Shown one piece after another: positions 1 through 64,000 of a stretch of DNA of 64,000 bases (position 1 is the stretch's first letter; every line of letters begins with the position of its first letter). Location of the stretch: NCBI GenBank assembly GCA_002104945.1, contig MCFH01000003.1:620001-684000 (forward strand), written 5' to 3'. The stretch comes from Piromyces finnis finn (lineage: Eukaryota; Fungi; Neocallimastigomycota). The notes beneath the pieces were generated by a model, which was given only the letters and a program-made list of their open reading frames with translations, ran no database searches and was not told the DNA's origin. The position numbers and the translations under genes were made by a program.

Positions 1-722
1 AATGGAATTGCAATATCTTCACATATTGGATTTAATATATCATCAGAATAATGAACTGGTTGAAGATTTGGACAAGGTGGAGTATATAATGACCATTCTT
101 CAATAGTAGTATCAGTATTATTATCAAGAGCTTTATTTATCATTCCATCCATTATATATTGATTTACATCCACACCATATCTATCATAAAGTGGTTTCTT
201 TTTTATAATATGATTTTCTGTATATGTTTGTTCAATAACATAACCAGGGCCTAATGATGAAAGATCATTATTATTCTTTTCATTTTCATTATTATCTATA
301 GTATTTTCGGAATCTTTATTAGCATTATCTTTAATATTCTTATTCATTTCATTTTTATTTTCTTCAACTCTAGTTATTTCATCTTTATTATTATTTTCAA
401 TTTCATTACCATTTTTGTCTTCATTTCCTGAATTTATATTGCTGTTATTATTTTCAATTTCATTACCATTTTTGTCTTCATTTCCTGAATTTATATTGCT
501 GTTATTATTTTCATCCTCACTTTTACCATTTTTATATAATAGAAAATTACTATTGGTTTGTTTTTCTTTACTATTTATATCTCTAAAATTAATAGTACCT
601 TCGTTTTTTGAATTATTAAAACTCTGATATATCTGAAAAGCTAGTATCATAGTTAATAATATCATTATTATTAACTTTTTTTTCCTTAATATTTTAGCTA
701 AACTTATATTCCTATACGCCAT
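1..722 (-). CDS. GT17-family glycosyltransferase paralog 1, 5' part (runs off the window start)
   Basis: ATG at 722 opens MAYRNISLAKILRKKKLIIMILLTMILAFQIYQSF (signal anchor) followed by a low-complexity stalk. Nt 1-246 are identical to 6848-7093 of the intact GT17 gene. Absent from the ORF track because there is no stop inside the window. Confidence 0.85.
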   Translation of the reverse strand, partial: MAYRNISLAKILRKKKLIIMILLTMILAFQIYQSFNNSKNEGTINFRDINSKEKQTNSNFLLYKNGKSEDENNNSNINSGNEDKNGNEIENNNSNINSGNEDKNGNEIENNNKDEITRVEENKNEMNKNIKDNANKDSENTIDNNENEKNNNDLSSLGPGYVIEQTYTENHIIKKKPLYDRYGVDVNQYIMDGMINKALDNNTDTTIEEWSLYTPPCPNLQPVHYSDDILNPICEDIAIP

Positions 723-1329
723 TCCTTTATTTTCAAAAATTTAAGAATATTTTTACAATAAATACAAATTAATTACAGATTCTAAAGTAGATAAAGTATA
801 ACTAAGCTAAAAATTAATATTGTATTAGCTTTAACTTAATAATATTAATCTACTTATATTAGACAATAACTTAATTTGATTAAACTATAATCAAAAAAAA
901 AAAATATTTATCCTAAAATAATTCTTTATAATAAAAGCAATTTTAAATACTTTTATATTATATTTATATTTTAAATATATATTTTTTTACCTTTTTTTTC
1001 TCATAATGAAATAATGAAATATTAGTTAAATTATATCAATTATTTTAACCAATAATCAATAGTATTCTATTTTTATCCCTGGATAAATTCTTTATAAAAT
1101 TTTAACTATTTTATGTTTTAACTGTCTTAACTTGGTACTTCCTTTCAGGATTCTTTCTATTCTATTTAACTGTTAATATTTATGCTTTTTTCACCAATGA
1201 AAAATATATATGTACTTTTTGTAAAAACATTGAAATAATAACACATTAATATTTATTATATTATCATTTAACTAATCTGCTATTTAAGCTAAAAGAATTA
1301 TTTAAATTTAATTATTACCCACCTGTTTA

Positions 1330-1521
<192 letters not shown>

Positions 1522-2048
1522 ACTAATATTAATATGCCTTATATGCATTCCAATTAGAATATTTTACACTACAGATATTATTCAAATTATTCAATATGAG
1601 ATAATAAGTTAACTATTATTAGATTATTAGATTCTTTGATTACATTCTTATAGCTAAATAAGATTATACTTATTCATGTAGTTACAAGAGTGTATATACA
1701 AAAATAATTAAAAATATATGATTATTTAAAACTTAACTTTTTCTTAGATGTTTTTTAATTTATAATGTTAATTATAATCTCTACTTATTGTTTTTGGGAA
1801 TAATTATTATATTTATTATTTTAATCTTTATTGTTTTTTCAATTATCAAAATTCAAAAAAATATATATATAATGTAAAATTATTTTGTTCTATCACTAAA
1901 ATTTAAAAAAAAAATTAATAATAAATATTTATAAAAAAAAATATGAAAAATAGATAACTACTCTTATTTCAATTTAATCATCGTAATATAGTATAAAAAT
2001 TAAATTATCTATCTATTATACTAAAATCTATTATAATTTTTCTACATT

Positions 2049-3525
2049 TTACAATAATTTTTTTATACTTCTTTTGACAAAATGAGGTTTAATATCATCC
2101 AAAATTGTACTAATATAATATGATTAAAATCAATATTTTTCATAATTATTTATATTACTTTTCGAAATCTTCATTTATGTTATTTTCAATATCATCATTA
2201 TTTTCTTTTTCATCATTTTCATCACCATCATCTTCTTCATTTATTTCATCATCATTATCATTTTCATCACAATCTTCTTCAGTTTCATCATCTTTATTAT
2301 TTTCTTCTTCATCAACAGTTTCATCATTTTTATTGTTTTCAATTTCATTAACACCTTCACCGCCATTATCTTCTTCATTTATTTCATCTTCATTTTCATC
2401 ATCTTTGTTGTTTTCGATTTCATTAACACCTTCATCGCCATTATCTTCTTCATTTATTTCATCATCATTATCATTTTCATTATCATTTTCATCACAATCT
2501 TCTTCAATTTCATCATCTTTATTATTTTCTACTTCATCAACAGTTTCATCATCTTTATTGTTTTCAATTTCATTCTCGTTTTCATCATTTTTATTGTTTT
2601 CAATTTCATTAGCATCTTCACCGCCATTATCTTCTTCATTTATTTCATCATCATTATCATTTTCATTATCATTTTCATCACGATCTTCTTCAGTTTCATC
2701 ATCTTTATTATTTTCTTCTTCATCAACAGTTTCATCATTTTTATTGTTTTCAATTTCATTAACATCTTCACCGCCATTATCTTCTTCATTTATTTCATCT
2801 TCATTTTCATCATCTTTATTGTTTTCAATTTCATTAACACCTTCATCGCCATTATCTTCTTCATTTATTTCATCATCATTATCATTTTCATTATCATTTT
2901 CATCACAATCTTCTTCAATTTCATCATCTTTATTATTTTCTACTTCATCAACAGTTTCATCATTTTTATTATTTTTAATTTCATTAACTTCTTCATCACC
3001 ATCATTATCGTCTTTATTTATTTCATTTTCATCTTTTAAATTTTCGTTGATATTAATTTCGATACTGTCCTCATCGTCAGATTCATCATTTTTGTTGTTA
3101 TTAAATTCGATATTATTTTCATCTTCAGATTCATCATTTTTGTTGTTATTAAATTCGATATTATTTTCATCTTCAGATTCATCATTTTTGTTATTATTAA
3201 ATTCGTCATCATCTGCAACATCATTTGCATTTGCTTCTTCATCTTCTACCCCGAATTCAACCTCTAAGCCATTTTCATATATCTTATACTTATTTTCATT
3301 ATTATCAACCTTAAGTTCATTGGCAATACCTTTTTCATATAACAAGGAATTACTATTGATTTGTTCCCTTTTATCATTTATATTTCTAACATCAATAGTG
3401 CCTGTTATTTCATAGTTTTTAAAACTATGACATATCTGAAAAACAAGTACTATAGTTAATAATATCATTATTATTAACTTTTTTTTTTTTAATATTTTGG
3501 TTAGACCTATATTCCTAATTGCCAT
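2049..3525 (-). CDS. GT17-cluster paralog 2: signal anchor plus long acidic D/E/N repeat stalk, no catalytic domain
   Basis: ORF 2155..3525; N-terminus MAIRNIGLTKILKKKKLIIMILLTIVLVFQ is homologous to paralog 1. A possible 49-nt GT..AG intron (2158-2110) would add the last exon NTILDDIKPHFVKRSIKKLL* (stop 2049-2051). Confidence 0.65.
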
Positions 3526-4854
3526 GTTCTTATTTTTACAATATATATTTTTATTAATAAATATTAATAGTTATATATTTAGAGTAGATATAATACAACT
3601 AAACTAAAAACTTGTTATGTTTTTTATAATATAATTTTATATTCTTTTTCTATAAAAAAAAAAAAAAAAGTTTTTTGGGTATATTATATATAAATATCGT
3701 TTTTTTTTATTATTATTTATTATTGTTATCATTCTTTTTTTTTCCCACAATTAAAGTAGTTAAATTATTAATTAATAGTTTTATTTTCTTTTTATTTGTA
3801 TATTATATAATTATACCACAAAATTAATTTTAAAAATATACCAATTCAACCATTACATATATTAATTATTTTTAAAAGAAATTCTTTTATGTACTAATTA
3901 CCAATTAAAAATGTTAACTAAATACATCATTAAGAAAATTTTTAATTCTATTTCTGCTACTACATCTATTTTTTATATAAATGTAGTAGCATGATTTATT
4001 TAATAAATTTTACATTATGTATACATAATTAAATTTATACTATTATTAATTATATGATAATTATCTATAAATAGTTCAAAAAATCATTATAAATCAAAAG
4101 GGTATATTTTGAAAATATAGACTTTTTTCAAATAATAATTAAAATATAATGCAATGCTAAAAGTAATTTATAATTCATGTATCATTTCATTGTCTTATTT
4201 TATTTTTAAGTATATTTTTATCTTTAACCGACTTCTCTTTAATAAACATTAATTACTATATGTTTTATTCATATTTCTCTAAAATAATTGATGGTATTTA
4301 TTTTCAAATGAATTTTTTCTAAATTAATTTAATATAGTTTTTATAAAATATTTATTTAATGATTATTTTATTTAAGAACTTTATAAAGTCTTTTATTTTT
4401 AAAATTAGTATAAAAATGATATTCATTTAATGAAATTTAAATATGAAATCAAAATTATATATAAAATTAAAAAATATTATCATAATTATTATAGTATAAT
4501 AATAGATTTATTTAAAATAAAGAAAAAATACTTTTGAAAAAATACTTTTGAATATTATTTATAATATATTTTTTAAAAATAATATTTTGTCATCAGAGTT
4601 TTTATAAAATAAATTTTAATAAATAAAATAAGTAATTATAATAATAATTACTAATATACAAACACAAAGGATAGTAATAATTTTCATTACTTTCAAATAT
4701 ATTAGAAAGTCGTTAGTGAATATTAAATAATGAAAATAACAATTATCATTATTTAACTTAAAATTTGTCAATAAAAAAAAAAAGGATTTAAATGAATGTA
4801 CTGTTGTAAAAAAAAAAAAAAAAAATCCAATATTTTTTTTTTTTCATAAATCAT

Positions 4855-7821
4855 TCATCTTTTCTTATCGTTTTGTCTAAATGGTGTAATTTCATTTAAT
4901 ACAGTATTATTTAATTGATTAAAATCTACAGTGCTCCATTCTTCTTTTGGAATAACTTCCCACCATAGCCGTTTACTTAGACCATAATCACGATCAAGCA
5001 TATAGGAATAACAAATTGGATTTTCCCATACTTGACGTGGCATTTCATGAAGAATTAAATGATTTAATTTTTTTAAGGTACGACTTTTACGATTTCCTTT
5101 AGATTCTCTTTGGATGTCTTTCCATAATTTATAACTATATAAATTAGGAACTTTCTCATTTTCAGTTTCTGGGAGTTTCACATTAATGGTTGGTATTGGT
5201 GAATTATTCCCAAAAATGTAAAGATGTTTATGAATTCTTTGCAATATTATTCCTTTTTGTTTTTCATAACTTAACTCTCTAAAAAAATTAAAATGAGAAT
5301 ATGACTTTAATTTATTAATAAAATTTGGCATATTAGGAAGGAAAGAACTCATGTGCCATCCACTCTTGTAAAATGCAATTTGATTATCTTTGGTTTCTTT
5401 CCTAGGTTTTGTAGCAAATCTTAAATATTCTCCCAATAATCCTTCTCCATTTTTATCTGGAGTATCATTATCAGTATATGTATACCCCTGATATGGATCA
5501 ATTCCCATAGCCTTTTCATTATCAGTATAATCTTTTAAAATTTTGTTTTCTTCATCTTTTCTGTATTTGTCATTATTTTCATTTTTATTATATTTAATGT
5601 CATAAATATTATTACCATCTTCTTCGCTATTATTGTCATTATTATTAGTATTATCTTCAATAATATCAATATTTTTTTTATCACCTACTCCTCTATTTTC
5701 ATTATTTCCAATGTTGCTTTTGCTTATGTTATATTCGTTTTTAGTATCATCAATGTCATTTTTATCAACTATTACATCTTTATTATAATTATTTTCGAAA
5801 TTATTTCCATAAAAGTTATCATTAATTTCAATATCATCCGTTTTTATTTCATTTCGCTTAACAAGATGATGTTGTTTTGCATATTTCTTTAAATTATATT
5901 TATTTCCGCTTGGAGTATATTGAGGATATTGTCCTAATGATCTTCTAGCATCAAAAATTGCTATATTAGGATGAAATATAACACCAATTTGTTTATTGAT
6001 GACCATATTGAAAGAATACTCATAAAAGTAACTATTAAAAGCAAGAGAAGGGAAAACATCATAATCAACTAAATATTTTCCCATTCTTGATTTTGCTATA
6101 GGTAAGGATTTATCTCGAATATAACTTTTAACATTAGGATCTGCCATGGATTCTGGTGCTCCACCAAATCCCATTTGTAAATGTTCCCATCCTCCACATT
6201 TTTTAAGGTAGGAAAGTAATCGTGCTTTAGGCATTTCATCTAAATCTCCATGGAAAAATAAATCTCCATGTCGAGCATTAACTGCTCGTAATCCTTTTTC
6301 AATTACTTGTCTTCTTGCTAAATGTTCTCTTGGAAAGGCTGGCCCTCTAGGGTGAGCTTTTTTCATTTCTAAAACCGGAAGGGTTACCGGAATAATTTTG
6401 TCTCTAAATTTTTCATATCTATTAGTTTCAAGAAGTGTTCTTGTTAAATAAAGTGGCTTTTTATATCCTGAAAATGTACAATTGGATTCATAGATAATGA
6501 AATAATCGACAATTTCGTAAAATTCTGATAAATACACATCTAATAATTCAAATTCTGAATTAAATAAAATCATACTAAACAATCTTCTTCTTCTTGGATC
6601 TGGGACTTTATCCATTGGACTTTTTATTACTTTACTGTAATAGTCACCATCATTATTTTCTTTAATATCATAATATCCATAGTCAAAAGGGTGATACGTT
6701 TCGCTTAACATTTCTTTAATAGTTGCATTTTTATAATTTGGAACATTTCCATCTGTTTCTTTCCATTCTTTAAATTTTTTCATTTGTGAAGTAATACTAC
6801 TAAGTCTTAAAGTGTATGGTATCCTAGTATTATCTTTAATCTTATTAAATGGAATTGCAATATCTTCACATATTGGATTTAATATATCATCAGAATAATG
6901 AACTGGTTGAAGATTTGGACAAGGTGGAGTATATAATGACCATTCTTCAATAGTAGTATCAGTATTATTATCAAGAGCTTTATTTATCATTCCATCCATT
7001 ATATATTGATTTACATCCACACCATATCTATCATAAAGTGGTTTCTTTTTTATAATATGATTTTCTGTATATGTTTGTTCAATAACATAACCACGACCCA
7101 ATGATAAAACTTTAACTTTCTTTTTTTTATTATATTTGTTCTTACTTTTATTATCATTACCTTTATTTTTAGTTTTATTTTTTTGAGTTTTCTTATTATT
7201 GGATTTTATCCCATTGTCATTTACAGCATTTAATATATCAATTACTTTTTCTTCCTCAATATCATTTTCTTTAATTTTATTATTTTTATTATTGTCATTA
7301 TCATTATGAATAAACTTAATTTTGTTATCAACTTCATTTAATATATCAATAACTTTTTCTTCCTCAACATTATTTTCTTTGATTTTATTATTTTTATTGT
7401 CAGGGATTTCATATTTATAATTGTCATTATTATTATTAATAATCTTAATTTCACTTTCAATTTCATTTAATACATTAATAACTTTTTTTTCCTCGACATT
7501 ATTTTCTTGGATTTTATTATTTTTATAGTCAGGGATTTTATTTTTATTATTGCTACTTTCATTATAAATAAGTTTAATTTCATTATCTACTCCATTAGCT
7601 TTAAATGAATTATTCTGTTCATCTATTACTGTTTTATTACCTATAACAGTGTCATTAACATATTTAATATTTTTTCTATGAAATGAATCTGTTATATCCG
7701 AATTGTATAAACTATATTTTAGTTGAATTATAAGTAACGCAACTAAAATTAAAATAAAAATATTTTTTTTTCTACATAATATTTTGATTAAAGATAATTC
7801 AATTCTACTGTGAGCTGTCAT
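4855..7821 (-). CDS. GT17-family (MGAT3/GnT-III-like beta-1,4-N-acetylglucosaminyltransferase) glycosyltransferase, intact, intronless
   Basis: 988 aa with a type II signal anchor and N-rich stalk; GT17-like motifs FNSEFELLDVYLSEFYEIVDYFIIYESNCTF, HGDLDEMP and GWHMSSF. Confidence 0.85.
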   Translation of the reverse strand: MTAHSRIELSLIKILCRKKNIFILILVALLIIQLKYSLYNSDITDSFHRKNIKYVNDTVIGNKTVIDEQNNSFKANGVDNEIKLIYNESSNNKNKIPDYKNNKIQENNVEEKKVINVLNEIESEIKIINNNNDNYKYEIPDNKNNKIKENNVEEEKVIDILNEVDNKIKFIHNDNDNNKNNKIKENDIEEEKVIDILNAVNDNGIKSNNKKTQKNKTKNKGNDNKSKNKYNKKKKVKVLSLGRGYVIEQTYTENHIIKKKPLYDRYGVDVNQYIMDGMINKALDNNTDTTIEEWSLYTPPCPNLQPVHYSDDILNPICEDIAIPFNKIKDNTRIPYTLRLSSITSQMKKFKEWKETDGNVPNYKNATIKEMLSETYHPFDYGYYDIKENNDGDYYSKVIKSPMDKVPDPRRRRLFSMILFNSEFELLDVYLSEFYEIVDYFIIYESNCTFSGYKKPLYLTRTLLETNRYEKFRDKIIPVTLPVLEMKKAHPRGPAFPREHLARRQVIEKGLRAVNARHGDLFFHGDLDEMPKARLLSYLKKCGGWEHLQMGFGGAPESMADPNVKSYIRDKSLPIAKSRMGKYLVDYDVFPSLAFNSYFYEYSFNMVINKQIGVIFHPNIAIFDARRSLGQYPQYTPSGNKYNLKKYAKQHHLVKRNEIKTDDIEINDNFYGNNFENNYNKDVIVDKNDIDDTKNEYNISKSNIGNNENRGVGDKKNIDIIEDNTNNNDNNSEEDGNNIYDIKYNKNENNDKYRKDEENKILKDYTDNEKAMGIDPYQGYTYTDNDTPDKNGEGLLGEYLRFATKPRKETKDNQIAFYKSGWHMSSFLPNMPNFINKLKSYSHFNFFRELSYEKQKGIILQRIHKHLYIFGNNSPIPTINVKLPETENEKVPNLYSYKLWKDIQRESKGNRKSRTLKKLNHLILHEMPRQVWENPICYSYMLDRDYGLSKRLWWEVIPKEEWSTVDFNQLNNTVLNEITPFRQNDKKR

Positions 7822-8449
7822 ATTCTTATATTCATAATATTAATTAATATACTTTTTTCTAAATTCAATATACTTTATTTTTAATGTTAATAATATTTAA
7901 AATATATATATATTATTATAGAACAATTTATTTAAATTTAATGAAATTTATAACTTTTAAATCATTTTTTTTTTCACATAAAAAAAAAATTGTAGAAAGA
8001 TATTTTATTTTTATATATATATAATATATATTATATTATATTAAATATTTGTCAAGCCATATTATGTAAAGATTTTTCTTTAATTAAAAAATTGTATCTT
8101 CCATTTATTTTTTATTAAATTTATATTTATAATAAAATATTTTTAATACTAAAAGTTTTAAGTTTATTACAATGAAATATGAAGTTTTTTTTTTTTGTAT
8201 TTTAATTTTAATACCTTTTTATAATTTAATATTATAGTATTACTTTTAGACGGTTTAATATCAAATAACATTTAATAAAAAATGTTTATGTATAAAAAAT
8301 TTTCTTACTTCCAATTGGTGAAAAAAATCATAAAAGTTTTATCCACTTCTTTATAACCGATTATATTCTTTTTTTTTTTTTTTTTTTTCTATAATGTTAA
8401 GAAATATCATTTAAGATTTCTAATAGAACTTATACAGAATTTCATTTTC

Positions 8450-8482
<33 letters not shown>

Positions 8483-8996
8483 GAATTATATATAAAAAAA
8501 TGATTTTGAAAAGTACTTTGTAATAATATAATACATCACTCGTTAATCACCATGAAAATTGATATTATTTTCAATATCAATATCTGAGGAAAGATAAAAA
8601 TGTTAATAAAAACTCATTCAGATTTCAATTTATATAAATATTGCCTCTTTTACACTATCTTTGTCAATGAATGCTAATACATAATAAAAATAAAAATAAT
8701 GAATATGTGCCCTGTATATTATAAAATTATTATGCAATTTGAAATGTTATATTTAAAATAAATATAAAAAAATGCTAAAAAAAAATTTATTTACTTTATT
8801 AAAGCTACATGACAATTCATATTTGAAAATTTAAATTTTTATTTATAAATATTTACATTTAATTACTTCTATTATATATATTATATATACATGTTAAATA
8901 ATGATATCTTTTACTATGTTATAATAAATTTCATAAATAAATAATGAATTAAAATCTATTTATTTGTTTGTATGTTTCTTTTTTTTTTTTAGTTTT

Positions 8997-11605
8997 CTAA
9001 TTTTTGTCATCATAGATAACTTGATTTTTTGAATTAAGTTTGAGTGAAAATTTTTTCAAAATGGTATTATTTAATTTACTAAAATCTATAGTTGACCATT
9101 CTTCTTTTGGTACTATTTCCCACCATAATTTTTTGGTAAATCCAAAGTTACGATCAAGCATATATGAATAGCAAATAGGATTTTGCCATACCTGCTGTGG
9201 AATTTCATGAAGAACATGATTACTTAATTTAATAAGTTTTTTACTTCTTCCTGTTTCTTGAATTTCTTCTTTTATATTTTGCCATGTTTGATAGCTATAG
9301 ATTTCTGGAAATTTTTCTTCTTTAGTACGTGGTAATTTAACTTTCACTGTTTCCATAGGTAAATTGTTATTACCAAATATATATAGATTTTTGTGAATAC
9401 GATCAATCATTTCTTTCTTCTTTTCTCTATCCGTCATATCATTATATGCATTATAATGAGAATAGGATGCTACTTTATTAAAGAAATGTTTAATATTTGG
9501 AAGGAAAGAACTTCAATGCCATCCACTTTTCCAAAATCCAACCATATTTCTATCTTTTAGCAATTTTTTATTTTTCCCATATATTTTTGTTCTAAACCTC
9601 ATAAATTCACCTAAAAATCCTTTACCTAGGTAATCGTCATTTGTATTATCAGAATAAGAATATCCTTTATATGGATCAAACATTGTTGTATTAAATATAG
9701 AATTTTCAATACTCCTCTTTTCATCTTCATTGATATCTTTATAATCATTATCTTCTTTATCATTATTTTCATCATCAACAAAACTCCTATAATCAATGTA
9801 TTCATTCTCATAATCATTATTTTCATCTTCATCATTACCTTCAATATCGTTACTACCATTTTCAGTTTTATTATCATAATAGCCATCATACTCATTATCA
9901 ACTTCATTAATATTTTCTATTTCATCATTCTCAAATTCATTTTCATTTTCTATATAGCTTCTTTTGGAGTAATGTTTTATATTATTTATATCAAATTTTG
10001 TTCCATCATTATTAAATTTTGGATATTGTCCTAATGCTTTTCTAGCATCAAAAATTGCAATATTAGGATGAAATAAATTACTTAAGTGTCTGTTTTCAAT
10101 CATATGAAAAGAATATTCGTAAAAAAATATTGAAAATCCAATGGAGTCTTTCAATGAATAATCTATTTTATATTCACCCACTCTATTTGTTGAAACAGGT
10201 AAAGTTTTATCATGAATATAACTTTTTGTATTTGGGTTATTTATAGGTTTTGGACCTCCACCAATACCCATTTGTAAATGTTCCCATCCTCCACATTTTT
10301 TAAGATATGAGGTAAGTCTAGGTCTTGGAACTTCATCTAAATCTCCATGGATAAAAAGATCTCCATGACGAGCATTAACTGCTCTTAATCCCTTTTCAAT
10401 AACTTCTCTTCTTGCTAAATGTTCCCTAGGAAAGCCTGGTCCTCTAGAATTATAATTTTTTAACTCTAATACAGGAAGAGTTACAGGAATAATTTTATCT
10501 CTAAATTTTTCATATCTATTAGTTTCAAGAAGTGTTCTTGTTAAATAAAGTGGCTTTTTAAATCCAGAAAATGTAGAATTAGACTCATAAATAATGAAAT
10601 AATCAAATATTTCATAAAATTCAGCAAGATAAAGATCCAACAACTCAAATTCTGAATTAAATAAAATCATACTAAATAGTCTTCTTCTTCTTGGATCTGG
10701 TACTTCATCCATTGGACTTTTAACTACTTTACTATAATAATCTTCATCTTCATTCTTTTCATATTTATAATAGCCATAGTCAAACGGATGATAATCATCG
10801 TTTACTAATTCTTCCATATTGGCATCTTTGTAATTTGGAAGTTTACTATCAAATTTTCTAAATTCTTCTCATCTCTTCATTTGAGTAGTTATATTACTAA
10901 GTCTCATGGTTAATGGTAAATTATAAAAGTTAGTACCTTTACTGGTAACTTTATAAAATGGTAATGCAATATCCTCACATACAGGATCCAATACATCTTT
11001 TGAGTAATGAACTGGATGAAGATTTGGACATGGTGGAGTATATAAATCCCAATCTTCAATAGTTGCGTCGGTGTTATTGTTAATTGCTTTATTGATCATT
11101 CCATCAATAATATATTTATTTAAATCAATACCATAACGATCATAGTAAGGTTTTTTCTTAATGATATTTACTACACTGTAGGATTCATGAATTTTAAATT
11201 TATTTTCCTTTTTTTTACTATTTTTGTTATGATTGTATTTTGGTCTTGATTTATGTTTTGGTTTATTTTTTGATTTTGATCCTTGTTTTGAGTTTACTTT
11301 TCCTTTACCTTTTTTATTCCTATTTCCTCTGCCTTTTATTTTTTTTGCTCTTTATTAGAACCCTTTAATAATTTTGAATGATTTTCAATTCCATTGTCTC
11401 TATTTCTATTTTCAACAATATTAATATCTTTGTCATTTACCATTACATTTTTTATTGATTTAATTAAATTTACATTTTTAGGAATAATATTATTTTCTTT
11501 TTTATATATATATCCTAAAGAAAATAATACTAATAAAATTAAAGGAAATACAATTAAATGTATTTTACTAAAATGCTTAATACTTTGTTTTGCTTTGTGC
11601 TTCAT
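8997..11605 (-). pseudogene. Disrupted GT17 paralog 4
   Basis: Four ORF pieces are collinear with the intact paralog. Lesions: one frameshift in an A8 run (11339-11346) and two in-frame TGA codons (10869-10871, 9513-9515). Confidence 0.8.
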
Positions 11606-12786
11606 TATATAAAAAAGATTATTTTATAGAATGTAAAATGTAAATATAATAATTCAAAGATTTAAAAATATGATTTGTATATACAATATTTTTATTTATT
11701 GAAATAATATACTGATATAAATTACATTTAACTATTATAATAAATAAATTTTAATAATATTATTTTTATTATATATCTTATTACTTCATACTATTCAATT
11801 AAAAAAAAATAAAATAAAATATAAAGAAAAAGAGGTAGGAAATAATGAAATTTAAAAATAAAAAGTGATTTAACTATATATTACTAGAAATTCGACTCAA
11901 ATATAAAATTATTAAATAATAATAAAAATTAGCATCTAATCTTTGAGCTTAACCTTTTTTTTTAAAAAAGAAAGAGGTAAATTATATCTAGACTAAAAAA
12001 CACTTAAATTCTATAATTTTTAAGATTTTATTTAATTAAATTTTTACCAAAATAAATAAACTTTGGAGAATTTAATTATTTTATCATCAATAATAATACA
12101 AATAATACATAGATGAAAGAAAAAAAACATTAATGCCTTTTCAAAATGCCATTCATAGATTTGGCAGTTAATAATAAAAAATATATATATAATTAATAAT
12201 TAATAAATGAGAATAAATAATAATATAAACATTTTTATATTAACAATTTTAAAATTGACAAATATTTTATAAATATATAACTATATTCTATTTTTAATCA
12301 TAGTTTATTTATTATCTATAAAGTTTTGCCTTTTTTATTTTCAACTTATTTTTGGAGAGATTTTATTTCTTATAAAGCGGTTTAATGAATCCGAATTGAT
12401 TGAAATTCAGTTTTTTATTTGGTAAAATGAATAAATCATGAGATAATAATATTATAGGATTATTTTTACATTAGTAACTTATTATCTGCTATATATTTTT
12501 ATTAATATATATTATAATATTGTTTAGTATACTTTTTATTTTATTCTTTTTTTATTTTTATTTTTATTTTTAATAAAATTATCTTCTTTTATTCTTTTAT
12601 AAATACACTTATTTATATTAATTAGAATACAATTATGATAAAAACTGTAATAATATTACTAATTGTTAAATTTTTATAAGTATTTTATATATATATCTAT
12701 AAAATATTATATTTTATTTAATAGATTTACATGATTTACTACTATTATTATTTTATATTATACTTTTATTAATAAATTTATATATT

Positions 12787-13903
12787 TTAATCTAATTGGC
12801 TTGATATTAACCCAAAGAGGCGACACAAATCATCTACTTTTTTAATATTTAATTGTTCTAATTTCATATTTTTTCCCTGTTCAAAATCCATCAAATATTT
12901 CTCTATTATTGCCGTTTTGGATTCTACTATATTTTGTATTTCATTTGATTTTATATGATTTAAATAAAGCCCTATAATTAATTGAACTTTTCCTTTTTTC
13001 ACTAAATTTGGATATATAATGTATCTATAATTTCTCATTAAATAATAAAATTCTTTCTGTAACTGGTCTTTTCCATTCTCAGGATGTGGAGCAAGACCAA
13101 CCCTTGGAATTTTATAAATTGTTTCTTTTGGTAATTTCACCTGACTAATATTATTGTTATTATTTACTATATCTGATTTTGAAGTTTTTTTCTTTTTTGC
13201 TTGGGAATTGGTTTCTTCATTTTTTGTTAATTTTCGTTTTCGTGAATTTGAAATATTTTGGGTTAAACTATCAAAAATGGGTTCTTGTGATGTTGAACAA
13301 AGAGTTAATTTTTGATTTTTTGTTATATCTATATTATTATTAAATTCTTCTTCTACTAACTCTTTAACACTATTTTTTTTAAAAATTTCTAATATTTTAT
13401 CTACTACTTTACTGGGGCCATGAATATAATCTTTTGGTTGGTTGTTACTAATTTCTTGAATACTTCTTATTAAAATACCTCCAGAAAACTTTACTGGAGA
13501 ATGCAGTCCAAAAGTAATATCTACTCCTTTCCATGTACCTCCTCTATAGACACCACCTTTTTTATGAAAATACCAATAATTTTGATTATACTGAATTGAG
13601 TCATTGTGAGTAAAGGGGTCATAATGCTTTTTAGAATCATTATAATAAAATTCAATTTCAGCAATACGAAACCATTTTGACTTTATCAGTAATGCTGTTT
13701 CATTTAATATAATATCACTGATTTTATCAAAATAAGCTTGGATATTTTCAGGTGACTTTTTAATATCTGGAAATTGTTTAATTACCTTGAATAAATTATC
13801 ATTTCTACTGTTGTATATTTACATTTTTGGGGTATATATTATATATATTAAAAAATATAAATATATATGTTTTGAACATAAATACATATTACTTATAATA
13901 CAT
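12787..13903 (-). CDS. AAG/MPG-family (3-methyladenine DNA glycosylase-like) protein
   Basis: Frame is open from 13818 to 12787 (the ORF track shows only the last 117 aa). Motifs RIAEIEFY, DPFTH, GGILIRSI, HGPSKV and PRVGL align with AAG motifs RIVETEAY, DxxxH, VLLRAL, SGPSKL and RVGV. The start is inferred from an 11-nt exon (13903-13893) and an 85-nt intron. Confidence 0.7.
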
Positions 13904-14389
13904 TTGTAATTTATACTTTTTGAAAAATATATATATATAATATGAATAAATACACTTATTAATAATTAATTATTAAAATATATTATTACAATTATTTACT
14001 TACATTATATTATCCATCTTATATATTATAAAATAGTATTTATCAATAATAAAATTTGTCTCTTAATACTATGCTAAAAAAACTCCTTTACATTAATTTA
14101 TGAAATTTCAAGCAATTGAATTAGATTTATTTGCATTTACAAAAAACTAAATTTGCGAAGGAAAAAAAAAAGTTTTTTATCATTTTTAAAATGTAATTAA
14201 TTTCGTATACATTATAACATTAATGTATACATTTGTTATTTTTTTATGGAATAAATACAGCTTTATGTAAAAGTTAAAAAAATAGTTTCACACCATGATA
14301 TATATCATTTCAAAATATCCTTATTAAATAATAAAAAAAATACGAAAATAATAATTAAAAAATATGTTTAATATGAAAATCTTATACTT

Positions 14390-14411
14390 ATTTATTTATT
14401 TATCTGTATAT

Positions 14412-14482
<71 letters not shown>

Positions 14483-14484
14483 TT

Positions 14485-14555
<71 letters not shown>

Positions 14556-14560
14556 TCTAT
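14390..14560. repeat. (TTTA)n microsatellite
   Basis: Seen directly, downstream of the MON2 stop. Confidence 0.95.
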
Positions 14561-14901
14561 TTAAATATATATATCTTTTCATATCTTTTTTGTTTCGTTT
14601 TTATTAATTATTTCATATTATTTATTTCTTATTATTTATTTCTTATATTTATTTATTATTTATTTATTTTTATTTTTATTTTTATTTTCATTTTTTATTT
14701 TTTATTTTTTTTTCTCTTCTCTCTTTATTGTTTCATACTAATTTTTAATTATTTTTATTCTATTGTACTATTGACTTTACATTTTTATCGTTTTTATGTT
14801 ATTTAATAGCATTTTGTTATTATTATTTATTAATTATCTTTAATATTTAAACTTTTTTTTTTTTAAACTTTTGGCCCAAGTTTAAAATTTATTTATTTTA
14901 T

Positions 14902-22509
<7,608 letters not shown>

Positions 22510-23044
22510 TTTATTAAATTATTGCTTATGTATTTATATATATGTGTGTATGTTTTTTAATTCTTTTTCTTTTATACTTTTTTTTTTTCTCTTTGTAATA
22601 ATGTCTATTTTTACAGTTATTCTCAAAATGTAAAGAAAAATATTGCAATTATTAAATTAAAATTGATATTGAATTTGAGATTGTTCGTTTTGACTTTAAA
22701 AAATATATATTATAAAAGTTATTTGGTTTAATAAAACAAAATAATTATTTATTCCTTTTATTAAGAAATGAAGAGTAATTTATTTGTATTATATATATAT
22801 ATATTTATTTATTTATTTATTTATTTATTTATTCGTCTTTATTCATTTTAATTAAAGCAATTTTGGCTTTCTTCTTCTTCACTTTTTTCTATGAATTTAC
22901 AATATCTAACAGAAAGTAAAATGAATATAAAGAGAATCTGCTTATAAAATGTATTTTATTTATTTTATAATAACAAAATTCAATTTTTGATTTAAGAAGT
23001 TTTAAATATTAAATTAAGAAGTTTTTTGTATATTATATTTACTT

Positions 23045-23230
<186 letters not shown>

Positions 23231-24060
23231 TTTTCTTTCAAAAGTTAAAATATAAAAAAACCCTTCGAAAATGTGGATCATTGAATAACTTTAAATTATA
23301 TTAAAAATTAAATGAGGATGATTAATTAAATTTTTATTAAATAATAAACTTTGTTTACCAAATTATAATATTATAATAAAAGTATTTTAAATAATAATTT
23401 TAATCTTTTATATGCATCTTTACATTTTATTAATATATATTATCAATAATAAAAATAAAAGTTTTATTATTATACCTTTATATATTTTCAAAATCGTGTT
23501 ATACTACTTTTTCTGTTACAATTAAATATTTTATTTCAAAATTTATAACTATTAAAAAGGTAGTTGTTCATTACTCTTTATTAGATTTAACAACTATCTA
23601 ACTAAAATAATATGCATTTAAATATATTTATTCTAATATTCTTCATAACCTTTATAATAATGCATAAAAAACATTTTTTAGAGTATTATTTATAGGATTT
23701 TATTATTACTTTATTTAAAATTGAATATCTTATTATTTTAAGCAGAAAAAATATTAAATTTATCTTTATATTACTAATATTTAACAGTTAAACCTATTTC
23801 GTTAAACGTATATTGTTTAAATTCTATATATTTAAAAAGGACATGTTATTAAAAAAATTTATTATTAATATTTAATATATGGTGTATTTTAATTTTTTTT
23901 TTCTTTTTATATATATTAAAAAAAAAGAAGAAGAAAAAAACAATTCTTTATAATTTTTTAACATATATATATAATAAAATTAAAAATTACAAAATAAGAA
24001 ATTATATCTTCATTTATAAAAGATATTGTTAAATTTCACAGAAATATAAATGCTTTTTGC

Positions 24061-25899
24061 TTAGAAGTTCTATTTATTTTAATAAATTAAATATTAAAAT
24101 AGAATTAGTAATAAGATTATATCAAAATATTAAAATAAAAAAAAAAAACTTACTTTAAATTCTTCTGAATATAAATCTGGACCTGGTAAACCATATGGAT
24201 CATGATCTTCTGGGTAAGAATCAAAGTTAGAAGCATCACCTTCACTAGTAAATGGTGGGATATATGGAGCTTTAACCTTAACTTCAGCTAATTTCTTCCA
24301 ATCAATTTCACTAAACCATTTATGCTTCTTAATATCAGCAGAACCACTCTTTAAGTTACCATATCTCTTAGTAAGATCTGGTGAAAGAAGTCTTTTTATC
24401 AAATCCTTAGCAGCTGGATCAAAGTAACTTGGCCATCTTAATCTACCTTCTAAAATACGTTCATAAAGTCTCATTTGATCTTCATCATAGAATGGTGGGA
24501 AACCAGCTAACATTTCATATATAAGAACTCCTAAAGCATACCAATCAACAGCTTTACCATAACCCTTTGATTGAATAATTTCTGGAGCTAAGTAATCTGG
24601 AGTACCACATAAAGTCCATGTAACATCTGGTACATGTTTTGCAAAACCAAAATCAGTAATTTTTATATTACCATTTTTATCGATAAGTAAATTTTCTGGC
24701 TTTAAATCTCTATAAATGATATCATTTGAGTGTAAATGTTCAAAAGCAAGAACTACTTGAGCAGCATAAAATCTTGCAACATGATTTGGTAATCTCTATT
24801 ATTCAAAAACGGTAAATAAAAAAATTAAAATATAATCATTAATATTTATTTATTTGTTTGTTTTTTCGTTGATAATATATTTATATATTAATATTTAGTT
24901 TCATTTAAATAATTGATAAAGTATTTTTTTTTTTAACTTTTAAAAAAAAAATTATATAGATATGTGAATGAAAAAAAATATATTTTAAGAAACCTTCTTT
25001 TTTTATAAACTCATTAAAAACTTTATAATAAATATTTAAGCTATAATAATTATTATTTTTTTTTTTTTATTTAGCTATTTTCTTTTTATTCCGAATCACT
25101 ACTTTATCATTTTAATTTCTATTCAATTATTCTTCTATTTTTGATTTTATGAAAAGATATATATATTTACCTTGCATTGTCTTAAGTATGAGAATAATTC
25201 ACCACCACATACGTATTCAAGAACAATGTAAAGATTTCTGTTATCTTTAAATGAGCCTACTAAATTAACCATATATGGATGATTAAGAGATTCTAAAATC
25301 TTTTTTTCATTAATAGTGTGTTCTACTTGTTTTGATTCAATAATTTGACGTTTAACCAATACTTTCATGGCATAATATTTTCCAGTTTCTTTATGTTTTA
25401 CTAAATGTACTCTACCGAAAGAACCAGTACCCAAAGTTTGCATAATTACAAAATCATCTAACTTAAATCTTTTTTTTTCTGCTGGTGGTTCTGTTGAAGT
25501 TTTTTCCTTCTTTAGTACCTCATTAACTTCTTCTTCTTTAATTGGTTCTACCTCCTTTTGAATCTTAGTAGAAGTTATAGTACTTTTTAATGGTGTTTCT
25601 GTCTTTGGAGCTAATGTGGATGATGTAATCTTAGATAATTCTTTCTTTGTAGGTGTTGATCCAGCTGAATTTGGAATTGGTGATATTGGAATATTGGCTT
25701 CTTTCATTTCTTTTAAAGAATCCTTCTTTTTATCAGATGAAAAAAGTTTACTATTATGAGATGTGTGTGAATGATGATGAGTAGATCCAGAACTGGATAT
25801 TTTACTACTCTTTACAGAACTTGACTTCACCGAATCATGACCTAATTTATCTTTATTTTTATCTTTTCCAATACCAAGTTTTGTTAAGAATGACGACAT
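24061..25899 (-). CDS. pkaC: cAMP-dependent protein kinase catalytic subunit (3 exons, about 459 aa)
   Basis: Exons 25899-25171, 24795-24154 and 24069-24061. Motifs [43 protein letters not shown] and C-terminal EEFKNF*. Confidence 0.95.
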
Positions 25900-28164
25900 T
25901 TTTTTTTAAATTATTTGATACCTTTTTTACTTTTTTTTTTTTTAATAATCAATTCATAATTCATGGTTTTATTATAAAAGATTTATATATATATATTTAA
26001 TATTTAAAAAAAATATTGTAAAAATATAAATATTAATAATTAAAATTTTACTCTTTTTTAATTATTGAGAAATAAAAGATATTAAAATATGTATAATTAA
26101 TTGTTATAAATTCTCTTAACTACTTTATATATCTGTTTTTACTTTATAAACATTTTTTTTATTAGAAAAAAAAAATTACACATAAAAGATTTTGATTGAA
26201 ATAATTTTTCTATTATAAAAATTTTTGTAACAATTTCGGTAAAATAATTTTTATTTCTTTTCAATAACAAAAAAATATATATAATATTAAATTATTTAGA
26301 TAATATTTATTCTTTATCTGTTTATATTGTAATTACACTTTCATTAAGTAAATATTATTCTCTTTTTTTTTTTTTTTTTTTCTACGGTTACTTTTAAATT
26401 ATATTTTTTTTAAAGAATGTAATATAAATGAATTTATTATTATTGTCTCGAAAATTTTTTGAATATATATTTTTTATATTTTATTAATATTATCGTCTCT
26501 ATCTTAATTTTTTTTTTTCTCTATTAAAAAAAATGGTTAAACTATTATATATTTTATTCATTTCATACTAATAAATATTTACTTTTTATTTTTTAAGAGC
26601 AATGATAATTATATGTTAATACTTTATTATTAAATTATTAATATATATTGTATATATATTTACGATAAAAAAGAAAAAGGATACAAAAAAATTTAAAAAA
26701 AAAAAAAGAAAAAATATTAAAATGAAAACAAAAATAAAAATAAAATATATATATAAAAATATATACTTAATTTATAAATATAAATATTTTATATATTATA
26801 ATTATATTTTTTAAAAATATAAAGGTAATGATGAAAAGTAAAAATCTAAAATATTATAAAAATAAAAATATATAATTCTATAAATAATTATTATTTTGAA
26901 TATACATTTTATTATAATTTAGATTTGCATATTTTAAAAAACTTTTTATATATCCTCTCTCAATTCTATCTATTATTAATTTATTATAATAAACAAATTG
27001 ACAAGAAAATTTAAAAATAAAAATTGAATATTATAAATAAAATATTCTTTTCTTTTTATACATCTATTTAATAATATGTATTAAGAAAAATGATAATTCA
27101 TTTAATCATTTATTTTTACTCAGAAGTCCACAAAAAAAAAAAAAAAAAAAAAAAAAACATTATTTTAGATAAATATATAATGCACATTATACGCTATTAA
27201 TAGCTTCATATTTTACACACGACTACTATTATTTAATATAATAGATACATATTCCTTATATCTATTTTAATAATATAAAATTTCATATTATCTCGTAACT
27301 TAAAAGTATTTAATATTTCATATAAATAAATATTATTGTTTCCACGTTTATTAACTTTAAAAAAAAAAAAAAGATTATTAATATTTATAATTTGTATAAA
27401 AAAAATAATATAATTCAAATATATTTATCATCATCATGATTTAATAAACTTTATATTTTTTCTTTATTTTATTTTTAAAGTTTGATATTTTTAACATTTA
27501 AGTAGTATACTTTATTTTTACATATTATCAAATATTAAATATCATAAACAATATGGTAAATTAAAATATCCTTATAAAAATGTTTTCAATTTTAGAAAAA
27601 AAAAAAAATAAGTTAATCTATTACCACATTCAACTTTTAAATTTTGGATTTTTTTAATTTTTTAAGAATTTTATTATAGAATATTATAAAATTCTTAATA
27701 TTTATATATATATATATAAATATTAATTTTTTCTACAAATTCTTCTAAAAAAATATTAATAACGGGTATTTATATATATAAAAATAGTCTAATTTCCTTA
27801 AATATTTATTGACTTAAAATTTTGAAATAAATATGTATTATTAATAAAAGACTATCATTACAAATGGGATTAATTCTATATATTATACTTACCTAATTAT
27901 AAATAATAATGATTTTTCCTGCATATGAATAGAAATTTTAAACCTTTTATTTGTTATTGATGATTGGTATTAACAGAGGTTGTTTTTTTTTTTTAGCTAT
28001 TTTCAAAAGAAAAAAAAAAAAAATTGTTCTCATTTAATTCTCTTTTATCTAATATATAATTAAAAACTAAAAAATATTATTAAACGTTTGTTACTTTTTT
28101 TTTTTTTTTTAACGAAATTTATCTAATTTTTATTTTATTTTTTATTTTAAATAATGATGATTGA

Positions 28165-28166
<2 letters not shown>

Positions 28167-28248
<82 letters not shown>

Positions 28249-28250
28249 GA
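28167..28250. repeat. (TTA)n microsatellite
   Basis: Seen directly. Confidence 0.9.
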
Positions 28251-28806
28251 TATAATATTACTTTTCAATTGAGAAGATTAAGAAAATAAAAATTATTATA
28301 CACCATCTCTCTTTTCTTTATTAATCTTTTTATTTACAATAATATATATTATAAATTAAAGTAAATTAATTAATTTTAATAATTATTATTTTTAACTCAC
28401 ATTCTTTATTTTATCTATTTGTTTTTTGTTCTTTATTTATATTATTCTGTTTGTTTGTTTTTAATTCATTTAATGGTATCACAAAAAAATATATATATAT
28501 ATATAAAGAAAAATAATTAAGTAATTGTAATAAGGATAGTAATTATTAACGAAATGAAATGAATATAATTTTAAAATAAGCAATAATAATAGTAAATATG
28601 ATAATTAAAATATAAAATATATATAATTAATGATAGGCAAATAAAATTTATCTAAAATTTATATGTTTCTTTGTTCTTTGATAATTTATAGTTCAAATTG
28701 TTCAAAGTATTTATAGTGTTTGTTTTTTAGTATTTTAAATATATAAAAGTGTTACTACCATTATAAGAAAAATGGTTTTATTTAACTATTCTTATTATTA
28801 TCATCA

Positions 28807-30136
28807 TTATTTTTTTGACTTTTTTCTTGAAGGACAATGATGGACAGGACATTCTGAACATTTTGGATTAACAGGTAAACAGCAAATTTGACCAAACCCT
28901 ACTAATAATGGGTTAATTTCTTTCCAATATTTATCTGGAAGCCAGCTTTCTAGATTAACTCTGGCAATTTCTGGATTCTTTGACTTTTCAATCCATCCTA
29001 AACGTTCTGATATTCTATGAACATGAACATCAACACCAATTCCCATATTTCTAATTTTGTATTATAAAATAACTTATTATTTTGATTTTTCTTTTTAAAA
29101 AAAAAAATAAATAAAAAAGTTTTAAAAAATTATAAAATATATTACTTATTCCATGCAACTTGCAAAGTTAAATATCCCTATTTCATAATTTAAATGTATT
29201 TACATTTAGTATTATAAGAATATGTATTTATTTAAAGAAACTAACATTACTATTTATTTATGTTAATTATAAATTGAATTGAAATACCATCTTTTTTCCT
29301 ACTCCAGGAAGTTTAATAAGTTCTTCAATATTATCGGGTATGTCATCGTCATATTTTTCGTGTAATATTTCAGTAGTTTTTTTAATATATCTTTTTAATT
29401 AAATAGAATATATTTTAATGTATATTTAATTAATATTGTCTATAACTCTTAATATCATTGTTGTGTAATATTTTTATAATTATTTCATTCTTAATATAAA
29501 ATAATGAATTATTATATATTGAAATTCATTATTATAATAATAGTTATAATAATAATAGCAATAATAATAAAATAATTACATAGTTTTACGGTTATGAAAT
29601 CCAACTTTTTCAATACATTCGTCAATTTCTTTTTCACTCATTTTTAAAACATTTTCAATTGTGAGGCCTTTTTTTTGAAGTTTGTGTATAGCTTCTGCTG
29701 TTGTTTGGTCTTTTGTTTGAGAAGATAACATTAATGAAATTAAAACTTGATATCTATATTGTTTTGGTGGAAGATCCTCATCAGCTAATCGTTCACAGCC
29801 TTGAGTATCTACCGGTGCTTCATTTTCCATTCTATATTTTTTTATTTCATTAAGTGTATCCAACCAATATTTAGGCTTGCTTTTACTATTTTTGCAATTA
29901 TCACCTTTCTTTGTTGTAGCCTTATTTATGACTGTATCTTCTGCTTTAACAATTTTTCCTCTTTTTATTTTATTATCTTTTTCAATTTTAATATTTTTTA
30001 AATTTTTTATTTTTTGGTCTTTATTATCCTGTGTATTTTCTTCTTCTACCTCGATTTTAATATGCTTTCTTTTTTTAGAAGAAATTAATTTAGTTTCTGT
30101 TGAATTTGTTTCTTTTGAACTTCTTAAGCGTACCAT
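28807..30136 (-). CDS. NTH1: Endonuclease III-like DNA glycosylase/AP lyase (4 exons)
   Basis: Exons 30136-29580, 29390-29288, 29177-29146 and 29050-28807 splice in frame. Motifs LMLSSQTKD, Hh[21 protein letters not shown] and a C-terminal Fe-S cysteine cluster. Confidence 0.92.
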
Positions 30137-30191
30137 ATTTTTTATTATACTGTTTTTAAATATTATTTTAAAAGTGTTTCAGTACTTTTTT

Positions 30192-30302
<111 letters not shown>

Positions 30303-30899
30303 CTTAAAAATATGTAATGAAAAAAAAAAAAAAAAGGCCACTTTAATATAAAATTCTAATAAACCTATTTATTTCAATAAAATTTTATTGCTATAATTAT
30401 TTTAACCAAGAAATTAAAGGTTATCCAATCATCATCTAATTATTAATAAATAAAATGTAAAAAGTATAAAAAGTATATCAATTTATTTATTTTATTACTG
30501 TTTTTTGTTGTTGCTGCTGCTGTTGTTTTTCCTAAGCAGTTTTTGTTTTTGTTATTGTTATTTTTGTTTAATAATAACTTTGAAATCTAAGAATCATTTA
30601 TCTTTAGTTGGCATACTATTTTATGAATAATTGATATATTTATTAATTTTCTTAATCTACTTAATAGCAAAAAGGTTGTAAAAATTACACAAATATTTTA
30701 TTTAATTTTATACCTGTTAACCCACAAATACCTAATAATGATAATTTGTGTTTCTTTTTTATTATTATTATTATTATTAATAATAGTGCTTTTAAAAATT
30801 GTGTTAGTAGTAGTAGTATTATTATATATTGCATGTTAATTTTAATATTTAGATAGTCTTATTCTGTTGTATCTAATTTTTGAAATTCTTATTCAATAC

Positions 30900-33040
30900 T
30901 AAAAAAAAGTTTTCAAAACTTCTTAATTATCATTTTTATACTAAAGCAATGCAATTAGTATCAAGTTCCATAACTGTGTTTAAATAGATAAATTCACTTA
31001 TCAAACATAGTTTAATTTGTTTTGTTTTAATTGAACTAGGAACTATTAAGCATTTTTCAAAAACTGTTCACAAAGCATTAATTGAAGTTATAAATTTATA
31101 TGTGGCTTGTGCTTATGAAATGAAATTTTTAATATAAAATTTAATTAAATCATGAAAAAAAAAATAACTTAAAAGTAGTTTTTTAAAAATTATAATGAAA
31201 TCTCAGTTGTTACACTATTCTAATCACACACAGAATTAAACGAAAAAAGAAAAAAAAAAAAAATGAATTTTAATTTAAATATTAATTTTAATGATAAGGG
31301 TGAAATAAAGAATAAAAATAAAGAAAGGAAAGATGGGAGTGTAAATATCAAATAAATAGGGAATATAAAATATAAACATTTTAAATGTGATTATATGAAT
31401 TTATAAATTTAATTCCAAATGTTATATACTAAAAGAAATTGTTATTATTATTGACATTATTATAATTACCATTATACTGATATTATAAATATAACATAAT
31501 ATAATATTTAATAAACATGTGTAAAATATATGAAAAATATGCATATATATATATATTTAAAAAAAATAAATAAATAAATAAAGGACCTTAAAATAGATAA
31601 TATTATTCAACAAGAATACTCTTTTCAATATTTATTAACTATTCCTTATAAGGATTTGCTAAAAATTGATGGAGAAAAAGAAGAAATGTTATTATTGCTC
31701 GAAATTGGAAATATTGGATATAGACTGGATAAAATAAAAGAATACCTAGTGAATACATTTAATAAATATAATGTAAAATAATCATTTAATATTTAATATT
31801 TGAATTTTTAAAATTCTGAAATTACAATTGTTTTAATTAAAAATGCACCTTTTTTTATTCTTACAATATAACAAAATTAAATAATTTTTATTCTATTATA
31901 TCAATTCAAAATAAAGCTTGTAAATAATAAAATATACAAAATATCATTATACTTAACTAATGTAAATAATAATGAAAAAGATGCTATTCCTACAAATACT
32001 ACTATATCATTATCATCCTTATTACCAATATTAAGTAAATTTCAATAATTATAATTTTTATCTTTATATATATTGTTTTCATTTATCCACACACATACCT
32101 CAATATATAAATATTTGTTATTAATTTCTTATTTAAATTATTTTTTTAAAATTAAAAACAATACACCCTAAAATTAAAATATCAATTATATTTCAAATTA
32201 ATTATACAATAATTAACTTTAAAAAGATTCTACTCTAAATAAATTTAAAATGCAAATAGAATATTTACAACAACAGATAGAAATGATTATTCATGAATTA
32301 TATCTTTTATCTATCAAGTTAAGAAAGTATATTCACTACCATACTGTTACCATAAACAAAAAAGAAGTAAAAGAAAATTTTGAAATTCGAAGCAGCTCTC
32401 TAATATTGTAAATATGGAGGAGAAATTAATTGTTTTAATATAGTTAAATTTATAGTTAAATGTAATAAATTCTTAAATTTAAAAAGAAAAATTAATGATG
32501 ACCTTTTTATCTATTCTATGAATTTATTGTATTATAGAGTCGCACTAGAGCAACATCTAATGGAACGAATATTTTATATTCTATCTGATGCAGAAGAAAA
32601 TCATGAAAATGATAATAATGAAAATTTTAATATTAATGCTAATAAAAATTCTTATGTTGATGAAGACATTATTATTGGTGATGATGATGATAATAATAAT
32701 AATAATAATATTGTTATTTTAAGTGAAAATATTTACTACAATGATAATAGTTTTATTGATGATACTAGTAGTATTAAAATCAGTATTGATAATGATAACG
32801 ATAGTAGTTATATAAATTATGATATTGATAATAATAGAATTAATGATAATAATAATAATAATACCAATAATAGTACTACAAAGAATTTTGAATGCTGGGA
32901 AGTTTTATATTCTCTAATTAAAAATGACGTCACAAAGCAAATTCTTTCCGAGGAAAAACAGGAAATATCTAGAGGAATACTTTCAGAAGACAAACAAAAT
33001 TACATGAACATATTAGAAAAAATTAATGGTAAGTAAATAA
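30900..33040 (+). pseudogene. Probable multi-exon hypothetical gene, possibly degenerate
   Basis: Exon-like open stretches (about 31584-31772 DLKIDNIIQQEYSFQYLL...; about 32220-32410; ORF 32518..33036), with an apparent frameshift near 32400. No recognisable family. Confidence 0.35.
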
Positions 33041-33706
33041 ATTATAAAAAGAAAATATATATTATTGAAATTAAAAATAAGAATTTTGAATGGTCTAATA
33101 TTTATTTTTATTACAACAACAACATAAAAATAACAATAATTTTCTTATAAATTAAAAAAAAAAGCATCTATTATAGATGAGTAATATTTACAATATATAT
33201 TTTTAATAATATTTAAATTAGCAAATTTTGCTAAACATAATATAATGGATTTAAACAATGTTTTTTTTATATTCAATATTAAATATTTTATTAACCATTA
33301 CATGTTTTCTCATAAGTTTTAATTATTATCTAAGTATATTATTTAGTTTTCTTTTGTTTTAAAAGAAATAATTTTTTTTTTCATGTTTTTCATGTTTTGT
33401 TTTATTTTTTTTTTTTCAGGTTCGCTTTTATTATAAAAAGTTATGTCTATGTGAAAATATAGTAGTAAAAATAGACATAATTGTGGCTTCATATAAAAAT
33501 ATATTATCATAATAATAAAGTTTCTGATAAATTAAATTTCATAATTAATTATGAAATTAGTTGTACTAAAAGTTTTAAAGATCTTTTATGTAAAAATAAA
33601 TTTCAAAATTGTATATATATATATATATATCTAGTAAATAACATTAGTTTTTTTTTTTTTTTTTGTATATTTTCATAAAAAAGTTAATAAATAAAAATAT
33701 AATATC

Positions 33707-33859
33707 ATGCAAATGGAGGTACAAATTATATAGCAATGGAAAAAAGAATATAAAATTAAAAGATAAAAAATAAATAACATATATAAATTATATAATAGAG
33801 TATATCAGAAATAACTTCAGAAGATTATTATAATGGGTAATGGTTAATTCACATATTAC

Positions 33860-33893
<34 letters not shown>

Positions 33894-36421
33894 TTCAATA
33901 AATAATTTATTAATAAATCATTTATATAATTAAAAAAAAAAAAATCAACATTTATTTATAATACATTCAATTCTAAAAAGGTGTTTTGATTTACAAGGAA
34001 TAAATGTAAATATATTGGTCTAATATACAGTTGTTGTTGTTGTTGTTGTTTTTTAATAGTAGTAATATATAAAAGGATGAAAAAAAATATATATATATAT
34101 TACTATAATATTATTTTCTTTAGATTTATTTAAAAAAAGAAAAAATAAAAGTAATTAATAAATTAAATTACTAATAATTTTATTATAATCGCCATTAAAT
34201 AAATGACAGTGGGAGAACAACCTAATATATAATCAAAATATTTCAACACGTTTAACAAAAAGTATTTATAGACAAATAAGAAATTCAAAATATATGAATT
34301 ATCAAGATTTACAATGGAATAAAGAAAAAATTAAAAAAGTACATATATATCTTTAAATAATAAATAATATAATATTTTAAAATTCATAAAAAATATAAAA
34401 TGAAAAAGATAATTTATTCTATCTTTGTTTTCGAATAAATAAATAAAATTATTTAAAATTAAAAGGAAATAACGCCTGTTAGAGATGATGGAAAATTCTT
34501 TAAATTTCGTCACTCAAAATTTGGTACCAATTCTTCTATATGTCATTTTCAATTAAGAAATCTACTTGCCTCACCAACAAAAAACGATATATATTATTAT
34601 GGTATGCCATATTATTATTAAAAAAAAAAAGTCATTTTTTCAAAATTCATTATTATTATTAATTAATAAATAAAAAATTATATTTATTATGAATTTTCTT
34701 CAAAAGCTAAAGACTCTATTAGGCACTGGAGTCCAATAACTCATGAATCAAAACCTGTATATCGTTTAGACATAAACACGCATATAAATACATTGTATTC
34801 ACTAACAGCATCAAGGAATCTTATAGCTTGTGGTATAGGATCAGGAACTTATGTTGTCTGTAATACTAATTCACCGAAAAATTATAAAGTTAATGAAATA
34901 CCTAGAATAAGTCAAACAGACCCTCAAGCATCCACAATAGATTATACCATTAATTATATGGTATGTATTGTTTATAATTTCTAACACAATGTGATTGTTT
35001 ATTTTTAAAAAAAAAAGGAAATAAAAGTTTAAATAATTTGAATTTATGCGTCACATTATGATTAATATCAAAAAATTAAACCTAATATATAATTTTTTTT
35101 ATTTCTATAGAAATTTATCGACAATCATACCAGAAGTAAGTATTCATTAATATATATTATAAAATATTAATATAATAAACAAAAAGAAAATAAATATATA
35201 AATTAATATTAATATATTTTATACATCTCATTAAAAATGGATATGCTAATTTAGATTTAGAACTATTAATAGCGAGTAATGATTACTACTGTAGAATGGT
35301 CGATATAAATACCTTTAAATATACCTATAATTACAGAGATATTAATCCTATTAATGTATGTTATATATGTATATTATTCATATAATTAAATTATAAATAA
35401 AATCTATTATGATGAATTTTATAATATAATTCTATATTTAATTATCTATGTTTTTCTAATTATACATTATAATTTAAAGTGTGCTTCACTAAAAAATGAT
35501 GGGAAAACCTTATTAGTTGTTGGTGATAGTACAAAAGCAAAACTATTAGATATTACATCAAACAGAATTATTCATCAAATAAATGACCATGTACAGTATC
35601 ATAATCAATAATCATAATAATATATATACATTGATAATACCTACAATAGTAATAAAATAATTATTAATAAATAAATTTAAATTAATAATAAAATATCCAT
35701 TATAATAATTGATTAATAAATTAATTATAAAAATTTTATATATTTTTATTAATATAACTAGTACGACTTTTTGTTTTCTTGTGAATGGTCACCAAAGTAA
35801 GTTATAATTTATATTTAATTCATTATTATGATTATTATAATAAAAATAAATAATGAATAATAATATTAATAATTATCATGTATATAATAATTTGATTAAT
35901 TTTTCATAGTGGAAATTATTTCGCAACTGGGGGACAAGATATGTGTGTTAGAATTTATGATAATAGAAATATAAAACAATCTTTAAATGTCTTACCTATG
36001 AACATTGCCTCCGTAAGATCAATGAGATTTACCGATGATAACCAATACTTGGCAGTTGCTGAACAAATTGATTATGTACATATATATGATGCTGCAAATG
36101 GATTATTTTTACGTGAACAAGTTATTGATTTCTTTGCTGACATTGCTGGGATAAGGTATGTATCACAGTAATAACGTATAAATGTATAATAATAATAAAC
36201 AACAAATGTTTTGATTCGAATAAAATAAAATTAAATAAAATTATATATTGTCATTGTATTATAGTTTTACCCCAGGTGAAGGACAAGGATTCTATATTAG
36301 TACTGTAGATTCTGAAATTAATTCACATCAACCAATTATACCAACAATACTTAATAATGGTGTTTTAATGGAATTTGAAAGATATCGTTACTCTCGAAGT
36401 GAATCATCTTGGATTTTCTAA
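33707..36421 (+). CDS. WD40-repeat protein (DUF2415-like), many short exons
   Basis: Spliced motifs DLQGIN/WE, HFQLRNLL, LLIASND, FSCEWSPN-GNYFATGGQD and EQVIDFFADIAGI-SFTP; stop at 36419-36421. The start exon is inferred. Confidence 0.75.
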
Positions 36422-36755
36422 ATTTAAATAGAAAAAGTAAAGCAATAAAATAAAGTATAAAGAAAAAAAAAAAGTTGCTTTTGTTTTATTTTTGATATTT
36501 AAAAAATTAGTAAACTTTATTTATAAACTATTTATTATTATGTATATATCTAAATAGTATAAGATAAAAAAAAAATAAAATAAAGATTCTATCTACTCAA
36601 TAATTATTATTAGAACAAGTTTATAATAGAGTATAGATATTTTTTAATTCTTTTTTTTTTTTTATTTAATTGGCATTTGTAAATTAAATTTTTTGATTGA
36701 ACTTTTTTCATTTAACTTTAAAAAGTTTAAAAATTTTAAAGTTTTATTTTAATTA

Positions 36756-36799
<44 letters not shown>

Positions 36800-37415
36800 A
36801 GAGAGAGAGAAATAAGAATTTTTAGTCATTTCTTATCTTAAAAAAAAAAAATTAAAAAAAAAACAAATATTATTAAAAATAAGAATTAATATTAAAATAT
36901 AATTTATAACTAAAATTAACTAAAATAAAATCAAGTATCAAAGTATAACAAGAATGGATATTATATATTTAGAAAAATGAAATATATAATAGAATAAAAT
37001 AAATATAAGATTTTAATGTAATATCTATTATCATTTCATCCATGAAAACTTCCATATTATCCTTTTATGTAGGAAAGAAGGAAGAAGAAAGAAGAAATTA
37101 CTTTAATACTATTCAAAATATTAAATTAAATGAATGAATAAATAAATGTTAATAATTTAATTAATAATAAAAATTAAAAAAAAAATATATTTATAGTTTT
37201 GCCTCATAATCCTCTTATGTATTAATAATGTATCAGAAAATAACCAATAACCAATAAATTAACTACAGTTGATTTTAATAATGTAATTAATTAAACTTTT
37301 AAAAAGAAACTACTCATTCCCATTATGAACTTTTTTTCTTATATAATATTTAATTGAACTATCAATTTCCTTTTTTAAAAAAAAAAAAAAAAGTAAATAG
37401 AAAAAAAAAGTTATA

Positions 37416-39311
37416 ATGAGTAGTAATGAAAAAATAAAAAATAAAAAGGAAAATGATATACCTTCAAATATAAATAATAATAATAATATCAATGATATCA
37501 ATGATATTGCTTTTAATAAATCTAAAAAAAGAAATCAGTATATAAGGAGAAGGTATAATAATAATAACAATAATAACAATAATGATAATAAAAATGATAA
37601 AAGTAAAAAGCAATTTCATAAAAAGTATAACAATAGAAACAATTACAACAATAAAAAGAATAGCAATAATACTATAAATAATAATAATAATAATAATAAT
37701 GTTTCACCAAAGCAAAAGAAAGTATTCAAAGAAAAAAACAATAAAGAGCTCGATAGTAGTGAAATTAATAATAACCGAAATTTAGATAGCAAAGATTCCA
37801 TGAAAGAATCAGTTAATAATGCTTGTACTATTTTATTAGATAATACAACAAGTACTGTTAAAAAAACAAGCTCTAGTGATAATTCTGATCTTGGAAAATT
37901 AGAATTCCAAAAAAATTTAATTGAAGCTTTAATAGCTAATATGGATAAATTGTATAAAAAAGATTCGGGTTCATTTGTATACAATAATTTCAATATAAAT
38001 ATTATTAATAATCAAACTAACGAAATAACAAATACAGAAACTAATAATGAAGTCGTCACTATAACAGAAAATAAACAAATTAATAATACTACTAAAACTA
38101 ACAATGTAAAAATTGAAGAAAATATTAATAACAGTTTCACTACCATAAATAACTATAATACCAATTATAATGTTTTCAATAACCCCTTTTTCGATTATAT
38201 AAGTCATATTCTTAATAAAGGATGTGTTAATAAATATCAAAGTATACGTATTTTATCAAAAATATCAAAATGCTCATATATTACATTTTGTTTGAGTGTA
38301 AATTTTTGTGTAAATTTTTTAGTTAAAACATTTATTATTACAAAATGGGTATTTATGCAATTCAAAGATTTTGACAAGATCTTCAAAGGAATGATATACT
38401 TTATTATATTTGTTGTCATTTCAACCTATGTTTATCGTAATGAATACTGTTGGAATTTTGTAAAGAAATTTGTAAAAACATTATTTCATAAAGATACCAC
38501 CCCTATACCAGAAGATTTTTCAAAAATTAATGAAAAAATACAATCAACATTTAGTGCCAAGGAATTTATTAAAATTTTACTTAGAAATAGTACTAAATTC
38601 ATAAGCTCTTTATACAATGAAACAGAACAAATAATAATAAAACAATCTATGGATATATACAATTATGCTTCTAGAATGATGAATTCTACCTCTCCAGTAA
38701 TAAAAAATACTACCTATCAAATGTTTTCAGCATTTAACTCAACGATAGTTGGATCTATCCCTTTTATTCAAAAGAGCTCCGACAAAATTCAATCCTCATT
38801 TAATAGTATTTTTTCAACAATAAAAAAAAATGAAAAAGTAAATAATATGGCACATTCATTAAAAGATACCGTATTAAATACTACACCAAAGATTGTATCC
38901 ACTGGTAATGAAGTCTATCAATCTGTAAATAATTTTGTGAATTCTAAAATATTAAATAATCCGAACATCAATAATTTTGTTAATAAAATTAAAAACGATG
39001 AAAATATTAATAATATTGTCAATAAAGTTAGGAGTGATGAGAATATTAATAATGTTATCAATAAAATAAAAAATGATCGAAATGTAAATAACTTTATTAA
39101 TAAAATGAAAAATATATTAAATAATCCTTCTTCCATACCTAAGAATACTGAAATTACAGAAAATATAAAGGCTATTAAAAACGTCAAAGAAATGAGTGAT
39201 AATATTATGGAAACCTCTTCAATTGTACATAATGATAAAAATAAAGCCATGAAAGAATATATCAATGAAACAGCTAAAAATATAATAAAAAACATTTTAA
39301 ATAAAAAATAA
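37416..39311 (+). CDS. Hypothetical Asn-rich membrane protein, 631 aa
   Basis: Long intronless ORF; hydrophobic segments around aa 290-345; C-terminal 13-aa repeats. Confidence 0.7.
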   Translation: MSSNEKIKNKKENDIPSNINNNNNINDINDIAFNKSKKRNQYIRRRYNNNNNNNNNDNKNDKSKKQFHKKYNNRNNYNNKKNSNNTINNNNNNNNVSPKQKKVFKEKNNKELDSSEINNNRNLDSKDSMKESVNNACTILLDNTTSTVKKTSSSDNSDLGKLEFQKNLIEALIANMDKLYKKDSGSFVYNNFNINIINNQTNEITNTETNNEVVTITENKQINNTTKTNNVKIEENINNSFTTINNYNTNYNVFNNPFFDYISHILNKGCVNKYQSIRILSKISKCSYITFCLSVNFCVNFLVKTFIITKWVFMQFKDFDKIFKGMIYFIIFVVISTYVYRNEYCWNFVKKFVKTLFHKDTTPIPEDFSKINEKIQSTFSAKEFIKILLRNSTKFISSLYNETEQIIIKQSMDIYNYASRMMNSTSPVIKNTTYQMFSAFNSTIVGSIPFIQKSSDKIQSSFNSIFSTIKKNEKVNNMAHSLKDTVLNTTPKIVSTGNEVYQSVNNFVNSKILNNPNINNFVNKIKNDENINNIVNKVRSDENINNVINKIKNDRNVNNFINKMKNILNNPSSIPKNTEITENIKAIKNVKEMSDNIMETSSIVHNDKNKAMKEYINETAKNIIKNILNKK

Positions 39312-40138
39312 TCAACATTTTAAATTTCTATCTCTTTCCATGATTGCTTGCTTATTATGAATGGAATAAAATAACCTTTACTATTATCCATTTTTGAATT
39401 GCAATAGCTCTTTATTAATCGATTAGTTAATCAATTAATCAATAAATTATACCATAATTAAACTGTTATATTATAGTTTTAAATGAGTTAGGCATTAATT
39501 ACACTTTAATGCCAACTAGCTTGTATAATAATTATCGAATATGTATATATATATATATTTGTAAATTAAAAAATATTTTATGTAGATAATAATTTACTTT
39601 GTGAATATTAATTGTTTCAATTCAAAAGATATAATAAAATGAAGACTATTAAATGTAAAAATATTTTTAAACATAAAAAAAAGACTTTTCTTTTTTTTTA
39701 TAGAAATTGAAATATAATATAATAAAACATTATTATAGATAACAAAACAAACGTTTATAAAGAAAGAATCCTAATTCATTACTATTTAATTTTGCTTTTA
39801 ATTTATTTTATTCTTTTTGTTATTCTTTTATTATTAATATTAATAGTGGTAGTGGTAGTAGTAGTAGTATTTCTTTACTAGATAGTACATTATTATTTAA
39901 ATTTTTTTTTTTTTTTTTTTGTATTATTACTATATTATGATATTATGATAATTTATATGAATACTTTTTTTTTTTTTTTTTTTTGTTAATAAATAGTTGA
40001 ATAATATTTGAATTTGAAATATATATTATATTGTTTATTTAAATATAAATATATATATACATTTACTTAATATAAAAGTTTTCCTAATTTTGAAAAAAAA
40101 GGAAATTAAAATATATTTATATATGAAATTATGTTCAA

Positions 40139-41101
40139 TTAAACGTGAACAGAGCCTGGGAAATAAGAAACAATAACATCCTTGTTCATTTTTTCACCAA
40201 TAACAATAATAACTTCTTGACCTTCAGTAATAAGTTCGTTAACCTTTAATTCCTTTTTAGTAGCATTCACTTCAACCCACTTTTCGCCATCACCTTGAAC
40301 AAAACCTTTAATTCTTAAAATATTACCGGCAGATTCATCGTCAAACATTTTCTTTACAATGTTAATAAATTCATCTTTGGAACATTTAAAATTATAAAAG
40401 AAATAAGATTTGTATTCATTTTCTTTAACAACTGGCATTTTAACAAATGAAGAATGTTCATAACCACAGTTTCTTATTTTTTCAAAATCTTCATTAGTAA
40501 ATTCATTCCAATCTTTAGTGATAAGGACATTTTCAAGAACCTTTGGACAATGAATATCAGTGAGAGCTTTTTTAACATGAGTAGTAACCTTTTTTATACC
40601 TTCTTCTTTATTATCAAGTTCTTGAGTTTTACTTAAAAGAACAGCACCAGCAAAAGAAATTTGTGAACCAAGGATATAATTTGAATCACTAGATAAGTTG
40701 TCATCAAGTGTAGCATCAACAATAGTAATGACATTACTAACACTATAGAAATTATCAAGAGGAGGTTCATATAATGAATCAAAGAATTCGTCTACATCAT
40801 AAATACCTGATGGTTCAACAATAACTCTAGTATAACCTAACATAGCAATAGTAATAAGTTTAGATCTATAACGTCTAAGATGACTTGACTTGTCTTTACC
40901 ACAAGCACAGGCAACCATTTCAATATTAACATTTGGTGATTTAAGGTCATTAAGTAATAATAAATCTACATTAATAGAACCATGATCATTTTCAACAATA
41001 CAAATTCTTTCACCTTGACTTTCAAGGTATTTAACATAATTTCTAATAAAAGTTGTTTTTCCTGAACCTAAGAAACCAGTAATTAAGTCGATTTTAACCA
41101 T
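40139..41101 (-). CDS. CobW/COG0523-family (G3E) P-loop GTPase, putative metallochaperone, bacterial type
   Basis: Motifs ITGFLGSGKTT (Walker A), VENDHG, VIVEPSG, VITIVDA and LSKT, plus a C-terminal RIKGF domain; intronless. Confidence 0.88.
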   Translation of the reverse strand: MVKIDLITGFLGSGKTTFIRNYVKYLESQGERICIVENDHGSINVDLLLLNDLKSPNVNIEMVACACGKDKSSHLRRYRSKLITIAMLGYTRVIVEPSGIYDVDEFFDSLYEPPLDNFYSVSNVITIVDATLDDNLSSDSNYILGSQISFAGAVLLSKTQELDNKEEGIKKVTTHVKKALTDIHCPKVLENVLITKDWNEFTNEDFEKIRNCGYEHSSFVKMPVVKENEYKSYFFYNFKCSKDEFINIVKKMFDDESAGNILRIKGFVQGDGEKWVEVNATKKELKVNELITEGQEVIIVIGEKMNKDVIVSYFPGSVHV

Positions 41102-42009
41102 TTTTGATTATTAATTTTTTTTTTTTTTTTTTGAAAAATGTATCTATATTTTAATTGTTGTTATTGTTTTTTATTTTTTATTATTATTATTATTATTTTG
41201 TTTTCTTTTAATAATAAAAACAAGCTTAATTAAAATAAAATTAGTAAAAAACAATTGCTAATTTATTCAAAACTTCTTTATTATTATTTTAATAAATTTT
41301 TAAAAAAAAAAAAAAAAGTTTTTTTTAAATATCAAAAATTTATATTAAAAAAAAAAATTTTGCCAAGTGTTGAAAAGGTTATTTTAGTTTTAATTTTAGT
41401 TTTGAATATATATTTCACTAGAAAAAAAAAGCATGCACACACATATCACAATTATTATCCTTTTAATATTTATATATAATAGTTTTTTTTTTTTTTTTTT
41501 TTCTAACTAAAGTAATGAATAAAATGAAAAGCAAAGCTCTAATTAAAAATATTCTGAAATTGAAATAATATGGAAAATACATCTTTAAATAATAAAATTA
41601 AAGTGCAGGGTTAAATATAAAAAGGGTTAGGTATTTGATTATTTTTAAAACTTTCTATTAATAATATATAATCCCCAAGATTGTAATTTTAAAAACTCAT
41701 AAAATATATTGGTTATTTATATATATATGTATTTATTATTAATATTACTATACTTTTTATATAGAGTTAAATTAAGTACTATAATTACATTCCTTATTGT
41801 AATATATTCTTATAAAAAAAAGATATATATTGATTGACATTAATGTCCATTGACGATTATTTTATATTTATTATAGTTAAATACTATTGTTAATTTATAA
41901 TATAGATAGGTGTAGATATTTCACAAAGACAAGAAAAAAAGACTATAACTATAATTAAAGATAGAATTTGATATTTAGAATACTTTTTATTACTCTTTGA
42001 TTAATATTG

Positions 42010-42065
<56 letters not shown>

Positions 42066-45000
42066 TTCTAAATATTAAATAAATATACATTTAACAGAGT
42101 TTTTATATTTATTTAAAACTATAATTTAAAATTAAATTCAATTAAATACCAATAAATAAAAAATAAATATAATATATATCATTTTATTTAAAGCATGAGG
42201 GTCTCAATATTCTATATGTATACTATAAGTGTAATAATTATATCTGATCAATGAAACTCAGTATCAAAGACCATTATTGGTTAAAAGTTCCGCATAGAAA
42301 GTCCAAAATAAAAATGCTTCAAAAGTGCCTAATTTAAAACTTAACATTTGCTAAGTTTATTTTTTACCCTTTCTTATATATTTTTTATTATAATATGTAT
42401 TTTTAAATATATTTATTTCTTAATTTTTAAATGGATTCTAAAATTTTTGTAATAAAATATAAAAACACACATTAAAAAAAAAAAAATTAAAAAACACAAA
42501 AATAATTTAATCATCAAAGTTTTAGACACATTTAAGACTTTGTTTTTTGTTTTGCTTGTTAACTATTCTTAATTGTATATTTTGATTTTTTATTAAGTTA
42601 TTTTTTTTAATATTTGTTTGCTTTGTGTTTTTATTTTGACTTTTATACTTTTTTATTTTTTTTTTTTTAAATTATTAATGGTAATTTTTTTAATATTATA
42701 ATTTTTTATAATATTCTTTTTTTTATATTATTATATTAACATTTTTATTATTGAATTTTATTTTATTTAGTTTTGTTTTATTGTTTTATTGTTTTTTTTT
42801 TTTTTTTCAAATATCATCGCACATCTTTTTTTCTTTTTTTTAAGATGCTTTTTTTTTTTTTTAATTTTGATTAATATTTTTACTTTCAAAATATTAAATA
42901 ACAATTACTTTTTTTTTTCCTTTGTTTTTGTTTTTTTAATTTGCTTTTGTATTGTTTTTTTCTTTTTAATAGATATCATTTAATAGTAATTTTAACATAT
43001 CATAATATAGTAATATACTTTTTTTAAATACAAAAAATAATAATATTTTCCTATAAATCTTTATAGTTTTATGGTTTTTTTTTTCAATTTGGCTATTTAA
43101 TGGAACTGTAAACAGTTATGGTCATATCAATAAAACTATTTTAATTAATTTCTACTAAATCTTATTGCAACAATATAATCTATTATAATGAATAAAATCC
43201 AAAAAAATTAATCATTTCCAAAAAAAAAAAATTGATTTAAAAATATCTTCGGATAATTATCAAAAATTTCTTCAATTTTCATTTTGATCCATTGACATTT
43301 TTATATTTTCATAAGTTCATTAATTCTTAAAGTGACTTTCCTCATTAATAATACAAAGAATATCATTTCAGATTAACCATTTAATTAAAAAAAAAATGTA
43401 AGCTTCCGAACTTTTATCTTTTTCAAAGAACATCTTTTAAATAGAATCAATTCAGATACTTTCCAATTTTACTTTTCCTTTCATTCTTTTTTCTACATTA
43501 CAGCAATTTCCTTAAGTCATAAAGAGAATCATTGATAGTAATAGATCTTTTTCTATTATTTTTCTATTGTACGACATCTTTACAATCTTCTTGTAATTTC
43601 TGTATTTTCATTTTTCTCCATAATATTGATATATTCATCAAAAATATTTTTTTCTTAATAAAACGTATTTTCCAATTTGATTTCACAAAATTTAGTCAAT
43701 TCATTTTTATCAAGGGCTAAAAAATTTTCATTTTATATATCTTTTTTTTTCTTTTCTTAGAATGAATATAAACCGGATTATTAAATACTTTCAATTCATT
43801 GGCAATTACTCAACTATATTTCAAGCTTCGTAGTTATTATATCATATTTGGAACCTTTTTATATTATTTTCCTCAGGATAGAGAGTTAACTTTATTTTTC
43901 AAGAACTTCTGCTCTTCACGCATTAGAAACCATCATCATCACAAAGTTAAAATCTTCTAGAGTTTTATGCCTTTCTCATTTACTTTTTTTTTTTCAATAG
44001 GTAAACTTTGAGCACAGAACACAGAGGTCATAATTAGTTTTTTATATGTATAATAGAGCCTTTTTTTTTCCTTTCAAAAAAAATTTCTTTTTATTTTTTA
44101 CTTTCCTTCAAAAATTTCTTGAAATTTCTTTTTTCCTTTTTTAAAGATATTTAATACTTTCTTTAGTTTTCTTTAAATGGCAACTTAATTCACTTATTAA
44201 TTCTTTTTTTTTTCCTTTTTATAATTTTATTAATACATTTTTATATGTAATTTTAATGTGAAGAATAGAAATAACGGATATTTTTAATTTCTTTTATACT
44301 TTTTTTTTTATTGTATCTTGATTTATTATTCAATCTTTTAATTAAAAGTTTTAATTTCAATCTAAATTGTTTAATTATGTTAAAATTTTTTTTATTATAA
44401 AGTATAAATATTAATTTAAAACTTTAAAACTTTTTTTAATTTATTATATTTATTTATTTATTAATATATTTAATATTCTTTTTTTTTATGGTAAAATAAA
44501 GAAATATAAAAGATGATGTTTATTAAATAATAAATATATTTAATATTCTTTTATCATTAAACACTTTAAAGTTAATAAAATGTCATTTAAAATTATTTTG
44601 TTTATTATTATTATTATTTTTAAAATGCTTATTAAAAAAAAAGTTTTAGTTTTATCAATTTAGTTTATTCCTTTTAGTATATTTGTTTTTTAAAGATAAA
44701 AAAAATATTTTAAACAATAAAAACCTTTTTTTCTTAATATTTATTCATTAATAAGTAATTTTTGCTATTTAATTTTATTCTATATTTTATATATGATTAT
44801 TTATCTTTATTTATCTTTTAACTACACCTTTCATTATACAAACATTTCTTAACAATTTATAACTTTCTAATTAAATATTTTTAAAAGTCGTTGTTGTTAA
44901 ATTAAAAAAAAAAAGATAAAGACTAAATTGTTAAATAGCTATTAATTAAAACACATTATAAACAATATCAAATACAGTTAGAAACATAATTAAAAGTTTA

Positions 45001-46617
45001 TATAGAAAATCAATTTAAAATTAAAGTATCAAAAAAAAAAAAAATTAATTTAATATATACATATATATATAATATTTTTTTTTAAAAAAATAGTTAATTA
45101 ATAAGATAATTAAAAGATTATTTTTATTATTAATTGATGCATTATAGTATTTTAATTATTTATTTTATAATAAATTATAGATTACATAGATTACATAATA
45201 TAAAAACTGTTGAAAGAAAAAAAAGTTTTTATTCTAGTTTACCATATGAAGAAAAGATAATTTCTTTCTTTCTTTTTTTTTTTTTTAGTATTAGTTGTTT
45301 AATAAGATATCTTTCTAATATAATATTTGATATTAAATATTGTAATTATTATTTATTTTAATGCTATGCATGACTAGAATCATTATTAAGAAAGTAATAG
45401 TATTATTTAAATTTAAAAAAAACTTTTTTTTTTTTTATTTAAAAAAAGGTTAATTTAAAAATGTTTAAATAGTTAGAAAGGATATAGTGTGTTTAATATT
45501 AATGAATATGCAATAATGTATCAATAATAAAGATAAAATTATTTTAATTTATAAAAATAAAAAAATATAATGTGAATATCATGTTATACCCTGAATTTAA
45601 TTAAAATAATAAAATCCATTTACTATATTTAAAAGTAATTTAATAATGGTAATAATATATATATATATATTATATATACATTATTACATGAAATTTTATC
45701 ATATTAATTAAAAGAGTTTAATAGATTGGTAATTCTTCTTTATAGCTATTTGGTTATGTTTGACACTTTCTGAATTTTTCACATTTCTTTAAATTATTAT
45801 TATATTAAAACTTCTTTTTCAATGAGAATATATACTTTTTTTTATATACATAATTATGCATATTAATATTCATTGTATTATTAAAATTTTTAAAAAATGA
45901 TTATAATTATCATTTTCATTATTATTATTATTATTATTATTATTAAGAAACTAATTTTATTATCTTTAACATTATAATATTTTTAAATGAAATGTATTTA
46001 GTTTCTATCAGATAAATTAAATAAAATAAAATAAGAAAAATAATATTAAGTGTGATAATGCGTACTAAATTTCTTTCATAATTCATTAATCATTTTATTC
46101 TATAAATTACAAATATTAAACTTATAAAACAAAACATGTGGGATATTCCTTTACTAAACTTTATCAAATAATAACTAATAAATAATAGGATAATCTTCTT
46201 TATATGGAACATAAGATCCCACAACAAACAATTTATTTCAATTCCTTTACTTCTTCTGATATTATTTTTCATCCTAAACTAATAGTTTACCCTAAAAAAA
46301 TAAGTTAATCTTTTTATGGTGAAAATCATGAATTCTTCATAGGCTGATTTAAAAACTCTTTTTAAAACTCTTTTTTTTTTTAAAAAAAAAAAAAATTAAA
46401 AAACTATCTATTATCTTCTTGAATTATTTTTTTTTTCTAATTCTAAAAACTTTTCAGCGTCAGATTTTTAAAACTACATAATACCTTTTTTTTTTAACTC
46501 TTTATTTTAATTAAAATTTTGATGCATCTATTTAAAATTTAAAATACATTTTGAATATTGAGATCAGTAATAAAAAAAATTTACTTTAGGATGTTTCACA
46601 ATATGCAAAAATACTTG

Positions 46618-47311
46618 TTTTTTAATTTTTTTTTTAATGACATCAAATATTTTAAACTCTATTAATTTAATAATACATGTTGTAAAAACAAAATTAAAAA
46701 TAAAAATTAAAGAAATATGTTTAAATAAACACAAATGAACGAAAATTAGGTATAATGTATTCTAGTAATTAAAATAAGAAAGCCACTATTATACTAAAAT
46801 ATAATAATTGTATTTGACTTCCAATGGGACACCGAGCCAAAGATCAAAATTTTGTCATGAAACAAAATTATGATCTCCATTGGTTGCGCTGGCCCTCTTG
46901 GCCTGTCTTATTGTTTCTTCAGCATTGACGCTCTTGGTTGTTGCTTCAAACCTTTTGAACATTGACCATTGCTGGCTAATAACAAAAGGCATGATTTTGG
47001 TTAGAAGTTCCGCTGTTACCGTCAAGAATGGTGTTCCTTCGTTAGTGCCAGATTGAATCTGACACTTGTAAAGTTTTTTCCATTCCCTTGAATTGTAATT
47101 AATATTGTTAAAACTTCTTCCTCCAAGAAGGAATTTAAACATTTTATTACACACACTAGAATAATCATAAACATTAATATTCACCGGATTATTAGAACTA
47201 TTATTATTATTAACTAAATTACTATCTATATTAAAATGCTTAATACGGATATCTCTAAATATTGGACTACCTAATAACTAATTTTTAATACTTTGATCTC
47301 CACTCTTGCAA

Positions 47312-47313
<2 letters not shown>
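46618..47313 (-). mobile_element. Old, 5'-truncated LINE copy with an internal deletion
   Basis: Homologous to the 3' end of the full-length element but more diverged; lacks about 48241-48475; decayed A tail. Confidence 0.9.
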
Positions 47314-47353
<40 letters not shown>

Positions 47354-47580
47354 CTAGGAAGAGAATACACATCTTATATTCATTTATTTAATTTGAGATA
47401 TTACATAACATTAGGTGATAATACATATTGATATTGATATAATAAATAATAAATAAAAATAATAAAATATATATAAATAAAAATATAAATATAAAATAAT
47501 ATAAAATAATTATTTAAGTTGCATAAAAGTTCAATGAACTCTGCAATCTGTACTGTGTGGGATTGGTCCCTACCTAATAA

Positions 47581-47585
<5 letters not shown>
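47314..47585 (-). mobile_element. About 235-bp retroposed fragment with a 37-nt poly(A) tail (probable 3' end of a second LINE family or a SINE)
   Basis: Unique segment 47351-47585 ends in a T37 run on the + strand and shows no similarity to the flanking LINE 3' UTR. Confidence 0.55.
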
Positions 47586-47629
<44 letters not shown>

Positions 47630-47865
47630 GGCATCAAATATTTTAAACTTTATTATTAATTTAATTAAAATTATAATACATGTAATATAAAAATTAAAAT
47701 AAAATAAAAATAAAAAAAAATATGTTTAAATAAACACAAATGAATAAAAATTGGGTATAATGTATTCTAGTAATTTTAATTAAAGTAAGAAAGCCACTAT
47801 CATACTAAAGTATAATAATTGTATTTGACTTCCAATGGGACACCGAGCCAAAGATCAAAATTTTG

Positions 47866-50800
47866 TCATGGAACAAAATTATGATCTCCATTGGTTGCGC
47901 TGGCCCTCCTGGCCTGTCTTACTGTTTCTTCAGCATTGACGCTCTTGGATGTTGCTTCAAACCTTTTGAACATTGTCCATTGCTGGCCAATAGCAAAAGG
48001 CATGATTTTGGTTAGAAGTTCCGCGGTTACCGTCAAGAATGGTATTCCTTCGTTAGTACCAGATTGAATCTGACGCTTACAAAGTTCTTTCCATTCCCTT
48101 GAATTGTAATTAATATTGTTAAAACTTCTTCCCCCAAGAAGGAATTTAAATATTTCACTGCACACACTAGAATAATCATACACATTAATATTCACCGGAT
48201 TATTAGAACTATTACTATCATTAACTAAATTACTATCTAAATTAGAATTATTATCTTCACTATTGCTATCATTACTAATATTATTATTTCTATTATTGTT
48301 ATTATTACTATTGTTACTATTACTATTGTTACTATTACTATTGTTATTACTACTATTGTTACTATTACTATTAATGTTATTACTATCTCTACTGATATTA
48401 TCAATTTCATTATTATTGATAGGACTATTGGAATTACGTTGACTGAAAAAATTTAATAGCTGGACTATGGAATCATAATGTTTAATACGGATATCTCTAA
48501 ATGTTGGACAATCTAATAACCAATGTTTAATACTTTGATCTCCACACTTGCAACATGGACAGTAGTTAGGACAAACTGGATCAACAAATTTGGCAGCTTT
48601 GGCAACTCTAGCATCCAACTTGTATCCGCTTCTTGCTTTCAATAGCCAGTAGAAGCCATAGGCAAACTCTGGGTATTCATAACATAATTTAATAAAATCT
48701 TTAGTTTCAATAAATTTATTATCATCATAATATTGCGCTTTGATTGAATTCCTTTTGAGATCTTTCCAATAAAAGTTTTTAACTGCTTTAACATCTCCAT
48801 GTTTCTTTAATTTTTTATCAAGTGTCCTACTTGATTTGCACCACGTGTATTTTCTAAATTTAGGAATGTAATTGACAAGGTGTGAGATAATACAATTTGA
48901 GTTTTTCCATTTGTTAAAACATCTAACCTGAGCTAACGCACATTTGGCTGACAATGGAGGAATATTCAAATCTTTTGAGATAGAGTATAAAGATATAAAC
49001 GATACAGCTTTATGAACTCCGGCAACCCATCGTATTCCTTTGTTAACATGCTTCTGAGCAATCCTAGACCTAGCTTTGTTGGATCCAAGTAATGGTGCAA
49101 AGTATGAAACTCTGCTAATCACTTGTGAGTTAAGTACTAGTTTTTTGAAAGGAATAGGAATATTAGGATTTCTTAAGAATTTACTGACTGAGAATAGCCC
49201 TTTCAAAACCTTGTTATTAAGAGCTTTAATAACTGGTTTAAGGGACAGATTCTTATCAAATGGAACACCAAGATAAGTATAGCAATCAGTAGTTGGAATG
49301 GGTTGTCCTGCTAAGTAAAATGTTGGATATCTCTTGTTCTGATTTTCTATTGATTCAGGACGAATCACCATCGTTGAACATTTCTGGATACCAAATTCCA
49401 TTTCATTATACAATGCCCATTCATTAACTCTTCTAAGCATCTTTTTTAAGCATCCTCTTGTTGGAGCACAAATAACTATATCATCTGCAAAAAGTCCACC
49501 ACAGCATCGAGTGTCACCTAAACTGACTCCTAGATCTTCGCACTCTCTAAATATATCATTAATAAAGAGATTAAAGAGAATAGGAGAAAGAGGGCAACCT
49601 TGACGGACTCCTTTCTTCACATCAAAAGATTTCGAGAATTGTCCATCTAATTTGACATTAGCCTTAGATGTTAAATATAAATTTTTGATAAATTGTAGAC
49701 TCTTACCTCGGATTCCTAAACAATCTAATTTATGGAGAATATTACCGATTGGGACTGAATCGTATGCTTTCCTGAGATCTAAAAAGGCCAAATATGTCTC
49801 TTTATTATCTAATTGACGTCTACGGCATATTTCTTGGATTGAAATGAAAAGACTAATACTTTCTTCCTTTTTTCGAAAACCAAATTGTTCAGGTCTAATG
49901 AAATTATTCTTTAAACCATATTCTGAGATTCTAGTGGTGACAATTTTGGAAATCAACTTAATACCATTATTGATAAGTGATATACCTCGATAGTTATCAC
50001 AATCTGTCAAATCTCCCTTCTTAGGAATAGAAACAATACTGGATTCATTCCATGAGTTGGGGAAGTCTCCATCCCAAATACGGTTGAATAATTTAAGAAT
50101 AAAATTTAAACCATGAGCATCATTATCTGAAGTGGTATTACCGGAAGAATTATTATCTGTAGCATTATTAGAATCATTACTTGATGGAATTAATGCTTTG
50201 TAAAATTCAATTGGAATACCATCCGGACCTGATGCTTTATAATTTGGAGTAGAGAGGATAGCTGACTTGACTTCATCAATACTAATATCTTGGTTGATAT
50301 CCCACTCATCAAGCATAGGAAGTGAAAAACGTTTATTCGTTGGTTCTTCATACCAATGCTCCAAATCAAGACTTACACCACTTGGGTCTGATGCAAGATT
50401 TTCGAAATGATCATGCCACACATCTAGTTGTTCTTCCGTAGCAACAACTAATTCTCCATTTTTATTTTTAATTGGTTGAGCAATAAAGAAAGAATCTTTT
50501 CCAATTTTTGCAGTTTTCTTGATCCATTTCCAGGCCTTCTTAGGATTATGACTCTTCATATACTCACATCCTGTTTTAATCCAATGAAGATATTCTTGCT
50601 TCCTAAATTCATTACATCTTTTGTGGATGTAATCAATGAGTTTACGGTAGATTTTAATTCTTTTAATAAATTCATCTATATCATAAACTCTTTCTTTTTT
50701 AAATCTCTTATACAACTTCATTTTGATTTTTTGAAGATTAAAAATTTGTTGTGAAATATGAAATGAAGACTTTATAACATTATTTGCTGAAGTAATACTG

Positions 50801-52389
50801 AGCTCGTCTGCAATTGAAAAAGCAGTTGAAGTAAACTCTTTGGAAAGTTCATCTGTAGAAACATTAGGATCGTTGAATTTTGCTGAAAGAATTTGGAATT
50901 TATTATGACTGAGAATAGATTCCTTTTCCTCAATACATTTTAATCTATTCCATTTCAGAATTTTCTTAGGAACATTAAAGTCATTAGAGAAATCATCCAT
51001 AGGAATAATTTTACCATTAATAAGAAGTGGCTTATGGTCTGATACAGGATAAAAATTATTTATAAATGATCCTGAGTGAATAAGATCTTTCATCTTCGAA
51101 TTGATAAGAGCATGGTCAATGTCGGAAGATTGATCACCTCGAGTCCAAGAGATAGTAGACCCTCTAAGCGGAAGAATTTCCCAATCTCCTAATCCATTAG
51201 TTGATAACCAGTTGGATAATTTTACTTTAGACATATTAAAATCACCAACAAGAATCGATGGATGGGATGAATGAGTTTGTAACCACAAGCGAACTTCTAA
51301 CTTTGCATGATCAACATAGATGTTGTGATGACTATGAGGCATATAAACATTTCCAATCGAGCATTTGAATCTATTCCAGAGACTAAAAGTATAAATAGAA
51401 ATAATATACTTTCCAGAGAAGTTTTCAAGTGAGGCTTGACATGAATTGTGAAAACCTAAATATAAACCTCTCATTCCAGGAACTGATTCGTCAGCTTTCT
51501 TGAAAAAGTGTCTATAGTTTCGCAAAGTAACACGACAAGGATAATCTGTATTCGATCCAGAACCATTACCAGTTTCTTGGAAACATAAAAATAATGGTTT
51601 GAAAATAGCTGTGAAATAGCTAATACTATCTCTCTTTTCGTGATTCCACCCATTGGTGTTCCAACTAAGACAAAAAGAAAAGTTATCAGGCTTGTTGGAT
51701 GAGGAAGAATCGTTGCTATTATTATTATTATTAAAGTCATCGTTATTAATGGATGATGCATCAGAGGAATAAGTAGAACTATTACTAGATGGCTGTGAAG
51801 CTGAAGAACTATCAACTATTGAACTGTTATCAGAGTTGATAGAACTATTAGAATTAATTGTTGAATGTTGAGATTGAAATTGTGTTTGCTGTAGATCTGG
51901 AATATTTTCATGATGGGAAACTTGTTGAAGATCTTGTTGAAGATCTTGTTGAAGATCGGATTGTTGATGAGATTGTTGAACTGATTGTTGAAATGATTGT
52001 AGAATAGAATGTTGATGTTTATTAGAAACTAAAATTTTACGTTTGAGAGTGGAAAAAGTGTATTTGTGATTCCTTCTACTACGAGCTGAAAAGGAAATTG
52101 AGGTAACTGAAAGTTTCTTCTTTAACATGTGTAAGATTTTAATACAATCTTTCGATGAACCATGAACCTTGACTAAGAAAAAGTGATCATTGAAAGTCTG
52201 AAAATATTTAACACTAATAACTGAATTAAATTTATCTTCTAGAATAACCTCGAGTTTTTCCCATAGCATATTTACTGACCATGATCGAATACCACGGATA
52301 AAGAAGGAGCGAATATCATCTAAGGGGATACCATAAGACCGGGTACCACGTCTGATATAATTCTTGTCTTTAATATAAAGGACTGACAT
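47866..52389 (-). CDS. LINE polyprotein: N-terminal RRM-like domain, APE endonuclease, reverse transcriptase and CCHC zinc knuckle
   Basis: 1507 aa with no stops. APE motifs SWNTNG, CFQET, LVGDFN, IDH and SDHKP; RT motifs GVRQGCPLSPILFN, LFADD and YLG; knuckle CPCC...HWLLDC. Confidence 0.95.
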   Translation of the reverse strand: MSVLYIKDKNYIRRGTRSYGIPLDDIRSFFIRGIRSWSVNMLWEKLEVILEDKFNSVISVKYFQTFNDHFFLVKVHGSSKDCIKILHMLKKKLSVTSISFSARSRRNHKYTFSTLKRKILVSNKHQHSILQSFQQSVQQSHQQSDLQQDLQQDLQQVSHHENIPDLQQTQFQSQHSTINSNSSINSDNSSIVDSSSASQPSSNSSTYSSDASSINNDDFNNNNNSNDSSSSNKPDNFSFCLSWNTNGWNHEKRDSISYFTAIFKPLFLCFQETGNGSGSNTDYPCRVTLRNYRHFFKKADESVPGMRGLYLGFHNSCQASLENFSGKYIISIYTFSLWNRFKCSIGNVYMPHSHHNIYVDHAKLEVRLWLQTHSSHPSILVGDFNMSKVKLSNWLSTNGLGDWEILPLRGSTISWTRGDQSSDIDHALINSKMKDLIHSGSFINNFYPVSDHKPLLINGKIIPMDDFSNDFNVPKKILKWNRLKCIEEKESILSHNKFQILSAKFNDPNVSTDELSKEFTSTAFSIADELSITSANNVIKSSFHISQQIFNLQKIKMKLYKRFKKERVYDIDEFIKRIKIYRKLIDYIHKRCNEFRKQEYLHWIKTGCEYMKSHNPKKAWKWIKKTAKIGKDSFFIAQPIKNKNGELVVATEEQLDVWHDHFENLASDPSGVSLDLEHWYEEPTNKRFSLPMLDEWDINQDISIDEVKSAILSTPNYKASGPDGIPIEFYKALIPSSNDSNNATDNNSSGNTTSDNDAHGLNFILKLFNRIWDGDFPNSWNESSIVSIPKKGDLTDCDNYRGISLINNGIKLISKIVTTRISEYGLKNNFIRPEQFGFRKKEESISLFISIQEICRRRQLDNKETYLAFLDLRKAYDSVPIGNILHKLDCLGIRGKSLQFIKNLYLTSKANVKLDGQFSKSFDVKKGVRQGCPLSPILFNLFINDIFRECEDLGVSLGDTRCCGGLFADDIVICAPTRGCLKKMLRRVNEWALYNEMEFGIQKCSTMVIRPESIENQNKRYPTFYLAGQPIPTTDCYTYLGVPFDKNLSLKPVIKALNNKVLKGLFSVSKFLRNPNIPIPFKKLVLNSQVISRVSYFAPLLGSNKARSRIAQKHVNKGIRWVAGVHKAVSFISLYSISKDLNIPPLSAKCALAQVRCFNKWKNSNCIISHLVNYIPKFRKYTWCKSSRTLDKKLKKHGDVKAVKNFYWKDLKRNSIKAQYYDDNKFIETKDFIKLCYEYPEFAYGFYWLLKARSGYKLDARVAKAAKFVDPVCPNYCPCCKCGDQSIKHWLLDCPTFRDIRIKHYDSIVQLLNFFSQRNSNSPINNNEIDNISRDSNNINSNSNNSSNNNSNSNNSNSNNSNNNNNRNNNISNDSNSEDNNSNLDSNLVNDSNSSNNPVNINVYDYSSVCSEIFKFLLGGRSFNNINYNSREWKELCKRQIQSGTNEGIPFLTVTAELLTKIMPFAIGQQWTMFKRFEATSKSVNAEETVRQARRASATNGDHNFVP

Positions 52390-53033
52390 GATAATAAATT
52401 CTAATTAAAAATATTGAATATAAAATAAATACTAATAAAAATTATAAATATAACGTATATGGAAAAAAAAATCTGTCTCTCTCTCTCTTCTTAAAAGTAC
52501 TGGATAGTACAAAAATTGTTACGATGCTTTGTTTAAAGTTTCTTATTTTGAATTCTAGTTGTAAATTTTCTTTAAAAATTCTAGTTTTGGTTTGTTGTTA
52601 GTAAATTCGAATCGCTTTTTGACACTAAACTTGTTTGACTTTACTTTTCATTAAATATTTAAATTGGTAAAAAATTTGAATCAAGAATGTCGACACCAGA
52701 AAGCTTGTGAATAGTATTTTTACATGATGTAGAGTGAATCAGTCTCTTACAAGAAACAATACAACAATAGCTACATGAATATAAAAATACAATGCAAATG
52801 CTAAAGTTGACTACATTGGATTCTTACAAGAGAAGAGTAGTACTACATGAATACATGAATAAAAGAAAAAATACAGCAACAAAATGTATTACTCTTCTAA
52901 TTAAATACTATACAAACTTACCTGAATATCAAACATTCAACTTATTCATCAAATACTTAATTCGATGAATAAAATGTTTATTAATCGCTCAGTACCATGA
53001 GCTTAGTCCTAATAATTTTCCCTTAAAGACTAA

Positions 53034-53208
53034 CCAAGCATCCATTGCGCAATGCTTGGATTTAATTCTTTCTACTCTCTCAGTACCATGAGCATGAGTA
53101 GACCCCCTTGATAAACTCCATTATTAAATAAATGAAGGCACGTTCCTAAGAGGGCACCAAGCATCCATTGCGCAATACTTGGATTTAATTCTTTCTACTC
53201 TCTCAGTA

Positions 53209-53246
<38 letters not shown>

Positions 53247-53593
53247 GGCATCAAATATTATAAACTTTATTATTAATTTAATTAAAATTATAATACATGT
53301 AATAAAAAATTAAAAAATAAAAATAAAAATAAAAAAAATATGTTTAAATAAACACAAATGAATAAAAATTGGGTATAATGTATTCTAGTAATTTTAATTA
53401 AAGTAAGAAAGCCACTATCATACTAAAGTATAATAATTGTATTTGACTTCCAATGGGACACCGAGCCAAAGATCAAAATTTTGTCATGGAACAAAATTAT
53501 GATCTCCATTGGTTGCGCTGGCCCTCCTGGCCTGTCTTACTGTTTCTTCAGCATTGACTCTCAGTACCATGAGCATGAGTAGACCCCCTTGAT
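53034..53593. repeat. 79-nt direct repeat, two copies (53034-53112; 53157-53212 plus 53571-53593), separated by 44 nt
   Basis: Copies differ at one position (g/a in the hairpin stem); the second is split by an insertion. Confidence 0.92.
53213..53558 (-). mobile_element. Young 5'-truncated LINE copy (about 345 bp) with poly(A) tail and 12-bp TSD
   Basis: Nearly identical to 47627-47940; T run 53213-53243; TSD tctcagtaccat at 53201-53212 and 53559-53570. Confidence 0.93.
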
Positions 53594-53698
53594 GGTGTCC
53601 ACTAAATTCTCCCATGAGTTCATAATGTTTTCATTCGAATTTGAATTCCTTATACGTTGATTTTAATTTGATCTTTACTATTTCATCAAAAATAAAAA

Positions 53699-53770
53699 TG
53701 GAGATATCAGGGATCGAACCCGAGGCTTCTTGCATGCAAAGCAAGCACTCTACCACTGAGTTATATCCCC
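53699..53770 (-). tRNA. trnA-UGC: tRNA-Ala (anticodon UGC)
   Basis: GGGGATATAACTCAGTGGTAGAGTGCTTGCTTTGCATGCAAGAAGCCTCGGGTTCGATCCCTGATATCTCCA folds as a cloverleaf with a TTCGA T-loop and is followed by an oligo-T terminator. Confidence 0.96.
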
Positions 53771-54184
53771 AGCTGTTAAAAGTTATTATTACTCACTCCT
53801 ACATTAATTTTATAAGTATTGCTAAATTAAATCTAACCATCTTCAATCAAATTAGTTTAAACATTCCTATAAATATATTTTCATACAAAATTATTAAAAA
53901 AAATTACACTACATCTTTGAAACACAAAATAAACAATTTTTCATATATTTTTTTATAATTTTTAAAGGCTTTTTTATTTATTTTTTTGATTCTTTCGCTT
54001 TATATAAATTTATACATTCTTTAAATTACTTAAACATATAGTTTAGTTATTTAAACTATTGTCTAATTTTCTCTACTTTTATGGGGTGTTTAAATTAAGA
54101 TAAAACTCATTTATTTGAGTTAAAAACTACTATTTGTTTTACAAAATTACTGTAATTAATTTTCTATTAAAATAGTGATTAAAT

Positions 54185-55240
54185 TTAGTTCTTTTCAACC
54201 TTTTGGTTTTCTGGACGGAGGGAACGGACAGTGATAGCAGTTTGCCACATTTGGGATTCACGGAGTTCCTTGAGTTCCTTGGCAAGGTTTTCACGGTAGT
54301 CTGGCTTAGAGTTGGCAACTAAAGTGTTTTCAGCTTCAGTACCGTTTCTAACAGATTCGTATAATTGTTCGAAGACTGGCTTAGTAGCAGCGTAGAACTT
54401 GTCCATCCAGTCGAGGGCACCACGACGGGCAGTAGTGGAACAGTTGTCGTACATCCAGTCCATACCATTCTTACCGACGAGTGGGTAAAGAGATTGAGTA
54501 GCTTCTTCAACAGTTTCGTTGAAAGCTTCAGATGGAGTGTGACCGTTGGCAATTAAAACTTCGAATTGAGCTCTGAAGCAACCTTGGATACAACCCATAA
54601 GAGTACCACGTTCACCAGTAAGGTCAGAGTAGGTTTCTCTTTCGAAGGTAGTTGGGTAAAGGTAACCAGAACCAATAGCAATACCGGCGGCGTAAGCTCT
54701 TTCTTCGGCCTTACCAGAGTAATCTTGGAAGACAGCAACAGAGGAGTTGATACCACGACCTTCTAAGAAAAGAGTACGAACGGTGGTACCGGAACCCTTT
54801 GGAGCAACCATGATAACATCACAGTCTTCTGGTGGGACAACACCAGTCTTTTCCTTGAAGACAATGGAGAAACCGTGGGAGAAGTAAAGGGTCTTTCCGT
54901 GAACTAATTCCTTGATAGTGCTCCAAGCGGCCTTTTGACCAGCATCAGAGAGAAGGTACATGATGATGGTACCCTTTTGACAGGCTTCGGTGATTTCGAA
55001 AAGAGATTCACCTTCAACCCAACCGTCTTCCTTGGCAAGATCCCAAGATGGACCCTTACGAAGACCAATGATAACCTTGAAACCCTTGTCTCTTAAGTTA
55101 CGGGATTGGTTACGACCTTGAGTACCATAACCGATGACGGTGAAAACATCATCCTTGAAGATTTCGTTAAGCTTTTCTTGTGGGAAATCAGCTCTTTCGT
55201 AAACGGTTTCTTCAACACCACCAAAGTTAATAAGTTTCAT
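54185..55240 (-). CDS. ILV5: Ketol-acid reductoisomerase (acetohydroxyacid reductoisomerase)
   Basis: Motifs VIGYGTQG, YFSHGF, MVAPKGSG and SDLTGERGTLMG; intronless; strong C-ending codon bias; no N-terminal presequence. Confidence 0.96.
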   Translation of the reverse strand: MKLINFGGVEETVYERADFPQEKLNEIFKDDVFTVIGYGTQGRNQSRNLRDKGFKVIIGLRKGPSWDLAKEDGWVEGESLFEITEACQKGTIIMYLLSDAGQKAAWSTIKELVHGKTLYFSHGFSIVFKEKTGVVPPEDCDVIMVAPKGSGTTVRTLFLEGRGINSSVAVFQDYSGKAEERAYAAGIAIGSGYLYPTTFERETYSDLTGERGTLMGCIQGCFRAQFEVLIANGHTPSEAFNETVEEATQSLYPLVGKNGMDWMYDNCSTTARRGALDWMDKFYAATKPVFEQLYESVRNGTEAENTLVANSKPDYRENLAKELKELRESQMWQTAITVRSLRPENQKVEKN

Positions 55241-55320
55241 CTTGAATGAATTTAATGTATATAAATAATTTATACAATAAAAATTTTGTGAAATTTTTAA
55301 TTTTTTGTGGAAATCTTCTT

Positions 55321-55327
55321 ATTTATA
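55321..55327 (-). promoter_or_regulatory. Possible TATA box of ILV5
   Basis: TATAAAT about 80 bp upstream of the ATG, with a CCAAT near 55438. Weak evidence in an AT-rich background. Confidence 0.25.
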
Positions 55328-58300
55328 TGGGTCATAATTTTTTAATTTTAATGATTTGTTCAAATTTTTTTCTAAAACTATAATATATTACAATATATTT
55401 AATTATATTACTTAATAAAATTATATAAAATATTAACCAATCATATTCATGGATATATTTGATATTACAAATTTTCATTATAATAAAAAAAAATATTTTT
55501 TTATTCAATCAAATTCATAATTTTATTTATAGTAATATATAATTATATATAATATAGATATATAAATAAATATATTTTCGATTATTATTAATTTATTAAT
55601 TATAATAAAAAAATTTAAAATTTGCAAAAAAAAAAAAAAAATTTTGAATAATGTTTGGTTATTTTTTAGGCTATTTTGTGGTTTGTGATGCCTTGAGTAA
55701 AAGTAATTGTTTTTATTATTGTGAAAGTGAAATAGTGTGAACTTTTAATTTTTATTATTTAAAATATAAATAAATGGTTCATTAATTAATTAAATGAATA
55801 AATAGTAAATTATTAAATAAATAATTTATTAAGTAAATAAATGAATAAATAATAAATTATTAAATAAATGTATTATTAATTAATTAAATGAATATATATA
55901 AGTTGAAATAAAAAAAAAAGTTTGTTATTAGTATTGCTATTTAATATGGATAATGTTAATTTTAACCGAATATTACACTTTTTTGTTTTTAAAATAAGAT
56001 ATTTTTTATTTTTGTCGAGGCTTTTTTCAACCAAAATGTACCTTATCGGATCAATAACAAAAAAAAATTAATAAATTTTAATGTATATAAAAAAAGCATA
56101 ATTAAATTTATGTGTTATGATTTTTTTTTAATAAATTATGACATGTGGATGATAAAAATTTAATTATGAATTTTAATGTAGCAACATGTTTTTTTTAAAA
56201 AAGAATATTAAAATTATGACAATATTATTAATAAAAAATATTATTATCCTTATTATTTTAGTAATGTTGGTGTAAAAGATATATGGAATTTTGAAACAAT
56301 CTTTAAATAATACATTTCTTTTATCAATTAAATATATTGATTCTATAAGGAATAGATGTGATTTAAAAAATGATCAATATCAATATATATGTATATTCAA
56401 ATAATTTCTTTTTTCGTATATTTAATATAATAATTATTAATGGTATAATATAAAAAAATAATAAATATACAAACATAAATAATAACATCATTAGTTTACT
56501 TTTTTAATAATAATAAATACTTTAGGATTATTATTCTTTCTTTCTTTTTTTTTTTTTTTCTTTTTAATCTTTAACACTTTTTATACTAGTGTATTTAAAT
56601 AAAATATAAGAAATAAAAATTGATGGGTTAGGGATTACTGTAGATTAATTAATATAAAAAATTTATTTTTTAAAATGTACCATTTCAAACTTCAATTAAA
56701 ATAATTTAGTTTGCGTTTAAGAATAATTATCAGAAAGGTTTTAATTTCCTCATATAGTGTAATAATATAACATTGTTTAGCTTTAGATTACTTATGAAAG
56801 AAAAAGTAATAAATATTTCAACTTTTTCAAAAAATGTCATTTTTTATTGATATGATGTAAAGTATTAGAATTACATTTTATTATATGCTATACCTATACT
56901 TTTTTTCTTTATTTAAATACTAAAAAATTTTTACAGTATTTAATCTTTTGTTTTGTGTAATTACCAGTTATAAAACAAAGGATTTCAATATAATTATACA
57001 ATTTTTATTGATATTCAACAGTGTAATTGATGAGAAATAAAAAGGATTATATAACACCTTATTCTATGTAATATATTTTCATTAATATTTAATTATTTCG
57101 GTAATTAATTATGTAATAGTTGTATTTTAGGTATACATAATACTTTTTATTTTTATATCATTATTATATTATTATATTTTATAATTTTTCTTTTTTCTTT
57201 TCATTTTTTTCTTTCTTTAAATGAAGAAGGATTTAAGTTGAACCATTTCTTATTTCTAATTTTGGTAGTTCCTGGCCAATAATAAAGTTACACAAGTAAG
57301 TTAATATTGTTTTTTTAAATTTGTTTTTTTATGAAAATTAATAAAGTTTATTGCTATTTTTTTAAAAAATTATATTTAATATGTAAATAATAATTAAATA
57401 GAAACTATTGATGATTATATAAAATGAATATAAACATAATATATAAAACTTTAAACTAGTTTATTTTAATTATGGACAAAATAAATATAATTTTTCATTA
57501 CTTTTTATTATTTATTTTCTATATAATAGACAAAAAATATTAATATGGTTTACTTTTTATTATTCCTTTTCTATATACTTTATTATTATTATTGTAGTAA
57601 TTATCATTTGATATAAAGTTATTAATATTATTAATATTGTCACTTTTTAGGTAAAACTTCTTTTTTAATTTTTTTGTTTCCCATCTTGAAAGATATTGAT
57701 ATGAAATTAATATGTCTAGCTACATATTAGCCAATATTTAAAATAATTTTTATTATTTAAAATATTCAATTTCATCTTTAGAAATTTATATATAATATTT
57801 CATAATAATAATATAATAATTGATATATATTATAATACATTATTTATATATTAGTTATAGAATTCATGTACATATTTCATTATATTCTTAAATATTAATA
57901 TTATATATTAGTATTAATTTTATTGTAATACTTATTTGTATTACATTACCTTTCCTTATATAGTAATATTTCATATAAAATGTAAAATATATTATACTAT
58001 ATCCTATTTAATTATTATTCATATATTATGAATACATTACATTATATAATTGATATTCAATTATATTATAGGAATTTTATAATATAAAAATATTCATGTA
58101 AAAAATAATTAATAATTAGAAAGGGAAGAGCTTTAATAATTAATAAGAAAATATTATAAGTGAAATTATTAATAAGAGAGAAGTTAATAGTAATAAAATA
58201 TTTTTCACCTAATATAATAAATTATAAATAAACTAATATTAAATTACTACAACATAAAAGAAACTTATATCAATATATTATTCACATGACTTTTTAATAG

Positions 58301-58738
58301 GTACAAGATGTAGATGTAATTTTTATATATTATTTTTTCATATCTGTATACATTTTCAATATAAATTTGTAGTATATTACATTATAAATATTTACATATA
58401 AAACAGTTTTAGCCAATAGAAATCAATGTTTCACAGAATTACAAATTGAACAAGTTTTATTAATATATTGAATTTAACCCATAGATAATATATAATGAAT
58501 AATTAATGGATACAAAAATTTAATATAATGAACATATAAATTATATTATGTTTAATATATATTAATAATATATAAAATGAAAATAAATTAAAACAAAAAA
58601 AGAAATTGTTTGTAACACTTGAAAAAGTATAAATAATATAAAAAAAAATTTATATTTAAATGATTTTTACTGATTTTAAAGTTTTAAACAAAAATATTAA
58701 AATTTGTAAATTTTGAAAATAAAAAAGAAAGGAAAATA

Positions 58739-58774
<36 letters not shown>

Positions 58775-59602
58775 AAAATTTTGTTTATAATTATTAAACA
58801 TTGTTGAACGACGTATCAAAAAATTACAAAAAAAAAAAAAAAAAAAAAAAAAGGAATTATAACAAATATAAATATCTATATCAGATGATATTTATTAAAT
58901 ACATTTATGAATATATATAGAAAAGTAGTAAATTAATTTATTTATAAAATGAAATTATGCGATGAAAATAAAAAAACCAATATATTTTTCATAATCTATA
59001 ATTCTTTTTCTTTTATAGTAATTTTTAATTGAGTGTAATTAAGGCTAAAGAAAAAAAAAAAGATAAATTTAAATTTAGTCTATTGAGTTGGAAAAAATAA
59101 CAGCATGTTAATAATAATTTGTTTTTTTTTTAAATAAAATAATTAAAAATAATTAAAAATTGCACACAAAATTAAATAATAATAGAAAACCAATTTTATG
59201 ATTAAAAATAAAAATCATATATAATATATTAAAAAATTAAAAAAAAAAAGACAAAACAAAACAAAGTAAAAAAACTTGATATTCACTAATTTTAATTTAA
59301 GGCAATATTAATGCCATTTTAATGATAATTAATGTTAATATATATACATAATAAATAAATAAATAACTAAATAATAATAATAATAATAATAAAACACATA
59401 TAAAATAACTTTTTAATAATAAATGTTATTATATAAACAACAACAACAATAAAAAATACTAATTTAATACATTAATAAATAATAAGTAAACAAGTAAATA
59501 AAAGAATAAATTTAATATAAAATTATTTTTTAAAAAAAAAAGGTATTCTATTTTTGTCAAGAAAGTAATATATATTGAATTAAGAAAACATAATAAGTAT
59601 TA

Positions 59603-61261
59603 ATGGACGACTATCAAAAAGATTTGAATGAAATTAATATTAATGGTGCTAAATATTATAACTTTAATGCTACCTATGAGGGTACTTTTTGGTATTTTTT
59701 GCATACAAAAACACCTAGTGGAAGAATTTATATAATATTAAATTTTATATGCTTATTGTATTATCTAATACCATTAGTATGGATTATAAAATATAGAAAT
59801 TGGTATGTATTTAGGCAGAGAAATTTTATATTAACATTTATTGGTGGAATTGCAAACTATGTATGCACTGCATCAAATTCATTAACACAGATTTTGATGA
59901 TGCCATGTTCATTTACATATTATTCGGCAACTGTTGCAACTTCAATCATGCAAATTTGCTATGTTTTTCGTGCTTTTAGATTGATTCTTTTATACAAGTT
60001 AAATATCTTTAAAGTTACAATTCTTGATCAAAATAAATTTATTAAAAATTCAAAAGAAGGTACTTTGATTGAACCTAATATCTATTATAAATCAATTTAT
60101 AAATTGGTAAATAAAAGATTGGCATGGATTGTAATTCCAACTATAGAAATAATAATAGCAATAATAGCTATAGCTTTACATGTTAATGCATATTTAAAAC
60201 ATGGTCCAATTTGTGGCTTTACTCCCGTAGATATTAATATGAGAATTAATAGTGAAATTCATGGTAATGCATTTATCAACAAATATAATATAACTGATTT
60301 TTCTAAAGTACCGGATCAAGTAAGTACTTTTAGAGATATGAGACCAATGTTTCGTCTATCAGAGTATCTTACAATATTATTCATCTTAGTTTGTATTGTA
60401 ATATCAGTTATATTTGCTTCTACAAAAATCAAGGATGGTCAGAAGTTTGGTATTAAATTTGATTGTTTTAGTAGTGCAATTATTAGTATATTAATTGGTG
60501 TAGTATATTTCTATTTTAAAATTCAAATGGGTGATATAGTAAAATCAAATGTTGATGAAAAAAAAGATTTGAATTTATTTACAATGCATCAAATTTTCTT
60601 ACGAACTAAAAAAGGAATTATATTCTTTGTTATTATAGGTCTTTATATTCAACTCACATCAGTTATAATACCGTTAATTCAGTGTGTTTTAACAGAACGT
60701 GCAAATAAGGCTTATGAAAATGTACCAATCAATGAATTACAATATTTCTATAAGGTTTTACAGCAACCTGAATTAGTAGAAGAATTAAAAGCAATTGCTA
60801 TACAAGAATTTTCCGTAGAAAATATTTTATTTTGGGAAAATTATAGTCTTTTACATAAACTTATTATACGTGTAACAAAACATCATAAAGAAGTAGGTGG
60901 AAGCATAGATAATTATGATATGTTTTCTTTACAAGATATTATGTATAGTGAGAATTCTACTTCTTCTTCTTCAAATCGTTCGGAAGGAACATATGATCCA
61001 AATTATCCTTTATTACCTCAACTTGTTCCATATTTCAATTCGTTCTATTATACCTTTATTGATATTGATGGTCCAGCGGCTGTTAATATTACTGCAAGTA
61101 CAATTACAAGAATTAATTATGAATTGAATACTGACCCAACAGTTGGTATATTCGATGAAGCATTAAGTGAAGTTATAGAAATAATGTTCTTTTCAATCTA
61201 TCCTATCTTTTTAAGTCAAAATAGAAAACAAATTGGTGAATTATATGAAAAACAACTGTAA
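59603..61261 (+). CDS. 7TM receptor-like protein with C-terminal RGS domain
   Basis: Seven hydrophobic segments followed by RGS motifs AIQEFSVENILFWENY, FIDIDGPAAVNI and IFDEA. Confidence 0.8.
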   Translation: MDDYQKDLNEININGAKYYNFNATYEGTFWYFLHTKTPSGRIYIILNFICLLYYLIPLVWIIKYRNWYVFRQRNFILTFIGGIANYVCTASNSLTQILMMPCSFTYYSATVATSIMQICYVFRAFRLILLYKLNIFKVTILDQNKFIKNSKEGTLIEPNIYYKSIYKLVNKRLAWIVIPTIEIIIAIIAIALHVNAYLKHGPICGFTPVDINMRINSEIHGNAFINKYNITDFSKVPDQVSTFRDMRPMFRLSEYLTILFILVCIVISVIFASTKIKDGQKFGIKFDCFSSAIISILIGVVYFYFKIQMGDIVKSNVDEKKDLNLFTMHQIFLRTKKGIIFFVIIGLYIQLTSVIIPLIQCVLTERANKAYENVPINELQYFYKVLQQPELVEELKAIAIQEFSVENILFWENYSLLHKLIIRVTKHHKEVGGSIDNYDMFSLQDIMYSENSTSSSSNRSEGTYDPNYPLLPQLVPYFNSFYYTFIDIDGPAAVNITASTITRINYELNTDPTVGIFDEALSEVIEIMFFSIYPIFLSQNRKQIGELYEKQL

Positions 61262-61479
61262 TAAACCTTTGTGGTTTTCAAAAAATTTCATACATATATA
61301 TATATAAAATCCAAAAATAAATATTCTTTTTTTTTTTTTTTCTTTTTTATTATAACAAATACCCTATCATTTAATAATTTTTTTTACCTATATTAAAAAA
61401 ATAAGAAGGAAAGAACAAAGAAAAAAGAATATTAGAAATTAATTAATTCTATATATATATATATAAATGTAATATTCAT

Positions 61480-61514
<35 letters not shown>

Positions 61515-62096
61515 TAAAAGAAAAATATATACTTTTTATTTTATTTTATTTTATAGTTTTTTTTTTTTTTTTTTTTTTTTTTTCATTTTTTTCATTAGAG
61601 TAGTTGTAATAAATTAAGTAGTTTATCATTAAAAACTTTACAATCCATCATAATCTTTCTTTATTATAATATTTTTAATTCATTATAATAATTTTTTTCA
61701 TAAATAAAATAAAATAAAATAAAAATGTAAAAATAAAAACAGAAAAACAAATAAAAAATCAATATTTAAATTGTATATTGTGTAAAAGTCTTTTATATTT
61801 ATGTAATTATCATATACACATAAAGAATAAAATATATATAGTTCAAATTGATTTGCAAAACTTTTTCCTTATTTTCTTTGATTAAAAGTGTATTCAAATG
61901 TTTGGTTAGGTTAATTTTATTTTTTTTTTATTTTAATTAATATAATATTTTTTTTAATTAATTTAAATGTAATAATTCTTATTTAAAAAAGGAAATTATA
62001 AATAAAAAAAAAAAATAAGAAAAATAAATAAGGGTGAAATATATAAAAGGAATTTGTTTTTATTTTTCTTTAAATAGATATATATATATAAATAAT

Positions 62097-64000
62097 ATGT
62101 TGAGGCAACCATTACAACAAAATGTAGTTTTTAATATTCAACCACCACAACTACAAGAGCAACCAATTCAACCACAAATAAATATTAGTCGAGAACAAGA
62201 AACACCCGAAATTATACAAAATAAATTAGATAGTATACTGGAACAGTCACCTAATTCTATACGAAAATATTTGAAAAAACGAAATATTGATTTGGCTACA
62301 ATAAATTTAAATAGAAATCCTTTAATAAAAGGGATACAGGAAGAGTATCCTATAGAGAAATTACATTCACTTTTGAAAAACTTTTCATCATTTAAAAATA
62401 AAAAGCAGATAACAAAAACAGACATTGAAATAATAAAGTACGAAATTGAATTAAATAAAAAAATAAATTGTATACTAAGTACAAATCAACTAGAAGACTT
62501 GAAACAATTTTTAGAAAAAGAAAGTATAAATTTAAATTTTTTTAGAAATGATAATAATCCATTAATTTATGCTATTAAAAATGGAATTTCATTTAAACTC
62601 ATTGACTATCTTTTACAACATAATGTAAATATAAATTTTCATTTATGGAATGGAAGTACTCCACTAACAGAAGCTGCTATTACTAATAACAAAAAAGTTT
62701 TTAATTTATTGTTAAAAAAGGGTGCAAATGTAAATCATTTAAATTACGCAAAGGAAACACCACTAATATATCTTGTAAAACAAGGTGCCCTCACAAAATA
62801 TTATCTTTCTAAATTTTTAGAATATAACATTAATATAGACCATAGGGATAAAAATTATAATGCTGTACTTATGTACCTTACTAAATATAAAAAGGAAGGA
62901 TTAATGAAAGAATTACTTTATAAAATTGTTTTTAAAAATGCTCTTATCATTAGCCTCATTCAATTAGGTAAAAATAATATCAACATTAGTAATGAACAAT
63001 TAATAAATTTGATAGAGAATGGTCATTCTAGTTTTGATATTGATATTGTTGATGATAATCTCAACACTCCCTTAATGTTTGCATGTCAAGAAGGACACTA
63101 TAATATTGCGGATATTCTCATTCGTTTTAAAGCAGATGTTAATCGGGATAATATTGTTAATAATCGTCCGTTATTTTTTGCTTGTTCAAATAATAATTAT
63201 CAAATGGCAAAGCTTTTATTAGACACTTCCAAGGTGCAAATGAATCATAGAAATAAAAATGGAGATACAGAATTAGCGGTTGCTAGTGTAAATGATAATC
63301 CTCAATTAATAGAATTATTAATTGAACATCAATCGGATGTAAACTATATGAACAATAAAGGTCATTATCCTATTCATATTGCAACAATAAATAATAAATT
63401 AAACACCTTAAAAACGTTGTATCAACACGGTTCAGATATTCATTCTGACAATATTATTGGTAATCAATGCTTTGCTTTAGCATGTATTAATAGTTATGTG
63501 GAAATAATGGATTATTTATTAACTCTTAATGCTGATTATAATCATACAAATTATAATGGTGATAGTGCACTTCACCAATGCTGTATTCTACAAAAACAAG
63601 ATATGATTAATTATATTTTAGCTTTAGAAAATGTTAATATTGATATTCCAAATAGTTTTGGTTTTACCCCTTTCCTTATTGCCTGCAAAAAGAATAATCT
63701 TGATATGATAAAATCTTTTTTAAATCATAAAAAAGTGTCAGAAATAAATATAGATATTAAGAGTAACAGTGGTGATTTTCCCCTTTTTTATGCCACACAT
63801 TATAAGAATCTAGAATTAATTGAGATTTTATTAGAACAAAATGCAGATATGTATAATGAAAAAGATACAGATAAGTTAAATTGTTATACATCCTTTTTTA
63901 TGGCTTGTTCCTATTTTGGTAGTGTTGAAGTGCTTCAACTCTTTTTAGATCATGGTGTAGATGTTAATCGTGCAAATTCAGTTGGTCTTTATCCTCTTGG
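62097..64000 (+). CDS. Ankyrin-repeat protein (runs off the window end)
   Basis: ATG at 62097; many ankyrin repeats (GSTPLTEAA, NTPLMFACQEGH, GHYPIHIA, GFTPFLIAC). Absent from the ORF track because there is no stop inside the window. Confidence 0.9.
   Translation, partial: MLRQPLQQNVVFNIQPPQLQEQPIQPQINISREQETPEIIQNKLDSILEQSPNSIRKYLKKRNIDLATINLNRNPLIKGIQEEYPIEKLHSLLKNFSSFKNKKQITKTDIEIIKYEIELNKKINCILSTNQLEDLKQFLEKESINLNFFRNDNNPLIYAIKNGISFKLIDYLLQHNVNINFHLWNGSTPLTEAAITNNKKVFNLLLKKGANVNHLNYAKETPLIYLVKQGALTKYYLSKFLEYNINIDHRDKNYNAVLMYLTKYKKEGLMKELLYKIVFKNALIISLIQLGKNNINISNEQLINLIENGHSSFDIDIVDDNLNTPLMFACQEGHYNIADILIRFKADVNRDNIVNNRPLFFACSNNNYQMAKLLLDTSKVQMNHRNKNGDTELAVASVNDNPQLIELLIEHQSDVNYMNNKGHYPIHIATINNKLNTLKTLYQHGSDIHSDNIIGNQCFALACINSYVEIMDYLLTLNADYNHTNYNGDSALHQCCILQKQDMINYILALENVNIDIPNSFGFTPFLIACKKNNLDMIKSFLNHKKVSEINIDIKSNSGDFPLFYATHYKNLELIEILLEQNADMYNEKDTDKLNCYTSFFMACSYFGSVEVLQLFLDHGVDVNRANSVGLYPL

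Follow-up and report, generated by a model that had tools for sequence, protein, structure and literature searches.

A short tandem array of three-hairpin units at the 5′ end of a LINE from Piromyces finnis: a probable structured leader or promoter unit

Results

A full-length LINE lies downstream of a tRNA-Ala gene

The window analysed here is a 64,000-nt stretch of Piromyces finnis DNA (contig MCFH01000003.1, positions 620,001 to 684,000 of the forward strand), and all coordinates below are counted from its first letter. Within it, a pile-up of LINE copies begins 3′ of a tRNA-Ala gene and shares the orientation of the tRNA. The full-length LINE runs from 53593 to 47586 on the minus strand, about 105 nt downstream of the tRNA-Ala gene. 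Its leader contains repeated units built from two hairpins, termed hpA and hpB. The features of the locus, in minus-strand order, are listed here; LINE families are lettered by their 5′ ends, as described further below.

53698 to 53771, minus strand: tRNA-Ala(UGC) gene followed by a T-run (ARAGORN; Rfam tRNA, 66.6 bits)
53594 to 53632, minus strand: left remnant of an older 5′-truncated family C LINE (last ORF codons), with matches to loci L002 and L029/L030
53558 to 53593, minus strand: first part of unit 1, with the 5′ terminus of the LINE copy, AUCAAGGGGGU, the 5′ half of hpA and the first copy of a target duplication (53569-53558)
53212 to 53557, minus strand: nested 346-nt, 5′-truncated copy of the same LINE (last 23 codons, 3′ UTR, 32-nt poly(A))
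53157 to 53211, minus strand: second copy of the target duplication (53211-53200) and second part of unit 1, with the 3′ half of hpA, and hpB carrying a U.G pair (53199-53157)
53113 to 53156, minus strand: 44-nt spacer with U, GCCCUCUU and a CUUCAUU/AAUGGAG hairpin; forms helix H1 with AAGGGGGU of unit 2
53034 to 53112, minus strand: unit 2, an intact 79-nt module with AAGGGGGU, hpA (two-tier, loop UGGUAC) and hpB (loop UGCGCAAUGG)
52931 to 53033, minus strand: older, diverged third monomer with a UUAGUCUU/AGGACUAA helix, a GCUCA-UGGUAC-UGAGC hairpin (53002-52987) and a 49-nt AU-rich hairpin (52979-52931)
52710 to 52871, minus strand: UGUA-rich block of the 5′ UTR, outside the hairpin repeat, its sequence kept across LINE families
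47866 to 52389, minus strand: single LINE ORF of 1507 aa (ferredoxin-like N-terminus, APE-type endonuclease, reverse transcriptase, C-terminal Cys/His motif)
47586 to 47865, minus strand: 3′ UTR and 41-nt poly(A) (47626-47586) of the full-length LINE
47350 to 47585, minus strand: right remnant of the older family C LINE (3′ UTR and poly(A)), continuing the left remnant

The flanks of the full-length copy come from a single older element. The 26 nt directly before unit 1 are the last ORF codons of a family C LINE (locus L002): positions 53619-53593 match L002 5077-5103 at 92.6% identity, with the match running one ambiguous base into the LINE, and 53632-53593 also matches L029/L030. At the other end, the 236 nt past the LINE poly(A) align to the 3′ UTR of L002 (74% identity over 275 nt, E 5e-37). 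The older LINE lacks about 41 nt at the insertion junction, and no target duplication is visible around the full-length insertion (53593..47586). On the evidence of these alignments, we conclude that 53593..47586 entered, as a single discrete insertion, the tail of a family C LINE that is older and severely truncated. Since one older LINE tail supplies both flanks, the LINE copy has its true 5′ end at unit 1. An initial annotation, made from the letters of the window, had placed the hairpin region at a LINE 5′ end, and the boundary is now shown directly.

The 767-nt leader of this copy contains 14 upstream AUGs, the number predicted from its composition. This makes it unlikely that ribosomes reach the ORF by ordinary scanning, and the structured leader may also have a part in translation. 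The N-terminal 105 aa of the ORF form a generic ferredoxin-like fold. Since no specific RNA-binding relative came to light, this domain lends no support to a protein partner; a ferredoxin-like domain neither supports nor excludes RNA binding.

The repeat period of the leader is 123 nt

The nested insertion aligns near-identically to positions 47945-47586, that is, to the 3′ end of the full-length LINE, and a 12-nt direct repeat, TGGTACTGAGAG, stands on both sides of it (53569-53558 and 53211-53200). We conclude from this combination that the nested 346 nt are a 5′-truncated daughter of the same LINE, which landed in the hpA loop of unit 1. When the insertion and one copy of the direct repeat are dropped, units 1 and 2 differ at only 1 of 79 positions, a U/C difference in hpB that gives a U.G pair in one unit and a C-G pair in the other. 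The 14-mer CTCATGGTACTGAG occurs three times (0.01 expected) and the hpB 26-mer twice (0 expected). The two-unit layout that the initial annotation had read on the minus strand after removal of the insertion was correct in every sequence detail.

The stretch past unit 2 aligns to the spacer together with unit 2: GCTCATGGTACTGAG is identical, and the remainder is recognisable but AT-enriched. The leader thus comprises one 5′-truncated, one complete and one old monomer. The 49-nt hairpin of the third monomer stands at the position of hpB with its register shifted, so it does not represent strict covariation. The period of the repeat is 123 nt, the sum of the 44-nt spacer and the 79-nt module, and tandem copies of the hairpin unit span the first ~330 bases of the LINE. 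This is the arrangement of a LINE 5′ UTR monomer array, in which units follow one another head-to-tail from the 5′ terminus of a full-length LINE and precede the ORF.

The 79-nt module had been put forward as the duplicated unit. The repeat itself is present, but 79 nt marks a duplication boundary. Judged from the sequence, the functional unit is the 123-nt monomer, because GCCCUCUU...AAGGGGGU matches the first helix of related families that carry the domain in single copy. In this arrangement AAGGGGGU most naturally pairs with the upstream GCCCUCUU as a first hairpin, comparable to the one that opens the domain in the single-copy families. An alternative reading, in which AAGGGGGU of unit 1 pairs with GCCCUCUU to close a three-way-junction or tRNA-like fold, was rejected as an artefact of the duplication; the single-copy families have three consecutive hairpins.

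Both strands of the leader fold better than shuffled sequences

All of the hairpins listed in the initial annotation pair, with five G.U pairs and no mismatch. Among them, the third GCUCA(UGGUAC)UGAGC hairpin and the bulged hairpin are both present, the latter being the 49-nt hairpin at 52979-52931, which is retained in the minimum-energy fold. The palindrome ATTGCGCAAT, which had been reported to overlap hpB, is found in both copies of hpB.

The same annotation described the RNA as strand-specific. Its five G.U stem pairs on the LINE-sense strand are confirmed, and the sense fold of the minus strand contains 10 G.U pairs, as compared with 2 in the plus-strand fold. However, the minus strand is rich in G and U (0.56), and both strands fold better than shuffles: the minus strand at -83.7 kcal/mol (z -4.5) and the plus strand at -68.8 kcal/mol (z -6.0). 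Across LINE families, there was no consistent strand difference in fold stability. The strand asymmetry thus exists but does not settle the matter. That the listed helices have five G.U pairs and no A.C pair favours an RNA on the LINE strand, with the caveat that the helices had been picked on that strand.

A hairpin domain marks the 5′ ends of several related LINE families

Using the N-terminal 500 aa of the ORF as query, we identified 21 protein clusters at 39-67% identity; an Anaeromyces robustus protein sits in one related cluster. From the protein clusters and a protein-guided metagenome scan, we fetched 36 loci and sorted the elements by their 5′ ends into families A (the LINE of the window), B1, B2, C, D, E, F and G. 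The six families other than A come from gut-fungus metagenomes, and with A they make up the seven that were compared. A second copy of the window's own family was not found among the metagenome contigs by a search for the exact hpA DNA pattern, no exact protein record of the ORF exists, and a protein-guided scan of bacterial and archaeal genomes returned no relatives.

In all families, a UGUA-rich block of conserved sequence lies 200-350 nt from the 5′ end. Upstream of this block the families are almost wholly different in sequence: local alignment of 5′ ends between families was not significant, and a covariance model built from family B finds family B alone, not A or C. The 5′ termini of families B and C can nevertheless be placed exactly. 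In family B, CCCCUAGC / CCCCUAGCAGGGG starts all four loci, and in family C, CCCCUCC / CCCCUCCGGGG starts four loci, preceded by 0-2 variable bases; in both cases the upstream flanks are unrelated. In both families the terminal C-run forms the 5′ strand of a helix that a G-run closes, such that eight independent insertions begin with an exact 5′-terminal helix. This helix is followed by a two-tier hairpin and then by a third hairpin. A three-hairpin layout at a mapped 5′ end is common to families A, B and C. Tandem amplification is found in two of the seven families, A and G, the latter with a duplicated 5′ region in L033. The family D contig is cut at the 5′ end.

The loops of these hairpins are in part shared. 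The apical loop of the second hairpin is UCAGUAC in family B. In family C the H2 loop is GGUACGG in L002 alone and GGUGCGG in L023, L034, L035 and the 5′-cut L036. An invariant GUAC loop was accordingly discarded as a family-wide feature, since GUGC stands in three of the four family C copies that reach the loop and in L036, and since related loci have GTAC-loop hairpins at a frequency of 0.52 per kb. The loop of the third hairpin of family C, UGCGCAAUG, is that of hpB on another stem, with three pair changes scored by eye. The chance that two 230-nt sequences share a 9-mer with at least five G/C is 0.012.

The 5′ domain also stands out by composition and stability. In a genome of 17-25% GC, the first 150 nt of five of the seven families (A, B, C, D and G) have a GC content of 0.37-0.40 and z-scores of -1.6 to -4.5, whereas later windows mostly have z-scores of -1 to +2 and a GC content of 0.2-0.3. 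Exceptions to the low stability of later windows are two in the leader's repeat array, directly after the first, together with the second of L023 and one within the ORF of L015. No excess stability was seen in the first 150 nt of families E and F.

Compensatory change was scored in family B, whose alignment is effectively two lineages (B1 and B2). Of its 44 pairs, two show double compensatory changes and seven one-sided G.U transitions; 95.7% of cells are paired, as compared with ~50% when partners are slid, and 14 of 500 shuffles reach the covariation score. The internal loops of H2 are wholly different between B1 and B2, with the stems kept. H3 is invariant among family C copies. Support from covariation in these alignments appears real but thin. 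A structured leader, as the initial annotation had suggested, is nonetheless consistent with the related families, which have a stable, GC-richer 5′ hairpin domain (exactly placed in B and C), some compensatory changes and, in one family, the hpB loop.

The hairpin domain matches no described ribozyme class

The leader had also been proposed as a new ribozyme. For this we found no support: it has no Rfam match, no threadable HDV-like or hammerhead core and no conserved unpaired core. An Rfam search of window positions 46000-56000 at E<=10 returned tRNA only and no ribozyme family, the HDV, CPEB3 and drz-Agam models included, and the 5′ ends of nine related loci gave no match at E<=5. These searches agree with the earlier attempt by eye, which had failed to fit the sequence to known ribozyme consensuses. 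By hand, an HDV-like fold could not be threaded onto families A, B and C: all have P1-like helices, but there is no 3′ strand of P2 to pair with the few nucleotides that follow P1, and the P3-like hairpin, which should stack directly on the P1 3′ strand, lies 2-7 nt away from it. A relaxed HDV-like script descriptor was uninformative, since it matched 100% of shuffles. For the hammerhead, C, AAGAAUUAAAU and U make up the strands of the junction, with no CUGANGA...GAAA core and no Rfam match. Twister, twister-sister, pistol, hatchet and hairpin ribozymes gave no match to the Rfam models. A minimal twister-sister-like motif of LINE-1 needs internal loops of 5 and 6 nt and a CA site (PMC11620745), unlike the hpA internal loop, which has 3 nt on one side and 1 nt on the other.

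Tertiary contacts and other RNA classes fared no better. Kissing between the loops of H1 and H2 (GUGCC:GGUAC, CGUAC:GUACG, CCGUA:UACGG) was no better than chance (P 0.29-0.77), and the families have no conserved set of unpaired nucleotides in common. A tRNA or tRNA-derived origin of the module was rejected: ARAGORN gives the tRNA-Ala at 53771-53698 alone, and the Rfam tRNA model misses the module. Inspection of hpA by eye found no K-turn or box C/D features. GAUGA...CUGA motifs are present in families D-G.

Discussion

A probable leader and promoter monomer

The explanation that we favour, with moderate confidence and partly by analogy, is that the repeated region is a conserved structured 5′ leader and promoter monomer of a single-ORF, APE-type LINE, rather than a ribozyme of a described class. 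The leader is built of 123-nt monomers in a short tandem array, each copy with three hairpins: H1, formed by GCCCUCUU...AAGGGGGU around a small hairpin; hpA, two-tiered with a UGGUAC loop; and hpB with its UGCGCAAUGG loop. This domain would be the element's 5′ cis-acting unit. As DNA, it may serve as an internal promoter downstream of the start site, of the kind that all LINEs need, with tandem copies raising output; this putative promoter role is suggested by its position, by the tendency to duplicate (families A and G) and by analogy with other LINEs. As RNA, the hairpins would make up a stable domain close to the cap, with conserved loops that the LINE's own protein or a host factor probably recognises. 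The presence of a single such domain at the exact 5′ ends of related LINEs makes a real structured leader or promoter unit probable; since both strands fold better than shuffles, inverted repeats acting at the DNA level are also a possible account of the region.

Known LINE 5′ ends offer partial parallels. In mouse L1 (A, Tf and Gf), head-to-tail monomers of ~200 bp lie at the extreme 5′ end, upstream of the ORF, and are defined by transcription-factor sites. As in mouse L1, short units are repeated here at a LINE 5′ end, led by a truncated one, with the older ones decaying downstream. The unit here, however, is 123 nt, has three stem-loops and is a putative promoter, whereas the mouse monomers are not defined by conserved hairpins. 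The A-module of Dictyostelium TRE5-A is the 200-bp promoter of a LINE that targets tRNA genes (PMC3159450), and thus likewise a short 5′-terminal module of a LINE living beside tRNA genes. The two modules have no sequence similarity. TRE5-A, an element with two ORFs, inserts upstream of tRNA genes; its A-module could be exchanged for another promoter, and no RNA structure has been described for the module. L1Tc of Trypanosoma cruzi is, like the present element, a single-ORF APE LINE, and the first ~77 nt of L1Tc (Pr77/L1TcRz) act as both an internal promoter and a ribozyme RNA (PMC3383444, PMC3185411). Its 5′ end is thus a model for dual use as DNA and RNA. L1TcRz is HDV-like, whereas the leader here has no Rfam HDV match and cannot be threaded onto the double pseudoknot. 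R2, with its HDV-like ribozyme and protein-binding 5′ RNA, has a structured RNA at the exact 5′ end of its transcript, with the first nucleotide in a helix (PMC3774820). R2 is otherwise set apart by its restriction-like endonuclease, its location in rDNA, its nested pseudoknot and its catalytic C, none of which we found here.

Alternative explanations

The 5′-end position and tandem duplication of the monomer would also suit a promoter that acts at the DNA level only, with its palindromes being dimeric transcription-factor sites and its RNA hairpins having no role of their own. In keeping with this, ATTGCGCAAT is identical to what we take to be the optimal C/EBP-type bZIP site, a GGTAC core is also present, TGCGCAATG is sequence-conserved between families A and C, and, measured against shuffles, the plus strand folds no worse than the sense strand, with no consistent strand difference across families. 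Nonetheless, we consider this account unlikely. The pattern of change is the reverse of that of dimeric sites, in that the centre is kept while the arms change yet stay complementary (A versus C by eye; B1 versus B2); the centre of the hpB stem lies 2 nt off the centre of the ATTGCGCAAT palindrome; and all five non-Watson-Crick pairs of the helices are G.U on the sense strand. A purely incidental origin, in which the inverted repeats are carried by a recent duplication that arose as a by-product of template switching by reverse transcriptase at the 5′ end, is less probable still. It would account for the 98.7% identity of the young units, which means that the hairpins shared by units 1 and 2 count as one observation, and it sits well with the frequency of GTAC-loop hairpins in related loci and with the weakness of the covariation. 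It is harder to reconcile with a stable, GC-richer first 150 nt in most families of an AT-rich genome, with exact 5′-terminal helices in eight independent insertions, and with the conservation of stems while loops diverge in family B.

Two other readings receive less weight from us. Palindromic loops such as UGCGCA and GUAC might kiss between two LINE RNAs and so act as a dimerisation or packaging signal, and hpB does have an 8-bp stem and a 10-nt loop that holds a 6-nt palindrome, with the loop sequence kept in family C and with UUCGAA inside an H3 loop of family B2. The DIS hairpin of HIV-1 is a similar stem-loop, with a 6-nt palindrome in a 9-10-nt loop; it is retroviral and not homologous, and dimerisation has no known role in LINEs. 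The H3 loop of family B1, however, has no such palindrome, the majority GUGC loop of family C is not palindromic, and we know of no LINE that needs RNA dimers, such that this role seems very unlikely. It is equally hard to credit that the leader is a self-cleaving ribozyme of a new class that frees the LINE RNA from upstream read-through transcripts, a release that HDV-like ribozymes perform in R2, RTE and L1Tc elements. In families B and C a helix does start with the first nucleotides of the element as its 5′ strand, a G.U pair opens GCCCUCUU/AAGGGGGU in family A, and the copies lie head-to-tail behind other LINEs, where co-transcription is possible. Against this stand the lack of any Rfam ribozyme match in the window or the nine loci, the failure of HDV threading in A, B and C, the absence of a CUGANGA...GAAA core from A, the lack of unpaired nucleotides kept between families, and H1-H2 loop complementarity at chance level. 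Moreover, the helix-opening G is nucleotide 81 rather than nucleotide 1 once the insertion and one target duplication are removed. Taken more broadly, there is a slim chance that the domain of three hairpins acts as a catalytic or guide RNA of a new kind: either an undescribed self-cleaving motif that would release LINE RNA from head-to-tail or read-through transcripts, or a 5′ RNA that the LINE protein would have to bind for integration beside tRNA genes to be completed.

Implications for LINEs of gut fungi

A repeated, structured LINE 5′ leader is a known kind of feature; the hairpin architecture described here is new. We found no papers describing LINEs of anaerobic gut fungi. To our knowledge, the start signals of LINEs lie inside the transcript and are hardly known outside mammals, insects and trypanosomes. 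Interest in the present domain would be modest unless cleavage or a specific RNA-protein step were shown. On the reading that we favour, a conserved structured leader and promoter monomer, the domain provides a concrete candidate promoter and leader for a LINE group that lives beside tRNA genes, and its natural variants, in which loops are kept and stems changed, would be useful for separating function at the DNA level from function at the RNA level.

Conserved elements in the LINE 5′ region

More conserved than the hairpin domain (the 5′-terminal leader of tandem 123-nt monomers) is a separate block in the 5′ UTR:

52710-52871, minus strand: UGUA-rich 5′ UTR block, conserved in sequence

This block contains YAUGUAG and CUUGUAAGA repeats, followed by GAUUCACUCUA, and its UGUA density is 6-10 motifs per 160 nt. 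A counterpart is present in the related LINE loci L001, L004, L005, L007, L010, L011, L015, L023, L028, L032 and L033, and the block is retained among LINE families whose proteins are only ~45% identical; its conservation exceeds that of the hairpin domain. We consider the block a candidate protein-binding or promoter element. The 767-nt leader (window 52390-53156, minus strand) contains 14 upstream AUGs, each of which starts a uORF of 1-18 codons, and upstream AUGs in this leader are not depleted relative to composition.

The 5′ regions of LINE families D-G carry a different motif pair, GAUGA(A/G)G ... UCUGA(A/G)G, located between complementary C-rich and G-rich runs:

L005, 27-59: motif pair
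L015, 788-817: motif pair
L032, 438-465: motif pair
L033, 86-110: motif pair

By eye, the pair resembles box C and box D, with putative tandem sheared G.A pairs in a K-turn-like arrangement; Rfam gave no snoRNA match at these sites. The 5′ region of family G also contains a tandem duplication of its own, ~50 nt long (L033, ~91-190), which shows that 5′ duplications are recurrent in this LINE group.

LINE protein and 3′ end

52045-52389, minus strand: conserved N-terminal domain, residues 1-115 encoded by the LINE ORF

An AlphaFold2 model of this domain (pLDDT 81) has a beta-alpha-beta-beta-alpha-beta, ferredoxin/RRM-like fold, for which PDB matches were to the generic fold only. Immediately 3′ of the LINE stop codon is a short GC-richer stretch, UUUGAUCUUUGGCUCGGUGUCCCAUUGGAAGUCAAA (47800-47865, minus strand, and 53480-53545), which looks like a 3′ stem-loop. 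One LINE protein of family C, P0050 (in the cluster of P0018), is recorded as MBR5954469.1, ‘MAG: endonuclease/exonuclease/phosphatase family protein [Methanobrevibacter sp.]’; the record probably derives from a contig of fungal origin that was binned with an archaeal genome by mistake.

LINE insertions beside tRNA-Ala

46618-53771: nested LINE pile-up, all in one orientation, downstream of tRNA-Ala

Just upstream of the tRNA-Ala is an intact ketol-acid reductoisomerase gene with KARI_N and KARI_C domains (54185-55240, minus strand). On the other side, an old family-C tail starts at most ~66 nt from the tRNA-Ala, and the full-length LINE lies within this tail, ~105 nt from the tRNA-Ala. The 346-nt truncated daughter copy is ~36 nt beyond the start of the full-length LINE, and the sequence from ~47313 downward, past the family-C poly(A), is a fragment of another LINE ORF. 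This layout is consistent with LINEs integrating 3′ of tRNA genes at a fixed distance.
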